This document shows positions 1-60,634 of a stretch of DNA of 60,634 nucleotides, in pieces. Each line of letters starts with the position of its first letter. The stretch's first letter is position 1. A model generated the notes under the pieces. That model did not search any database, was not told the DNA's origin, and saw only the letters and a list, made by a program, of their open reading frames with translations. This stretch comes from a virus (Duplodnaviria > Caudoviricetes). The DNA lies in IMG/VR virus record IMGVR_UViG_3300033142_002332, positions 1-60,634 of that record, one strand, 5' to 3'. The translations under genes and the position numbers were made by a program.

Positions 1-31
1 GAGTGCATATGAAGCTAAATATGCGTCTAAT

Positions 32-499
32 ATGCTAGAGAAGCTATATCATAATCTATATGACCTAGTTATGGGCTTGAATTCAATTGTTTCAGGGTTA
101 GTTAATCTTTTAGTTAAGAAGAATATTATAACCATTAAAGAGTTAGATATTAGCATTGGAGACTCAGAAGAGGAAAAAAGGAAGAGTATAGAGGACTTTA
201 GGATAAAAAATTTAGGTTTTGGTGATAAAGATGACAGTGTTAAAAGTGATAGCCTTGTTTTAGCTGATGTTATAGCTGAACTTGGAGATGACTTAGTAGA
301 CTCTTTCCCTAAAACCTTATATTTTATTATTAATAAATGTTATTTGTTCCCTGGGTTTGAAGAAAAGTTAATAGATCTTAAAGTAGGAGATGAGAAATCA
401 TTTAAATTAACGATGGCTATTCCTTTTAAAGTTAAACAAATAGAAGGTAAAGAAGTAACATTTAAAATAAAAATCATTGACATCAGGAAGAAGTTATAG
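32..499 (+). CDS. Protein with C-terminal trigger-factor-type FKBP domain; probably 5'-truncated by the window edge
   Basis: LFPGFEEKLIDLKVGDEKSFKLT...IEGKEVTFKIKIIDIRKK resembles the trigger factor PPIase domain (IPGFEEQLIG.K.GEEK.F.V.FP...LAGK...FKV.V). The frame is open from nt 2. Confidence 0.7.
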   Translation: MLEKLYHNLYDLVMGLNSIVSGLVNLLVKKNIITIKELDISIGDSEEEKRKSIEDFRIKNLGFGDKDDSVKSDSLVLADVIAELGDDLVDSFPKTLYFIINKCYLFPGFEEKLIDLKVGDEKSFKLTMAIPFKVKQIEGKEVTFKIKIIDIRKKL

Positions 500-860
500 A
501 GATATCATGGCGTCTTGTTTAATAAAAGAAATAATAAAGAAAAATGAATGTTGTTATAAAGCTAACGAAAGGTTAAGAAGAAAAGGTGTAGGTGTAAAAG
601 CATCTGATGGTAAAATAAATAAAAATGATCATAAAGGAGAAAAGTTAAATGACGTCTTTTGCCCTTGGCATATAGATGACGATAAATATTTAAATTGTTT
701 TTGGGTTTACCTAATGGATCCAAAAAATAATAGAGAACACCAGCTTATTCAAATCGCAAAACTACTAAAAACTTCAGTAAATAATATCAAATTAATAGAA
801 ACTAGCGTATTTACTAAGCTTAAAAAGAAGCTTACTCATTTAAAAAAAAACAATCTTTAA
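477..860 (+). CDS. Small Cys-containing protein with C-terminal sigma70 region-4-like HTH
   Basis: C-terminal HQLIQIAKLLKTSVNNIKLIETSVFTKLKK follows the region 4 pattern (TL.EIA..L..S...V.QIE..A..KLR); CPW...CFW upstream. Confidence 0.5.
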   Translation: MTSGRSYRDIMASCLIKEIIKKNECCYKANERLRRKGVGVKASDGKINKNDHKGEKLNDVFCPWHIDDDKYLNCFWVYLMDPKNNREHQLIQIAKLLKTSVNNIKLIETSVFTKLKKKLTHLKKNNL

Positions 861-929
861 TTATAATTAAACAACAACTAGGTAAGGTGTTTGTTAAGTA
901 AATTGTTATGATAATGAGAGAATGTCTAA

Positions 930-1886
930 ATGGATAAGACAAAAAATTTTAGCTTTAATATCCCTGTTAAGCTTGTTAAAGGCAAAGATAAAGAGGAATG
1001 GAGAATAGGCGGAGTAGCTAGTACAGAGCATAAAGACTTTCAGGGAGAAATTGTTAAGATTGATGGCCTTGATATTTCTACTTTATCTAAAAATGGTTTT
1101 TTTAATGAAGATCATAAAAAAGGGTTTAAGAATGTATTAGGTAAAATTGATTTTGTTGAAAAAAGAAAAAATGATGATGTAGGCAAGCATCTTTATGTAG
1201 AAGGTAAGCTTTTTCAATCTCAACCATCATCTAAAGCGGCATGGAATATATTAAATGAGTTAGGTAAGAGTGACAGCGGTAAGAAGATGCAGCTTTCTGT
1301 TGAAGGCAAAATCATCAAGAGGACAGGTAAAGATAAAAAAGTTGTACAAAAAGCTAAAATAGAGAATATAGCTTTAACTTTGAATCCAATAAACGATTAT
1401 ACTTTTGCTAGTTTTGTTAAATCGTTTCAAGATTTTGAAAATGAAAAACTAAAGGAAGAAGGCCCTAAAAAACTTTCTATAAATAATGATTTTGTTTTAG
1501 TTAACCTTTCTAAATCTTCTTATAATAAGCTTCTTGAATATATAGACCATAAGAAGAGTTTTAAAGATCATATAACTGATATCTGTAAGGGCATGAATAA
1601 GGAAGAGATTTCATCTTTATTTAATGTCCTAATTAAAGCTAAAGATGAGCTCAATAAATCTTTAGAAGCAGGTCATGCTTATGCCTCTAAGATTCCAGGT
1701 CAAATGACAGATGGTGAGGTAATGACTAAAGAATCTTTAGAATCTAACAAAAAGAAAAAAGATAAAAAGAAGGATAAGCTTAAATTTGTAATAAACGAAG
1801 TAAAGAAAAGTTTTACAGATATAGATTATGTTACGATAGTAACTAAGGTTTTAGATAAATATAATAAATTTTCTAAAAGGAGATAG
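930..1886 (+). CDS. Prohead (capsid maturation) protease
   Basis: IGGVAST..KDFQGE, FNEDH, LYVEGKL, QLSVEG and IALTLNPIN motifs of HK97/SPO1-type proteases; lies upstream of scaffold and MCP. Confidence 0.85.
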   Translation: MDKTKNFSFNIPVKLVKGKDKEEWRIGGVASTEHKDFQGEIVKIDGLDISTLSKNGFFNEDHKKGFKNVLGKIDFVEKRKNDDVGKHLYVEGKLFQSQPSSKAAWNILNELGKSDSGKKMQLSVEGKIIKRTGKDKKVVQKAKIENIALTLNPINDYTFASFVKSFQDFENEKLKEEGPKKLSINNDFVLVNLSKSSYNKLLEYIDHKKSFKDHITDICKGMNKEEISSLFNVLIKAKDELNKSLEAGHAYASKIPGQMTDGEVMTKESLESNKKKKDKKKDKLKFVINEVKKSFTDIDYVTIVTKVLDKYNKFSKRR

Positions 1887-1888
1887 TT

Positions 1889-2173
1889 ATGGTTTTTAAC
1901 AATACCAAGAAAAGGCTTCAGCATGCTTTTGCTTCTAAGGTGACTGATGTAGGTGAAGCAACTACAGATAGTAGTGGAATTATTGAGATTGACGGTCTGA
2001 CAGCAGGAGGTTTTGTTTTGGTAACTTTTGCTGAAGATCCAGGCGCAGCACTTGTTCTTTCTGACGTAGAGGTAGAAAGTGGTAGGTTTACCGTTTATAC
2101 AAAAAATACAGGAACAAATGCAAGAGCTGTAGTTGCTTCAAAAAAAATTTTTTATTTGTTACTAAAAAAATAA
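1889..2173 (+). CDS. Small head-associated protein (possible decoration protein)
   Basis: 94 aa, beta-rich, inside the head operon; function inferred from position only. Confidence 0.4.
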   Translation: MVFNNTKKRLQHAFASKVTDVGEATTDSSGIIEIDGLTAGGFVLVTFAEDPGAALVLSDVEVESGRFTVYTKNTGTNARAVVASKKIFYLLLKK

Positions 2174-2176
2174 TAA

Positions 2177-2887
2177 TTGAAAGGTAAAGAGATGGAAACA
2201 GAAAAAAATAATAAAGAGACAGTTTCTAACGATGAAGCTTTGTCTAAATCTATTGATGAACTTATTGATAAGCATTTTTCAGAAAACGAAATGCCTAAGA
2301 ATGAAGATAAAGAAGATCTAAAAAAAAGCAATAAAACTAAAGATAATAAAGAAGTTGATGTAGAAGAAGATGAAGTAGATAAAGCAAAGAAAAGCAAGAA
2401 TAAATTAAAAAAAGAATTTTCTTATAAAGAAGAAAATGAGGATAAAGAAGATAAAATAAAAAGTTGTAAAAAATCTCAAGAAAAAGATAGCGAAAACGAT
2501 TATGATCTTCTTAAGAAAAGCTTTGAAGAAGAAAAGAATAAAAATGATGAACTTAGGAAGTCTATAGAAGAAGTTAATGACAGATTTAATAGTGTTGGTG
2601 AGATCTTTAAAGATATGAAACAAGAAATTGATCTTTTAAAGAGCAAACCAAATTCACGTAAAAGTATTAAAAACATTGAAGAAATAAAAAAATCTTTCAA
2701 TGATACAGAAGAACAAGATCAAAGAGAAGGGTACACAAAAGAAGAAGCAGCAGATGCAATTGAGGAGTTAGTTAAATCAGGAGAAATAAGCTCATCAGCA
2801 TGTGCTGAATTTGAAATGTTCAAAAAAATTAGCAACCCAGTTGTAAGAGGCAAGGTTTCTAAGCTTATTGTTAAAAACAGGAAATAA
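2177..2887 (+). CDS. Putative capsid scaffolding protein
   Basis: Highly charged K/E/D coiled-coil protein directly before MCP with repeated xxKS motifs; true start may be the ATG at 2192. Confidence 0.65.
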   Translation: MKGKEMETEKNNKETVSNDEALSKSIDELIDKHFSENEMPKNEDKEDLKKSNKTKDNKEVDVEEDEVDKAKKSKNKLKKEFSYKEENEDKEDKIKSCKKSQEKDSENDYDLLKKSFEEEKNKNDELRKSIEEVNDRFNSVGEIFKDMKQEIDLLKSKPNSRKSIKNIEEIKKSFNDTEEQDQREGYTKEEAADAIEELVKSGEISSSACAEFEMFKKISNPVVRGKVSKLIVKNRK

Positions 2888-2907
2888 TAATTTAAAGGGA
2901 GAATGAA

Positions 2908-4335
2908 ATGAGTGAGCAAGCAAAGGGGTTTGGTGCTTCTTCTGAAGAGTTTTCAGGTCACGATATGGAGCAACTAGAAGAACTTAACAAAGCGCTGACT
3001 GCTGGTCATCAGTATGCTGACACTTTACCAGGAGCAATGACGGGTGGTGGTGTTTATCAATACGAGAGTCTTGATAAAACTCTTCGCCTTGTTTCTTATG
3101 AGATGAAAAATTTAAAGTTTTGGCCTGATATTCCCAAAGATCAAGCTTACAATACTGTTGAAGAATTTGATGTTCAAAACAGTTATGGTAATAATGCGTC
3201 CCCTTTCTTTAGTATGGGTGATGCACCTGTAGAGAAAGATGCTGGGTATAGTCGGCATGTTGGTAAGGTTAAATATGTTGGTACTCAAAGAAAAGTAACA
3301 CATGATTTAACTCTTGTTAAGTCTGCTCATGGTCCAGTTATAGCAAGGGAAGTAAAAAATGGTACTATGTTTATTCTTGGAGCACAAGAACGAGCATTAT
3401 TTGAAGCTTCTGAAACAAGCTTTAATTCTCTAGAATATGAGGGCGTTGAGTCTCAAATCGTTGCTGGTGATACTAACAGTAAATTTCAAGCACAAGCTTT
3501 TGAAGGTTATAATAATAACAACTCTGTTGTTTATGATCTTAGAGGTTCTGTATTGGACGAGGATATAATGGAAGAAGTAGCTCTAACAGTTTTAAATAAC
3601 TTTGGAACTCCAACAGATTTATATTTAGATACTAAGGCGCATAGTGACTTCTCAAGAAGTTTTTTCCCAAAACAACGTATTGCAGCTCCAGGAACACAGG
3701 TTCGCGGAGGCGTTGTTATACCAGATTATCAATCTAGTGCTGGTGTTTTTGCACTGAAATCAAATGTGTTTAGACGTCCAAGGAGAAGTTATTTGACTGT
3801 AGCTAATAATTCTAATGCTCCAGCAGCACCTTCATTCTCAATAGCTCCAGCAGCTGGAGCAGATCCAGCATCATTATTTGGAGCAACAGATATAGGTAAC
3901 TATTATTATGTAGCTTCATCTTTCAACGAGCATGGAGAAAGTGCAGGAACGGCTTCTGCTATAGTAGCGGTTACAACTGGCGATAAAGTAACATTTACCT
4001 TAGCAGATCAAGTTTCTACTTATGGTTTTATGGTCTTTAGATCAGCCAAGGATGGATTAGCAACAACTTCAGAATTTGTTACTAGGATTATAAAGGGAAC
4101 AACAACCACTCTAGTTACAGATTTAAATGAAACGTTACCTGGCCTATCAAAAGGGTATTTAATGAAAATGGATGCTGATAATGTTTGTTTTAAACAATTA
4201 GCTCCAATGATGAAGATGGACCTGGCAATAGTAGGTACGGCATACCGCTGGATGCAATTGCACTATGGTATGCCATTAGTGTTTACCCCTAGATTCAATG
4301 TTGTTTTAAAAAACATTGGTCGAGCTTCTGCCTAA
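2908..4335 (+). CDS. Major capsid protein (SPO1/Twort-like)
   Basis: 475 aa; LNKALTAG...ESLDKTL, AYNTVEEF, GTPTDLY, LAPMMKMDLA and LHYGMPLVFTP..NVVLKNIG match Herelleviridae-type MCP; RBS AAGGGAG; followed by a terminator. Confidence 0.9.
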   Translation: MSEQAKGFGASSEEFSGHDMEQLEELNKALTAGHQYADTLPGAMTGGGVYQYESLDKTLRLVSYEMKNLKFWPDIPKDQAYNTVEEFDVQNSYGNNASPFFSMGDAPVEKDAGYSRHVGKVKYVGTQRKVTHDLTLVKSAHGPVIAREVKNGTMFILGAQERALFEASETSFNSLEYEGVESQIVAGDTNSKFQAQAFEGYNNNNSVVYDLRGSVLDEDIMEEVALTVLNNFGTPTDLYLDTKAHSDFSRSFFPKQRIAAPGTQVRGGVVIPDYQSSAGVFALKSNVFRRPRRSYLTVANNSNAPAAPSFSIAPAAGADPASLFGATDIGNYYYVASSFNEHGESAGTASAIVAVTTGDKVTFTLADQVSTYGFMVFRSAKDGLATTSEFVTRIIKGTTTTLVTDLNETLPGLSKGYLMKMDADNVCFKQLAPMMKMDLAIVGTAYRWMQLHYGMPLVFTPRFNVVLKNIGRASA

Positions 4336-4359
4336 ATTAGAGTAATCTAATCAACCCCT

Positions 4360-4401
4360 TGAAAAGAAACTCTAAGAGCAAAGTCTTAGAGTTTCTTTTC
4401 A
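4360..4401 (+). terminator. Intrinsic terminator after MCP (likely bidirectional)
   Basis: Perfect 18-bp inverted repeat TGAAAAGAAACTCTAAGA / TCTTAGAGTTTCTTTTCA with 6-nt loop. Confidence 0.85.
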
Positions 4402-4477
4402 TTTACCTCCTCTATTCAATTATCTTCACAATATTATTTATTTTTATTATATATCTTATTAGATAGTTTTCTGTATA

Positions 4478-7024
4478 ATGAATAACAGATTGCTTAATCC
4501 AAAACAGAAAGAAAATAAAATGAATAAAGAAGAGCTATTATCTTTAAAAAAAGAAGGTAAGACTAACCTAGAGTGTTCAAAGATTTTTAATGTCTGTAAA
4601 TCAACTATCTCCAATCATGTAATTTCACTAATCAATGAAGGAAGGCTAAAAAAAACAGAGATAGTTAAAAAAAAAGCTTGGAATGAAGGAACAACTAAGA
4701 ACAGGGTTAAAGTTAAGTGTTCTTATTGCAATAAAGAAAAAATAATTCATGGTTGTAGTTATAAAAGAAACGTAACAGGATTGTTTTATTGCAATCAAAC
4801 ATGCAGACAAGCTAATACTTACCAGGTTAGGACTTGTCAGTATTGTAATGATGAATATAAGGCTATTAGGGGATCAACACGTAAGTATTGTTCTCATAAA
4901 TGTTCTATGGAAAAAAAAGAACAAACGTTTAAATATGTTAAAAAAAGAGACGGAAGCATTCAAGAGTTTGATATAAATAAGATTATAAGGGCCATAGGAA
5001 GGTCTGGGAAAGAGACAGGTGAATTTGATGATGTAATTACTTCTCGTTTAGCGATTAGAGTTGTTAATCTTCTTGAGATGAATGTGTATAATTCTACGCC
5101 TGAGATAGAACAAATTCAAGATATAGTTGAAGATGTTTTATTAACCTCTCCTTTTAAAAAGACAGCTAAGTCTTATATTCTTTATCGTGAACAGCACGCT
5201 AGGTTAAGGGATTTTGCTAAGAAAGCTAATTTAGACCTGGTTGATTCATATCTTAATAACCTTGACTGGAAGGTTAAAGAGAACAGTAACATGGGTTATT
5301 CTTTACAAGGACTTAATCAGTATATTTCTAGTGAGATTAGTAAGAGCTATTGGCTAAATAAAATTTACACTAGCCAGATCCGTAATGCTCATTTGTCTGG
5401 AGATTTTCATATTCATGATTTAAATCTTCTTAGCGTTTATTGTGTTGGTTGGGATTTACAGAATCTTCTTAAAATAGGGTTTAAAGGTGTAGCTGGTAAG
5501 ATAGAAAGTAAGCCTGCTAAACACTTTCGTAGTGCTTTAGGTCAGATTGTTAATTTCTTTTATACCCTTCAAGGAGAAGCTGCAGGCGCACAAGCATTTT
5601 CAAATTTTGATACGTTATTAGCTCCTTTTATTCGATATGATGGGCTTAATGAAGAAGAAGTAGCCCAGGCAATGCAGGAGTTCATTTTTAACATCAATAT
5701 TCCTACACGAGTTGGGTTCCAAACACCTTTTACAAATATTACTCTTGATTTGCAGCCACCGTCAACATTGAAAAGCCAATCTGTTATTATTGGTGGGAAA
5801 TTACAAAAAGAAACTTATGCAGAGTTTCAAGACGAAATGCATATGTTTAACAAAACCTTTCTTAATGTAATGCAAAAAGGAGATGGAAAAGGAAGGGTAT
5901 TTACTTTCCCAATTCCAACTTATAATATTGGGTCTGATTTTGATTGGGACAGTCCTAATCTTGAAACTTTATGGGAAGTTACTGCAAAGTACGGAACACC
6001 TTATTTTGCAAATTTCATTAATTCTGATATGTCAGTTGATGATGCTCGATCCATGTGCTGTAGGTTGAGATTAGACCTACGTCATTTAGATAGAAGAGGA
6101 GGCGGCTTATTTGGAGCAAATCCTTTAACAGGATCTATAGGTGTCGTAACTATTAATATGGCAAGATTAGGGCATATTTCTAAAGACGAAAAAGAATTTA
6201 TTGAAAAACTTGATCATCTTTTGGATCTTGCAAAAGATAGCTTAGAGATTAAGAGAAGGTTGCTTGAAAGCTTTACAGATAAAAAGCTTTATCCTTATAC
6301 AAAGTATTATTTAAAAGAGATAAAGAAGCATTATAATCAGTATTGGTATAATCATTTTTCAACTATTGGGTTGATTGGAATGAATGAAGCTTGCCTTAAT
6401 TTATTTGGTAAAGACATAGGAACAAAAGAAGGCAATAAGTTTGCTGCGAAGATACTTGATCATATGAGGGATAAGCTTCTTTCTTTTCAAGAAGAAACAG
6501 GTAATATGTATAATCTTGAAGCAACTCCTGCAGAAGGAACTTCTTATCGTCTTGCTAAACTAGATAAAAAGTATTATCCAGAGATTATTTCAGCTCAACC
6601 TAAAGAAGGTTCTGGTATTAAAAGGCCTTTTTATTCTAATTCAACTCAACTTCCTGTTAATTATAGTCATGATATTTTTGATGTTCTTGATAAGCAAGAT
6701 AATTTACAAAAAAAATACACGGGAGGCACAGTACTGCATATCTTTTTGGGAGAGTCTCTTGCGCAACCTGAAAATTTAAAGAAGTTCATAAAAAAAGTGT
6801 GCGAAAACTATAATCTTCCTTATTTTACGATTACACCCACCTTTAGTATTTGTTCTGATCATGGTTATTTGAAAGGAGAGCAGCCGTTTTGTCCTGAGTG
6901 CAAAAGCAAAACAGAAATTTATTCTAGAGTTGTTGGTTATTTACGACCTGTTGATCAATGGAACGAAGGGAAGCAAGCAGAATTTCCTTTACGATCTCAT
7001 TATCAAATTGAGCATAAATCATGA
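4478..7024 (+). CDS. nrdD: Anaerobic (class III) ribonucleoside-triphosphate reductase with N-terminal HTH + Zn-finger extension
   Basis: ATP-cone VKKRDGSIQEFD; GDFHIHDL, VYCVGW, SMCCRL, EATPAEG, C-terminal CSDH..CPEC and glycyl-radical YSRVVGYLRPV. Confidence 0.95.
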   Translation: MNNRLLNPKQKENKMNKEELLSLKKEGKTNLECSKIFNVCKSTISNHVISLINEGRLKKTEIVKKKAWNEGTTKNRVKVKCSYCNKEKIIHGCSYKRNVTGLFYCNQTCRQANTYQVRTCQYCNDEYKAIRGSTRKYCSHKCSMEKKEQTFKYVKKRDGSIQEFDINKIIRAIGRSGKETGEFDDVITSRLAIRVVNLLEMNVYNSTPEIEQIQDIVEDVLLTSPFKKTAKSYILYREQHARLRDFAKKANLDLVDSYLNNLDWKVKENSNMGYSLQGLNQYISSEISKSYWLNKIYTSQIRNAHLSGDFHIHDLNLLSVYCVGWDLQNLLKIGFKGVAGKIESKPAKHFRSALGQIVNFFYTLQGEAAGAQAFSNFDTLLAPFIRYDGLNEEEVAQAMQEFIFNINIPTRVGFQTPFTNITLDLQPPSTLKSQSVIIGGKLQKETYAEFQDEMHMFNKTFLNVMQKGDGKGRVFTFPIPTYNIGSDFDWDSPNLETLWEVTAKYGTPYFANFINSDMSVDDARSMCCRLRLDLRHLDRRGGGLFGANPLTGSIGVVTINMARLGHISKDEKEFIEKLDHLLDLAKDSLEIKRRLLESFTDKKLYPYTKYYLKEIKKHYNQYWYNHFSTIGLIGMNEACLNLFGKDIGTKEGNKFAAKILDHMRDKLLSFQEETGNMYNLEATPAEGTSYRLAKLDKKYYPEIISAQPKEGSGIKRPFYSNSTQLPVNYSHDIFDVLDKQDNLQKKYTGGTVLHIFLGESLAQPENLKKFIKKVCENYNLPYFTITPTFSICSDHGYLKGEQPFCPECKSKTEIYSRVVGYLRPVDQWNEGKQAEFPLRSHYQIEHKS

Positions 7025-7614
7025 AAATAGGAGGATATCAGTCGCTTACATTGAGCGACTTTCCTGGGAATGTTGCAGCTATTGTTTTCACTCAAGGTTG
7101 CAACTTTCGTTGTCCTTTTTGTCATAATTTTGACCTTCTTGGAATTAAACCTTCTAAGAAAACATTTAATGATCAAGATATTTTTGATAACTTAAAGAGC
7201 AGGTTATTGTTATTGGATGGAGTTGTTATTACTGGAGGAGAGCCCACTTTACAAAAAGACCTATTTAGTTTTATTAGTAAAATTAAGAACATAGGTCTTA
7301 AAATTAAGCTTGATACTAACGGAAGTAACCCTAAGATAATAGAGAATCTATTAAATAACGAAAAATTAGACTATATCGCTATGGATATAAAAGCACCTTT
7401 TAGTAAGTATAATCAAGTAGCAGGCGTTGACGTTTGTATAAACAAAATTAAGAGAAGCATTGATTTGATACTTGCAAGTAAAATTTCTTATGAGTTTAGA
7501 ACTACCTTTGCAAAAGATATTTTGTCAGAAAAAGATATCTGTGAAATAAAAAAAAGCTTACCTAACGAAGCAAACTATAAGATACAAGTCTGTAAAAAAA
7601 TAAACAATTTATAA
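7021..7614 (+). CDS. nrdG: Anaerobic RNR activating enzyme (radical SAM)
   Basis: GCNFRCPFCHN CxxxCxxC, TGGEPTLQ, KLDTNGS; ATGA overlap with nrdD. Confidence 0.95.
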   Translation: MKIGGYQSLTLSDFPGNVAAIVFTQGCNFRCPFCHNFDLLGIKPSKKTFNDQDIFDNLKSRLLLLDGVVITGGEPTLQKDLFSFISKIKNIGLKIKLDTNGSNPKIIENLLNNEKLDYIAMDIKAPFSKYNQVAGVDVCINKIKRSIDLILASKISYEFRTTFAKDILSEKDICEIKKSLPNEANYKIQVCKKINNL

Positions 7615-7726
7615 TTATATTTAAATATTCTATTTTTTATGTTGAATATGTTGTATTTTTATGTTTTATTTATAACTGGTTTTGATAGTTAGCTAAATAA
7701 CAGTTTTTAATATAAAGGGGGTTTTT

Positions 7727-9091
7727 ATGGACAAAGAGAAAAAATATATTGTCTTAGTTCCAGGTCATAGTATAGAAAGTCAGAGTTTTACAATGTGGAC
7801 GAATGAATCAGAGTGGTCTTTTTGTTTTCGTGCTTGTACGTATATGAAAAATTATTTTGATATGAATTTTGAAAATGTTGAAAGTAAGGTAGTTGATAGG
7901 CATTCTACAGGGGAAGGGTATGCGAGCGAAATGGAGAAAGTGGGGAAAGAGATAAAAGGTTGGGAAAAACCTATTGATTTAATTTTTGAGCATCATGTTA
8001 ATTCCGCTAGCGGAATTGCTTTTGGTTGTGAGGGGCTTATAAATTTAGATGATAAAGTTAGTTCTTTATTTGTTGATGAGCTTACTGACGATTTTAGTAC
8101 GCAATTTTTAATTCGTGAAAGAAGAACTAAAAAACTTCCAGGTGGGGAGATACTAACTGATGGCGTTCTTTCTGTGAAACCAGGAGAGAGGGGTAGTAGC
8201 GGTTTAAAAACATATAAGGGTTGTAATTCAAAGGTATCTTTTATTTGGGAACCTTGTTTTGGGAATGAAAGAACCAAAGAATCTATTAATATTTTAAAGA
8301 ACGAAAATACGTATTTTCCTTGGATTTCTCAATATTTAGGGAATAAAGTGGGTGGTGTTTTAAAGCCTAATATAACTTTAATTGATGCGCTTAGGACTGA
8401 AAGTATTGAAATTACTACGACTCAACGAGTAGCTTCTTTAGAGCCTGACCCAATAAAGAATACTCTTTTAAGAGAGTTAATTACGGTTTATAAAAAGGCT
8501 TCTATAAAATTTAAGGCTTTGAAGGGAATTACGTTAGCCCAATGGTTATTAGAAAGTGGTAGGGCAACGAGCAAGTTAGCTGTTAATCATAATAATTTTG
8601 GAGGTTTGAAATATAGGAAAGAAATAGAAGATATTAGTGGAGAAAAAAAACGATGGTCAATTGAATATACAGGGAGTGATAATAATAAAGATAATTATTT
8701 TGCATTTAAAAGTATTGAGGAGTTTGTTGTTGGGTATTGGCTTTTTATTGGTAGGCAAAACTATAAAGGTTGGGAGCGTTACGGTAATGATCCTGTCGGA
8801 TATATGGAACATCTTTGTAAGTGTGGATATTCTGAAACACCAGACTATTTGACTCGTGTTTTGAAGCTTTTACCCGAGGCGGAAAGGTTATTATTGAGTG
8901 TTAAAACAGAGCCTTACTATAAGAAAGGGAAAGAAGAAGTTATTAAAGAAGGGGGTGAAAAAAAAGTAGGTCAAAGTTCAATTAGTTCTGGAAAATGTTC
9001 ACAAATTAAGTTACAATTTGATTATGAAGGTTCGAGAATTAATATGCTCCTTAACGGAGAGGTTTGTATATCATCAAAAAAATGTTGTTAA
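7727..9091 (+). CDS. Two-domain peptidoglycan hydrolase: Amidase_3-like + GH73 glucosaminidase
   Basis: N-terminal IVLVPGH...E...EHHVNS...IWEPCF amidase motifs; C-terminal TLAQWLLESG, NNFGGLK and GYSETPDY FlgJ/GH73 motifs. Confidence 0.8.
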   Translation: MDKEKKYIVLVPGHSIESQSFTMWTNESEWSFCFRACTYMKNYFDMNFENVESKVVDRHSTGEGYASEMEKVGKEIKGWEKPIDLIFEHHVNSASGIAFGCEGLINLDDKVSSLFVDELTDDFSTQFLIRERRTKKLPGGEILTDGVLSVKPGERGSSGLKTYKGCNSKVSFIWEPCFGNERTKESINILKNENTYFPWISQYLGNKVGGVLKPNITLIDALRTESIEITTTQRVASLEPDPIKNTLLRELITVYKKASIKFKALKGITLAQWLLESGRATSKLAVNHNNFGGLKYRKEIEDISGEKKRWSIEYTGSDNNKDNYFAFKSIEEFVVGYWLFIGRQNYKGWERYGNDPVGYMEHLCKCGYSETPDYLTRVLKLLPEAERLLLSVKTEPYYKKGKEEVIKEGGEKKVGQSSISSGKCSQIKLQFDYEGSRINMLLNGEVCISSKKCC

Positions 9092-9114
9092 TAATTAATT
9101 AGAAGGGTAATAAA

Positions 9115-10392
9115 ATGAGTTTTATTTATAAAGCTAGTGTATTTTTTAGTGTTTTTTTTGTTTCTTTACGATTGAGCGGTTCTCCTGAAAATTCTTTTTC
9201 AAGATGTTTTAGAACCTTTGACCCTGGTTTGAGTGATATTAGGGGTTTTGATTTTAGCCCTCGTGGCGATTCAATTGCATTTGTTGATGGTAGAGGGAGC
9301 TTTTTATCTCGAGATAATGTCTTTTCTAGTCTTGATAATAGGAATTTTAATCGAGTTTCTGAATTTATTTTTAAGCATGGGGCTCATGATATAAAGTTTT
9401 CTCCTGATGGAAAATTCATACTAGTTTGTAATGATAGAGGATGGCTTGGTTTATTAGATAATTCAAGTTTTGAAGTTAAAAATTTTAAAGCTTGGAATGT
9501 GGACTTTAATTTAATTGATTTCAGCCCCGATGGATTTCACTTTATAGCTGGGGGGGTTGGAAGGGATGAACATTTAATATATTTATTTAATTTAGAAGGA
9601 GAGGTGATAAGGATTTTTAAGGGACATTCTGGCAAGATAACAAGGCTCAAATATAGCCCAGATGGAAAGTCTTTTATTTCTGGTAGTACAACAGGAACTA
9701 TAAATATTTGGACTGTTGACGGTGAATTATTAAAGACTGTTAATTATGTTTCGTCAGCAGTATCCTTGTTAGATTTTCCAGCAAAAATTGTTGGTTTAGA
9801 TTTTTCGTCATCAGGTAAATTTTTTATGTCTTGTGATGCTTGGGGAGAAGTCAAGCAGTGGACTTCTAGGGGTGTTTTAAGTCGCGTGTTTCAATCTGAT
9901 ATTGAGGGGGTTGATATTGCGGAATTTAATCCTAATGGACAAGACCTTCTTATGGGAGGGTCTGGAAAGGTTGAATGGTGGAGTTCAGAGGGTCATTTAA
10001 AAGAAACCTTTAATAGGTTTGCAGGCCTAGTAAAAGACTTGAATTATAGACCTGACGGAGATGGTTTTTTGGCTTTATTTGAGAGGGGCGGCGTTAAGTT
10101 TTGGTTTTTAAGACCAGCATTTCAAACAAACCCTAGTGCTATAGCTAATATTTTTCCTACTGTAGGGAAAGCCCCCTTTACAGTATTTTTAGATGGTCTT
10201 GGTTCTCATGATCTTAATGATCGTGGACACATTTTGGATCATGTTTGGAAGATCTCAGATGGTAGGGTTTTAGAGGGTGGATATCGAAAACTTAAGTTTA
10301 AAAGATCTGGTGTTTATACGGTTACTTTGACTGTAACAAATAGAAGAGGTAACAGTGAGACAAGTTTTGAAAAGTATATTTTTGTTGACTAG
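9115..10392 (+). CDS. Exported WD40 beta-propeller protein with C-terminal PKD domain
   Basis: Hydrophobic N-terminus; repeated FSPDG / GHSGKITRLKYSPDGKSFISGS..GTINIW units; PKD signature G.APFTVFLDG..S.D...W...GVYTVTLTVTN. Confidence 0.85.
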   Translation: MSFIYKASVFFSVFFVSLRLSGSPENSFSRCFRTFDPGLSDIRGFDFSPRGDSIAFVDGRGSFLSRDNVFSSLDNRNFNRVSEFIFKHGAHDIKFSPDGKFILVCNDRGWLGLLDNSSFEVKNFKAWNVDFNLIDFSPDGFHFIAGGVGRDEHLIYLFNLEGEVIRIFKGHSGKITRLKYSPDGKSFISGSTTGTINIWTVDGELLKTVNYVSSAVSLLDFPAKIVGLDFSSSGKFFMSCDAWGEVKQWTSRGVLSRVFQSDIEGVDIAEFNPNGQDLLMGGSGKVEWWSSEGHLKETFNRFAGLVKDLNYRPDGDGFLALFERGGVKFWFLRPAFQTNPSAIANIFPTVGKAPFTVFLDGLGSHDLNDRGHILDHVWKISDGRVLEGGYRKLKFKRSGVYTVTLTVTNRRGNSETSFEKYIFVD

Positions 10393-10566
10393 TGAAAAAA
10401 TGTTTAATAATAAAAAATTACTTAAAGAAAAATTATTAAATAAATACCAAGGTATTTATTTATTGAAATGTAGTATAAAAAAGTTTAATAATAAAAAGAG
10501 TTTTTATAAAATTAGTAATGATAGTGCCAGGGTAACTATCATTAAATTGAATAAGGAAAAGTTGTT

Positions 10567-11151
10567 ATGATATATATTGTTATACAAAGATTAGTTATTT
10601 TATGTTTATTAGCTCAAGGGTTGGTTGTTACGGGCAGTGCTTCAGAAAAACATTTAAGGTTTTTAAGTCGTAATAAGCAAAAGTGCATTCATAGTGCCAA
10701 AGCTTATAGGTGCGTTGAATACGTTAGTAATAAAAGCGGAAATACGGTTAAATTTAATATACATGGCATAGGGGATAGGCTAACCGTTCATTTAACAGGA
10801 ATAGAAACCCCAAAGATAAAACCTAATCGTAAACAATCTAAAAAGTCTGAAAAATGTGAGATATCTAGGGCTAGAGATTTAAGCTATCTTGTTTCAGATT
10901 TGCTTAATAATGCTAGAGAGATTCACCTTATTGGACCTAAAAGGAGAAAGGGTAAAGCTTATATTTCTGATATTGTTTTTGATAGAAAAAGTCTAGTAGC
11001 TTTACTATTGATGCATGAATATGGTTTTATATCTAATAATAAAGATATAAATTGGTGTACTAAGCCTGAAAAAATTACTTATGGAAATAGTGTTTTTTTT
11101 GAATCTAAAAAGGAAAAACGTAGTAAAAAAGAATTAAAAAGCAACACATAA
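10567..11151 (+). CDS. Degenerate thermonuclease (SNase-fold) paralog with signal peptide
   Basis: Colinear with the next gene (RCVEYV, GI.TP..P.RKQSK.S..CE..AR, I.WC) but DGDT is SGNT, VRL is VHL, GIDTPE is GIETPK. Confidence 0.75.
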   Translation: MIYIVIQRLVILCLLAQGLVVTGSASEKHLRFLSRNKQKCIHSAKAYRCVEYVSNKSGNTVKFNIHGIGDRLTVHLTGIETPKIKPNRKQSKKSEKCEISRARDLSYLVSDLLNNAREIHLIGPKRRKGKAYISDIVFDRKSLVALLLMHEYGFISNNKDINWCTKPEKITYGNSVFFESKKEKRSKKELKSNT

Positions 11152-11171
11152 ATTAAAATGGGTAAGGTCAC

Positions 11172-11741
11172 ATGAACTATAGCAGCTTAAAAAGAAAATT
11201 AGTTAATATATTATGTATATTGTTTTTAGTTATGTTAGTTACAGGTATATCTAAAAAAAGCGGTTACTTAAAGAGCAATAATGGTTCATGTGAACATGAT
11301 ATTGTTGGATTTAGATGCGTTGAATATGTTAAAAATTATGACGGTGACACGATCACTTTTAATATAAAAGGAGTCCATCCCATTATAGGTAAGAGAATAT
11401 CAGTCCGTCTATTTGGTATTGATACACCTGAGATGCGTCCTAAACGTAAACAATCTAAAGAGTCTAAGGCTTGTGAAAAAGCTAAGGCAAGGGAAGTAAA
11501 GGATTATGTTGCTGGCATTCTTAAGAATGCTGATAGAATTGATATTGTTGATCCTCAAAGAGGCAAATATTTTAGAATTGTGGGGTCTATAGTAGTTGAC
11601 GGAAAAGATTTAACTTTTTTATTATTGAATAAAGGGTACGGATATTCTTATTTAGGTGGTGCTAAAGAGAAGATAGACTGGTGTTTATATTCAAAAAAGA
11701 ATATAAACAAAAAGGTCTCTTTAGTTTTTTATAACAGTTAG
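11172..11741 (+). CDS. Thermonuclease (staphylococcal nuclease family) with N-terminal signal/anchor
   Basis: YDGDTI, VRLFGIDTPE and GKYFRIV catalytic motifs; hydrophobic N-terminus. Confidence 0.9.
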   Translation: MNYSSLKRKLVNILCILFLVMLVTGISKKSGYLKSNNGSCEHDIVGFRCVEYVKNYDGDTITFNIKGVHPIIGKRISVRLFGIDTPEMRPKRKQSKESKACEKAKAREVKDYVAGILKNADRIDIVDPQRGKYFRIVGSIVVDGKDLTFLLLNKGYGYSYLGGAKEKIDWCLYSKKNINKKVSLVFYNS

Positions 11742-11761
11742 TTATTATTTTCATTTAAGTG

Positions 11762-12232
11762 TTAACATCCTGTGATATTAATTGTTGAATCTACGCCTAG
11801 TTTTTCAGTGCAAGTATCTATAATTCTATATGTATTATGAGTTTTCTTATATTCCATATATGTATCTTTCAACTCGGAATTTGTTCGATCTTCATAAAGA
11901 TCTAAAAAGAAAATATTTATGCCTATTAAACATAAAGAAAACATCATAGTGCTAGCTGCAACATTCTCTGTTACGTGTTTAGTTAAAAACATTGAACCTA
12001 TAAATGCCACTAAACTAAAAATAATCGATATTCCTAGCTTAAATCTTGTTTTGCCTACTTCTTCTATTCTTTTGATAAATTGCTTTTGTAATTCTATTCT
12101 CATGTTAGTTCCTTCGTTGTTTTGTTTTTGATTGTTTGTTGTTTTGTTATTCATTTTGTTTTTTCTTTCTTTGTTTGTTGTTTTGTTATTCATTTTGTTT
12201 TTTCTTTCTTTGTTTGTTGTTTTGTTATTCAT
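11762..12232 (-). CDS. Two-TM membrane protein with repeat-derived N-terminal extension; core start probably 12103
   Basis: Two hydrophobic segments; first 43 codons come from the tandem repeat; GAAGGAACTAAC-ATG at 12103. Confidence 0.65.
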   Translation of the reverse strand: MNNKTTNKERKNKMNNKTTNKERKNKMNNKTTNNQKQNNEGTNMRIELQKQFIKRIEEVGKTRFKLGISIIFSLVAFIGSMFLTKHVTENVAASTMMFSLCLIGINIFFLDLYEDRTNSELKDTYMEYKKTHNTYRIIDTCTEKLGVDSTINITGC

Positions 12233-12253
12233 TTTGTTTTTTCTTTCTTTGTT
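12132..12253 (-). repeat. 39-bp tandem repeat, 3 perfect copies plus partial; related copy near 12565-12605
   Basis: Unit TTGTTTGTTGTTTTGTTATTCATTTTGTTTTTTCTTTCT at 12132, 12171, 12210; on the minus strand it reads as purine-rich leader + ATG (MNNKTTNKERKNK). Confidence 0.95.
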
Positions 12254-12278
12254 ATTTGTTATAATCCTAATGCAACAG

Positions 12279-12587
12279 CTAAAAGTTCTGGAAAAAATAA
12301 AATAAAAGTCCTGGACAAAGTAGAATACAAGATAAAGCTAGAGCAATTGTTATATGTGTAACTATTTCTTCTTTTTCTTTATCTTTTCTTTTTTGTTCTT
12401 TCTCTAATTGTATTTTTATATTGACTTTTTCTTCAATGAGTTTGTCTATTTTGCTACCCAAAGAATTATAACCAAAATAAAATGATGAATTTGTTTCAAA
12501 TAGTTTTTCTATTTCTTTATTAATTTCAATTATTCTTTCTTGTTCTTTTCTCATGTTAGTTCCTTTGTTTGTTGTTTTGTTATTCAT
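12279..12587 (-). CDS. Small coiled-coil protein with C-terminal TM helix; core start probably 12554
   Basis: Shares AGGAACTAAC-ATGAGA start with the neighbouring gene; hydrophobic C-terminus. Confidence 0.65.
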   Translation of the reverse strand: MNNKTTNKGTNMRKEQERIIEINKEIEKLFETNSSFYFGYNSLGSKIDKLIEEKVNIKIQLEKEQKRKDKEKEEIVTHITIALALSCILLCPGLLFYFFQNF

Positions 12588-12611
12588 TTTGTTTTTCCTT
12601 TCTTTGTTTTA

Positions 12612-12690
12612 TTGTTTTCGTTATTCATATTTTTAATATACATTATTAAAAAAGTTTGTCAAGTAAAATTTTAAACTTTTTTTATTTTTT
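12612..12690 (-). promoter_or_regulatory. Promoter cassette copy 1 (leftward)
   Basis: Minus strand: A-tract, TTGACA-N16-TATATT, then ATGAATAACG; one substitution relative to the other copies. Confidence 0.85.
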
Positions 12691-12710
12691 TTAAAATTAA
12701 TTTTAAAAGA

Positions 12711-12788
12711 TTGTTTGTTTTCGTTATTCATATTTCTAATATACATTATTAAAAAAGTTTGTCAAGTAAAATTTTAAACTTTTTTTAT
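12711..12788 (-). promoter_or_regulatory. Promoter cassette copy 2 (leftward)
   Basis: Exact reverse complement of 13274-13351 (78 bp). Confidence 0.85.
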
Positions 12789-12863
12789 ATTGTTTGTGAT
12801 TATTTTTTTATTAGTGTATTATTTGGTTATTTGTTTTTAGATAAATAACCAAAGGAGGGCGAG

Positions 12864-13175
12864 ATGAAGAAAAGGGATATTATAATAAAGGATAGAAAAG
12901 ACGGAGAGTTAATAATGAGAATAATAGAATTAGCTGAAGAAAAGTGGCATGGTGTATTTTACGATAGACCAACAGACCATATAGGATATTTAAAGTTATT
13001 CAGACCACCTGACGCTTTAGATTTTAGTAATAGGATGAGCAAATTGAATTTTGTGAGTAAAGGAAGAAAATTAACTTATAATAATGGCGAGCTGTTTGTT
13101 TATTTAGATGGTCCTTTTCTTGGGATAGTTAAAGAGAAAGCTTTAAATAGCCTATCTTGTATGTCTAAAATATAG
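12864..13175 (+). CDS. Hypothetical protein enclosed by the 78-bp inverted repeat
   Basis: 103 aa ORF with strong RBS AAGGAGG. Confidence 0.7.
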   Translation: MKKRDIIIKDRKDGELIMRIIELAEEKWHGVFYDRPTDHIGYLKLFRPPDALDFSNRMSKLNFVSKGRKLTYNNGELFVYLDGPFLGIVKEKALNSLSCMSKI

Positions 13176-13273
13176 AGGCAGATTATTTGTGTGCCTAGCA
13201 TTTATTTTAGTCTAGGTAGCTTAGCTATTTACATTTAAAAATCTTTTCATAAATTGCATCTGAATATTTTTAA

Positions 13274-13367
13274 ATAAAAAAAGTTTAAAATTTTACTTGA
13301 CAAACTTTTTTAATAATGTATATTAGAAATATGAATAACGAAAACAAACAAAAGGAAAAATAAAAAA
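13274..13367 (+). promoter_or_regulatory. Promoter cassette copy 3 with leader/RBS, driving the ParA-type gene
   Basis: TTGACA 13297-13302, TATATT 13319-13324, upstream A-tract, AAAGGA RBS before ATG 13368. Confidence 0.85.
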
Positions 13368-14318
13368 ATGAATAGCAAAATAATTTCTGTGTTTAACCAT
13401 AAAGGAGGTGTTGGGAAAACAACAACGGTTTTCAATTTAGGGAAAATAATGGCTAATTTAGGGAAAAGGGTTTTATTGGTTGATTCTGATCCCCAATGTA
13501 ATTTGACAAATTTAACAATAGGCTTAGATAACTTAGAGAAGTTTTATAGTAGTAAAAAAGAAACAAACATTTTTAATTGTCTTGCTACTGTTTTTGAGAT
13601 ACCAGGTTTTTTTTCTAATAATTCAAATGAAAAATATATCAAAGAGACAAAAACCAAAAACATGTATCTTTTAGCTGGCAATGTTAGATTTTCTGAATTA
13701 GATGTTATGTTATCAACTGCATTAACTAGTAATAAAACTTTGCCTATTTTAAAAAAATTTATTGGTTCTATAAATAAACTTATAATAGATATTGTTGATA
13801 AAAATAAAATTGACATAGTATTGATTGATATGAGCCCTAGTATATCTTCAACAAATGCTTGTATCTTAATGGGCTCTGATTACTTCATAATGCCTGTATC
13901 TCCAGATATTTTTTGTTGTCAGGCTATGGCAGCGTTATCTGTCATATTTTCACAATGGCATAAGGTTTTTGAGCAGTTTAGGGGATCAAGCGTTAAAAGT
14001 CTTTTACAAAAGAATCCTCCAAAACTAATAGGGATGATCTCTCAGAGTTATATTTTTAATAGTAGCTCTAAAAAATGGTTTGATAGGATAATAAAGGTAA
14101 TGAATGACGTGTTAATTCCTGAACTTAAAAAAAATAATATGGTTATAGACGAAAGTATTTTTAGTAAAGTTGCAACAGAAAATGGTTCTTATAATCTAAT
14201 TAACATCCCATACATTAAGTCACTAGAAACAGAAAGATTTATGACAAAAAACAATAAAGAGTTGTCTGAAAGTATTTTTACAAGACTAGAAGAAATAATA
14301 AGTAAATTAACAGCATAG
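13368..14318 (+). CDS. parA: ParA/Soj-family ATPase
   Basis: Deviant Walker [31 protein letters not shown]; no ParB recognisable next to it. Confidence 0.85.
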
Positions 14319-14355
14319 GCCTTTTATTATTTTGTTAACTGATAGCGTAAGTAGC

Positions 14356-14454
14356 AAAAAAATAAAAAAAGTTTAAAATTTTACTTGACAAACTTTTTTA
14401 ATAATGTATATTAGAAATATGAATAACGAAACAAACAAAAGGAAAAATAAAAAA
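14356..14454 (+). promoter_or_regulatory. Promoter cassette copy 4 with leader/RBS, driving cheB
   Basis: TTGACA 14385-14390, TATATT 14407-14412; direct repeat of copy 3 with a 1-nt shorter leader. Confidence 0.85.
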
Positions 14455-15024
14455 ATGAATAAAATTATTGCCATAGGGTCATCAACTGGTGGAATAGCTG
14501 CTCTTACAGACTTATTAAAAAACCTTCCTACAGAAATACCTCCAGTTGTTATAGTACAGCACATACCTAAAGTGTTTTCTTTAAGTTTTGCAAACAGTCT
14601 TAATAAAATGTGTCCTTTTAAAGTAAAAGAAGCAGAAGACGGAGACGTTTTAAAAAAGAACACTGTTTATATAGCTCCAGGAGGAAAACAAACAAGAATT
14701 AGAAAAAGAGGATCCGACTTTGTTATTCTTGTAGTTGATGAAGAGCCTCATAATCATCATCGACCTAGCGTTGATATATTGTTTGACTCTGTAGCAAGGT
14801 ACATAAAAAATAGAGCAATTGGAGTTGTTTTAACAGGAATGGGAAAAGATGGAGCCAAAGGCCTTCTTAATATGAAAAAAGAAGGAGCCCTAACTATTGC
14901 TCAGGACGAAAAAACATCAGTGGTTTTTGGAATGCCAAAATCAGCTATAGCGATAGGTGGTGTCTCAAAGGTCTTACCTTTACAGCGTATTCCAAAACAG
15001 CTGATGGATTGGGTTAATTTATAA
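14455..15024 (+). CDS. cheB: Stand-alone CheB methylesterase domain (no receiver domain)
   Basis: IAIGSSTGG (Ser), VIVQHIP (His), HRPSVDILF, LTGMGKDGAKG (Asp), AQDEKTSVVFGMP; start set at the ATG after the cassette RBS (ORF track begins at 14404). Confidence 0.93.
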   Translation: MNKIIAIGSSTGGIAALTDLLKNLPTEIPPVVIVQHIPKVFSLSFANSLNKMCPFKVKEAEDGDVLKKNTVYIAPGGKQTRIRKRGSDFVILVVDEEPHNHHRPSVDILFDSVARYIKNRAIGVVLTGMGKDGAKGLLNMKKEGALTIAQDEKTSVVFGMPKSAIAIGGVSKVLPLQRIPKQLMDWVNL

Positions 15025-15042
15025 AAATGGAAAGTATAAACA

Positions 15043-15582
15043 ATGAAAACAGCTACTGAAGTAAAATTTACATCGTATGGTATGCCTATTGTTGTATATG
15101 AAATAATTAAAACTATTGATGGATTGGATATGACTATTTTTGATAATAGAAAGCATAAGCAGCTCGAATTAAAAAGGAGAATAAGAACACAGATAAGAGA
15201 AACAAGAGAAGAAGCCTTAAAAGAATACGCTAGCTGTTTTGAATTTGAAAGCTCAATAGAGGATCTTAACAAAGCCGAAATAAAAAACAAAATTGAAGAG
15301 TTTTTATCTTGTTATGATAGAATTTCAAAAGAAAATCTAAGAGAAATGGTTTTGTTCTTTGATGAACATCGAAAAGAGATAAAAGATAAAGTATTACGCT
15401 TTTTATTATTAGACGATCTTAGTGGTTTTTTAAATTACTTTAGAGAAAAAAACGAATTATATCTTGCTTCAAAAAAAGCTAAAGATCTGCATAATTACAT
15501 GTATAAGCGTTATAAAGGAGAGTATTATTGGTATATTAATAATAACCGTGAAGGTAATGATCTTAATTTAAGAGACCCTTAA
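15043..15582 (+). CDS. Hypothetical protein
   Basis: 179 aa ORF downstream of cheB; no motif recognised. Confidence 0.6.
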   Translation: MKTATEVKFTSYGMPIVVYEIIKTIDGLDMTIFDNRKHKQLELKRRIRTQIRETREEALKEYASCFEFESSIEDLNKAEIKNKIEEFLSCYDRISKENLREMVLFFDEHRKEIKDKVLRFLLLDDLSGFLNYFREKNELYLASKKAKDLHNYMYKRYKGEYYWYINNNREGNDLNLRDP

Positions 15583-15654
15583 AGGTACAAAATGAAAACA
15601 ATAACAAATAATAAAAGAGAGAAAAAATGGTTAATAAAATAAAGGATAAATTTT

Positions 15655-16035
15655 ATGTCTAATCTATCGTTAGAATATTGCAATGTTAAAAATAACATAA
15701 AAAAAGCATTAAAAGAAACAACTGGATATTACCCTTTTGAAAAAGATGAAGAACTATCAATTGAACATATGCTAAAAAACGGTGTTTATATCTATAAGGT
15801 ATTAAAAAAATTAGGTTTTAATGCAGTAAGGGCACAGTCAGAGTCTAGCTATTTAACAGAGTATCTAGAATATGGAGAGCCACCAAACATGAAAACACTT
15901 GTTGATAATAGGTATTTAATATTATATGTCATAGCTGGATATCAAGTATTTGACATACACCCTTTATTTTTGCATATAGATGGGGCATCTCCAGAGGAAG
16001 TAATTGAGTTTTTATTAAATCATGTGAGTGAGTAA
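15655..16035 (+). CDS. Hypothetical protein
   Basis: 126 aa ORF with AAGGA RBS. Confidence 0.6.
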   Translation: MSNLSLEYCNVKNNIKKALKETTGYYPFEKDEELSIEHMLKNGVYIYKVLKKLGFNAVRAQSESSYLTEYLEYGEPPNMKTLVDNRYLILYVIAGYQVFDIHPLFLHIDGASPEEVIEFLLNHVSE

Positions 16036-16076
16036 TTGTACGCATATGAATATTATAATAAAAAAATAATAAAGAT

Positions 16077-16376
16077 ATGAAAATAAAGGAGAAAACAATG
16101 ATTAAAGAAACGGTGTATTTAAATAGTGGCACAGATAAGCCTTTATCTAAAGAAGATATTTCCAATATAGCTAAAGATGTAGCTGTAAAATTAAATAAAG
16201 TTAAAGAAAAAATTTTAAAGTTTAAAGGATTACAAGAGATGTCGCCAGAAGCGACCAGATGTTTGAATGATTTTAAAGGTAATTTGTTGAATCTTTCAGA
16301 AAAATCTATAGAGTTAAGTGAAGAATTAAAGAAAGATATCTGTAAAAAAGGTATAATAAATAAAAAATACGCATAA
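16077..16376 (+). CDS. Hypothetical protein
   Basis: 99 aa ORF; AAGGAG RBS favours the ATG at 16098. Confidence 0.55.
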   Translation: MKIKEKTMIKETVYLNSGTDKPLSKEDISNIAKDVAVKLNKVKEKILKFKGLQEMSPEATRCLNDFKGNLLNLSEKSIELSEELKKDICKKGIINKKYA

Positions 16377-16574
16377 TGGAGAACTATAATTAATAATAAA
16401 AGGGGTATAGATAAAATAAAAAAAGAGTATCTAAAAGTATTAAGCTTTGAGACAATAGACTCATTTAATAAAGAAATCAGTTGTATAGAATATTTATGTC
16501 AACAAACGGAGTATATAGCGTATGAAAATAAAGAGGCTTTTAAATATTTAAATATACCTAAAGAATTTAAAAAG

Positions 16575-16883
16575 TTGGCTATTGATTTATTTATAGAATT
16601 AAATGAAGTAATTAGTGTCTATAGAGGTTTACGTAAAGAAGACATCATAAGATATTGTTTACGGCTTGATAGATTACCTGTGATAAATAGAATAATTCTG
16701 TCGTTTAAGGAAAAAGCTATAAAAGAAATATTAAACGCTAAAAACAAAGAAGACATTTTATCTTTAATGTTGGATTTTTTAAAAATGTCTTTAGAGTGTG
16801 GTTCGCTTTTTCTTGAATTGTTAAGTGATGTGTATTATGAAAATATAGAAGATATGGTTTTAAATTCACCTAAAGCTTCTTGA
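16575..16883 (+). CDS. Hypothetical protein, probably longer than called
   Basis: Frame is open back to 16377. Confidence 0.45.
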   Translation: MAIDLFIELNEVISVYRGLRKEDIIRYCLRLDRLPVINRIILSFKEKAIKEILNAKNKEDILSLMLDFLKMSLECGSLFLELLSDVYYENIEDMVLNSPKAS

Positions 16884-16908
16884 TTGTATATAGAAATAAG
16901 GAATTATT

Positions 16909-17274
16909 ATGCCCGAAAAAAATAACGTTATAAGTGTAGTTCATAATTTAAAAGCTAAAGGTTATGAAGATGTTATTGGAGACTGGGTAATGATGAGCAA
17001 AAATAAACCAAAAGAGCTATTAAGTGAAAAAGTAACTAACATATATGATAAAAACGAAACAACTCTTAACGATAGCAGTAAAGAAAAAATGATTAATTTT
17101 GATTTTAATATTAAAAGTGATAAAGATTATTCTTTAGTAAAAGATAAAGTAAATAAAGCTTTAGTTAGCTCTATAAATAAAGTCAGCAGTGCTTACGGAA
17201 GCGGAATTAATTTAAAAGTAACTATTTATGTAAAAAAGGAGTGCAATGAGTTTATAAAAAAACTAAAAAATTAA
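16909..17274 (+). CDS. Hypothetical protein
   Basis: 121 aa ORF with AAGGA RBS. Confidence 0.55.
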   Translation: MPEKNNVISVVHNLKAKGYEDVIGDWVMMSKNKPKELLSEKVTNIYDKNETTLNDSSKEKMINFDFNIKSDKDYSLVKDKVNKALVSSINKVSSAYGSGINLKVTIYVKKECNEFIKKLKN

Positions 17275-17312
17275 TAATTAAAACAACAACAATAGAAGAA
17301 AGGAAAATATAA

Positions 17313-17558
17313 ATGAATAAATCAAAAAATGTCGAAAACTTAAAAGCATACTCCTTTAAATGTAACAATGAGGTAAAGGATTTATATAAAAAATGGAGTC
17401 AATGTTATTCGCAGCATACTATTAGCAGCTTTTTTAACAGTGCTCTAATATCTTTTTTAAAAGAGAATAAAGATAAAGCCTTACCTATGTTTAATGATAA
17501 TGATAAGAAAAAAGTCTTAAGGATAATTCAAGACTTTAAGGAATTAGATCTTAAGTAA
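17313..17558 (+). CDS. Small possible ribbon-helix-helix DNA-binding protein
   Basis: Alternating strand AYSFKC followed by two amphipathic helices (...TISSFFNSALISFL). Confidence 0.4.
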   Translation: MNKSKNVENLKAYSFKCNNEVKDLYKKWSQCYSQHTISSFFNSALISFLKENKDKALPMFNDNDKKKVLRIIQDFKELDLK

Positions 17559-17578
17559 CAAATTAGTTATTTAGCATG

Positions 17579-17622
17579 AAAAGAAACTAGCCTGTAAAAA
17601 CTAGGTTAGTTTCTTTTTTTTT
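17579..17622 (+). terminator. Intrinsic terminator ending the accessory island
   Basis: AAAAGAAACTAGCCT / AGGTTAGTTTCTTTT stem (one G-U) followed by a T run. Confidence 0.85.
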
Positions 17623-17689
17623 ATAATCAGTAAGTTTCGTTTAATAGTCTAGGCATATATCTTATAATATTTATGTAAAAGAAAAACAA

Positions 17690-17992
17690 ATGATAATAAA
17701 AGGAAAACCTATGACTAAAAAAGATCAAGAAGATGAAAAAATAACATATGAAACAGACAACCTGGCAATAGCTGCATTTTTTGAGTTAAATGGCCTAAAG
17801 TATAAAAACTGTTGTTTAGGGACTGGAAGAAACGGTAATTCGATTGTTAATTTTGTTTTTGAGGATTCTAAAAGAATTGGTAGGGACCTTGAAAGATCTT
17901 ATAGAAATAGTAATGAAAAAAAATATAGGGAGCTATTGCTATTTTTTAGACATGAGATTTTTTTGACTAATAAAGATAAAAGAGGAAGCTAA
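17690..17992 (+). CDS. DUF5659-like small phage protein
   Basis: YETDNLAIAAFF...G...V.FVF pattern. Confidence 0.55.
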   Translation: MIIKGKPMTKKDQEDEKITYETDNLAIAAFFELNGLKYKNCCLGTGRNGNSIVNFVFEDSKRIGRDLERSYRNSNEKKYRELLLFFRHEIFLTNKDKRGS

Positions 17993-18354
17993 TGTCTCAA
18001 ATATTAAAAGGTGTTACAGAAAAAAGAGGAATTGATAGAATAATAAACGTTGAACACAATGATGCTGCTGGAGCTAAAAAAGTAATACAATCTGGCATTG
18101 TTATTGGTGATATTTTTGGAAACAACTCTGGAACTGCTCAATTTATTGGAGAAAAAGCGGTAGTTAGAGCTGTTAATACAGACATAGCAATACAATATAT
18201 AAAATTTGGTGATTCAGGTGTTGCAGTTCCTACAGTTACCGATGGTGTCGCAATTCCTATAGGAGGAGATGTTTATTTAAATAGTGGTGATCAAGAATAT
18301 GTAAGAACATCAAGTAATAATGTTCAAGTAATTGTATGCCAAGATTCTTTATAA
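17992..18354 (+). CDS. Putative virion protein
   Basis: Beta-rich G/V/T composition; start of a structural cluster. Confidence 0.45.
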   Translation: MSQILKGVTEKRGIDRIINVEHNDAAGAKKVIQSGIVIGDIFGNNSGTAQFIGEKAVVRAVNTDIAIQYIKFGDSGVAVPTVTDGVAIPIGGDVYLNSGDQEYVRTSSNNVQVIVCQDSL

Positions 18355-18372
18355 AAGATAAGAAAAGATTAA

Positions 18373-18597
18373 ATGAGCATTGCATCAACAAGAGCTCCAA
18401 CAACAAAGAAAATAAGGTATGTTAGAGATAGCAAGTGCAGGCTTGTTGAAATAAGAGAGTTTGATTTTAATGCTGAGTTAGGAAACTATTGTCATAGCAC
18501 TGTAATAAAAAGAGATTCTATTACAAAAGCCATAATCGGTTCGTTTACAAAAAAAGAAGTAGTAGTACAACAAGATTTAGACGATACGAGTGAGTAA
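18373..18597 (+). CDS. Hypothetical protein
   Basis: 74 aa ORF within the operon. Confidence 0.5.
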   Translation: MSIASTRAPTTKKIRYVRDSKCRLVEIREFDFNAELGNYCHSTVIKRDSITKAIIGSFTKKEVVVQQDLDDTSE

Positions 18598-18600
18598 AAT

Positions 18601-19083
18601 GTGGATGTAAATAGAGGGTTAGATCCTGCATTAGTTGAAGTAGATAATTTAGGTTGTGCAACAAGTGATCCTTCACCATATACATTATTATGGTGGTTAA
18701 AAAAGATACTAGAAGCTTCTGGTGGAACTTCTGGAATACCTGTTGATAAAAGAAGCCCTGGATACATAGATATAGACACTAGCATATTTGCATCAATTCT
18801 TACTTATAATCTATCAGTTGGCGAGACATTAAACCTAGGGTATATTTTAATATCTTTAAAGGGGTCTTTCGCTCACTTTATAGTTGAGTATTATAATGGA
18901 ACAGTTATAGAAAAAATAAGAGAATATTTTATTAATTATAACGAACCTACCTTTATAGATACTTTGGATCAAAACATACCAATAGCGTATGTTGGCGCAG
19001 GAAGCAAAATAGAGATAAAAGCAAAAATGGAGCATCAGAATCATCAAGGAAAAGCATATTCAATAATAAATGGCTACAAATAA
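18601..19083 (+). CDS. Putative virion protein
   Basis: C-terminal ING(Y/F)K end similar to that of the next protein (INAYKR). Confidence 0.45.
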   Translation: MDVNRGLDPALVEVDNLGCATSDPSPYTLLWWLKKILEASGGTSGIPVDKRSPGYIDIDTSIFASILTYNLSVGETLNLGYILISLKGSFAHFIVEYYNGTVIEKIREYFINYNEPTFIDTLDQNIPIAYVGAGSKIEIKAKMEHQNHQGKAYSIINGYK

Positions 19084-19155
19084 AAGTAAGACAGAAACTA
19101 TTTCTTTTGTGAGAAGTAAAAACACAAAATTTAATTCTTAAAACGGGAGAATAGA

Positions 19156-20274
19156 ATGATAGATTTCGGTACTTTTATAGGTCAATACAAATCAACCCTA
19201 GTTAATCTTAACGATTTAGACTACGGATATGTAGCTCTAGATATAAAATCCAGAATAATATTAGATCATAGCACTTCTTCAATAAAAATTGGAGATGGTA
19301 CAGAAATTTTAGATGTCGTTGAGTGGGATGCTGCAAGCGGAGGGTCAGAAAAAGGTCTGTTACCATTAGGAATTTATAAGGCTAGCCCTACAAATCTTGC
19401 GGATACAGATGGTGATTTTACACCACTTCAGCTTGACAGTAACGGACGTTTAAGAGTAGATGCAGAAGTAAGCGTCTCTACTGGCAGTGATAAAGCAGAA
19501 GATACAGCGCATACTACAGGAGATATAGGCTGCTATAACCTTTCTGTAAGGGTTGATGATATCTCAGCAGATAATTCAGCATTATTAGCTGGAACAGAGG
19601 GAGACTATCAATCATTTCTCACTAATGACAGTGGTGAGCTATATGTAATAGACGTTGATTCAATAGCAATTCTTACTACAATAGATACAGTGCTTGACAA
19701 TATCTATATAGACACTCAGGCTTTAGTAACATTAATACAAACAGAAGATACTGCTCATTCTACTGGCGATAACGGAGTTATGGCTCTTGCTGTAGCTAAC
19801 GAAGCGCAATCTGATTTAGTAAGTGCTGATGGTGACTATACGCCTATAGCAGTAGATAAGAAAGGTAATGTTTACGTTGATCTTATAGAAAAAATAGGAG
19901 AAGAGGGAACTGAAAGTGATGAAGGTGTAGATAGTGGTGCAGATGGTGAGGTTGATGTTGCTTATCACGCTACGAATTTTGTATCAGTTCAAACTATGGC
20001 TGTAGGTGCTGGTGAAGATCTTTACATAAAAGGTTGGGATATGTCGACTGATGTTCTTATATCTGCCAGACTTGTGATTTATGACGATACAACCTTAACA
20101 GAGATAATAAGAAAAATAAATGTAATAGAAAACACTCCTGGCTATAATTTTAATTGGTTAAGAGCAATAGGAGTTACTGGAGCTACTGATAGGACAGTTC
20201 AATTTGAAGCAAGATGTATGAGAAACGGAAAAACAGCTCATGTAAGTGGAGGAATAAACGCTTATAAAAGATAG
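19156..20274 (+). CDS. Acidic repeat-containing virion fibre-like protein
   Basis: Three (D/E)GD(Y/F)...D..G.(L/V).V and two EDTAH.TGD.G repeats; RBS GGGAG; followed by a hairpin. Confidence 0.55.
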   Translation: MIDFGTFIGQYKSTLVNLNDLDYGYVALDIKSRIILDHSTSSIKIGDGTEILDVVEWDAASGGSEKGLLPLGIYKASPTNLADTDGDFTPLQLDSNGRLRVDAEVSVSTGSDKAEDTAHTTGDIGCYNLSVRVDDISADNSALLAGTEGDYQSFLTNDSGELYVIDVDSIAILTTIDTVLDNIYIDTQALVTLIQTEDTAHSTGDNGVMALAVANEAQSDLVSADGDYTPIAVDKKGNVYVDLIEKIGEEGTESDEGVDSGADGEVDVAYHATNFVSVQTMAVGAGEDLYIKGWDMSTDVLISARLVIYDDTTLTEIIRKINVIENTPGYNFNWLRAIGVTGATDRTVQFEARCMRNGKTAHVSGGINAYKR

Positions 20275-20278
20275 GTAG

Positions 20279-20321
20279 AGTGAGGAAGAGAAAAATTAAC
20301 CCCTCCTTTCTCTTCCTCACT
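20279..20321 (+). terminator. Stem-loop (terminator or mRNA stabiliser)
   Basis: Perfect 15-bp stem AGTGAGGAAGAGAAA / TTTCTCTTCCTCACT with 13-nt loop; weak T tail. Confidence 0.65.
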
Positions 20322-20338
20322 GTGTTTAGGAGAAATTA

Positions 20339-20677
20339 ATGGCACAAGAGTTTCAAACAGAAGTAGAAGACGCAGTAAATAGCGAACCCGAACATGCTAA
20401 TACAGTAGTAGCTACTTCTGGAGTTCCTGAGGTAATTCAAAGATTAGACAACAAAGAAATTACGCTTACCTATGTTAAAAACCCTAGTAAGGGAACACGT
20501 ATAAACGATAAATCAGATGTTATTTATATTTCTATAGATGGATCTGTTCCTACATCTAACGGTACGACTCTTGTTAGAGGTGAGTATATTTATATACCAG
20601 GACAGATAGTAGATGGAAATTTAAAGATAGATAGTAACAACAGCGGAACAAATGTTGAGATTATTTTATGGGGTTAA
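20339..20677 (+). CDS. Putative virion protein
   Basis: 112 aa, beta-rich, AGGAG RBS. Confidence 0.45.
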   Translation: MAQEFQTEVEDAVNSEPEHANTVVATSGVPEVIQRLDNKEITLTYVKNPSKGTRINDKSDVIYISIDGSVPTSNGTTLVRGEYIYIPGQIVDGNLKIDSNNSGTNVEIILWG

Positions 20678-20680
20678 GAA

Positions 20681-21166
20681 TTGGCAATTAAAATACCTCC
20701 AAGCGCAAAGACACAAGACGCAGACGATACTCCGTTTGACGATACCAACGTTGATTTTGTAGCTGGAGATGTTCAAGAAGCTATAGAGGCTTTAGAGGAT
20801 AAAGTAGATACTTCAGCTTCTCCAGGCTTTACTTGGGGTAAATCTGGAAACGTTAGCGCAGGAGCGTATTTATTAAATGACACTGTTCCTTCTAATTTGG
20901 CTGGTAGAATAATTCCTATCGGAAATGGAAAAATAGCAGAAGTTTTTGTTGCTTGTCAAGATAATGCAACTTGTATCTTATCGGTTGAGAAGAGAAGTGG
21001 TGTTTCTTTTATAGAACTGTTAACTATTTCTTTAACTACTCAAAGGAATAAGGTTCAAGCCTATACTGTTAGCGTATCAAAAGGAGATGAGTTGACAACA
21101 AAAGTTAAAACTGGAAGTATAAAAAACCCAGTTATTGGTATTGTTATTAAGGGATCGTTATCGTGA
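20681..21166 (+). CDS. Putative virion protein, paralogous to the next gene
   Basis: VQEAIE motif then FTWGKSG....YLL. Confidence 0.5.
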   Translation: MAIKIPPSAKTQDADDTPFDDTNVDFVAGDVQEAIEALEDKVDTSASPGFTWGKSGNVSAGAYLLNDTVPSNLAGRIIPIGNGKIAEVFVACQDNATCILSVEKRSGVSFIELLTISLTTQRNKVQAYTVSVSKGDELTTKVKTGSIKNPVIGIVIKGSLS

Positions 21167-21909
21167 GTAATAGAGTAGATCCAGATAAATATATAAAAAA
21201 TGTTTCTATTATTGATTTATTTCATACAGATACAGGTACAGCTTTTAAAACTGCATCTTATACTATTATAGATAAAAATATTCTTTATCGTCTTAATGAT
21301 AATCAATTAAAACAATGGTTTGATAACGAAGACATTATTTATGCAGAAGCTGATGATGGAAGCAAGGATTATTTAAATAAATATGAAGGATGGCATAAAT
21401 TATTTGATTATTGTTTTGGGATTCCTTTTTTAAGTGGCACAAACAGTACAAGAGTAAATAGTTTTGTAAGTATAAACGCACAAGAAGCTATTGAAGAGTC
21501 AAAAGGTGTTTCAATTGATAACGATCTTGATACCTTACAGTTTGGAAGACAGGGAACAACTAGCAATAGCTCTTATTTGTTAACTTTAAATAATATGTCA
21601 TCAAACGATTCACCTGACACTATTCCTTATCCTATTTTATTTAGAAGAATGTCTTTATCCGTATCTAATTTTCCTTCTCCGTTTACACTAGCTATATGGA
21701 AAGCAAGTTATGATCATAGTGTAAGAACAATAATATATACAGAAGAGTTTAGTATAGTTAACGGTAATTTTAGCGGACATGCGGGATATACGCAAACAGA
21801 ACAAAGCATTCTTGTTGGCGCTGGAGAAGGTATTTACGTTCAAGCTGTATCGGTGGGGAATCCTAAGCCATCTAATTTAAGTGTTTTTTTATGGACTAGA
21901 AAATATTAA
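21163..21909 (+). CDS. Putative virion protein
   Basis: AQEAIE motif then LQFGRQG....YLL. Confidence 0.5.
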   Translation: MSNRVDPDKYIKNVSIIDLFHTDTGTAFKTASYTIIDKNILYRLNDNQLKQWFDNEDIIYAEADDGSKDYLNKYEGWHKLFDYCFGIPFLSGTNSTRVNSFVSINAQEAIEESKGVSIDNDLDTLQFGRQGTTSNSSYLLTLNNMSSNDSPDTIPYPILFRRMSLSVSNFPSPFTLAIWKASYDHSVRTIIYTEEFSIVNGNFSGHAGYTQTEQSILVGAGEGIYVQAVSVGNPKPSNLSVFLWTRKY

Positions 21910-21926
21910 AAACAAAGGAGAATTTA

Positions 21927-22514
21927 ATGAACTGTGCAATAAAAAAATTACAAGAAGATATTAATAAAGTAATAAATGCTTGGTTAATATTAAAAGAAGA
22001 AGCAGTTAATATTGATAAAACGTACTGGTCTTGTGGTGTAGATTCTGAGATTAGTGGTATTGATCCTGTTACCGTAAATTCAAAATTAACAAATACTGAG
22101 TTTGTTAGCGGCATAACGTTAGTTCAGCAATTTGATAAGTTTTTTACAAATCAAGCAGTCACTCAATCAGACTATTTAAGCATTTGTGAAAACATTACTC
22201 ATGGTAACGACACTGCTTCATCTATTGTCTCTGAAGCTTGCGAGACTTTAGGAGATAGAATGGTGAGAATTTGCGTTGACTCTATTGTTTTGTTTAAAAA
22301 GTGTAAAAATATTCTTGAATTGTACAATAGTAATGAGGTTCCAGATATGATTGAGAACTTAGATAATCAAAGAGTTGTTAGTTGCAATAGTTTAACCAAA
22401 GATGATTTAGTTTTAGGAATAACACTAGTAGAGCAATTTAAAAAACTTTTAAATAATGAAGCAGTTACAGCTGGGGACTATGCTTCTACATTAGCTAAGT
22501 GGCAAAGGCTTTAG
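21927..22514 (+). CDS. Hypothetical protein with internal duplication
   Basis: LT..E.VSGITLVQQF.KF..NQAVT..DY repeated as LTKDDLVLGITLVEQFKKLL.NEAVT.GDY. Confidence 0.6.
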   Translation: MNCAIKKLQEDINKVINAWLILKEEAVNIDKTYWSCGVDSEISGIDPVTVNSKLTNTEFVSGITLVQQFDKFFTNQAVTQSDYLSICENITHGNDTASSIVSEACETLGDRMVRICVDSIVLFKKCKNILELYNSNEVPDMIENLDNQRVVSCNSLTKDDLVLGITLVEQFKKLLNNEAVTAGDYASTLAKWQRL

Positions 22515-22523
22515 GAGATAATA

Positions 22524-22892
22524 ATGTCTTTAAAATTCAAGATTCTTGATGAAAGAAACACAGCAACAGTAACAGAAAAAGGACAGTTTGAGTTTTTTGA
22601 AGGAGAAAACAGAACATTGAGAGTTCAAATATTTGAATCTGTTGATGATTCTGGGTATTTTATTGAAGCAGGAGGGACTGTTGAGTTTACTTTTCCTGGA
22701 TCTCCTTCAAATTTAAATAAAACAGGTTCTATCGACAGTAACAATAGATCGGTTATTACAACAGATCTGATACCATTAGATTTAACAACAATAGTTAGCG
22801 GAAATTTAATTGCAGAAATAGATGAATTTGGAAATAAAAGAATTGTAAAGAGTAACAATGTTCTTAAAAAATTAAGCAAAGTGCCTGCTTAG
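22524..22892 (+). CDS. Putative virion protein (Ig/BppU-N-like)
   Basis: F.GE..TL.VQI...V.FTF beta-sandwich pattern. Confidence 0.4.
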   Translation: MSLKFKILDERNTATVTEKGQFEFFEGENRTLRVQIFESVDDSGYFIEAGGTVEFTFPGSPSNLNKTGSIDSNNRSVITTDLIPLDLTTIVSGNLIAEIDEFGNKRIVKSNNVLKKLSKVPA

Positions 22893-22952
22893 ATATAAAT
22901 GTTATGCTTTATATTTTATACTATAACTGTAGTATTATTATAGGTTTTATAA

Positions 22953-23702
22953 ATGAGTTTTGACAGAACAGAAGGTTTAATGACAGTTAATAACTTTAAA
23001 GATAGATTTCTTTTAGGCATTAATTTGACATTAGATGATGGCACGCCTTATCCTGATGATTTTTTTGAATACAATCTTAATGCTGCAATATCTACTCTTG
23101 AACATGATTTAGATATTTTGATAACTCCTCAGGCTAAGGTTGATAAAGTAGACTATCGTTCTCCAAATTATATGAACTGGAATTATGTTCAGCTTGATTT
23201 TTATCCAGTTGTTAGTATTGAGAAATGGAAAGTTATTTATCCCTCTAATAAAACGTTATTTGAATATCCTATAGGGTGGGTAAGAGAAGATAATGACAAA
23301 GGGGTTTTGAGGTTGTTTCCTGATTCTGGAACAATTCCTCAGTGGATGTCTAGCACTGCTTTTTTACCTTATTTGATACCAGGACATGCACAAGTCCCTC
23401 ACATGTATGAAATAGAATATACTGCTGGATTTCCAAATGATAATATTCCGTTTATTTTAAACGATGCAATAGGACTAATTGCATCAATACTTCCTCTTGA
23501 TACAGCTGGAGACCTTATTGCTGGTGCTGGCATAGCCAATTCGTCTATTAGTTTAGACGGTTTATCTCAAACTATTGGTACAACAAGTTCTGCTACAAAT
23601 TCGGGATATGGTGCGCGTATATTAAGCTACGAAAAAAGATTAAAATCTAGAATGAGCTCTTTAAGAGACTATTTTAAAGGAATAATTTTTGATAGCATTT
23701 GA
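22953..23702 (+). CDS. Head-tail adaptor (neck) protein
   Basis: LEHDLDI, IEYTAGF...IP, GAGIANSSISLDGLSQ.IGTT.SA..SGYGARI as in SPO1/Twort-like adaptors. Confidence 0.75.
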   Translation: MSFDRTEGLMTVNNFKDRFLLGINLTLDDGTPYPDDFFEYNLNAAISTLEHDLDILITPQAKVDKVDYRSPNYMNWNYVQLDFYPVVSIEKWKVIYPSNKTLFEYPIGWVREDNDKGVLRLFPDSGTIPQWMSSTAFLPYLIPGHAQVPHMYEIEYTAGFPNDNIPFILNDAIGLIASILPLDTAGDLIAGAGIANSSISLDGLSQTIGTTSSATNSGYGARILSYEKRLKSRMSSLRDYFKGIIFDSI

Positions 23703-23731
23703 TAAAGTTATAACAATAAGGAAAATACGTT

Positions 23732-24901
23732 ATGCCAAAAAAAATGGATGAATGTGTTAAAAAAGTTAAAAAACAAGATTTTCCTGAAAAGAGCGCTTGG
23801 CCTATTTGTGTTTCTTCAATGAAAAGAAAAACTAAAAAATCTTTTGATGATCTTATTTCTGGAGTTATTAAAAACAATAGCTCAGTGGTTAAATCATTAG
23901 GTGAAAAAATAAATAGTTTTAGTAAAGCTATTGTAGTTAACAGAGACACAAGAGACTTTACTGATACTAATTCTGTTAATCTTGCAAGATTAAGCAATCC
24001 AAAAAGCTATCAGTCTTATATTGAAAAATATACAGAAGAACTAGAACAAAATGGAAATCCTGTTGTTATTCCTCTAAAAAACGATAATATTTTAAAACTT
24101 TATAAAGTCGAAGAAGGTCTTTATAGCGGTCATATACAAGGAAAAGAAACAGGAGATATTTCTCATACAATAGATAAAGTTACTTTGCCAGAGTTAGTCA
24201 GTCATTTAGTAGTTACTGAAAACATTCCTCTTATAGAAGATACAAATAAAAAAGAAAATGATGACAGCTCTAAAAATATTATTATAAACGTAAATGTTAA
24301 TAAGTCAAAGGAGAAATCAATGGATAGCTTAGACCAAAAGATAGAAACTTTTTATAAAGGTAAAGTTCTTCCTATTGGCTCTGTAAGTCATGGAAGAAAA
24401 AAAGTAGCTGAAGGTAGATGGGTAAATGTCGAAGCTAAAAAACCAGGTAAAGTTCTTTCTTTTTCTGAAGGCAAAAAGGGACTTGAGATTAAAGCTAAAG
24501 AGCATAACAGAGCTATGGATCATCATTTTAAAAATGCTATAAAACATGAAAGATATGGGAAAAAATATGCTGAACATGGTGACAACATTACTTCTTTTTA
24601 TCATGAGGAAATAGCAAAAAGGCATCATAGTATGGCAAAGAAACATGCTAATGCTATAGGAAAAAAATACGGCGAAGAAAAGAGTAAGTCGTATGATAAA
24701 CATAAAAATACTTTTTTAGAAGGTTCGCCTTCTACTCATGCTTTTATAAAGGAAAGTAATAATAGAAAAATATCTTCTAAAAAGATAGACAGTCTTTTAA
24801 GTGGTTTTAAGGCAAGTGCAGCTTTAGATCGTCAAAAACAAAATAAAAATAGAATGAAACCTTATCTTGTAAGGGATAATAAAGAAAAAATGGCTTCATA
24901 G
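23732..24901 (+). CDS. Putative internal head protein
   Basis: MPKK...CV......SAW.IC N-terminus, KKSFDDL motif, LPIGSV...KKVAEGRW motif, His/Lys-rich C-terminal half. Confidence 0.5.
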   Translation: MPKKMDECVKKVKKQDFPEKSAWPICVSSMKRKTKKSFDDLISGVIKNNSSVVKSLGEKINSFSKAIVVNRDTRDFTDTNSVNLARLSNPKSYQSYIEKYTEELEQNGNPVVIPLKNDNILKLYKVEEGLYSGHIQGKETGDISHTIDKVTLPELVSHLVVTENIPLIEDTNKKENDDSSKNIIINVNVNKSKEKSMDSLDQKIETFYKGKVLPIGSVSHGRKKVAEGRWVNVEAKKPGKVLSFSEGKKGLEIKAKEHNRAMDHHFKNAIKHERYGKKYAEHGDNITSFYHEEIAKRHHSMAKKHANAIGKKYGEEKSKSYDKHKNTFLEGSPSTHAFIKESNNRKISSKKIDSLLSGFKASAALDRQKQNKNRMKPYLVRDNKEKMAS

Positions 24902-24923
24902 TTTTAAACAAAGGAACATTATT

Positions 24924-25349
24924 ATGGATAAAACATATAACAAAAACTTTGATAGAAATAAAAAAGATGTTATTTCTATCATAATTAGTAAAGCTAAAGA
25001 GCATTGTGGCTTGGATAAAAAAAAGAGTATAGACTATCTTTTAAATTTTTATAAGAAAAAACAAAATAGTTTTAAAAAATCTTTTGATGATCTTATGGTT
25101 GATGAATTGAGTAAAAGTAATTCAATAGATTATAAAATCTTTTCTGAAAAAAAAGAAATATCTAAAAGAATCGTAGATATATTAGATAAAGGAAGCAGTT
25201 TGTCTGTTGATAAACCTAAGATATCAAAAGACTTTCTTAAATCAATAAAAAAAAGAGAATTTAATTATGAAAAAAAAGCAAAAGGTAAAACAGAAAGAAA
25301 AACAGATCGTTTGATTAAAAGGGCTATAAATGAAAATGTTAGAGGGTAG
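24924..25349 (+). CDS. Putative internal head protein
   Basis: Lys-rich; KKSFDDL, LSKS and FLKS motifs. Confidence 0.45.
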   Translation: MDKTYNKNFDRNKKDVISIIISKAKEHCGLDKKKSIDYLLNFYKKKQNSFKKSFDDLMVDELSKSNSIDYKIFSEKKEISKRIVDILDKGSSLSVDKPKISKDFLKSIKKREFNYEKKAKGKTERKTDRLIKRAINENVRG

Positions 25350-25354
25350 TTACT

Positions 25355-26080
25355 TTGCCAAACAGACCTAAAACTAACCCTTACGGTAAATCCATATCTG
25401 TTCCTTTAAAGAACCAAGATTTTAGTAAGCTTATTGCCGACCATGGGATATATGTCAGGCATGAAAAAGTAACAATTTGTCCACATGTTTATAATCAAGA
25501 GAGTAATCATGCTGATATAACATGTAATGTTTGTGATAATGGAAAAATCACTTTTGATTCTAAAGATGTTTGGCTATTGTTATATTCGGTTAAAATGGAG
25601 CAAATGCCACAGGTTCAAGGAATTTGGGAGACTGGGGATGTTCTTGCAACGTTCCCAGGTTACTATGAAGACCTCTCTGTTGTAAGAGTTGATTACATTG
25701 ATAAAATTACAATATTAGATTTTTCAGAAAGAATGAGCGATCTTGTTGTAAGAGACAGTTCTAATGACATTGATAGAATAAGATATGAAGTTGTAGATGT
25801 TCATGACATAAGAACAAAAACTACAGTTTATGAAAAAGATACTGATTTTGTTATAGAAGATACAAATATCAAATGGATATCAGCTAATAGGCCGTCTGCT
25901 GGAGAAGTTTACGCTCTGGCCTATCAGTACAGGCCAGTATATAGAATATTAAGTTTTTTTCATGAGTCTAGGTATTACTATGATTCATTTAAAAAACCTA
26001 TTAAAACGCCAGTTTATCATCCTATACAGGCACAAATTAGAAGAGATTATATTTTAGAAGATAGAAAAGGGTATAACTAA
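25355..26080 (+). CDS. Head closure/neck protein
   Basis: ICP...CNVC.NG N-terminal motif and ..DY.I....I.W....P..G..Y...Y..RP pattern; position in neck module. Confidence 0.65.
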   Translation: MPNRPKTNPYGKSISVPLKNQDFSKLIADHGIYVRHEKVTICPHVYNQESNHADITCNVCDNGKITFDSKDVWLLLYSVKMEQMPQVQGIWETGDVLATFPGYYEDLSVVRVDYIDKITILDFSERMSDLVVRDSSNDIDRIRYEVVDVHDIRTKTTVYEKDTDFVIEDTNIKWISANRPSAGEVYALAYQYRPVYRILSFFHESRYYYDSFKKPIKTPVYHPIQAQIRRDYILEDRKGYN

Positions 26081-26096
26081 TTTATATTTTTAAATC

Positions 26097-26816
26097 ATGG
26101 ACATAAACATTAAATTAGAATCAAAAGGTTTATCGTTAAATAGTTTAGGTATAGAGCAAGAAAAAGCTTTACAAGAGGCGATAAAGTCTCTTGCACATAA
26201 TGTTTATGATGAAATATTGTTAACTGCAAAAAACACCTTAAATACTTCACTTAGGACTTACGAAAAATCTTTGGAATTTAAAGAGTTTGGAAACATTTAC
26301 CTTATATCTATTTCTGAGCCTGGAATTTATTTTGAAAATGGATTTAGTGATTTTGATATGATTCCAGGACTTACTGGAGGCTCTAAAGCTAAAGTTTCTA
26401 AGAAGGGCTATAAATATAACATTATACCCTTTAGACATAAGCCTACTTCTAAAGCATATGGAGGAAACAGAAAGGGCAACTATTATGAAAGCCTTAAGAA
26501 AACTGTTAGAAATATGAACAAGATACAGCCTAGGGAAATAAGAGATCGTTCTGGTAGGGTTATGGGGCATGTAATAGCAAAAGCAAAGAGCACAGAATCA
26601 GGAATAACAGCAGGAATGATAAAGGTACAAAAAAAATATAACACAACAAAGCAAAGCACTTATTTAACTTTTAGAGGTGTTTCTGATAACCCTGAGTCTA
26701 AGAGCTTTTCAGGATGGAAGCATCCAGGATATCCAGGGCTAAAGGCTTTTAATAAAGTTGAAAAATTATTAGATAGTCAAGTAAATGATATTATTAAAGT
26801 AATATTTGGTGTATAA
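26097..26816 (+). CDS. Neck/tail completion protein
   Basis: E.G...FDM..GL, Y..IPFRH, YLTFR.VS, W.HPG motifs; basic protein. Confidence 0.6.
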   Translation: MDINIKLESKGLSLNSLGIEQEKALQEAIKSLAHNVYDEILLTAKNTLNTSLRTYEKSLEFKEFGNIYLISISEPGIYFENGFSDFDMIPGLTGGSKAKVSKKGYKYNIIPFRHKPTSKAYGGNRKGNYYESLKKTVRNMNKIQPREIRDRSGRVMGHVIAKAKSTESGITAGMIKVQKKYNTTKQSTYLTFRGVSDNPESKSFSGWKHPGYPGLKAFNKVEKLLDSQVNDIIKVIFGV

Positions 26817-26818
26817 AT

Positions 26819-27565
26819 ATGTTTATTTTTGTTGATTTAGTTCTTGAAACTATCATATCAGAGGGCCTTGATGACATGAGGAATAACCTTGACGATAGGC
26901 TTAATATTATTTTTGCTCAATTAAAGGAAAGTTATTTAAATGCTGAATACGGCCAAACTGAACTTAATAGGTTTAAAACTTTTTTAACTAATGAAACTAT
27001 TCAAATAGTTCATAGCTATAGACAAATAGAGCAAAGGCTTCCTTGTATATATATCCAGCCTGTAGGTGGGGGTGAACAAGAGCCTAAATCTTTTATTAAC
27101 GATTATAGCGGAGATACAGATACTCTTGGAGGCGGGGGAACCTTTATAAGTGATAGAAAAGAAGAAAAAACGCTTGCTATTCAAGATCAGATTCAGGTTG
27201 GAATCCATGTAGGCGATCCAGGAGGAATAACAGCGCTTAGGTGGTTATATGCATCATTGGTGTATTATATTTTTTCAAGAAAAGAAGATCTAGTCAGTAG
27301 AGGAATAGATTTATCTACATGGAACACAACTGATTTTAATAGATTAAATGAGCTGTTAGAAAATGTTTATTCTAGGTATTTAACTTTTAATTGTTTGAAT
27401 TATGTAAGTTGGACTAAAAGGGAATCTGAAACAATAATTACCGATATAGATATGCATGGAGGAGTAGATGCTTCAGAGCCAGGTCAAAACTTAGGTGGTA
27501 TTAAAATAAAAAGTACAAAAGATAAAGAGTATGAAGAAAAATCTGTTTACACTATAGATAAGTGA
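26819..27565 (+). CDS. Putative tail terminator protein
   Basis: LPCIYI....E and VYSR.LTF patterns; last large gene before the sheath. Confidence 0.55.
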   Translation: MFIFVDLVLETIISEGLDDMRNNLDDRLNIIFAQLKESYLNAEYGQTELNRFKTFLTNETIQIVHSYRQIEQRLPCIYIQPVGGGEQEPKSFINDYSGDTDTLGGGGTFISDRKEEKTLAIQDQIQVGIHVGDPGGITALRWLYASLVYYIFSRKEDLVSRGIDLSTWNTTDFNRLNELLENVYSRYLTFNCLNYVSWTKRESETIITDIDMHGGVDASEPGQNLGGIKIKSTKDKEYEEKSVYTIDK

Positions 27566-27870
27566 GATCATATGTCTTTTATAAAATCATATTCTATTGA
27601 TTTTATTAAGTTTAAAAAAAGGTTTAAATTATTAAAGTTAGGATCTGAACTAGAAGCTAATAACTCATGGAAACATTTACTAGGCAATAATAATGTCATG
27701 AAAAAAAAGACTCTAGAAAAATTAAAAAATAAAGGTATAAGGCTTAGTGATTTAAACACCTTAAGAGTATTAATAAAATCTTCTATTTAAAGATGGAGTT
27801 CGCTTATTTATCTTGTGTTATTTAATAGATAAGATAAATCTTTTATACTTATAAAGTAAGGAGAATTATA

Positions 27871-28095
27871 ATGAAAAAAAATAAAAGAAAAGGTAAAATT
27901 GAGGAAAAAAAAACCTCTAACAAAAAGTTAGAGGTAACAAAAAACAAAATGCCTGTAGGTATTAGCATAAAACCTTGGCTAGTTAAACATAATATTAAAA
28001 AATGGGAATGGCATCCTAGAGAAGTATATGCAAAAAAAAACAATATGACAATAGCAACTTTACAAGAGTGGAATAAGTTTTTTGAAAAATATTAA
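27871..28095 (+). CDS. Small basic protein preceding tail sheath
   Basis: AAGGAG RBS; ends ATLQEWNKFFEKY. Confidence 0.55.
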   Translation: MKKNKRKGKIEEKKTSNKKLEVTKNKMPVGISIKPWLVKHNIKKWEWHPREVYAKKNNMTIATLQEWNKFFEKY

Positions 28096-28118
28096 TAGTA
28101 GATGGAAGGAATTAAAAA

Positions 28119-30203
28119 ATGGCAATTAAGATAGGCTTTAATGGAGCTAGTATTAATAAACCAGGAGCATATAGCGCTCTTAAAATATCACCTTTATCAG
28201 GATTTCCTTTAACTCCTACAGGAATAATAGGAATAGTAGGGCCAGCTGACGGAGGCGCTCCTGGTTTTTCTGGTCCTTTTTCTCAAGACAGTATACAAAC
28301 AGCTAAACAATCTTATGAGAGTGGCCCTATTGCTGATGCTATAGATTTACTTGTAAATCCAAGTAATGATGAAAGGATTGTTAATGGTGCTTCTACAATT
28401 TATATTTATAAAGTAAACAATTCAACTCAATCTACATTAGATCTTGCGAGTTCATGGGGGACTTTTACATCTAAAAAATATGGGTTAAGCGCTAATCAAG
28501 TAAATTCTAAAATAGAAACCGCCCAGGCAGAAGTTAACCCTACTTTTTCTTTTACTTATGTGGCTCCTAGCACTGATGCTACTTTTGGCGCTAGAGTAAA
28601 CGGAGGTGCACAGGTAAATGTTAGTATTGTTTCAAGTGATATTGCATCAGCAGCTGCAACTAAAATAGATGGCTTAACTGGATTAACTGCAACAGAAGAT
28701 AGTGGAATTATAACAGTTACTCTTACAAATAGCTCAGCAAGTGGTCTTGGGCTATCTCTTGAGATTTATGATGGTGTAGGAACAGATGATTTGACAGATA
28801 TAGGCATTTCTGCAGGAGATATCGGAATTGTTCACTCAAGTACAGCAGAAGAACAAGTACAATATACTTTAAATCATGTTAATGAAGAAGAAGAGGTATC
28901 TGAGGCCTTGGGTGGTACTTTTGGCATGTATCTTGGTTATGATGGCACTACTGGAACAGTAACGGTTTCTGATACTCAACTAACTACAACTGTTGTAGGA
29001 GGATTAGGGGCAAATTTAACGATAAATTTTGCTGATTATAATAATTTGCAAGAAGTTATTTTCTATATAGATACTCAGACGGGATATAGCTGTTCAACTG
29101 ACTATGTTTCTGCCTCTGTAGTTCAGCCTACTGTTCTTGATAATGTAACATCAGCTGGAATTTGTTCTGAAGCAGTTGACATAAAACCAGGAAAAATTAA
29201 AATCGATAGTTATGAATTTAGTTCTTATGTAAATGATAATTCTAACCTTTCTACCTGCGTAGAAACATTGAAATTAGGGTTACCTGATGCTTTAACAATA
29301 ACTTACTTCACTGGTGGTATTCTTGGAACATCTGCAAATAGCAATTTTCAAGCAGGATTTGATAAACTTAAACTGTTAAGGATAAACTCAGTAATACCTT
29401 TAATTGCTAAAGATGGATCTTCTGAAGGTTACGGGACTTATGATTGGGATACTGTAGCAGCACAACTCTTAACTCACGTTAAATGGGGATGGAGTACGAT
29501 AGGAAAAAGTGAAAGAAACGGTTATATAGGTAAAGAAGGAACTAAAGATGAACTTATAACAACTGCTAAGACATTAAATTCTGGTTATCTAAGTGTTACT
29601 GGACAAGAAGCTAAAAGAGTTAATTCTGCAGGCAATTTGGTCTTTTTGCCAGAATGGTCTAGCGCATGTCTTGTAGCTGGAATGCAAGCAGGATCTGAGA
29701 CAGGAGAGCCTCCTACATATAAGTATGTTAACGCGTCAGGAATCCAACAAGATGCTTCTTGGGACCCTAAACTAGATTTTTCAGAATTAATAGACGGTGG
29801 AATTACCTTTATTGAAAATGTAGATAGTGGTGGTTATAGGATTGTTGTCGGTAATACAACTTACGGTAAAGATAGCAATTTTGTTTGGAATAGAATATCT
29901 GTAGTTGAGGTTGGGGGCTATGTTTCTTATGATTTAAGGACTGCTCTTGAAAATGAGTTTACAGGAACAAAAGCAAAAACAGGTACTGCTACGGCTATAC
30001 TTAATTTTATTAAAGCTAGGATGACTCAATATCTTAATAGTAATATCATTGTTGCAGATGATGACGCTCCTCTTGGCTATGAAAATCTTAGTGTAGTAGT
30101 TAATGGCAATACTGCGGTCATTAACTCAACAATATTCCCAGTTCAAGGAATAGACTTTATTTTACCCACGTTCTATCTTGATTCTGCCGTTCAAACTGCT
30201 TAA
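28119..30203 (+). CDS. Tail sheath protein
   Basis: PGAYS N-terminus, IGIVG.ADGG.P, EPPTYK, YRIVVGNTTY, RISV; 694 aa; followed by a terminator. Confidence 0.92.
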   Translation: MAIKIGFNGASINKPGAYSALKISPLSGFPLTPTGIIGIVGPADGGAPGFSGPFSQDSIQTAKQSYESGPIADAIDLLVNPSNDERIVNGASTIYIYKVNNSTQSTLDLASSWGTFTSKKYGLSANQVNSKIETAQAEVNPTFSFTYVAPSTDATFGARVNGGAQVNVSIVSSDIASAAATKIDGLTGLTATEDSGIITVTLTNSSASGLGLSLEIYDGVGTDDLTDIGISAGDIGIVHSSTAEEQVQYTLNHVNEEEEVSEALGGTFGMYLGYDGTTGTVTVSDTQLTTTVVGGLGANLTINFADYNNLQEVIFYIDTQTGYSCSTDYVSASVVQPTVLDNVTSAGICSEAVDIKPGKIKIDSYEFSSYVNDNSNLSTCVETLKLGLPDALTITYFTGGILGTSANSNFQAGFDKLKLLRINSVIPLIAKDGSSEGYGTYDWDTVAAQLLTHVKWGWSTIGKSERNGYIGKEGTKDELITTAKTLNSGYLSVTGQEAKRVNSAGNLVFLPEWSSACLVAGMQAGSETGEPPTYKYVNASGIQQDASWDPKLDFSELIDGGITFIENVDSGGYRIVVGNTTYGKDSNFVWNRISVVEVGGYVSYDLRTALENEFTGTKAKTGTATAILNFIKARMTQYLNSNIIVADDDAPLGYENLSVVVNGNTAVINSTIFPVQGIDFILPTFYLDSAVQTA

Positions 30204-30219
30204 TTGTCTCGTCTTTATG

Positions 30220-30252
30220 TTAGGGTATTATTTAAATAATACCCTAATTTTT
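30220..30252 (+). terminator. Palindromic terminator after sheath
   Basis: Perfect 28-bp palindrome TTAGGGTATTATTTAAATAATACCCTAA plus T run. Confidence 0.75.
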
Positions 30253-30307
30253 CTTATTTAATTTTCTTCCTCAAGTTCTTTTTTAACTCTTCGAACAAGT
30301 TACTCTG

Positions 30308-30343
30308 TTGATTTTTTCTAAAATTTATATTATATTGTTCTTA
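30308..30343 (+). promoter_or_regulatory. Sigma70-type promoter, likely leaderless
   Basis: TTGATT (30308)-N17-TATATT (30331); ATG 7 nt after the -10; no RBS. Confidence 0.55.
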
Positions 30344-32181
30344 TGATAGAAAAAAAATATAAGAATAAAAAATGGCTTTATAGCAGGTATGTTATAAGAC
30401 AAATGTCTTTAAGACAAATAGCTAGTGAATGCAGTAAAGACATTGGTACTATGAAGAATTGGCTGAATAAACATGATATTCCAATGCATAGCAAAGAAGT
30501 TCAGTCTTCTATCCATTCTAGAGCAATAAAAAATAGAGATAAGAGTTTTCAGGAAAACAGAATAAAAAAGATTAAAAGTCTTTGGGATGAAAAAAGAAAA
30601 GTAAATTTTCCTTTATTAAATAAGGAATTTTTAGAGAAGAATTATCCTTTAAAGATTGTAAGGGATTTAGCTGAAGAAATAAAATGCACTAAGCGAATGA
30701 TACATGAAGCTTTAGATAGTTATAATATAAAGAAAAGAACATATAAGGAAGAGCATGAGTTGTCTCAAAGGAAGAGGTATGAATCAATACGTAACAATAC
30801 TTTTCACAATAAAGAGTGGTTAGAAGAAAAGTATAAAAATAGCTGTATAACTGATATATCAAAAGAATGTGGTGTTAATGCAGGTGCAATTTCTTATTGG
30901 TTGAATGTATTTAATATTCCAAAGCATGATAAAAAAACAAGAAAAGAAACTTTAAGAATAAAAGTAAAAGAGTATTGGAACAGTCTTACTGATAAAAACA
31001 GAAAAGAACTTACGATAAAAATACATAATTCTAAGAAAAAGAATGGTAGTTATGGGAAATCATTTACCGAAGATTTATTTGCTAGAAGCTTAATACAGAA
31101 TAATATTAAATTTGAGAGACAAAAAAAATATGACAGATGGCTTATAGATTTTTATCTTATTGATTATGGTATTTATATTCAGTTTGATGGAGATTATTGG
31201 CACGGTCATTTAAATACTATAGAAGAGTTAGAAAAAACAGAACAGGGAAAAGTAATTATTAAAACAATGAAAAGGGATAGTGAGCAAAATAAAGCTATAC
31301 CTAACCTTATTAGAATTTTGGATAGTGAATTTAACGATAGTTTATATTACTCTTATGACAGTGGGAAATGTAAAGATGAAATTGATAAAATAGTTAAAAT
31401 GAAGGGGGATTATTTTAGCTCTCCTATGTACAATAAAATTGTTCTGACGTATCAGCCTAGTTTTTATGAAGAAGAAAATAAGAGATGGAAACATAGGAAA
31501 ATAAAGGAAAAAATAATTAAAAACAGGTGTTCTTATTTAAACAAACTACCTTATGAACTAACAGATAAAGAGATACTTAGAGGCTTTAAAATTTCTGGCG
31601 TTAACTATGGGTTTAGTCATTTCAATCCTCTTTGGATAAAAGCTTTTATAGAAGAATATAGCATTAATAGTATATATGATCCATGTGCTGGATGGGGTCA
31701 TCGTTTACTAGGAGCTAACAACATTAAATATATAGGTAATGATATAGATACTACTGTTACTAATGGTCTTTTCAACATAGCAAAAGAGTTCAATTTACGT
31801 GATAAAATAATATACAATTACGATTCAAGTGAGTTTATACCTAAAGAGAGATATGAAGCTGTTTTTACATGTCCTCCTTATTTTAATTTAGAAAAATATA
31901 GTAGCAAAGAGACATCAACTAACAAGTATCCTGTTTATTCAGATTGGTTGAATCTTTGGTGGAAAAACACAGTAAGAAACAGTTTAGTTAATTGTTCTAA
32001 ATATTTTTGCTATGTTATATGTGATAAGTATAAAGAGGATATGAACAAAACATGTGTAACTTTAGGGCTAACTAAGGTAAAGGAGATAGAGCTAGGCTCT
32101 TCTAAAAAAGTATCTCACTTTAATAGAGCTAATAAAAAAGAAAAAGTTAAAAGTGATATATTAGTTATTTTTATGCTATAG
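30343..32181 (+). CDS. Fusion: three HTH repeats + Vsr/DUF559-like endonuclease + DNA amino-methyltransferase
   Basis: K.(W/F)L...Y...(S/R).(I/L)A.E...W/AL...IP repeats; FERQ...IDFY....IQFDGDYWHG; IYDPCAGWG.RLLGA (motif I) and FTCPPYF.LEKY (motif IV). Confidence 0.8.
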   Translation: MIEKKYKNKKWLYSRYVIRQMSLRQIASECSKDIGTMKNWLNKHDIPMHSKEVQSSIHSRAIKNRDKSFQENRIKKIKSLWDEKRKVNFPLLNKEFLEKNYPLKIVRDLAEEIKCTKRMIHEALDSYNIKKRTYKEEHELSQRKRYESIRNNTFHNKEWLEEKYKNSCITDISKECGVNAGAISYWLNVFNIPKHDKKTRKETLRIKVKEYWNSLTDKNRKELTIKIHNSKKKNGSYGKSFTEDLFARSLIQNNIKFERQKKYDRWLIDFYLIDYGIYIQFDGDYWHGHLNTIEELEKTEQGKVIIKTMKRDSEQNKAIPNLIRILDSEFNDSLYYSYDSGKCKDEIDKIVKMKGDYFSSPMYNKIVLTYQPSFYEEENKRWKHRKIKEKIIKNRCSYLNKLPYELTDKEILRGFKISGVNYGFSHFNPLWIKAFIEEYSINSIYDPCAGWGHRLLGANNIKYIGNDIDTTVTNGLFNIAKEFNLRDKIIYNYDSSEFIPKERYEAVFTCPPYFNLEKYSSKETSTNKYPVYSDWLNLWWKNTVRNSLVNCSKYFCYVICDKYKEDMNKTCVTLGLTKVKEIELGSSKKVSHFNRANKKEKVKSDILVIFML

Positions 32182-32275
32182 CTTAATAGTTTATATATGT
32201 AGTCGTGTAAATTATACTATTAAGAGTAGATGGAATAAAAGCTTACTATATTAGTTTTAATAAAAGGAGATAACA

Positions 32276-32677
32276 ATGGGAAAAGTTGTAACTGGTGCTA
32301 GAGCTATTTTTAGAATTAACGGGCAAAAAATAGCTTATGCATCAAATGTTAGTTATAACGAGAACATAGCTATCGAAGACATTAATGTTTTAGATAAATA
32401 TAACCCCGAAGAACTAGCCGAAACAGGGTACACAGTAGATTTTACTTGTAATGTTTTCGTACAAGAAGAAAGCACAATAAAAGAGCTTGGGTTAATGCCA
32501 AGATTTGAAGAACTAATGACAACAGGAGTCATGACATCAGAAATAATTGACCATAAAACTGAAAAAGTTCTTCTTGTTCTTTCTGGTGTTAAAAGCATAG
32601 GTAGATCTGGAACTATAGACTCTAGAGGAACAGCCACAGAAACTTGGAACTTTAGAGGATTAAAAGAAGAAAGTTAA
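32276..32677 (+). CDS. Tail tube protein
   Basis: 133 aa, KVVTGARA...YA..VSY.E...ETGY.V..T pattern; AAGGAG RBS; lies between sheath and chaperones. Confidence 0.85.
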   Translation: MGKVVTGARAIFRINGQKIAYASNVSYNENIAIEDINVLDKYNPEELAETGYTVDFTCNVFVQEESTIKELGLMPRFEELMTTGVMTSEIIDHKTEKVLLVLSGVKSIGRSGTIDSRGTATETWNFRGLKEES

Positions 32678-32713
32678 AATAGTTACAACAAAACAAATAA
32701 AGGAAAAACAAAA

Positions 32714-33103
32714 ATGATAGATTTGCCAGTAATGGAACATACATTTGAAATAAATAAAAAAGGAAAAAATGCACAAAAAGTATATACGGGTTCATTTACT
32801 TATAAGAGGCTTTCTATAGGAGATCAATCAAAAGCAGGAATATTAAAAACAAAACTTAACGGTGACCTTATAAACGTTGATCAAGATGTCAATCATTTGC
32901 ACGATATGTTAAGTTGGCTTAGATACGGATTAATAGAATATCCAGAATGGTGGAGAGACTGTAACTTTGGGAATGATCTTTTTGATGTAGACATAATCGA
33001 AGACATTTATAGACAGGTTTTTAAGTTTGAAACCGAGTGGGTAAAAAAGATAAATGAAAACTCTAATTCCTCTACAGAAACTAGCAGTAAAGAGGATAAA
33101 TAG
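32714..33103 (+). CDS. Tail assembly chaperone
   Basis: Y.G.F.YKR.S....P.WW pattern; position after tube. Confidence 0.65.
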   Translation: MIDLPVMEHTFEINKKGKNAQKVYTGSFTYKRLSIGDQSKAGILKTKLNGDLINVDQDVNHLHDMLSWLRYGLIEYPEWWRDCNFGNDLFDVDIIEDIYRQVFKFETEWVKKINENSNSSTETSSKEDK

Positions 33104-33443
33104 AGATCCTAATTTTTATTTAACTCAATGGTGGTGTAATAAATATAATTTACCACGAAATCATTCCTTATTGTTATCCCTAACCTGGGAAGAGTTATAC
33201 TTCGAATACATCACAGATTTTTATTCCAATAGCCCTGACGACTTAAAAGAAGCTGAGGGGCTATTGGGTTACAAAGAAGGCTCTTGGACTGGTTCTACTT
33301 CTGATAAGCATGAAAAAGATATGAAAGCTAAGTTAAAAAAACTACCGAAGGTTGATTTATCTGAATGGCAAGAAGATGTAGAAAAAGGGAACGATCAATT
33401 TGAGGATACTTTTAACGAGGAGTTAGATGGAAAAAACGATTAA
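33054..33443 (+). CDS. Second tail assembly chaperone
   Basis: WW..KY.LP.NH..L..LT.E pattern; directly before TMP. Confidence 0.6.
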   Translation: MKTLIPLQKLAVKRINRDPNFYLTQWWCNKYNLPRNHSLLLSLTWEELYFEYITDFYSNSPDDLKEAEGLLGYKEGSWTGSTSDKHEKDMKAKLKKLPKVDLSEWQEDVEKGNDQFEDTFNEELDGKND

Positions 33444-35913
33444 AATATCTGCGGATATAAAAAACGTAAAGAGTAGCCTATCTGAACTTGATGGATTAAT
33501 TAAACAAACTGTTAAACTCCCAAGAAAAATTGACATCCTTGATAAGAATCAAGTTGATGTAATGAAGAAATGGGCTTCTAAACAAATACCTACCGTTAGA
33601 AAAGACCTAATAAAGTTAAAAGATTCAATGAAGGGAATGTCAGACGTAAACCTTTTATTAAAAACTAAAAAAGAAGCTATTAGTTTAGAAAAACAATTAA
33701 AACGACTTGAAAAAATAAAGATAGGTAAATTAGAAGGAACTAAGCCTGGAATGCTTAGTAAGATGCCAGGAATCGGTAAAATGGGCGCATTAGCGATGGG
33801 TGGCCTAGCTGGCCTTGGCGTAATGAGAGGAGTTCAAGGGTACGGCCAAAGAATGACAGAAGTTCCTCAAAGGCTTAGGCTAGCAGGAGCAATGGGAGTA
33901 GATCAATATAAAGGATTTCGTAAACAAGGCGGAGCTTATAGAGGAAAAGAATTAGGATTTGATGTTAACGAAACACTCGAACAAGCAAATAAATTAATAA
34001 GAGCCGTTGGAGATTTAAGAGGATTAACTCAAGTACAAAAAACTGCTCGTGCTTTTGGGATGGATTCAGGCCAAATAACCTCCCAGATGGGAGCGCTAAG
34101 AAAGGCAGGAGGTCAAGAACAAACTCAAAAGAACTTTGCTTTATTAGTTGGTTCAGCTGTATCAAGTAATCTTGACCAAGGCTTGCTTGCTGAGTATATG
34201 GAGGCTACTTCTGGTTTCGTTCAACAAATAGCTACTGAAGGAACAGCTGATACAAAACAATTAATGACGGCAGTAAGTGGAATAGTAAGGCAAGGTGGTT
34301 TATTAGAAGATTCTGCAAGAACAACATCTAGACTTACAAGCGTACATGAAAGCATAAAGCAATCTCAAGGGGCTAAACTTGGATTTTTTGCTCAAGCGTT
34401 TGAGGGCATGCTCGGACCTAAATCTACAGGATCACAGGCGCTCCTTGCTCTTAATCAAGGTTTGTTTGGCGCAAACACATCTAGGTTAACAGCTATAGAT
34501 CCGCAAGAAAGGTCACAATTAGGGTTAGGAGGAGCAGGATTCCAGAGAAGATCTCAGGCAATAACTGAATCTTTTGATCAATTAACTAAAGGAATGGACG
34601 TCTCTTCTAAAGCTTTAATTGCTAGTAAGTTAACTGGAGTTAAAGATGCTGGTGAAGCTTATAACTTTATGAACTCATTAAAACAAGGTAACTATTCAGA
34701 AGAAGAATTAAAACGAAAATACAAAGAAGCAAAAGCTACACCAGAAGAATCAGCAATAAACGATATGAAAACTCTTCTTGATATGAGGTTAAAGACTGTA
34801 GACTCACATAACAAAGAGCATTTGTCTAGGTTAGGTGAAATAATAGCTCCTACTATAGCAGATGTTAAAGCTACTCTTTTAGATATAGAAGACGCTACAT
34901 TAACACCAATACTTAGAGAGCTTTCATCTAACTTACCGCAAATGGTGGAATTTCTTGGTTCATTAGTAAAACATTTTACAGGTGACGAAGGGTTTTTAGG
35001 TAAAATAGGTAAAGGCCTAGCTAATCTTATTACAGGCGGCGAAGTGTCTAGAGTAGAAAAGGAACTTAAAGATCTACAGAAAAAAAGTCTGTTAAGTGAC
35101 TTAAGAGAAAAAAAAGTACAAAGGCCTCTTAGAGAATCTTTGCAAAATCTTAAAGCACCTTCTTCTAACTTAACTACAAGAGATGTAAGAAGAATAGAGA
35201 AAGGAATGTCACAAGCTACTCCTGAACAGGTAGAAACTATTAAAAAACAAGCTTGGGAAAAAATAGCTGTTACTACATTAGACATAGCAAGGAGTAGAAA
35301 AGAAGGAAAAGAAATAAATGAAGGTCAATCAGTACAATCTATACTTAATGCTTGGAAGTTACTCCCTAAAAATACTGATAGGCCTAAAAAATTAACCAGC
35401 ATAATGGGCGATGTTTTAAAAATAACTAAAGGCGATCCAGAATTAGAAAAACACTGGGAAAATGTAACAAAACAAATAAAACAAAAATCTAAAAAAGATG
35501 GTAGGGAATTAGATTTAAGCTCTAATGCTCTTAACATTAGAAAAGATGACATTCAAAGTAGGGAATTAGATTTAAGCTCTAATGCTCTTAACATTAGAAA
35601 AGATGACATTCAAAGTACAGAGTCTGCCTTAATACCTCAGGTTGAATTGCCTAGAAGTGATATTGAAAATATAGAGAAAAGAAAAATCACACAAGAATCA
35701 GCACAATCTCAAGAAAGTAAAGAAAAGAGCAATTCTAGCTTAGACTCTAGAATATCAAAATTAGCTAATTCAGTAGAAAAATTAATAAGAACAGTAGACG
35801 TCAATACTAAATCTACAGATGATAATACTAGAGAAAAAAAGCCTACATCTCAAGGCTTTATAAAGTATCAGCCTGGAACAGTGGGCGGTTCTTTTGGAAC
35901 TAGGAGAAGCTGA
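33427..35913 (+). CDS. Tape measure protein
   Basis: 828 aa, helical, G/A/M-rich stretch; canonical position. Confidence 0.8.
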   Translation: MEKTIKISADIKNVKSSLSELDGLIKQTVKLPRKIDILDKNQVDVMKKWASKQIPTVRKDLIKLKDSMKGMSDVNLLLKTKKEAISLEKQLKRLEKIKIGKLEGTKPGMLSKMPGIGKMGALAMGGLAGLGVMRGVQGYGQRMTEVPQRLRLAGAMGVDQYKGFRKQGGAYRGKELGFDVNETLEQANKLIRAVGDLRGLTQVQKTARAFGMDSGQITSQMGALRKAGGQEQTQKNFALLVGSAVSSNLDQGLLAEYMEATSGFVQQIATEGTADTKQLMTAVSGIVRQGGLLEDSARTTSRLTSVHESIKQSQGAKLGFFAQAFEGMLGPKSTGSQALLALNQGLFGANTSRLTAIDPQERSQLGLGGAGFQRRSQAITESFDQLTKGMDVSSKALIASKLTGVKDAGEAYNFMNSLKQGNYSEEELKRKYKEAKATPEESAINDMKTLLDMRLKTVDSHNKEHLSRLGEIIAPTIADVKATLLDIEDATLTPILRELSSNLPQMVEFLGSLVKHFTGDEGFLGKIGKGLANLITGGEVSRVEKELKDLQKKSLLSDLREKKVQRPLRESLQNLKAPSSNLTTRDVRRIEKGMSQATPEQVETIKKQAWEKIAVTTLDIARSRKEGKEINEGQSVQSILNAWKLLPKNTDRPKKLTSIMGDVLKITKGDPELEKHWENVTKQIKQKSKKDGRELDLSSNALNIRKDDIQSRELDLSSNALNIRKDDIQSTESALIPQVELPRSDIENIEKRKITQESAQSQESKEKSNSSLDSRISKLANSVEKLIRTVDVNTKSTDDNTREKKPTSQGFIKYQPGTVGGSFGTRRS
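35501..35617 (+). repeat. Perfect 57-bp in-frame tandem duplication in TMP
   Basis: 35501-35557 equals 35558-35614 (RELDLSSNALNIRKDDIQS twice). Confidence 0.95.
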
Positions 35914-37379
35914 TGGCAAATACTTTTGGATCAGGTGATTTATCAGGAGGAAACAATAAAGGTGTTAGGGTTCCTGTAAGTACAGTTAGTGCATGTAGGG
36001 TTGTTGTCTATAGCTACAGAAACAGGGTTGTTACTGGGAGCGTAGCAGAAACCACATCCAACAGAATAGAAATACAAAAAGAAATGCTGTCTTATGAATA
36101 TACTAAGAATATAGGTTCTCCCTCTGGATCTTTTACATTTCAAGTAACAGCTAACAAGAACTGGAAAGCTGTTATTTCTCCAGGTGACTGGGTTGTAGTT
36201 TACTTATCAAATGAAGGTAAAGAGCATAAAAGACTGCTAGGCAATGTAGATAGGGTTTCTCAGTTTACAACTAGAAACGACAAGGGGTTATTAGAAACTA
36301 GCTACGTTATATCTGGTAGAGATTTCGGCAAAGTATTTGAAACAACTAACATATGGTTTCATCCTTTAAATACAACTAAATTAATATTACCAGTTATCCT
36401 TCTAAAAGGAAGCCCTGATACATTAATAAACAAGCTGTTAGGTCTATTTTTAGGTAAAGATATTCCAATCAAGGCATTATTAAAACAAATACAATTATTC
36501 CAGTATCAGGTGCTTCCTATAGGGTTAGCTCTTGAGCTTGGAGCTACAGGAATTAGTTTTTATGATATTTTACAGAAAAACACTCAAAAATTACAGGGTA
36601 AAAAAGTAATTGATAATTTATCTACGATACAAGGAGATATATGGAGCATATTAAAATCTAACAGTAACGATGTAGTAAACGAATTATATACTGAACTTAT
36701 AGATGGCAAACCTACGATAACATTGAGAACAAAACCTTTTGCTAAAAAATCTATTACTAATGGTCCGACTAGTGATATTAATTATTTTTTAGATTTGGAT
36801 CAGGTTATAGTAAAAGGAGCAGATATTATTGGAAGTGATTTAGGGACTTCTGATGAAGACAGGTTTAATTTATTTTTAATGACTGCTAATGCTGATTTCC
36901 TTGGCGTTTCACAACTTGCTAGTCAGCTTAGACCTAACTGGCCTAACATTCAACAAGCATCAATTCAAAGGTATGGTCTTAGGATAATGTATGTCGATAC
37001 AGATTTTGCTTTAGTAAGTGGAGATGGCAAAAATGAGAAAATTAAACCAGAATTGTTAAGAGAGTGGAATGAATTGCTATATCATTTTTACAACAACGCT
37101 ATTTTTCTTGAAGCTGGAACGATTGAGTTAGAAAAAGCTAACCCTAATATTAAGGTAGGAAAAACCCTCATCATACAACAATCACAGATAAACCAAAATA
37201 AAATATTTTATATAGAAGGTTATAGCGATAACTGGAGCTATCCTGGAAACTGGAAACAATCTCTCCAGTTAACAAGAGGTCAGTATCTTGTTAAAGGCAG
37301 TGAAAAATTTACTTATACAATAGACTCTAAAGATAAAGTTTATACTGGTCAAACAGTTTACAGTAAAGTAGTAAGGTAG
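35913..37379 (+). CDS. Baseplate hub protein
   Basis: PSGSFTF, I.PGDWV, GNVDRV, ISGRDFGK, RYGLR, FYIEG....W..LTRG. Confidence 0.75.
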   Translation: MANTFGSGDLSGGNNKGVRVPVSTVSACRVVVYSYRNRVVTGSVAETTSNRIEIQKEMLSYEYTKNIGSPSGSFTFQVTANKNWKAVISPGDWVVVYLSNEGKEHKRLLGNVDRVSQFTTRNDKGLLETSYVISGRDFGKVFETTNIWFHPLNTTKLILPVILLKGSPDTLINKLLGLFLGKDIPIKALLKQIQLFQYQVLPIGLALELGATGISFYDILQKNTQKLQGKKVIDNLSTIQGDIWSILKSNSNDVVNELYTELIDGKPTITLRTKPFAKKSITNGPTSDINYFLDLDQVIVKGADIIGSDLGTSDEDRFNLFLMTANADFLGVSQLASQLRPNWPNIQQASIQRYGLRIMYVDTDFALVSGDGKNEKIKPELLREWNELLYHFYNNAIFLEAGTIELEKANPNIKVGKTLIIQQSQINQNKIFYIEGYSDNWSYPGNWKQSLQLTRGQYLVKGSEKFTYTIDSKDKVYTGQTVYSKVVR

Positions 37380-37427
37380 TTTTTGTTTTTTAATTGTTTA
37401 AACAACATATAAAAAATAAGGAAACAA

Positions 37428-38285
37428 ATGAAAATAGATCCGACAAAGAATACTCTTATATGTGGAGATAATGTGAAATGGTTAAATTGGACACCTAATA
37501 ATTCAATAGATTTATGTTATATAGATCCTCCATTTTTCACTAATAAGGATTATGGAGAATTTAAAGATAAGTTCAAGGATATTAAAGAATACATAGAATG
37601 GATGAGGCCTAGAATAGAATTAATACATAAGAAATTAAAAGATACAGGTTCTATATTTCTTCATTGTGATTGGCATGCTTCACATCGACTTAGAGTTTTA
37701 TTAGATGATATTTTTGGAGAGAAGAATTTTATTAATGAGATTATTTGGTATTATGGACAAAGAAATTTAAAACATATTAAACATATCAATAGAAAACATG
37801 ATAGTATATTTTGGTACTATAGGACAGATAAATATGTTTATAATGAGCTTAGAACAAAATATACTATAGAAGAAATTAGATCTTGGAGAGGGACAAAAAC
37901 AGATTTAAAAGGTGAATATTATTTAGAAAACGCGGGAAAAAATAAACCTAGATATAAAAGATATGTAACAGATATTTTGAAAGATGGGAAATTATTAGAC
38001 GATGTATGGAAAATAAGAATATTAGGGTCTAACAGCTCTGAACGCATCGGCTACCCCACCCAAAAACCAGAATCATTAATCAAACGCATAGTTGAATGTG
38101 CATCAAATCCAGGCGATATGGTTTTGGATTGTTTTTCAGGTGGAGGAACTACTGCGAAAGTATGTGCTGATTTAAATAGGAAGTTTATAGTTGGTGATGT
38201 CTCCTCTAAAGCTATTGAAATAACTAATAAAAGATTAGATGAGAAATGTTCAAATGTTACTTATGAAACTAAGATAATAAAATGA
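37428..38285 (+). CDS. Orphan DNA N6-adenine/N4-cytosine methyltransferase (beta class)
   Basis: YIDPPF, NEIIW, GYPTQKPESL, VLDCFSGGGTT. Confidence 0.92.
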   Translation: MKIDPTKNTLICGDNVKWLNWTPNNSIDLCYIDPPFFTNKDYGEFKDKFKDIKEYIEWMRPRIELIHKKLKDTGSIFLHCDWHASHRLRVLLDDIFGEKNFINEIIWYYGQRNLKHIKHINRKHDSIFWYYRTDKYVYNELRTKYTIEEIRSWRGTKTDLKGEYYLENAGKNKPRYKRYVTDILKDGKLLDDVWKIRILGSNSSERIGYPTQKPESLIKRIVECASNPGDMVLDCFSGGGTTAKVCADLNRKFIVGDVSSKAIEITNKRLDEKCSNVTYETKIIK

Positions 38286-39412
38286 ATTTATTTAATGGAC
38301 ATATGCAAAGTAGTGGAATAAAAAGGTATTCTGATTCTCCTGTACCAAATAAGCTATGGGGAATTATAAAAGGACAGATTGAAAAAATAATTTTAATTGA
38401 TGACAACGAAAATAATACTTTTGAATATTTTGGTGTTAAATCTGTTCAATATGTAATTAGAATAATTGGATCTCAGAATGATGGTCTTTTTATTAAAAGC
38501 GTTATTGATAGTTCTAACTTAGGCGGGAAACATAATTACTCTGAAGTTGTTAGAGAGGGTGATAAAGCTAAAAGTGGTCCGTATTCTAGCAATGTAGGAC
38601 TTGGAGATGATAAAGATCCAAGTAAAAAACATGGAGATATGGTTTTGGTTGCTTTTATAAACGGAAACCAAGATTCAGGTGTAATTATATCAGGATTTCC
38701 TCATCCTAAAAATGAAAGAACAGGTCCCAATAAAAATGATGGAATTAGAAAAATATCAGAGTTTAATGGAATAGAATCTCATATAGATAAAAATTCTAAT
38801 TTTAGGTTAAGACATCGAGGCAGAAAAAATGGAGATGGAAAGATAGAAAATGAAAAAGGAGTAGGCACAGAATTAATATTATTTGAAAATGGAGATATTC
38901 AAATAGATTTATACGGAAAATCTGATGATGATATAAGTAAATCTATTGATGAACAGACAAAAGACTTTAGGATTAGATTAACAAAAGAAGATAAAAAACT
39001 TGAAGCTTTTATAAATGAAAATGAAATAACTGTAGACGAATTAGGTATTAATATAACTGATAAAAACAAAAATAAAATAATTACAAACAAAAACGGTGTT
39101 GATATAGAGGACTTAAGCTCTAATAAAGCAACTATGGATAACAATGGAATAAAAATTAAAGAAAATAACGGAGGAGAGTTAAATCTATCTGGAAGTAAAG
39201 TAGCTTTAGGTTTTGGCTCTATCGAAGTTTTAGATAATATAAGTAAGTTAGCACAGGAAGCTGGAAAACTAGCACAAGAAGATTCTCTTCATATACATCC
39301 TACAGGAGTTGGTCCTAGCGGACCTCCTACAAATTCTGCTTCTTATGTAGCAATTAAAGCTGCATGTGATACAATTGAAGTTTTAATTAACAATATAAAG
39401 GGGTCTTTATAA
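38282..39412 (+). CDS. Baseplate central spike (gpV/gp5-like)
   Basis: OB-fold GDMVLVAFING, beta-helix repeats, C-terminal HIHPTGVGPSGPP (HxH apex). Confidence 0.8.
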   Translation: MNLFNGHMQSSGIKRYSDSPVPNKLWGIIKGQIEKIILIDDNENNTFEYFGVKSVQYVIRIIGSQNDGLFIKSVIDSSNLGGKHNYSEVVREGDKAKSGPYSSNVGLGDDKDPSKKHGDMVLVAFINGNQDSGVIISGFPHPKNERTGPNKNDGIRKISEFNGIESHIDKNSNFRLRHRGRKNGDGKIENEKGVGTELILFENGDIQIDLYGKSDDDISKSIDEQTKDFRIRLTKEDKKLEAFINENEITVDELGINITDKNKNKIITNKNGVDIEDLSSNKATMDNNGIKIKENNGGELNLSGSKVALGFGSIEVLDNISKLAQEAGKLAQEDSLHIHPTGVGPSGPPTNSASYVAIKAACDTIEVLINNIKGSL

Positions 39413-39413
39413 A

Positions 39414-39953
39414 ATGATTTTAACAGATACTAAAATTAAAGAAAACATAGAAAAAGGTTTAATTGTTATAGCTCCTTATAAAGAGGAATGCTTAGGATCT
39501 AATAGTTATGATGTTCATATTGGAGACACTTTAGCTACTTATGTAGATGTTAATCTTGATTCAAAAAGACATAATAAGATTGATGTTTTTAAAATTCCAC
39601 ATGACGGATTTGTTTTAAATCCTAATGAATTTTATTTAGGTGTTACAAAAGAACACACTGAAACCCATAAACATGTTCCTTTTTTGGAAGGCAAGTCTAG
39701 TGTTGGACGATTAGGCATTAATATACATGTAACTGCTGGTAAGGGAGATGTTGGCTTTTGTAACACATGGACTTTAGAATTATCTGTTAAAAAGCGTGTT
39801 CGTATTTATTCTGGCATGTTAATTGGGCAGTTGGTATTTTTTGAAATATCTGGTGACGTTAGTGTGCCTTATAATAAAAAGAATTCTGCAAAATATACAA
39901 AAAAAACAAATATGCCAGTAGAATCTATGATGTGGAAAAACTTTGTAAAGTAA
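39414..39953 (+). CDS. dcd: dCTP deaminase
   Basis: NSYDV, EGKSSVGRLG, TAG.GD.GF, TLEL, IGQL.F. Confidence 0.92.
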   Translation: MILTDTKIKENIEKGLIVIAPYKEECLGSNSYDVHIGDTLATYVDVNLDSKRHNKIDVFKIPHDGFVLNPNEFYLGVTKEHTETHKHVPFLEGKSSVGRLGINIHVTAGKGDVGFCNTWTLELSVKKRVRIYSGMLIGQLVFFEISGDVSVPYNKKNSAKYTKKTNMPVESMMWKNFVK

Positions 39954-39956
39954 TAC

Positions 39957-40517
39957 ATGCCAATTGATGACTTAAGTACGTGGCAAACAACTATGGCAGA
40001 TATTCCTAAAGTATCAGATAATAGTTGGGCTACAAATTTTTCTAATTGGACTGATGAAAGAGTAACTGGAAAAGCTCAATTAACAGGAGTAATAACAACT
40101 AATTTTCCTTTTTCTTTTAACAAGACTATTTTTAAAAACTCTTTATTAACAATATCTTCATCTGTTGATGTTTTAATAGCAGCAAATAACTTTGCGTCTG
40201 TTTGGGAGACAGCTATTTTAGCATCTTTATTTTTAAATGTTATGCCAGGGGATAACTTTGGTGTTCCAACTCCTGCGACTATTTGGAGTTCAATAACTTC
40301 TTCTTTAATTGATATACCTAGCATATCAGTAGCAAAAGCACTTTTAATAGCAGGGTTAACAGGATCATCTCCAGTTAGTGATCCTTTAGATTCTGTTTTC
40401 CCTGAAGCTTTTAGGAGTGCTTTTTTATCTTTAACTGGTACGGTAACAGGCTTAAATAGCCTACCTCCTCCTTCAGGCCCCCAGCCTTTAATTGTAGCAT
40501 CTGTTTCTTTACTATAA
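39957..40517 (+). CDS. Putative baseplate-associated protein
   Basis: Pro-rich C-terminal hairpin (VTG...PPPSGPQP); follows the spike gene. Confidence 0.45.
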   Translation: MPIDDLSTWQTTMADIPKVSDNSWATNFSNWTDERVTGKAQLTGVITTNFPFSFNKTIFKNSLLTISSSVDVLIAANNFASVWETAILASLFLNVMPGDNFGVPTPATIWSSITSSLIDIPSISVAKALLIAGLTGSSPVSDPLDSVFPEAFRSAFLSLTGTVTGLNSLPPPSGPQPLIVASVSLL

Positions 40518-40665
40518 TAAAAACTGTTAATATTTTATAAATAACTTAGTTAACTATTATATTATAAAAATTAAATAAATTGTGATATGATGTTTAAAGT
40601 CGTAGTTTATTGGATCGATAAAATAATAAAACATAAACAACGAAATGTGTAATAAATAAAAAATC

Positions 40666-40998
40666 ATGAATAATACAACAAACAAAATGAAAGGTAATAT
40701 GAATAATACACCGGAAAAGAAAAGAGGGTCAAAAATATTTTTTACTTCCGACACACACTTTGGTCAACAAAGAACATTAGAATTATCAAAACGCCCTTTT
40801 AAAACGGTTGAAGAGATGGATGAAACCATGGTTTTGAGCTGGAATTCTAAAGTTAAAAAAGAGGATACAGTTTTCCATTTGGGTGATTTTGGAAAACCTT
40901 CAGTTATCACCCAATTAAAAGCAAGATGTTCAAGGCTTAATATACGATGGCATAATGTTTTAGAAGGGTGTATTAGTGAGTCTTTAAGTAGGATATGA
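40666..40998 (+). pseudogene. Truncated calcineurin-like metallophosphoesterase
   Basis: FFTSDTHFG and VFHLGDFG present; GNHD and GHxH motifs absent. Confidence 0.75.
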
Positions 40999-41044
40999 TG
41001 AGATAGGAATATATTATAAAAAACAAATTAAAAGAAAGAAAACA

Positions 41045-42886
41045 ATGGAAATAAATAAAAAACAAAATAATTTTCAAGCTAAAACCCTTACCACATGTGA
41101 CCTAAAGGCTTTAACACAAGAAGATAGCAGTTTTATCTTCAATTGTTTTTTAGAAATTCTTAGGCATAATGTTGTTTCAGATAAGCCAAATGCTTTCAAT
41201 AAGATATTTACGTTATTTCTTTGCAAGATTGTTGACGAGGATAGAGAGCCTGATGAAGAGCTACATTTTCAATGGCTAGAAGGTCAAGACGATAATATTT
41301 CATTTCAGAAAAGATTGACAGACCTTTATAACAGAGGAATGTTAGAGTTGTTGGACAAAAAGGTAACTGATATCAGTGACAGTGAATTTGACAAGAAGTT
41401 CGGACAATTAGAAGGTAAGGCTAAGGATGAACTCAAAAAAATTATAACTGAAATACGGCTTAAAAAGGATAGTGAATTTGCTATTAAAGAAGTCTATGAC
41501 GATGTGTCTTTTCAAGACAATGCAATAGTTGTAAGAGAATTGGTTGAATTATTACAATTCTATAAAATAAAATATAATTACCGCCAGCAATTTTTAAGTG
41601 ATTTTTTTGAGTTGCTTATAAGCACTGGATTTAAACAAGAATCAGGGCAATTTTTTACTCCTGTTCCAGTAGCAAAATTTATCATAAAAAGCTTACCTAT
41701 AAAAGAAATTATTTGTGAAAAAATTAAGATAGGAAATAAAAACGATTTATTACCTACAATTATTGACTATGCGTCAGGAAGTGGACATTTTTTGACCGAA
41801 TCAATGGAAGAAGTTCAAAATAATATTAATAATATTAATGAAAGCATATTAAGTCCTGATATAAAAGAAATTATCAAAAAATGGAAAGAAATGCCTCTTA
41901 GTTGGGCTAAAGACTATATTTACGGTATAGAAAAAGACTATAGGTTAGTTAAAGTTTCAAAAGCTAGTTGTTATCTTCATGGAGGAGGATTAATAAATAT
42001 TATTCATGGTGATGGACTAGGTGATTTTGCTACTTCTAATGAATTTAAAGGCTTACTCAAAGAAACGGATCAAACTTATACACAAGATAACAAACAGTTT
42101 GATATTGTCATTTCAAACCCCCCTTATTCAGTTTCAGCTTTTAAAGGATTAATGGATGAGGAAAAGTCAAAAAGGGGGTTTGATCTTTATACTAATTTAA
42201 CTGACAAAAGTTCAGAAATAGAGTGTTTATTTATCGAGAGAACGAAGCAACTGCTAAAAGATGGAGGAGTGGCTGGTATTATTCTGCCAAGATCTATTTT
42301 AAGCAACACAGGTATTTATACTAAAGCCAGAGAAATTATTTTAAAATATTTTGATATTGTTGCTATTACTGAATTAGGAAGCAATACCTTTATGGCTACT
42401 GGTACGAATACTATTATTTTGTTTTTAAGACGTAAGAATAATGAAGATTGGATTAAGGTTAAAGGTTTAATTGATAGTTTTTTTATCAATATACAAGATG
42501 ATAGCATCAGTGGTTTTGAAATACCAGCATCAGTATCAAAATACATTTCACATGCTTGGGATAGTATTTCATTTGATGATTATAAAACATTATTGCAAAA
42601 ACAACCCAACGAAGCCGTACAGCAACACGAAACCTATAAAGAATACAAAAAGAAAATAAAAGCTAAAAATGAGCAAGAAGAGTGGAATAAAATAATTGAA
42701 TTGGAGAAAGAAAAATTACTTTATTTCATTATTGTCTATTCGCAAAAAGCAGTATTGGTAAAAACTGGTCATAAAAAAGAAGAAAAACAGTTTTTAGGTT
42801 ATGAATTTAGTAATCGTAGAGGCAGCGAAGGTATACATCCAATACAGAGAGGAAAAAAAATAGATGAATGCACAAAGCTTTTTTAA
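41045..42886 (+). CDS. N6-adenine MTase core of a type I/IIG restriction-modification enzyme, truncated at both ends
   Basis: GQFFTPVPVA, IIDYASGSGHFL, YGIEKD, ISNPPY, F.ATGTNT; no nuclease or specificity domain visible. Confidence 0.85.
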   Translation: MEINKKQNNFQAKTLTTCDLKALTQEDSSFIFNCFLEILRHNVVSDKPNAFNKIFTLFLCKIVDEDREPDEELHFQWLEGQDDNISFQKRLTDLYNRGMLELLDKKVTDISDSEFDKKFGQLEGKAKDELKKIITEIRLKKDSEFAIKEVYDDVSFQDNAIVVRELVELLQFYKIKYNYRQQFLSDFFELLISTGFKQESGQFFTPVPVAKFIIKSLPIKEIICEKIKIGNKNDLLPTIIDYASGSGHFLTESMEEVQNNINNINESILSPDIKEIIKKWKEMPLSWAKDYIYGIEKDYRLVKVSKASCYLHGGGLINIIHGDGLGDFATSNEFKGLLKETDQTYTQDNKQFDIVISNPPYSVSAFKGLMDEEKSKRGFDLYTNLTDKSSEIECLFIERTKQLLKDGGVAGIILPRSILSNTGIYTKAREIILKYFDIVAITELGSNTFMATGTNTIILFLRRKNNEDWIKVKGLIDSFFINIQDDSISGFEIPASVSKYISHAWDSISFDDYKTLLQKQPNEAVQQHETYKEYKKKIKAKNEQEEWNKIIELEKEKLLYFIIVYSQKAVLVKTGHKKEEKQFLGYEFSNRRGSEGIHPIQRGKKIDECTKLF

Positions 42887-43085
42887 TCATAACATCCTTA
42901 ACAATAAAGAAAAAGCTAATTACTATATTTATAAAGCTTTTAAAGGAGAATTTGATTCTTCAATATATGAAAACTTACAAAATAATGTTTTTAGTTTTTG
43001 TTTAGATGATATGATGACTTTTGATAGAATTAATTTTGAGAAAAATATATCATTGTCAGGTAAAAAAAAGGAATTAAATATTTGA
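42864..43085 (+). pseudogene. Probable frameshifted continuation of the RM gene
   Basis: Overlaps the end of the MTase; KANYYIYKAF...MMTFDR..FEK.IS looks like the linker preceding a specificity domain. Confidence 0.55.
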
Positions 43086-43149
43086 CTTCGCATTATGTTA
43101 ATTTTTCCATCAATATTTCTTGTCAATCTATATTTTTTGTGTTAGATTG

Positions 43150-43905
43150 CTTTTTATAAAATTCTTTGACTTTAGTTTTTAGTTCTTGAATAGATTTTAC
43201 AACTCTTTGCTAGACCAATGATCTCAAAACATCTTGAAACTAATGCTCTAACACCAATATTTTCGGTTAATTGTCTATGCCAATGAGTTCCTTTGCAGGT
43301 TTATTGTCTTTTAGATATTTTGCAACATCTGGTTCTAGAGTGTCATAAATTAGTTTTATGACAAGTTTTCCCCACCATTTAGGGCGATTCTTTAGAGGGG
43401 TACTCCAATTAGTTAATCTTCCAAACTCTTCCCACAATTCATCAGGAAAAGTTTTTTCCCAAGCTCTTAATTCTTCAGCTATATATAGCCTGAGTTTGAT
43501 TTGCAGCCCATCTTCTTTACGCTCATATTGATAACCTGTAACTTCATCTATTAGGGCTTCTAATCCAATATCAGCACATGCAGAAAGAAGAATGCTACAT
43601 TTTATAGCGATTTCTTTTTGTCTCTCTGTTTGTAATGCATTATCGCTAAGTGCCTTGACATATGCTCTACAAATATTAAGAAATTGTCTTGCTTCTAAGC
43701 ATTTAGCTATTTTAGACTCTCCTGGGATGCTCAAATCAATAAGTTCCGCACGGATAGATTCAGCGTCCAGATAGGGGTTTTAGTGGATTTATCCCTATAT
43801 AATCCGCAAGCCCACTTCTTTTTTTCTCTGCAATCGCTTTAACCATTCCTATTTGGCTTATTAACCTTTTACCAGTATCTGATACATAGCAACCAACTCT
43901 ATTAG
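43150..43905 (-). pseudogene. P63C-domain (phage antirepressor-like) pseudogene
   Basis: Core ALIDEVTGYQYER...WEKTFPDE...RPKWWGK (43267-43734); upstream CYVSDTGKRLISQ and downstream HWHRQLTENIG lie in other frames. Confidence 0.75.
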
Positions 43906-43999
43906 TTTTATATTTAGAAATAGACAAATTCGTAATTTATATTAATAAATTTAAAAAATAAAAAAAATAGTTTATACTTAACTAAGAAGGGTATACTCA

Positions 44000-45940
44000 A
44001 TGGGTTTAAGTTTTTTTAAAGATATAGCTACTGATTTAAATAGACGAACAAGCCTATCTAATAGCTCTGAGCGCATAAAGTTTCCGTTTTTTAAAAAAGG
44101 TGATTATAACGATATATATTCAGATGGAAACCCCAATAAGCCATGGAATAAATCTATGGGTTATGGTTTTGGCGTATTAAAGGAAAACGGTGAAAGAATA
44201 AACGATTGGAAAACTTTCAATCTTCAATTAAACCCTCAATCTTTACAGCAAGACGAAGAATTTTCTGTTCAGTTTTTTCCAACACCAACAGGAATCATAG
44301 TTGAGCATCAAGGTTCGATTATGAAAGATCTTGTTATTTCTGGTGTTACTGGTGTTCATCCAAAAAGAGGTGCTGGTGGTGTTAATATTGATGGTAATAT
44401 AATTTTTGGAACAGGTGACAGTGGATATAAACAATTTCATGATTTAAGAAACTATATCAGATCATATGCTGAACATAAAAAAGATCCTTCGAATTCACAT
44501 CTTAGATTAGCATTTTTTAATTATAAAGATCAAGAATTTTTTTTAGTTGAACCTGTAAGATTTTCTCTTAAAAGAGCTGAAAACAGACCTTTAATGTACG
44601 AATATACAATTGTTCTAAAAACATTAGGTAGAACTAACGGAATTAAAGAAGATGCTAACTCTTTTGACAACATGCTAGGTTCAATAGGCAATGTACTAGA
44701 TAGAGTGAATAACGCTGTTAAAGTTGCTCGTGGTGTTCTTAATGGGTCAATAGCTTTGCTACTATCTACTGATAGAACTGTTAGGTCTAAAGTGTTAGGT
44801 CCATTAGAAGAATTTGAAAATGCGTTAACAGACTTTAAAAACGGAGTAACAACAGTCTTTGGGTTGCCAAAGAAATTTTTAAAGGACTTAAAGGAACAAA
44901 TAAGAGATATAAGCGATAAGCTAGCAGATAGTTCGGGAGTAGATACAGCTGGATATAATTTATTTACAAAAAGAGAAACTATAGCGCTAATTGAACAGGG
45001 AAGAGCTCCAACTTATGAAGAAAAAAAAGTTATAAATACTTTTAAAAATTTGGAACAAAAAATAGAATTAATAGCTTTTAATCAAGATAATTTCACGCAA
45101 CCGTTTAGTGATTCAGTTGCGCAAATAAATAAGTCTTATGGTGTTGGAGTAACAACTAATGTTGATGTTGTTGATGAAAACGGTAATGTAGAAGATATTG
45201 CGGTAATAACTGGACCAATAGACAATATCATTGAAAATTCTAACGATACTGTTGCGGTTCAAATTCTAGAAGATGATACTTTGCAAGATATAGCAGCTAG
45301 ATTGCTAGGAGATGCTAATAATTTTCATTCTTTAGCTGCAGTTAATAACCTAAAAGCTCCTTATATAGTAAAAACAGAAGATATTGATCAAATAGCAGAA
45401 GAAAATAATATTCCAGATGGCGTTTCTAGTGAAGAAGTAAAAAAGATGTTAGGCCTTTTGACTTTTGATGACACTATTTTAATCCCTGTTTCTACCACTA
45501 AAGATAATTCTATTAAAAATGTTTATAGTAATTCAGGGTGGGCAATTACTGAAAAGCTACCTCAAGTAGAAAAAACTCTTGGAGTAGACATAAAACTTAA
45601 TAAGGCAAAAGATTTAGCTATAACAAACACTAACGACATAGCTCTTGTGGCTGGATCTAAAAACGTTGTTCAGTCTATAGGGGTAAGGCTTGGTGTTGAT
45701 AAAGGAAGTTATAAAACACACACTCAGTTTGGAATAAACCTAAGTATAGGTGAAAAAAATACGTCTTCTTCTTTACTTATAAGAGACTCTATACAAGAAC
45801 AGTTAGCACAAGATAGCAGGTTATCTCCTGATAATAAAGTAGTTGTAAGCATACAAGGAAATGTTATTTATGTAAATATTTATGCAAAGATTAAATCAGT
45901 AGGTCAAACTTTTCCTTTACAGTTAGTTTCAGTAAGTTAA
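44000..45940 (+). CDS. Baseplate protein: tube-initiator/LysM + gp25-like C-terminus
   Basis: L.LNPQ, ISGVTG, DTLQDIAARLLGDA..F..LA..N.L LysM, GVDIKL...D...V.G..N..Q..H..FG. Confidence 0.75.
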   Translation: MGLSFFKDIATDLNRRTSLSNSSERIKFPFFKKGDYNDIYSDGNPNKPWNKSMGYGFGVLKENGERINDWKTFNLQLNPQSLQQDEEFSVQFFPTPTGIIVEHQGSIMKDLVISGVTGVHPKRGAGGVNIDGNIIFGTGDSGYKQFHDLRNYIRSYAEHKKDPSNSHLRLAFFNYKDQEFFLVEPVRFSLKRAENRPLMYEYTIVLKTLGRTNGIKEDANSFDNMLGSIGNVLDRVNNAVKVARGVLNGSIALLLSTDRTVRSKVLGPLEEFENALTDFKNGVTTVFGLPKKFLKDLKEQIRDISDKLADSSGVDTAGYNLFTKRETIALIEQGRAPTYEEKKVINTFKNLEQKIELIAFNQDNFTQPFSDSVAQINKSYGVGVTTNVDVVDENGNVEDIAVITGPIDNIIENSNDTVAVQILEDDTLQDIAARLLGDANNFHSLAAVNNLKAPYIVKTEDIDQIAEENNIPDGVSSEEVKKMLGLLTFDDTILIPVSTTKDNSIKNVYSNSGWAITEKLPQVEKTLGVDIKLNKAKDLAITNTNDIALVAGSKNVVQSIGVRLGVDKGSYKTHTQFGINLSIGEKNTSSSLLIRDSIQEQLAQDSRLSPDNKVVVSIQGNVIYVNIYAKIKSVGQTFPLQLVSVS

Positions 45941-45966
45941 AAATTAATATATAGAAAAGATAAAAC

Positions 45967-48900
45967 ATGACATTTGTATCAAGAGACTGGAGAACTATAT
46001 TATCAGAGATGATTTCATATATTTCTTCAAACTCACCATTATCTGACATCAACCCAGGTTCAGTTATAGCAACTATTAGCGAAGCTACTTCACTTGAAGA
46101 TGCAGAGCAATATTTTCAAATGTTAGAGATAATTAGAAACTATTCTCTAAACACAACATCAGGAAGTGACCTTGACAATAGAGCTTCTGAATATAATTTA
46201 GAAAGAGAAGAGGCAAAAAAATCATCAACTTATGTAGTTATTGGTGATTCTGCTTTTGTCAAGGTCACAACTAGCATATATTCAGGGCTTCCTGGTCCTA
46301 AATCTGGCGATACTATAATTTATGGCGATGATAGGTATAATTTTCCAACATCGAGTACATTAATTATAGGAAGAGGAACAAATAACGTAGAGACATTAAG
46401 TTATAGCTCTATTGTTGAATTTTCTAATTATGTAAGGTTTGATTTATCATCTGCACTTGCAAATGACCATGGCACAGATGAAACTATAATATTAAGTCAA
46501 GGAGGGAACAGAGTTGTTTCTGCTGGAAACAAAGTTAAAGTATCAGAAAACGATATTTCTGCAGAAGTTACATATACAATTCAAAATGACGTTACTCTTC
46601 TTGATGGAGAAGATGAATTAGAAGATGTTTTCATAGTAGCTGATGTAGCAGGAGTCGATGGAAATGCGCCAGCAGGATTAATTAATGAGTTTATTTCTCT
46701 TCCTTTTGCATCTGCCTCTGTAATTAACCCTGACAGAGTCACAAACGGTAAAGATAGAGAAAGTGATCAAGAACTAAGAGATAAAATTAAGCTTTATACT
46801 CAAAGCTTATCTAGAGGAACAGAGAATGCTATTCTTGGAGAAATTGTCGGTCTTGAAGATGAAGATACAAACACAAGGGTTGTTTCAGCAAATATAATAC
46901 AAACAAACGCGCTTGGTTTACCAAGTATAGTCTATATAGATGATGGAACGGGCTTTGAGCCTACATATAACGGGACAGGTTTTGAGACGGTTATAACAGA
47001 AGCTACAGGCGGAGAAAAGATGCTTCAATCTGATGTATTTCCTATTGTAAAAGCGTTTGTTGTATCAACAAACGAAGAGCCATTTGATATGTCTGGATTA
47101 ACTGAGTTGATTTATTCTACTAATTCTATATCTGAAACAGTAACCTTTACGGCATCAGATTTTGAAAATTCTGCTCAGGCAACTGCTGAAGAGATAGCTA
47201 GAGCTATTAACCTAAGAGCTTCTTTAATTGAATCAAGAACAACTGATAACGGAAAGAAAATATTTCTCACAGCATCTTCTTTAACTAACGAAAACATACA
47301 GATTACAGGCGGCACCGCAAATGATAACATTGCTTTCCCCACTGTAGAAAACACAACATTGTTTCTTTATAAAAATTATCGTCAACTTCTTAGCAAAGAC
47401 GGATCTACAGCTAGCATTGAAAGCGGAAATTCTGAGAACTATAGTTTTATAGCTAATGATAGTTTACTTATAAAAATAGATGGAAAAACAGGGCATCAAG
47501 TTGTTGTTATGAATACTTTAGATACGACTGCAGAGTCTGTAGTAAGTAGGGTTAATTTACAATTGCAAGGAGGAACCTCAATTGTTTCTTCAAATAACAT
47601 TAAAACAACTATATTTTCTAATACAGAAAATTCAAGCGAGTCTGGTATAAAAATAGGAAGAGATTGTTCTGTTACTTCTGTAAGTAGCGATACTATCTTT
47701 TCAGATGTTTCTTTGTTAAATGATTTTCCATACAATAATCAATTGAATGGGTTAAGGGCATATATAACTAGCGGAACATATTCAGGAAATTCACAAAAAA
47801 TCATAGCATATAATCAACTTAACGGCAGGATTACTTTAGATTCTAGCATAGGTGGATTCCTTAGTTTAGGAGATACTTTTGTAATAGATGGCCTTGCAAA
47901 TGGAAATATAGGGAATCCTTCTGACACAATCGGTAAGTTAAATTTTTCAACGTATCAAGTTAGCGGGAAAAACAAAGATTACACTTTAAACAGAAGCCAA
48001 GGTCAAATTGAGCTTGAAGATATCCTTCAAGCAGGTGATATAATCACAGCAGGCACAGAATACACAAAAGGACAAGTTGTCACAAACAACACTGCTGATT
48101 ATGTTTTTGGTGTATTAAGCACTTTGAATGTTTCTATAGATAAAGGAATAGATCAAATAATATCTTTTTCATCAGGTTCTTATTCTGCTGGGCAAATTGT
48201 CAATATAATAAACGATACTTTAATAGGAGGCATAGCTTATATATCTTTTTTAAATATAAATAAAGTAGTTATAGAGACTAATCAGTGGTCTGATGGCACG
48301 GGGTCTATACAGATTACAGGAGGAACATCTGCACCTGTTTTTGACTTTTCTTCAGATGAAGTTGCTAGCCTAAGACCTCATTTTCCTTATTTAGAGTCTC
48401 AAAACAAAGAAGATTCTAACGGAGCTAGTGAATATACTTTTACCGATGAAAGCAATCTAGTTATTGTAGTAGATCAAATATCAGCCTCACCTTATACTAT
48501 AACAATGAGTCAGGGAGGGATAGTAACTTTAGGAGGTAGCGGAGGAGCAGGCACAACTTTCAGAGATAGCTCTTTTGTTATTAATTTTTCAAATAATGAT
48601 TTTTTTAATAACTTTTTTATTAAATTTACTAGCGGTTTAAATATCAATGAAATGGACGTCATTTCTGACTATAACGGTGGGTTAGGAGAATTTACTTTAA
48701 CAACTGGAGTCTCTAATGCTGTTTCTGTTTCTGACACTTTTGTAATAATACCTAGAACTGCTAAAAATGTATCTAATTTTTTTCAATCTACTGTAATAAC
48801 AGGGTTAAGTTTAAAAGCAAAAATAAAAGAAACGTTTGATAAAGCTGTTATTGTTAGTTCATTGACTCCTGGGTCTGTTGGTTCGATAAATATTACAGGA

Positions 48901-49602
48901 GGAACAGCTAATAATTTTTCTATTTTGTTTCAAACTAATGGTACGGCGTTAGGTACATTTGATATTTCAAATATATTAGGGTTAATGATAGGACAGGAAA
49001 TAAAGATAATAGATAACAATACTTCTGCTATATTCGGGTTCATAACTAACATAACAGCCTCTGGTCCTTCTGGACCCTATAATATAGAGATAAGAGATTC
49101 TAGATCTGGAGGATCTTTATTAGATTTGTCTAACTATACTATAGATAATGATGCTTATATTTTTCCTAGAAATTTACTTAATTTTCCTACAGTTAGATAC
49201 CATGGGTTAGATGCTTATACTTATTACACTGGTTTGTTACAAAAAGTTCAATGGACAATAGACGGCAAAGAAGACGATCAAGAAAACTATCCAGGAGTCA
49301 AAGCTGCTGGGACTCAAATTGAAGTAAAACCACCTTCAACTAACAGAATTCAAGTTGTTGTTGATGTTACAACTATAGACGGTGTTTCTTTATCTTCTAT
49401 TCAAGAGGATATTAAGTCAGTTATTTCAAATTATATAAATAATCTTGGAGTGTCAGACGATGTAATTGTTTCAGAAATTACTAATGTTGTAATGGATGTT
49501 TCAGGTGTTTACGATGTCCAGGTACTTGAGCCTTCAGAAAATATTGCAGTAGGAGACGATGAAATAGTAAGGGTTTTTGGTAGCGATATAATTGTTGGAT
49601 GA
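45967..49602 (+). CDS. Baseplate wedge protein (J/gp6-like) with large insertions
   Basis: D.NPGSV..T..EA, G.DLD..A, G.DGN.PAG.I, G.DRESD.ELR, SRGT..AI, YINNLGV.DDV..SEI. Confidence 0.88.
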   Translation: MTFVSRDWRTILSEMISYISSNSPLSDINPGSVIATISEATSLEDAEQYFQMLEIIRNYSLNTTSGSDLDNRASEYNLEREEAKKSSTYVVIGDSAFVKVTTSIYSGLPGPKSGDTIIYGDDRYNFPTSSTLIIGRGTNNVETLSYSSIVEFSNYVRFDLSSALANDHGTDETIILSQGGNRVVSAGNKVKVSENDISAEVTYTIQNDVTLLDGEDELEDVFIVADVAGVDGNAPAGLINEFISLPFASASVINPDRVTNGKDRESDQELRDKIKLYTQSLSRGTENAILGEIVGLEDEDTNTRVVSANIIQTNALGLPSIVYIDDGTGFEPTYNGTGFETVITEATGGEKMLQSDVFPIVKAFVVSTNEEPFDMSGLTELIYSTNSISETVTFTASDFENSAQATAEEIARAINLRASLIESRTTDNGKKIFLTASSLTNENIQITGGTANDNIAFPTVENTTLFLYKNYRQLLSKDGSTASIESGNSENYSFIANDSLLIKIDGKTGHQVVVMNTLDTTAESVVSRVNLQLQGGTSIVSSNNIKTTIFSNTENSSESGIKIGRDCSVTSVSSDTIFSDVSLLNDFPYNNQLNGLRAYITSGTYSGNSQKIIAYNQLNGRITLDSSIGGFLSLGDTFVIDGLANGNIGNPSDTIGKLNFSTYQVSGKNKDYTLNRSQGQIELEDILQAGDIITAGTEYTKGQVVTNNTADYVFGVLSTLNVSIDKGIDQIISFSSGSYSAGQIVNIINDTLIGGIAYISFLNINKVVIETNQWSDGTGSIQITGGTSAPVFDFSSDEVASLRPHFPYLESQNKEDSNGASEYTFTDESNLVIVVDQISASPYTITMSQGGIVTLGGSGGAGTTFRDSSFVINFSNNDFFNNFFIKFTSGLNINEMDVISDYNGGLGEFTLTTGVSNAVSVSDTFVIIPRTAKNVSNFFQSTVITGLSLKAKIKETFDKAVIVSSLTPGSVGSINITGGTANNFSILFQTNGTALGTFDISNILGLMIGQEIKIIDNNTSAIFGFITNITASGPSGPYNIEIRDSRSGGSLLDLSNYTIDNDAYIFPRNLLNFPTVRYHGLDAYTYYTGLLQKVQWTIDGKEDDQENYPGVKAAGTQIEVKPPSTNRIQVVVDVTTIDGVSLSSIQEDIKSVISNYINNLGVSDDVIVSEITNVVMDVSGVYDVQVLEPSENIAVGDDEIVRVFGSDIIVG

Positions 49603-49633
49603 TTTTATAAATAACAACATATAGTTAGATATA

Positions 49634-51094
49634 ATGGATAAAAAAGAAAAAATTAAAAAAAGTATTCCTAGCTATTTTAAGCCGACTACAAATGTCATGT
49701 GGAAGACATTATTAAATGCTTATGGGACTGAAGACAATAATATTGTAACTCAAATAAGTGAAACAAAAAAGCAAATATTTGTAGATACAGCTGAAAAAGA
49801 ATATTTGGATGCATTAGGAGACAATGTCGCTGTTTTTAGGCCATTGGAACTTAACTTATCTGATGAAAAATATAGAGAATTAATAAAATTTTTAAGTTTT
49901 TATCCTAAGCAAGTTAAACATCTTATTTATAAAATATTAGATGTTTTTTATGCTGAAACTTTTGCTAGATTTAATCTTCAGACTCAGGTAAATGGACCCT
50001 TTGCTCTTTTTGGAGAAGAGACGCTTGTATTTAAAAATGAAAACGGATACACAACAACAATAACAAAAAAACTATTAGTAGATGGTGAAACTGATGGTCC
50101 TGGAACTATAAGAATCTCTAATACTTCTGGAATGTATTTAGGACAAACTGCTCAAATTAGTGATGATAACTCTCAAACTGAAATAGTAACTGTTATTGGT
50201 TTAACTAATACAGTAGCAACCTTATCTACTTCTACTAACATTTACACAACTAGCCAAAATGCAATAGTTTTTTTTGATACTTGTCAATATGTTACCTTTA
50301 AAGCTACTGATTTTGAAACTCCTGGATCTGCTACTGTAGATGAAACAGTTTTAGCTATAAATGAAAGAGCCGTAGGTGTGTCAGCAGAATCGATTTCTGC
50401 TGACACAAAAGTTAATCTAAGAACTAACACACCAGGATTAAAAGGAAGTATTGTTGTTTTAGGCGGGACTGCTAATGACGTTCTTCAGTTCTCTCTTTTA
50501 CCAGGCAGAGTTTTAAGGATAGAAATAAATGAAATAAAACCTAATGAAGTTGTAATAAGGATTCCATCTACTATACCAGCGCTTAGAAGGCAGCTTGAAG
50601 GATGCTTACATTTTCATTTGGATTCAACACTGACATCTGGCTGGCCAAGCTCATATCTATATAACCCTACTTTAATAGACTATACCGTCAATAAGACACA
50701 AACAACTTTAAATCAAAATATAACAGAAGGCCTTATTTATACACAGTTGTCAGTAACTGACTCTTCTTCTTTTCCTAATGAATCTGGAATATTAATGATA
50801 GGGTTTGGTAGAAACGGTATGGAATATCCTATTTCGTATATAGGAAGGCCTAATAATTCAACATTATTGATAGATCCTAGTTATCAGTTTACTAAAAACC
50901 ATCTATCAGGAGAGTCTATAAACATTATATTAAACGATGGAACTACTCCAAGAGGAAACGGTGAAGATTACCCTGTATACGCTGTTGGCATAGAAGCAGC
51001 AAGAACTCAGGTTCAAGATATAATTACAGGGATAGTAGCAGAAGGCGTTTTGATAAGATGGGTTATTGATTATCCTAGATGTGGAATTAGTTAA
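49634..51094 (+). CDS. Baseplate wedge partner (gp7/P2 gpI-like)
   Basis: VDTA..EYLD.LG....V.RP...SDE.YR..I and C-terminal IVAEGV. Confidence 0.65.
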   Translation: MDKKEKIKKSIPSYFKPTTNVMWKTLLNAYGTEDNNIVTQISETKKQIFVDTAEKEYLDALGDNVAVFRPLELNLSDEKYRELIKFLSFYPKQVKHLIYKILDVFYAETFARFNLQTQVNGPFALFGEETLVFKNENGYTTTITKKLLVDGETDGPGTIRISNTSGMYLGQTAQISDDNSQTEIVTVIGLTNTVATLSTSTNIYTTSQNAIVFFDTCQYVTFKATDFETPGSATVDETVLAINERAVGVSAESISADTKVNLRTNTPGLKGSIVVLGGTANDVLQFSLLPGRVLRIEINEIKPNEVVIRIPSTIPALRRQLEGCLHFHLDSTLTSGWPSSYLYNPTLIDYTVNKTQTTLNQNITEGLIYTQLSVTDSSSFPNESGILMIGFGRNGMEYPISYIGRPNNSTLLIDPSYQFTKNHLSGESINIILNDGTTPRGNGEDYPVYAVGIEAARTQVQDIITGIVAEGVLIRWVIDYPRCGIS

Positions 51095-51138
51095 TAATAT
51101 TAAAAACAGATCAGAGCAAGTATAAAAAGGATATAAAA

Positions 51139-53457
51139 ATGGGATATCAGAAAAAAATAAAACTTTGGCCTAATGAACGATTAGATTTACCTGATATACA
51201 GAATTTACAAGATTATTTTTATGAGTTTTTAGGTAAATCTAATCAAAACCTTACAGCTGCAACTCAATTTATTGTTTCTGGATTTGTTACTCAAAACAAT
51301 GGTGGAATTGATATTAAAATTGAGACTAAAGACAGTGTTGCTCTTAATATAGAAAGTAGCGGAACTGGTGTTGAGGGCATTTTGTTTATGGGATCTAACA
51401 ATGCTGCCGTAGATATCGATTTAATAAGTACATTAACAGATAACTCTACTAACTATATAGAAATAGAGTTATATGTTCAAGATTCTGCACCTGATACTAG
51501 AGCGTTTTGGGATCCAACTGCAAATTCTGGAGCTGGTGATGAATTTAATTCTGTAGTAAATACTTGCTCTAACGTTCAAGTAAGGCTAAGAATAAACACT
51601 GTAGCCTTTAGTTCCAATCCTGATTACATACCTGTGTCTAGAGTCGTAACATCTGGCGGTTCTATTTCAGATATTTATGACGAAAGACCTTTATTTTTTA
51701 GGTTAAATAGCGATTATTCTTGGCCTGATGGTAGAGCTATCCCCTCTAATACTTCTTTTAGTGGAGCAGATAAATCTATAACGCATTGGAAAGAATGGGT
51801 TGATTCGATAATGACGACCCTTAAAGAGATTAAGGGTAGTGAGTGGTACGAATCAACTTTTGGAAGCGTAAGTTTATCTGATTTATTACAAGATAGAAAC
51901 ATTACTTTAATAAAAGGTGATGATTGGGATTGGAACGAAGCAACTAATACTTTGTCTTTGGGGTCTATATCTTATTTAGATGTTCCTGGAATTTCTAGAG
52001 ATAGAAATAGAATTTTAGCAGGAAGCAATACAGACCTAGACGCAGACGGTAAATTGTTATATGTAGATATAAACAGAACCTCTGGTGCAATTGCAAATTT
52101 AACTATAAACTCATCTACTACTGAGGCCTTTGTTATAGACTCAGACAGGTTTGTTATTGCTAAAAGGGTTGATGATTTAATCGTTCTCTATAATGGTCAA
52201 ATTGTTTCAAGGCCTCACGTATATAACGAAACAGAATTTATAGAAGAAGGAAACGAATATGATTATGGAGACACCATTACTCTTCCTTTTGATAGCAAGT
52301 TATCTCCTCCAGCTGCAAGAAACTATAGAGTAGGTACTAATCAGCTTCAAATTTATATAAACGGAATAAGACAACATAATAAAAAAAGAATTCTTGTAGA
52401 TTCTATACTTCCACATCTTTTTTATGCTTATTTGCCACTTGAGGGATCTGTTCTTATTCCTCATTTGCCACCATTAGTTGAATATGATACTTCAGCTGTA
52501 AGAGTTGGTGATATTTTTCAAGATGGAAACGGAGTAGGTTTTAAAATATTAGGTGTTTTAGATAATATAGGCATCGGTGGTATTAAAATATTTAAAATAA
52601 ATAGCGGCCAAACAGTAAACACAACTTCACCAGGACAAATATATCGTAGAGATTATAAAGAAGATGGTACTGACTGGAGCTATCAAACAACTATAACTAT
52701 ATTAAAAAAAATACCTTCAAATGCAAGTATTCATTATCGTATTGATGATCTAGATAAGGCAGTTGCTGGCTCTTCTGGAGGAGGTGGAGGAGGAGCAAGT
52801 AACTTACAGGATGCTTATGATGGGGGAAGGACTATAGCAGTTTCTTCTGGAAACCCTATAGAAATATCTGGACCTCCTGGTGAGAAATTATTTAAAGTTA
52901 ATGGCGATATAGACATAACTGGAATAATTGACCCTAAAGGAATTACATTTGACCCTCAAGTTTCTAATCCAGGAGTTGGCTTAAATACACTTTATCTAAA
53001 TTCTGGTGGTGATTTAGTTTTAAATAACACTATATCAGGACTTGTTCAAAATATAAATGGAGGAGTTCCTTCTGTAGTATCATATACTAACGGAGGAATA
53101 TCATCTATTCCAAAAGGAAGGTTGTTTAAAAAAACAGGTCTTTCTTCTATTGATTTTGCTAATTGGACTACTTTAATAAATTCAGCAGTAGCAGGGATAA
53201 CTCTTGAAAATATTAATCAAGGAAATTCAGGAGAAACTAAAAGGTTTGGCGAATACATTCCGAATACAGTATTTGAGACAACTAGTTTTATAGAAGGAGT
53301 TTTGCCACAGGAAGGCTACTGGTTGTATCTAGGACCTGCAGATGGGAAGATGACTATAACGCCTCCGTCTCAAGGATCTGGGTATTCTCAAGTTCCTGTT
53401 GGAATTTGGGATAATGGAGGCTTAATCTTTAGTGTTTCTTTATGGGGGATTGCATGA
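51139..53457 (+). CDS. Baseplate/tail fibre attachment protein
   Basis: ERLDLPD N-terminus, I.DERP.FF, LQ.YING.RQ module, LQDAYDGG; follows wedge genes. Confidence 0.65.
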   Translation: MGYQKKIKLWPNERLDLPDIQNLQDYFYEFLGKSNQNLTAATQFIVSGFVTQNNGGIDIKIETKDSVALNIESSGTGVEGILFMGSNNAAVDIDLISTLTDNSTNYIEIELYVQDSAPDTRAFWDPTANSGAGDEFNSVVNTCSNVQVRLRINTVAFSSNPDYIPVSRVVTSGGSISDIYDERPLFFRLNSDYSWPDGRAIPSNTSFSGADKSITHWKEWVDSIMTTLKEIKGSEWYESTFGSVSLSDLLQDRNITLIKGDDWDWNEATNTLSLGSISYLDVPGISRDRNRILAGSNTDLDADGKLLYVDINRTSGAIANLTINSSTTEAFVIDSDRFVIAKRVDDLIVLYNGQIVSRPHVYNETEFIEEGNEYDYGDTITLPFDSKLSPPAARNYRVGTNQLQIYINGIRQHNKKRILVDSILPHLFYAYLPLEGSVLIPHLPPLVEYDTSAVRVGDIFQDGNGVGFKILGVLDNIGIGGIKIFKINSGQTVNTTSPGQIYRRDYKEDGTDWSYQTTITILKKIPSNASIHYRIDDLDKAVAGSSGGGGGGASNLQDAYDGGRTIAVSSGNPIEISGPPGEKLFKVNGDIDITGIIDPKGITFDPQVSNPGVGLNTLYLNSGGDLVLNNTISGLVQNINGGVPSVVSYTNGGISSIPKGRLFKKTGLSSIDFANWTTLINSAVAGITLENINQGNSGETKRFGEYIPNTVFETTSFIEGVLPQEGYWLYLGPADGKMTITPPSQGSGYSQVPVGIWDNGGLIFSVSLWGIA

Positions 53458-53666
53458 TAAGTGACAAAAAAGAACAATTAAAAGAAAAAATTGAATTTAA
53501 AGAAGATATGTTAATAATAAATGACGAAGAGCTATTAAAAGATATAAAGAAAGACATAAGAAGCATCTCAAATTATGTTAAAAAGAAAATAAAAATTATA
53601 AATAATAAACTTAACAATCAAACTGACGTTAAATTCATTATTCAATTTGTTAAAAAACCTAACTGA
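53442..53666 (+). CDS. Hypothetical protein
   Basis: Short ORF overlapping the previous stop; likely start 53454. Confidence 0.4.
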   Translation: MGDCMISDKKEQLKEKIEFKEDMLIINDEELLKDIKKDIRSISNYVKKKIKIINNKLNNQTDVKFIIQFVKKPN

Positions 53667-53677
53667 AAGGGTATATT

Positions 53678-55267
53678 ATGGCTAGCATTACAAAATTAAG
53701 AGGAATGTCGGGCGGGATTCCTACAACATTAGATTTAACAAGTACATCTGATGTTTTTCAATTTTACGCAGTTCAAATTGATGTCGTAACAGCATCTAAG
53801 CCTGCAAAATTTGATTCGAATAAACAGTTTACTTCTGGAGACATTAATTTAACTTCTGAGGTGACAGGTTCTTTGCCTGACAGTAACTTAGCAACTATTA
53901 CCACGGGAAATAAAGTATCTGGTTCTGCTGTTCAATTAAGTGGAGACAGTACGATTGTTAATGATACAGGGCTAGAAGTAGGCACTAATCTTGCGAATGC
54001 TAACATAGATGCTTCTGCGGCGATAGCTGTTTCTAAGTTAGCTGCCTTAACAGCGTCTAGAGCTGTTGTATCTGATGGATCTGGTTTTATCAGTGCATCA
54101 TCAGTAACATCAACAGAAATAGGATATGTTAGTGGATCTACATCTAATATTCAAACACAATTAAATGCTCTTTCTTCTGGATATTCAAGACGTAAAATGG
54201 TTCTTGATTATATAGTTGATAATACTGCAGTTCCTCCTACTGAAGTTTCAGGAGATAGATATATCCTTTCTCATGATGGTGGCTCACCTCATGCAGAATG
54301 GGACGGTGCAGCGGTTGGCGATATAGTTGAGTTTAATGGAGCAACTTGGGATGATACAACACCACAAGAAGGTTGGAGACTTTATGACGATGATTCCAAT
54401 CAAGATTATTTGTGGGTTGATGATGGAACAGGTCAATGGGAAGCAAGAGCTATTGACAGTCAAGCGTTAAGTGATGGAAAAGTATGGATAGGTGATGCAT
54501 CAAATGATGCTCAAGAAAAAACACTGTCAGGTGATGTTACGATTAGCAATACTGGTGTTGCTGCTATTGGATCTGGCGTAATTGTTAATGACGATGTTAA
54601 TGCTTCAGCTGCAATTGTAGAGAGTAAATTATCTCTTGATTATGCTACAGGAACATTAAATACATCTATAACAAATCATACTGGTGATGGAACCATTCAC
54701 TTTACAATGCTTGATGAAGATGATTTAACAAGCGATAGTGATACGCAAGCAGCTACACAACAAAGCATAAAAGCTTATGTTGATAGTGCTGTATCTGGAG
54801 CTGCTCCAGATTCTCTTGATTTTAGTAGAGTTGCTGGTGAATCATTTGCAGCTAACTCTACTTTTATAGTCAGATATGCAATATCAGGAGACACAGCTGG
54901 CAGAGTTTACAAGTGTACTTCTGATGAAGAAAATGCGGCAGGAAAACATTATGCTATAGGAGCAGTTCAAACTACTGGAGCTATTAGTGTAGCGGATCCT
55001 GTAATAGTCATAAAATTCCAGCAAGGAGTTACTCTAAAATCTGGAGATACAGTAATAGGAGCAAGTTCTGCAGATCAAGGTAAGCCTATATTTTTAAATA
55101 AGGCTGGAGTTATGAGTCTAGATCCTGATGCTGGCATTACAACTGGTGAAAAGTATGCTTCAAGAATCGTTGGTATTCTTGAAGAGTATAACGCTACTAG
55201 CACGAGTGAAAAAATTACTATAGATATAGCAGCTGGATCATTTTTTGGAATAGATTTAGGAGCTTAA
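53678..55267 (+). CDS. Tail fibre protein with DUF2793-like domain
   Basis: AAIA.SKL repeats, TSNIQTQLN, PP....GDRYI....W......I.E.....W....P.EGW, LSGDVTISNTGV. Confidence 0.7.
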   Translation: MASITKLRGMSGGIPTTLDLTSTSDVFQFYAVQIDVVTASKPAKFDSNKQFTSGDINLTSEVTGSLPDSNLATITTGNKVSGSAVQLSGDSTIVNDTGLEVGTNLANANIDASAAIAVSKLAALTASRAVVSDGSGFISASSVTSTEIGYVSGSTSNIQTQLNALSSGYSRRKMVLDYIVDNTAVPPTEVSGDRYILSHDGGSPHAEWDGAAVGDIVEFNGATWDDTTPQEGWRLYDDDSNQDYLWVDDGTGQWEARAIDSQALSDGKVWIGDASNDAQEKTLSGDVTISNTGVAAIGSGVIVNDDVNASAAIVESKLSLDYATGTLNTSITNHTGDGTIHFTMLDEDDLTSDSDTQAATQQSIKAYVDSAVSGAAPDSLDFSRVAGESFAANSTFIVRYAISGDTAGRVYKCTSDEENAAGKHYAIGAVQTTGAISVADPVIVIKFQQGVTLKSGDTVIGASSADQGKPIFLNKAGVMSLDPDAGITTGEKYASRIVGILEEYNATSTSEKITIDIAAGSFFGIDLGA

Positions 55268-55276
55268 CGAATAAGC

Positions 55277-55314
55277 TAGTTGGCTGTAAGTTGTTTAATA
55301 TTTACAGCCAACTA
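55277..55314 (+). terminator. Stem-loop after fibre gene
   Basis: 13-bp stem TAGTTGGCTGTAA / TTACAGCCAACTA. Confidence 0.7.
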
Positions 55315-55347
55315 ATGATTGATTCATTTATAGGATACCATTAAAAA

Positions 55348-55665
55348 ATGAGCAATTCAACTAGATTTATAAACGGAGTTCCAACAGCTGTTACTACATT
55401 TTTAATACATTATGATGAAAGTATTCTTGTAACTACTGAAATAGGAGTTTCAGGAACAGGATATAACGCTGCGCATACAGAATTTACATTGCCTAATGGT
55501 GAAACTTATGATGGAACAACAAGTGAGCTATTAGTAGAAATAAATGGATTAGGTCAGGTAGAAGGCATTACTTTTAACTATGGAATAAGCGAATCTGAAT
55601 CAAAGATTACATTTATAACTGCTATTCCAAAGAATGCTAGGATTAGATTTATTAAAATAGTTTAA
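55348..55665 (+). CDS. Small tail-fibre adaptor-type protein
   Basis: Single LLVEING..Q....ITF...IP....I.F module, also seen in 51139 and 55827. Confidence 0.55.
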   Translation: MSNSTRFINGVPTAVTTFLIHYDESILVTTEIGVSGTGYNAAHTEFTLPNGETYDGTTSELLVEINGLGQVEGITFNYGISESESKITFITAIPKNARIRFIKIV

Positions 55666-55823
55666 TGAAAAAATATAAAAAACCATTAAAACATTGTCAT
55701 GAACAAGGTAATTGTAAAAGATTATGCTTTATAATAGATAAGGAAGAAAATAAAACTTTTTATTGTTCTGTTCATGGAGATTACTTTGTTTCTAAGTGCG
55801 TTAAAAAAGTGATAAGGAGATAA
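55665..55823 (+). CDS. 52-aa Cys/His-rich protein not in the ORF track
   Basis: MKKYKKPLKHCHEQGNCKRLC...FYCSVHGDYF...; TAATG overlap with the previous gene; fills the gap to 55827. Confidence 0.55.
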   Translation: MKKYKKPLKHCHEQGNCKRLCFIIDKEENKTFYCSVHGDYFVSKCVKKVIRR

Positions 55824-55826
55824 AGA

Positions 55827-58115
55827 ATGGGCGGTGTACAGCTTAATCAATTAAATGATGATGTTGCAAGAAGCAAGCTCTCAACTATAGCAGGAGAAGA
55901 GCTTGACAACTTAATGACATTGCTTAATGATAAGCTAGATTTTCCTATAGATATAAGTATTTCAGGTTATGTTATTACTATAGAGGCAGGAATTAAACAA
56001 AAACTAGAGTCTGATAGTTTAGACGGAACTCAAAACTCTTTTAAATGGAGACTTCCTCATATAGAAAGCGTGTCTATAGATCCAGCTGAATCTACAATAG
56101 ATTTATCAGATGGGTCTACTACTGGCGATTTTATAAACAACCCGTCTTCATCTGTTTCACTTACCTCTAGCTATTACATACAAATGGGAGTTGAGCTACG
56201 ACAAGACGGTAAGTATTACGTTATATGGGGAGACGAAGCGGCTACTTCAGGAGCAACAACTTTTCCAGGATTTTCTAAAAGCAAGGCTATACCTGTATTT
56301 ATAGGAATCCTACAAGATGATGGGACAGGAGGAACTTGGAACCTTAGCTCTCCTTCTAAATCAGATATCCAAATAATGAAAGGCGCTGCAGGAGGCGGAG
56401 GAGGTGCTGGAGGAGCAGGATTAGGAAGCGATTTAGGAGATCTTTTATATAGAGCTTCTTTTGAAGATAGTTTTAGCGATAAAGATTTAATAGATGAAAA
56501 CTCTGGTAAAACTACAGGTATTTTCGATGCATCTAACGAATATTTTAAAATATCTTATGATGCAGATAAAACAGGAACAACAACAGGGACTAGTTTAGTT
56601 GTAAGTGCCGCTCCAGCTTATACTGTAGCTATAGGCGATATAATTTGGACTACTATAAGTTCTAACAAAGAAGCTAGAAAAATTACAGCTCTAGGTTCAA
56701 TAAATACTGATGGAGGATCAGGCACTCCAGCAACAATTGAAATTGCATTTAGTGGTGATATAACAGTTGAGTCTTGTTGTATAAGTCAAGCTGTTCATAC
56801 TGTTGATATGCTTAACTACATAGATACTTCGGATGAAGAAAGTCAGAGGTTATCTCATAGAGTAGGACATATTGCTTTAACTAACGTTAGTAACGGCGTC
56901 TCTGATAGTGTCGATCATAGTGAATCTTCCGATTGGCTGACTCCAGCAACTGACGACATTGTTTTAAAAGATGTAAGCGGTACTTTATTTGAAACGACAA
57001 TTACTTCTATAACTGATTCAGATACGTTTGTTCTTGCTGATACTACTGGTTTTAGTGGTGATGGAGATGGAGCGATAGTAACTCCACTATCTAAATACTT
57101 ACTAAATTATCTAGATAGTGGATTTGTTGGAAACATAGATGTTGTTGCACAGGTTATAACGAGTAGCGATTCTGCTTCAAATTGGAGTGATGAACCAGCG
57201 ATATCTAGAAAACAAAATTATCAAGATGAATTACAAGAAAACACTATAAGCGGAACGTCTGGAGCTCATTTATATAGTAGGTTTTTTGCTAACAAAACAA
57301 GTGGTAGCGGAGAGGTTAAGTTATATGAATATCAATCGTTTTTTATAGATGAGTTAAATCAAGCTAACGGTGGAATACATCAACAGGCGTCGGGTAGAAC
57401 GGATGGCGTTGGAACCGAGATTAATTGTTCTCTCTCTGTAGTTGCAACTAAAACAAGAATTACGTTTACTGATGAATTTCCTGGTTTTATACCTGGAGTA
57501 AATCCAGGTAAAACACATGGTGAGTTAATAGTTATTTTAAACGGAAGTCACATTCCTAGATTTGTTGATTCAACTATAACAAACAATGAGTACTATAACG
57601 AAGATAGTAACGGTAGTTATATTGATCTAGATCAAGATTACTCTGGGTCTGCTTATGAGTTTACTGTTTTAAAGATGCTTGGGACTAAAGATACAAGTTC
57701 AGATAATGCAGCTAAACTTGGAAGTATTAGATACGTTGGAACAGATTACTCTACGATAGAAGCAGCTGTAGCTGGATCTATAGCTGGAGATAAGATAATA
57801 ATTCAAAACAATACTTATTTATTATCTTCTAACATAGTAGTAGATAAGCAATTAGTTATAGAGTTTCAGCCAGGAGTTATTTTAGATGGATCGGCAGCAG
57901 GTACTAAAGGTTTTAGTGTAACAGCGGATGACGTTATTTTTAAAATGAATGGTGCTTTGATGCAAGATTGGGATTCGGGAAGTGATTACTCTATATATTA
58001 TGAAACTGGAGCTGATAGAGGAAAAGTACAAAATGGAAGATTTTCTTCTACTAATGATAATGACATTTTTGTTCAGCCTGATACAGCTGTTACAGATTGT
58101 ATAGGGAACATTTAA
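55827..58115 (+). CDS. Tail fibre/spike protein with short C-terminal beta-helix
   Basis: Gly linker GAAGGGGGAGG; DYSTIEAAVA....GDKI.I...TY start of pectin-lyase-like fold. Confidence 0.65.
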   Translation: MGGVQLNQLNDDVARSKLSTIAGEELDNLMTLLNDKLDFPIDISISGYVITIEAGIKQKLESDSLDGTQNSFKWRLPHIESVSIDPAESTIDLSDGSTTGDFINNPSSSVSLTSSYYIQMGVELRQDGKYYVIWGDEAATSGATTFPGFSKSKAIPVFIGILQDDGTGGTWNLSSPSKSDIQIMKGAAGGGGGAGGAGLGSDLGDLLYRASFEDSFSDKDLIDENSGKTTGIFDASNEYFKISYDADKTGTTTGTSLVVSAAPAYTVAIGDIIWTTISSNKEARKITALGSINTDGGSGTPATIEIAFSGDITVESCCISQAVHTVDMLNYIDTSDEESQRLSHRVGHIALTNVSNGVSDSVDHSESSDWLTPATDDIVLKDVSGTLFETTITSITDSDTFVLADTTGFSGDGDGAIVTPLSKYLLNYLDSGFVGNIDVVAQVITSSDSASNWSDEPAISRKQNYQDELQENTISGTSGAHLYSRFFANKTSGSGEVKLYEYQSFFIDELNQANGGIHQQASGRTDGVGTEINCSLSVVATKTRITFTDEFPGFIPGVNPGKTHGELIVILNGSHIPRFVDSTITNNEYYNEDSNGSYIDLDQDYSGSAYEFTVLKMLGTKDTSSDNAAKLGSIRYVGTDYSTIEAAVAGSIAGDKIIIQNNTYLLSSNIVVDKQLVIEFQPGVILDGSAAGTKGFSVTADDVIFKMNGALMQDWDSGSDYSIYYETGADRGKVQNGRFSSTNDNDIFVQPDTAVTDCIGNI

Positions 58116-58126
58116 GGAGATAGTTT

Positions 58127-59173
58127 ATGCCTAACTTAGGTCTAAAAAGTAATTATGTAGATCCCAACATATTAAACGACTTTAATTCTAATATTATTCA
58201 TAATCCTATTATGCAAATAAGTCGTAGAGGTAATTTTTCTGTTGCTGTTAGTGGTGTGAATGATAGGATTCATCATGATAGATGGAAAATGCAACTTGGA
58301 GCAGTTTCTGGAACTTATCAAGAAAATAGTAGTTCTCAGCCTTCTGAATTACCAGGAAGTAAATCAATCAAAGTAACTGCAACAAGCACAGCAACAGGAG
58401 ATCTAGGGATACTTCAAAAGATTGAAGAATACTATCATTTTGACGGAAAACAATTAACTTTTTCTGCTTATGTTAAATCGAATCATTTAGAAGCTAGACT
58501 TCTTATTTATGATGGATCTTCTTATGTTGCAGTATCAAATGCTCATACTGGAGGAGGAGGATGGGAAAGGTTAAGTGGTACTTTTACTTATAGCTCAAGC
58601 GGACAATTGCTAGCTATTGTAGCAATAAAAGGAGCTCCATCAGGAGTCCTTGTTCCCATAACCTCTGGTGATTATATTGAAACTACAGGCGTTCAATTAA
58701 CTAATGGTAGTTTTTTATTACCTTTTCAACACAGGTCTAGAGCAATCGAAGAAAGAATTTGTGATAGATATTGTTTAGCGTTTATAGACTTTTTTTCTCC
58801 AGGATACCATATCCATAATATAGCTGGGGTAGATCCAAATATTTGGAGTGTTAATAATGTTCCTGGGTTTCTTAAACTTGCAGCTAATGAACTCTTTACA
58901 GCGAGCAGACTACTACTCGTTAACCATTTTTCTGCTTTATACAGAGGACCTACTGTTTATGCTTTTGATATAGCTTCTCTTACGAATGGAGGAACGTCTT
59001 TGAAATTAAGTTTTAGTTATCCTCATAAAGCAGGATTAAATAATGTTTCGGTTATTTCACTTTACGTAAACCTCACCCAGGTAGGTTTTTATGAAGCTTC
59101 TCCCTCAGGTATGACTTCAGGAGCTACAGGAGCAGCAATCGGACATGTTGTTTTTGATGCAGATATACTTTAA
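58127..59173 (+). CDS. Receptor-binding/tail fibre protein with carbohydrate-binding module
   Basis: N.I.NP..QISRRG...DRW, GKQLTFSAYVKS, HTGGGGWERL, GVQL..G....PF.HR....E...C.RY. Confidence 0.7.
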   Translation: MPNLGLKSNYVDPNILNDFNSNIIHNPIMQISRRGNFSVAVSGVNDRIHHDRWKMQLGAVSGTYQENSSSQPSELPGSKSIKVTATSTATGDLGILQKIEEYYHFDGKQLTFSAYVKSNHLEARLLIYDGSSYVAVSNAHTGGGGWERLSGTFTYSSSGQLLAIVAIKGAPSGVLVPITSGDYIETTGVQLTNGSFLLPFQHRSRAIEERICDRYCLAFIDFFSPGYHIHNIAGVDPNIWSVNNVPGFLKLAANELFTASRLLLVNHFSALYRGPTVYAFDIASLTNGGTSLKLSFSYPHKAGLNNVSVISLYVNLTQVGFYEASPSGMTSGATGAAIGHVVFDADIL

Positions 59174-59193
59174 ATAATAATAGGAGGTAAGCT

Positions 59194-59541
59194 ATGTCAT
59201 GGTTTCCGTTTGATAAAAAAGATAACACTTTTCAAGGTTCTATATTAGGTAGTCCAGATATTCCAGGAGAACATAGGGTTAAGTGGTACCTTGTAGAAGA
59301 CAAAGAATTTATACCAAGAATTATGAAAGCTCCTATTAAGAATGTCCCATCAGAAAACTTTGTTCCTGATTTAAAAAAGATAAATCAAATAGATACAGAA
59401 GGAACTCTTATTTATCCTGAAGATAGACTGTATACAGGTAAAGCACCGATCCTTTTAAGAGATATTGTGGTTAAGCTAAAAGATAGAATAAAACAGTTAG
59501 AGGATAGAGTAACTTTACTAGAGGAGAAAGTTAATGTCTAA
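59194..59541 (+). CDS. Putative tail fibre assembly protein
   Basis: C-terminal coiled coil LKDRIKQLEDRV..LE; AGGAGG RBS. Confidence 0.45.
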   Translation: MSWFPFDKKDNTFQGSILGSPDIPGEHRVKWYLVEDKEFIPRIMKAPIKNVPSENFVPDLKKINQIDTEGTLIYPEDRLYTGKAPILLRDIVVKLKDRIKQLEDRVTLLEEKVNV

Positions 59542-59752
59542 TATATTAAAAGTAAATAAAGGCGGTAAGATTAAGCAATATTCTACTGCTTCCCAAAAGA
59601 GAACTAACTTACTTGATAACAATTCTGTTACTAGGGATATGTTAAATGACAATATTGTTAATTATGATAAACTTGATGAAATTACTAAAGCAAAGATAGA
59701 TTTAATAGCTACTCTTGAATCAAGAATAACTGTGTTAGAAGGATATCATTAA
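59534..59752 (+). CDS. Small fibre-related protein
   Basis: DNSVT..ML.D..V...KL repeat and LESRI..LE end. Confidence 0.45.
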   Translation: MSNILKVNKGGKIKQYSTASQKRTNLLDNNSVTRDMLNDNIVNYDKLDEITKAKIDLIATLESRITVLEGYH

Positions 59753-59783
59753 TTTTATAATTATAGCCTTATAAAAAAATAAT

Positions 59784-60119
59784 ATGATTAATATAAGCAA
59801 AGAAGAATATGAGAGGTTAGTTAAGTCCATTTCTGATGTTAGATCTCTTAGTTCTTCTGGAATAGTTAACGGTGATAAAAAAGAATTGTTTCAAAGTGTA
59901 TCTAGAATTGAAGAAAGCTTAAAGGGCGTTCATAAAATTATTGATTTATTGCCATTTCATACAAAACAGATCAATAATATAGAAATAAAACTTGCTGAAA
60001 CTGAAACAAAAATAGAAAAAGCTAAATGGGTAGTAATAATAGCTATTTTATCAATTGTATCTTCTGTTAGTTCTTTGGGTAGTGTTGTTCTTCTTTATTT
60101 AAAACATTTAGTTAATTAA
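59784..60119 (+). CDS. Putative holin (coiled coil + C-terminal TM)
   Basis: Hydrophobic WVVIIAILSIV...; directly upstream of the endolysin. Confidence 0.5.
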   Translation: MINISKEEYERLVKSISDVRSLSSSGIVNGDKKELFQSVSRIEESLKGVHKIIDLLPFHTKQINNIEIKLAETETKIEKAKWVVIIAILSIVSSVSSLGSVVLLYLKHLVN

Positions 60120-60130
60120 GTTTTTATATT

Positions 60131-60526
60131 GTGAATAATCTTTTTAGTTTTAGTAAATATTCTCTTGAACGATTAGTAACTTGTCATAATGATCTAAAAA
60201 AACTATTTAATGAAGTTATAAAAAGATATGATTGTATTATATTAGAGGGTCATCGTTCAAATAAACGTCAAGAAGAACTTTTTAGACAAGGTAAATCTAA
60301 AATAAAGGCAGGAGGTAACCATAATTACTTTCCTTCACTAGCAATTGATGTCATTCCTTATCCCATAAATTGGAACGATAAGAAACGTTTTTATCATTTT
60401 GTAGGCTATGTTAAAGGAATTTCTGACTCCATTGATATTCATATTCGCTGCGGAGCTGACTGGGATAATGACAATGATATTAATGATCAAAATTTTATTG
60501 ATTTACCGCATTTTGAATTGAAATAA
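60131..60526 (+). CDS. Endolysin, M15 family L-Ala-D-Glu peptidase
   Basis: EGHRS..RQ..L, H....S.AID, IR.GADW, DLPHFEL. Confidence 0.9.
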   Translation: MNNLFSFSKYSLERLVTCHNDLKKLFNEVIKRYDCIILEGHRSNKRQEELFRQGKSKIKAGGNHNYFPSLAIDVIPYPINWNDKKRFYHFVGYVKGISDSIDIHIRCGADWDNDNDINDQNFIDLPHFELK

Positions 60527-60551
60527 TAATGAAGTTACATATAATATAACA

Positions 60552-60634
60552 ATGGAAGATAAAAAACAACAAGACTTTTGGAATAAGTATAAAATAGGAA
60601 CTAGAGTCATGTTTTCAACTATATGGCTTATTTT
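60552..60634 (+). CDS. Partial ORF running off the window (possible lysis membrane protein)
   Basis: MEDKKQQDFWNKYKIGTRVMFSTIWL..., open to the end. Confidence 0.35.
   Translation, partial: MEDKKQQDFWNKYKIGTRVMFSTIWLI

What the first reader, a model, noticed from the sequence alone, without database searches (positions are those of the whole stretch)
14356..15024. Phage-encoded receiver-less CheB methylesterase under a strong sigma70-type promoter: candidate chemotaxis-hijack system
Seen: a complete CheB catalytic domain (GSSTGG Ser, QH His, TGMGKDG Asp intact) beginning exactly at the domain boundary (MN-KIIAIG), fused to a phage promoter/RBS cassette, with no other che gene in the window. 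Established: the unphosphorylated receiver domain inhibits CheB, and the isolated C-terminal domain is constitutively active in demethylating chemoreceptors. Inference: early expression would strip MCP methylation, lower CheA activity and force smooth swimming or loss of adaptation, changing dispersal, surface attachment or Che-like signalling in infected cells. I do not know of a described phage CheB effector.
Basis: partly seen in the sequence, partly recalled or inferred. Interest (0 to 1): 0.88.

Follow-up and report, generated by a model that had tools for sequence, protein, structure and literature searches.

The report
Phage gene for unregulated CheB methylesterase
A large tailed phage from a metagenome carries, under its own repeated promoter, just the catalytic half of the bacterial chemotaxis adaptation enzyme CheB, so infection may switch off the host's ability to tune its chemoreceptors.

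Summary
Window 14455-15024 (+) encodes a 189-aa protein that is a full-length CheB methylesterase domain (Pfam 221.6 bits). Its Ser/His/Asp align with residues 164/190/286 of Salmonella CheB, and the model has the CheB fold (TM 0.95). There is no receiver domain and no other che gene in the record.

The record is a roughly 54%-complete SPO1-like myovirus. cheB lies in a 13-kb accessory island between conserved structural modules. It sits behind a promoter-leader-RBS cassette present four times. Its GC3 matches the phage.

None of the best 150 homologues lacks an N-terminal extension, and 140 have room for a receiver. The nearest are X-REC-CheB fusions typical of Bdellovibrionota, at no more than 59% identity.

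No other bona fide phage CheB was found in IMG/VR, INPHARED or BFVD. Three related phages lack it.

The most likely role is an unregulated methylesterase/deamidase that deregulates host chemoreceptor adaptation. Activity, expression, host and behavioural effect are untested. The scan has not noted a phage CheB on other DNA.

The parts
14357..14454 (+). Promoter-leader-RBS cassette, copy 4. It has an A/T-rich upstream part, -35 TTGACA at 14385-14390, -10 TATATT at 14407-14412, a leader, and AGGA at 14440-14443.
   Evidence: The 28-mer is exact in 4 copies against 0 expected. The four copies align. The site matches 11 of 12 consensus positions. The sequence was read.
14455..15024 (+). cheB-C: a 189-aa stand-alone CheB methylesterase/deamidase catalytic domain. 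The longest ORF starts at 14404.
   Evidence: Pfam gives 221.6 bits over the full profile. NCBIfam CheB models match only their C-terminal halves. PDB entries 1CHD and 1A2O match at E 1e-55. The AF2 model has pLDDT 96 and matches 1CHD at TM 0.95. The protein keeps 39 of 39 strongly conserved columns.
13297..13324 (+). Cassette copy 3 core promoter, which drives the ParA-type ATPase gene.
13368..14318 (+). ParA/RepA-type P-loop ATPase under the same cassette. No link to chemotaxis was found.
   Evidence: Pfam AAA_31/CbiA; phrog_164; NCBIfam gives generic partition ATPases below their cut-offs.
12738..12765 (-). Cassette copy 2 core promoter, facing leftward.
12635..12662 (-). Cassette copy 1 core promoter, facing leftward, upstream of ORF 12279-12587 (-).
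15043..17558 (+). Six small co-oriented ORFs of unknown function downstream of cheB. They may share a transcription unit with it.
   Evidence: The ORFs are listed. Pfam or PHROG found no hit at family threshold for any of them: the only match was a below-threshold Pfam SidC_lipid-bd hit for ORF 15043-15582 (17.5 bits against a cut-off of 27; other searches). The Atlas search of ORF 15043-15582 was uninformative. No terminator-like site was predicted between 15024 and 17578.
17578..17618 (+). Terminator-like hairpin with a T-run; the first on the + strand after cheB.
4478..17558 (.). Accessory island containing NrdD/NrdG, a glucosaminidase, a WD40-PKD protein, SNase-like genes, ParA, CheB and ORFans. 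It lies between conserved head genes and conserved downstream structural genes.
   Evidence: tblastn of 43 window ORFs against 61.4 kb of the related complete phage G001 gave 12 matches. All 12 lie outside 4478-17558.

Best explanation
This is a genuine phage accessory (host-takeover) gene. It encodes only the catalytic domain of a CheB protein-glutamate methylesterase/glutamine deamidase. It probably derives from a Bdellovibrionota-type X-REC-CheB lineage and has been resident in the phage long enough to take on the phage's codon composition. A sigma-70-type promoter/leader/RBS cassette, which the phage reuses for neighbouring accessory genes, would drive its transcription. The product would therefore be made by host RNA polymerase without needing CheA phosphorylation. 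Lacking the inhibitory receiver domain, it would hydrolyse methyl-glutamates (and deamidate glutamines) on host chemoreceptors regardless of signalling state. That would break the CheR/CheB feedback that gives sensory adaptation and lock the chemosensory output of the infected cell. Shown here: the domain, catalytic residues, fold, absence of REC, phage context, repeated promoter cassette, and rarity in phages. Inferred: enzymatic activity, time of expression, MCPs as substrate, the behavioural consequence, and the benefit to the phage.
For: - Family, residues and fold.
- No decay: the phage protein keeps 39 of 39 columns that are at least 95% conserved among 379 cellular homologues, although its best identity is 58-59%.
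- Phage context: 13 of 20 large ORFs hit PHROG families, including protease, major head protein, sheath and baseplate. The record is an IMG/VR virus record. The major capsid protein is 33% identical to SPO1-like phages. Conserved phage genes flank the island on both sides, in the same order as in a complete relative.
- Native regulation: the cassette occurs 4 times against 0 expected.
- Amelioration: cheB GC3 is 0.211, against 0.17-0.25 for 11 other phage genes. The loci around 13 cellular homologues have 31-65% GC.
- Origin: 0 of the best 150 representatives have an N-terminal extension under 25 aa, and 140 of 150 have at least 130 aa upstream. All 10 of the top 10 tested carry REC. In the careful tree the phage sits with three 480-500-aa X-REC-CheBs at 96/84 support.
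- Published biochemistry: passages of PMC8609364 state that deleting the regulatory domain activates CheB.
- A cell that works with a REC-less CheB: C. jejuni (passage of PMC3879368).
Against: - There is no experiment, and no expression evidence of any kind.
- The host is unknown, so the presence of MCPs in it is assumed. CheB points to Bdellovibrionota-type donors. NrdD is 70-72% identical to proteins named from anaerobic Planctomycetota, Krumholzibacteriota, Thermodesulfobacteriota and others. It was not found with this query in the five Bdellovibrionota genomes that have the best CheB matches.
- This is a single instance. There is no orthologue in any other phage, so selection cannot be measured by dN/dS.
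- CheBc of E. coli/Salmonella is less active than phospho-CheB, binds receptors with KD near 1 mM, and lacks the tether site. Effect size would therefore depend on expression level.
- The deeper position of the phage protein is not settled. An AU test on the quick tree did not reject placing it with the classical REC-CheB group (p 0.853), and the constrained tree was in fact better by 28 lnL, so that free search was poor.
- The promoter is a consensus match only. Promoter-like sites as a class are not enriched in this AT-rich region: 47 found against 39.5 +/- 7.3 in shuffles.
Confidence: 0.55

Rival explanations
1. The enzyme is active but its substrate is not a flagellar-chemotaxis receptor. 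It might act on a Che-like pathway with another output, such as type IV pili, c-di-GMP (Wsp-type) or development. It might instead act on a non-MCP methyl-accepting or glutamine-bearing protein of host or phage, for example to block superinfection or to change surface behaviour.
For: - CheB homologues serve non-taxis pathways. The WspE-WspF-WspR operon was seen in L085.
- Earlier unchecked notes of this scan report receiver-less CheBs in cellular operons without MCPs (e1-3054905, e1-3202589). I did not test them.
- No MCP, CheR, CheW or CheA-type partner is present in the record to indicate the target.
Against: - The nearest relatives are chemotaxis-type CheD/CheR-REC-CheB fusions.
- The protein matches NCBIfam's chemotaxis-specific CheB models at 254 and 237 bits over the catalytic half.
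- All strongly conserved CheB columns are kept, as expected if the substrate is still a receptor-type helix.
Confidence: 0.2
2. It is a selectively neutral passenger: a fragment of a host cheB picked up by illegitimate recombination into a variable island, with no role in infection.
For: - The gene is a singleton. 0 of 3 related phages carry it, and no other viral contig does.
- It lies in a 13-kb island that shares nothing with the relative G001.
Against: - The frame is intact and 39 of 39 conserved columns are kept despite more than 40% divergence from any known homologue.
- GC3 is fully phage-like, which implies long residence without decay.
- The ORF starts within a few residues of the catalytic-domain boundary and sits precisely behind the phage's own RBS.
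Confidence: 0.12
3. It is an assembly chimera or host contamination, so cheB is not really on the phage genome.
For: - The record is a metagenome assembly with a linear, incomplete contig.
- None of the contig pieces listed for the two runs bridges the promoter-cheB junction.
- All four CheB-like matches in the INPHARED collection are poor evidence. Two records are marked UNVERIFIED and hold bacterial operon DNA; the other two are a 2.5-kb and a 7-kb record that I did not open.
Against: - cheB follows directly on a 78-nt element found three more times in the same contig and nowhere else in the two collections scanned.
- Its composition equals that of the phage.
- Conserved phage genes flank the island on both sides.
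- A random join would not start at the domain boundary, and no REC remnant exists.
Confidence: 0.03

Closest known systems
CheB C-terminal catalytic domain (CheBc) of Salmonella/E. coli (PDB 1CHD; full-length 1A2O)
   Same: The fold is the same (TM 0.95-0.96, rmsd 0.7 A, 50% identity). The Ser164/His190/Asp286 equivalents are present. The phage protein begins about 8 residues after the start of the crystallised fragment. According to passages of PMC8609364, the laboratory truncation is active without phosphorylation.
   Different: CheBc is an engineered or proteolytic fragment of a two-domain response regulator, whereas this is a natural gene. It is virus-encoded and shares only about 50% identity.
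X-REC-CheB fusions (CheD-REC-CheB, CheR-REC-CheB; about 440-530 aa and longer) common in Bdellovibrionota
   Same: These are the nearest sequence relatives, at 53-59% identity. The motif QHIP..FS is shared: it occurs in 157 of 171 such proteins against 18 of 90 plain REC-CheBs. The phage groups with three of them at 96/84 support.
   Different: They carry a receiver domain (10 of 10 tested) and an extra N-terminal enzyme domain. They sit in bacterial genomes. The phage gene has neither domain.
Naturally receiver-less cellular CheBs, such as Campylobacter jejuni CheB
   Same: These are single-domain CheBs that work without a REC domain (passage of PMC3879368). A recurrent 193-194-aa family of this kind is also in the protein collection.
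   Different: They are not the nearest relatives: 0 of the best 150 representatives are REC-less, and the listed REC-less proteins are 47-56% identical. They are chromosomal and partnered with CheR and MCPs. I could not compare the C. jejuni sequence directly.
Phage effects on host motility and chemotaxis already in print
   Same: Passages of PMC10232697 cite a filamentous Pseudoalteromonas phage that enhances host motility and chemotaxis. So phage influence on taxis has a precedent.
   Different: That case is chronic infection by an inovirus, and the passages I read mention no phage-encoded che enzyme. This case is a tailed phage carrying a core adaptation enzyme.

Membership tests
CheB methylesterase domain family (PF01339) | Profile match above Pfam's gathering score over the whole domain | tested here: met
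   221.6 bits against a cut-off of 24, with profile 1-174 of 174 matched. The six-frame search gives the same result.
CheB methylesterase domain family (PF01339) | Catalytic Ser-His-Asp triad. Ser164 is named in PMC8609364; the numbering of His190 and Asp286 is recalled. | tested here: met
   S10, H36 and D132 align with residues 164, 190 and 286 of 1A2O. They are invariant in A2 and in the 379-homologue set.
CheB methylesterase domain family (PF01339) | CheB alpha/beta fold | tested here: met
   The AF2 model has pLDDT 96.0 and pTM 0.92. Foldseek gives 1CHD at E 7e-27, TM 0.95, rmsd 0.7 A, and also 6YMZ, 1A2O and 3SFT.
Canonical CheB response regulator (REC-CheB) | N-terminal receiver domain with a phospho-acceptor Asp | tested here: not met
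   PF00072 was not found anywhere in the record in six frames. The NCBIfam CheB models match only positions 168-353 of 357 and 153-336 of 340, and score below their full-length cut-offs.
Canonical CheB response regulator (REC-CheB) | Encoded with CheR/CheA/CheW/MCP partners | tested here: not met
   There were 0 matches each for MCPsignal, CheR, CheW and CheD in the record. CheA was not searched as a family. The record is about 54% complete.
Canonical CheB response regulator (REC-CheB) | Methylesterase/deamidase activity on chemoreceptors | not testable with these tools
   This needs an enzyme assay or a methylation band-shift in cells.
Phage accessory / host-takeover gene (moron-like) | Lies inside a phage genome, between phage genes, and is dispensable in relatives | tested here: met
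   The structural modules lie on both sides. 0 of 3 related phages have PF01339, and one of them is 100% complete.
Phage accessory / host-takeover gene (moron-like) | Own promoter, and expression during infection | tested here: inconclusive
   A consensus promoter is repeated 4 times. No expression data were available.

The most novel reading that the evidence does not exclude
A virulent SPO1-like phage, whose DNA is seen in hydrothermal-vent metagenomes, reprograms the swimming behaviour of its host. It does so by expressing an unregulated chemoreceptor methylesterase that erases the cell's chemosensory 'memory'. This would be the first case of a virus encoding a core enzyme of the bacterial chemotaxis adaptation system. 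It would mean phages can steer where infected cells go, for example by holding them in the anoxic zone that the phage's oxygen-sensitive NrdD/NrdG needs.
Probability: 0.35. Interest if true: 0.8.

Novelty: new variant of a known kind. Interest (0 to 1): 0.6.

Why it matters
Phage auxiliary genes are known for metabolism, defence and, in a few cases, motility structures. I found no report of a core enzyme of chemosensory adaptation in a phage. If the protein is active, infection would remove feedback adaptation from the host's receptor arrays. That would be a direct viral handle on bacterial behaviour: dispersal, position in chemical gradients, and perhaps exposure to further phages. The idea is cheap to test, because an isolated CheB catalytic domain can be assayed in E. 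coli chemotaxis strains. The gene is also a natural example of domain-precise capture, in which a regulated two- or three-domain enzyme is reduced to its unregulated catalytic core.

Tried and rejected
Genomic context of homologues. I asked look-up of encoding contigs for the context of the nearest and the stand-alone homologues (P0004, P0002, P0005). I therefore could not check whether short 'stand-alone' hits such as P0004, P0012 and P0066 are truncated calls at contig ends. P0066 is nearly identical to a Bacteriovorax locus in the tree.

Host inference led nowhere firm.
- No tRNA genes were found.
- ParA gives only generic P-loop matches in the five Bdellovibrionota genomes with the best CheB matches.
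- NrdD's named neighbours are Planctomycetota, Krumholzibacteriota, Thermodesulfobacteriota, Acidobacteria and others at 67-72%.
- NrdD was not found with this query in those five Bdellovibrionota genomes (the tool warns that an empty answer shows nothing).
- I had no handle for Campylobacterota genomes, so vent Campylobacterota were not compared directly.

Its best values were 55% identity (Nitrospira) and E 4e-65 (Gastranaerophilaceae, a canonical REC-CheB).

Trees. FastTree on 380 rows gave no starred clade containing the phage. The quick PMSF tree gave 87. Its AU test did not reject the alternative, and exposed a poor free search. Only the careful LG+G4 tree gives a starred small clade, and its bootstrap had not fully settled.

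Sequencing runs. Two hydrothermal-vent metagenome runs (two studies, possibly including the source sample) hold short pieces with 0 differences, including 14668-14818 inside cheB. No RNA holder was listed. No listed piece spans the cassette-cheB junction. Parts without cover say nothing.

Cassette elsewhere. The exact 28-mer was not found in viral contigs or metagenome contigs.

Downstream ORFs. Pfam found nothing for 7 of 7 ORFs between 16077 and 19083. PHROGs found nothing for 7 of the 9 proteins scanned, all but CheB and ParA. The Atlas search of ORF 15043-15582 gave no score above 0.81.

Literature. Searches found no paper describing a phage-encoded CheB. From PMC9448743, PMC10418309, PMC2577667, PMC10232697 and PMC10284932 I read only passages. 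Supplementary files were not consulted and could list viral che genes in AMG tables.

phrog_22245 (349 positions, 'unknown function') matches at 190 bits over its positions 156-338. So a full-length CheB-like family does exist in PHROGs. I could not inspect its members. Its length equals that of enterobacterial CheB, which suggests host genes at prophage borders, but that is a guess.

Complex prediction was not used, because no host receptor is known.
Full report
WHAT IS THERE

The longest ORF runs from 14404 to 15024 on the + strand and is 206 aa. It has three in-frame ATGs, at 14404, 14419 and 14455. The -10 hexamer of the upstream promoter (14407-14412) overlaps the first ATG. An AGGA at 14440-14443 precedes the third. 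I therefore take 14455 as the start, which gives a 189-aa protein beginning MNKIIAIG.

Pfam places it in CheB_methylest (PF01339) at 221.6 bits, E 7.3e-66, covering profile positions 1-174 of 174. NCBIfam's two chemotaxis-specific CheB models match at 254 and 237 bits. They match only over their C-terminal halves (168-353 of 357 and 153-336 of 340), and so fall below the full-length cut-offs.

Against solved structures the best matches are the Salmonella CheB catalytic fragment 1CHD and full-length 1A2O, both at about E 1e-55. Query residue 2 aligns with residue 156 of 1A2O. Hence S10, H36 and D132 correspond to residues 164, 190 and 286. S164 is named as the active-site residue in PMC8609364. 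The names His190 and Asp286 I recall from memory.

An AlphaFold model built on 22 sequences has mean pLDDT 96.0 and pTM 0.92. It superposes on 1CHD at TM 0.95 and rmsd 0.7 A, and likewise on 6YMZ, 1A2O and 3SFT.

I defined conserved columns on 379 cellular homologues alone. The phage protein keeps 26 of 26 columns conserved at 98% or more, 39 of 39 at 95% or more, 44 of 45 at 90%, and 56 of 59 at 80%. These figures equal or exceed the cellular median at every level. There is no sign of decay.

THE RECORD IS A PHAGE AND THE GENE BELONGS TO IT

The window is a whole IMG/VR virus record. It is linear, and CheckV estimates it at 54% complete. Of 20 large ORFs scanned, 13 match PHROG families. These include head maturation protease, major head protein, NrdD, endolysin, tail sheath, several baseplate proteins and DNA methyltransferases. 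The major head protein is about 33% identical to those of SPO1-like Bacillus and Listeria myoviruses, with 118 records matched.

Three IMG/VR contigs share a 46%-identical head protein. One of them, G001, is complete at 113.6 kb with terminal repeats.

I ran tblastn with 43 window ORFs against 61.4 kb of G001 around its head gene. Twelve matched. They comprise the protease, the head protein and one small ORF upstream, then nine ORFs from 17690 onward, all in the same order. Nothing between 4478 and 17558 matched.

So cheB lies in a 13-kb lineage-specific accessory island bracketed by conserved structural genes. This argues against a chimeric join. None of the three relatives has a CheB domain (0 of 3).

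cheB composition is that of the phage. Its GC3 is 0.211, against 0.17-0.25 for 11 other genes. The loci around 13 cellular homologues have 31-65% GC.

THE PROMOTER CASSETTE

TTGACA-16 nt-TATATT at 14385-14412 matches 11 of 12 consensus positions. The 28-mer occurs exactly four times: at 12635-12662 and 12738-12765 on the - strand, and at 13297-13324 and 14385-14412 on the + strand. None is expected by chance.

Alignment shows about 78 conserved bases, including an A/T-rich upstream part and a leader. The ParA and CheB copies continue through the same AGGA-containing RBS to ATGAAT. These four are the best-scoring sites in 11500-18500.

As a class, promoter-like matches are not enriched in this AT-rich DNA: 47 found against 39.5 +/- 7.3 in shuffles. 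The argument therefore rests on the exact repetition, not on the consensus score.

No terminator-like site follows cheB until 17578-17618. cheB may thus head a unit with six small ORFs. None of these reaches a Pfam or PHROG family threshold; the only match is a below-threshold SidC_lipid-bd hit for ORF 15043-15582.

That the promoter is early and host-RNAP dependent is an inference, by analogy with other large virulent phages.

NO OTHER CHE FUNCTION

Six-frame family searches of the record found no receiver domain, MCP signalling domain, CheR, CheW or CheD. The neighbouring ATPase under the same cassette is a generic ParA/RepA-type protein. I found nothing that ties it to chemoreceptor positioning.

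WHERE THE GENE CAME FROM

An exhaustive HMMER search of 1.84 billion representatives gave 34,645 hits at E 0.001 or better. The best was 59% identical. Word-based searches of 5.8 billion proteins gave no more than 58-59%, apart from the window's own protein.

Of the best 150 representatives:
- none has an N-terminal extension under 25 aa;
- 10 have 25-129 aa and are probably partial;
- 25 have 130-199 aa;
- 115 have 200 aa or more.

Pfam on the top ten shows REC in 10 of 10, an additional CheD domain in 3 and CheR in 2. Named members of this long class are Bdellovibrionota: Bdellovibrionota bacterium, Halobacteriovoraceae, Bacteriovoracaceae and Bdellovibrionales.

In 401 Bdellovibrionota genomes, 234 had a match. 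The best was 58% identical at 237 bits, and the open frames are mostly 460-500 aa. P0154, a 500-aa neighbour of the phage protein, aligns over nearly its whole length in two Bdellovibrionota genomes.

The motif QHIP..FS, present in the phage protein, occurs in 157 of 171 long-class proteins. It occurs in 18 of 90 plain REC-CheBs, 26 of 86 partial proteins and 7 of 32 short ones.

Three trees give the same five nearest neighbours, all 472-500 aa:
- FastTree on 380 rows has no starred clade holding the phage.
- The quick PMSF tree on 76 rows groups the phage with the five at SH-aLRT 87.
- The careful LG+G4 tree groups the phage with three of them at 96/84. That clade lies inside a six-row clade (75/90) and a 40-row group holding the Bdellovibrionota and long-form proteins (63/92).

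Against this, an AU test on the quick tree did not reject holding the phage with the classical REC-CheB group (p 0.853). The constrained tree had the higher likelihood by 28 units, so that free search was poor. I conclude that the nearest relatives are receiver-bearing, probably Bdellovibrionota-type CheBs. Neither the deeper position nor the donor is settled.

Receiver-less CheBs do exist in cells. C. jejuni CheB lacks the receiver domain (passage of PMC3879368). A recurrent 193-194-aa family with a constant N-terminus is in the protein collection. Unchecked notes of this scan describe receiver-less CheBs in non-chemotaxis operons. None of these is among the closest relatives.

HOW RARE IT IS IN PHAGES

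tblastn against 50,697 phage records found 4 matches. 'Pseudomonas phage Y1' is marked UNVERIFIED, and the match is the WspE-WspF-WspR host operon with a 335-aa REC-CheB. MT835847 is an UNVERIFIED 16.5-kb fragment with a 357-aa frame followed by a 699-aa frame, an operon-like arrangement. The other two are a 2.5-kb and a 7-kb record that I did not open.

Two motif-based scans of 2.9 million IMG/VR contigs returned 7 and 68 pattern matches. None was confirmed as a relative. The tool notes that the window's own record may be left out. Foldseek against BFVD gave 0 matches at E 0.001 or better.

PHROGs does hold one 349-position family of unknown function that matches over its positions 156-338. 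I could not inspect its members.

Five literature searches found no description of a phage CheB. Supplementary tables were not available.

HABITAT AND HOST

Two hydrothermal-vent metagenome runs contain short low-depth contigs identical to parts of the window. One is a 151-base piece inside cheB. These runs may include the source sample, and none of the listed pieces bridges the cassette-cheB junction.

The phage carries the anaerobic ribonucleotide reductase NrdD with a radical-SAM activase. NrdD's closest named relatives, at 67-72%, are from anaerobic Planctomycetota, Krumholzibacteriota, Thermodesulfobacteriota and others. That differs from the CheB signal.

Among the eight loci fetched around the best matches, the one around the top match has the lowest GC, 35%. 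This is only a weak hint. The host remains unknown.

MECHANISM

In the Salmonella/E. coli system the unphosphorylated receiver domain occludes the CheB active site. Removing the regulatory domain activates the enzyme, though less than phosphorylation does. The isolated catalytic domain binds receptors weakly and cannot use the receptor's pentapeptide tether (passages of PMC8609364).

A phage-made catalytic domain, produced from a strong promoter, would therefore demethylate and deamidate receptors independently of CheA. It would remove the feedback that produces adaptation.

In an E. coli-like wiring this lowers kinase activity and favours smooth swimming. In other wirings the sign may differ. 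Either way the infected cell would lose gradient sensing. The benefit to the phage is speculation. Candidates are holding the cell in a favourable zone, dispersal, or altering a flagellum- or pilus-dependent superinfection route.

I put 0.55 on the MCP-deregulation reading. Another substrate or Che-like pathway gets 0.2, a neutral passenger 0.12 and an assembly artefact 0.03.

VERDICT

The enzyme family is known, and receiver-less forms are known in cells. A tailed phage carrying a domain-precise, promoter-equipped CheB is not something I could find described. I rate it a new variant of a known kind, interest 0.6. The main limits are that it is a single metagenomic instance with an unknown host.

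Noticed in passing
window 4478-17558: The whole 13-kb stretch (NrdD, NrdG, glucosaminidase, WD40-PKD protein, two SNase-like genes, ParA, CheB, ORFans) has no counterpart in 61.4 kb of the related complete phage G001, while the flanking structural genes are collinear. It is a hypervariable accessory island between head and tail modules.
   Followed up: partly
proteins P0121, P0122, P0124, P0125, P0128; genomes G004-G007 and 401 Bdellovibrionota genomes: CheB in Bdellovibrionota is commonly a 440-530-aa (or longer) fusion with CheD or CheR placed N-terminal to REC-CheB. Open frames of 460-500 aa dominate the matches. I do not know whether this architecture has been described.
   Followed up: partly
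window 11762-12232 (-) and 12279-12587 (-): The two leftward ORFs begin with leader-like peptides (MNNKTTNKERKNK repeated, then MNNKTTNN...) that mirror the cassette leader. The leader/RBS module appears to be tandemly repeated inside or ahead of these genes.
   Followed up: no
window 4478-7024: NrdD carries about 150 extra N-terminal residues ahead of the ATP-cone/NRDD part. The core is 70-72% identical to NrdD proteins of about 719 aa from anaerobic bacteria.
   Followed up: no
window 9115-10392: A 425-aa protein with WD40 beta-propeller repeats and a C-terminal PKD domain sits next to the glucosaminidase, which is unusual for a phage lysis region.
   Followed up: no
L085 (OQ572403.1, 'Pseudomonas phage Y1', UNVERIFIED): The record contains a WspE-WspF-WspR-type chemosensory operon (CheA-REC hybrid, REC-CheB, REC-GGDEF). 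This is bacterial chromosomal DNA inside a phage-labelled record.
   Followed up: partly
proteins P0015, P0034, P0044, P0048, P0051, P0063, P0084: A recurrent family of 193-194-aa receiver-less CheBs has the constant N-terminus MIKTTDTIIAIG, seen in at least seven 90%-identity clusters from metagenomes.
   Followed up: no
PHROGs phrog_22245: A 349-position PHROG of 'unknown function' is in fact a full-length CheB-like family. The window protein matches its positions 156-338 at 190 bits.
   Followed up: no
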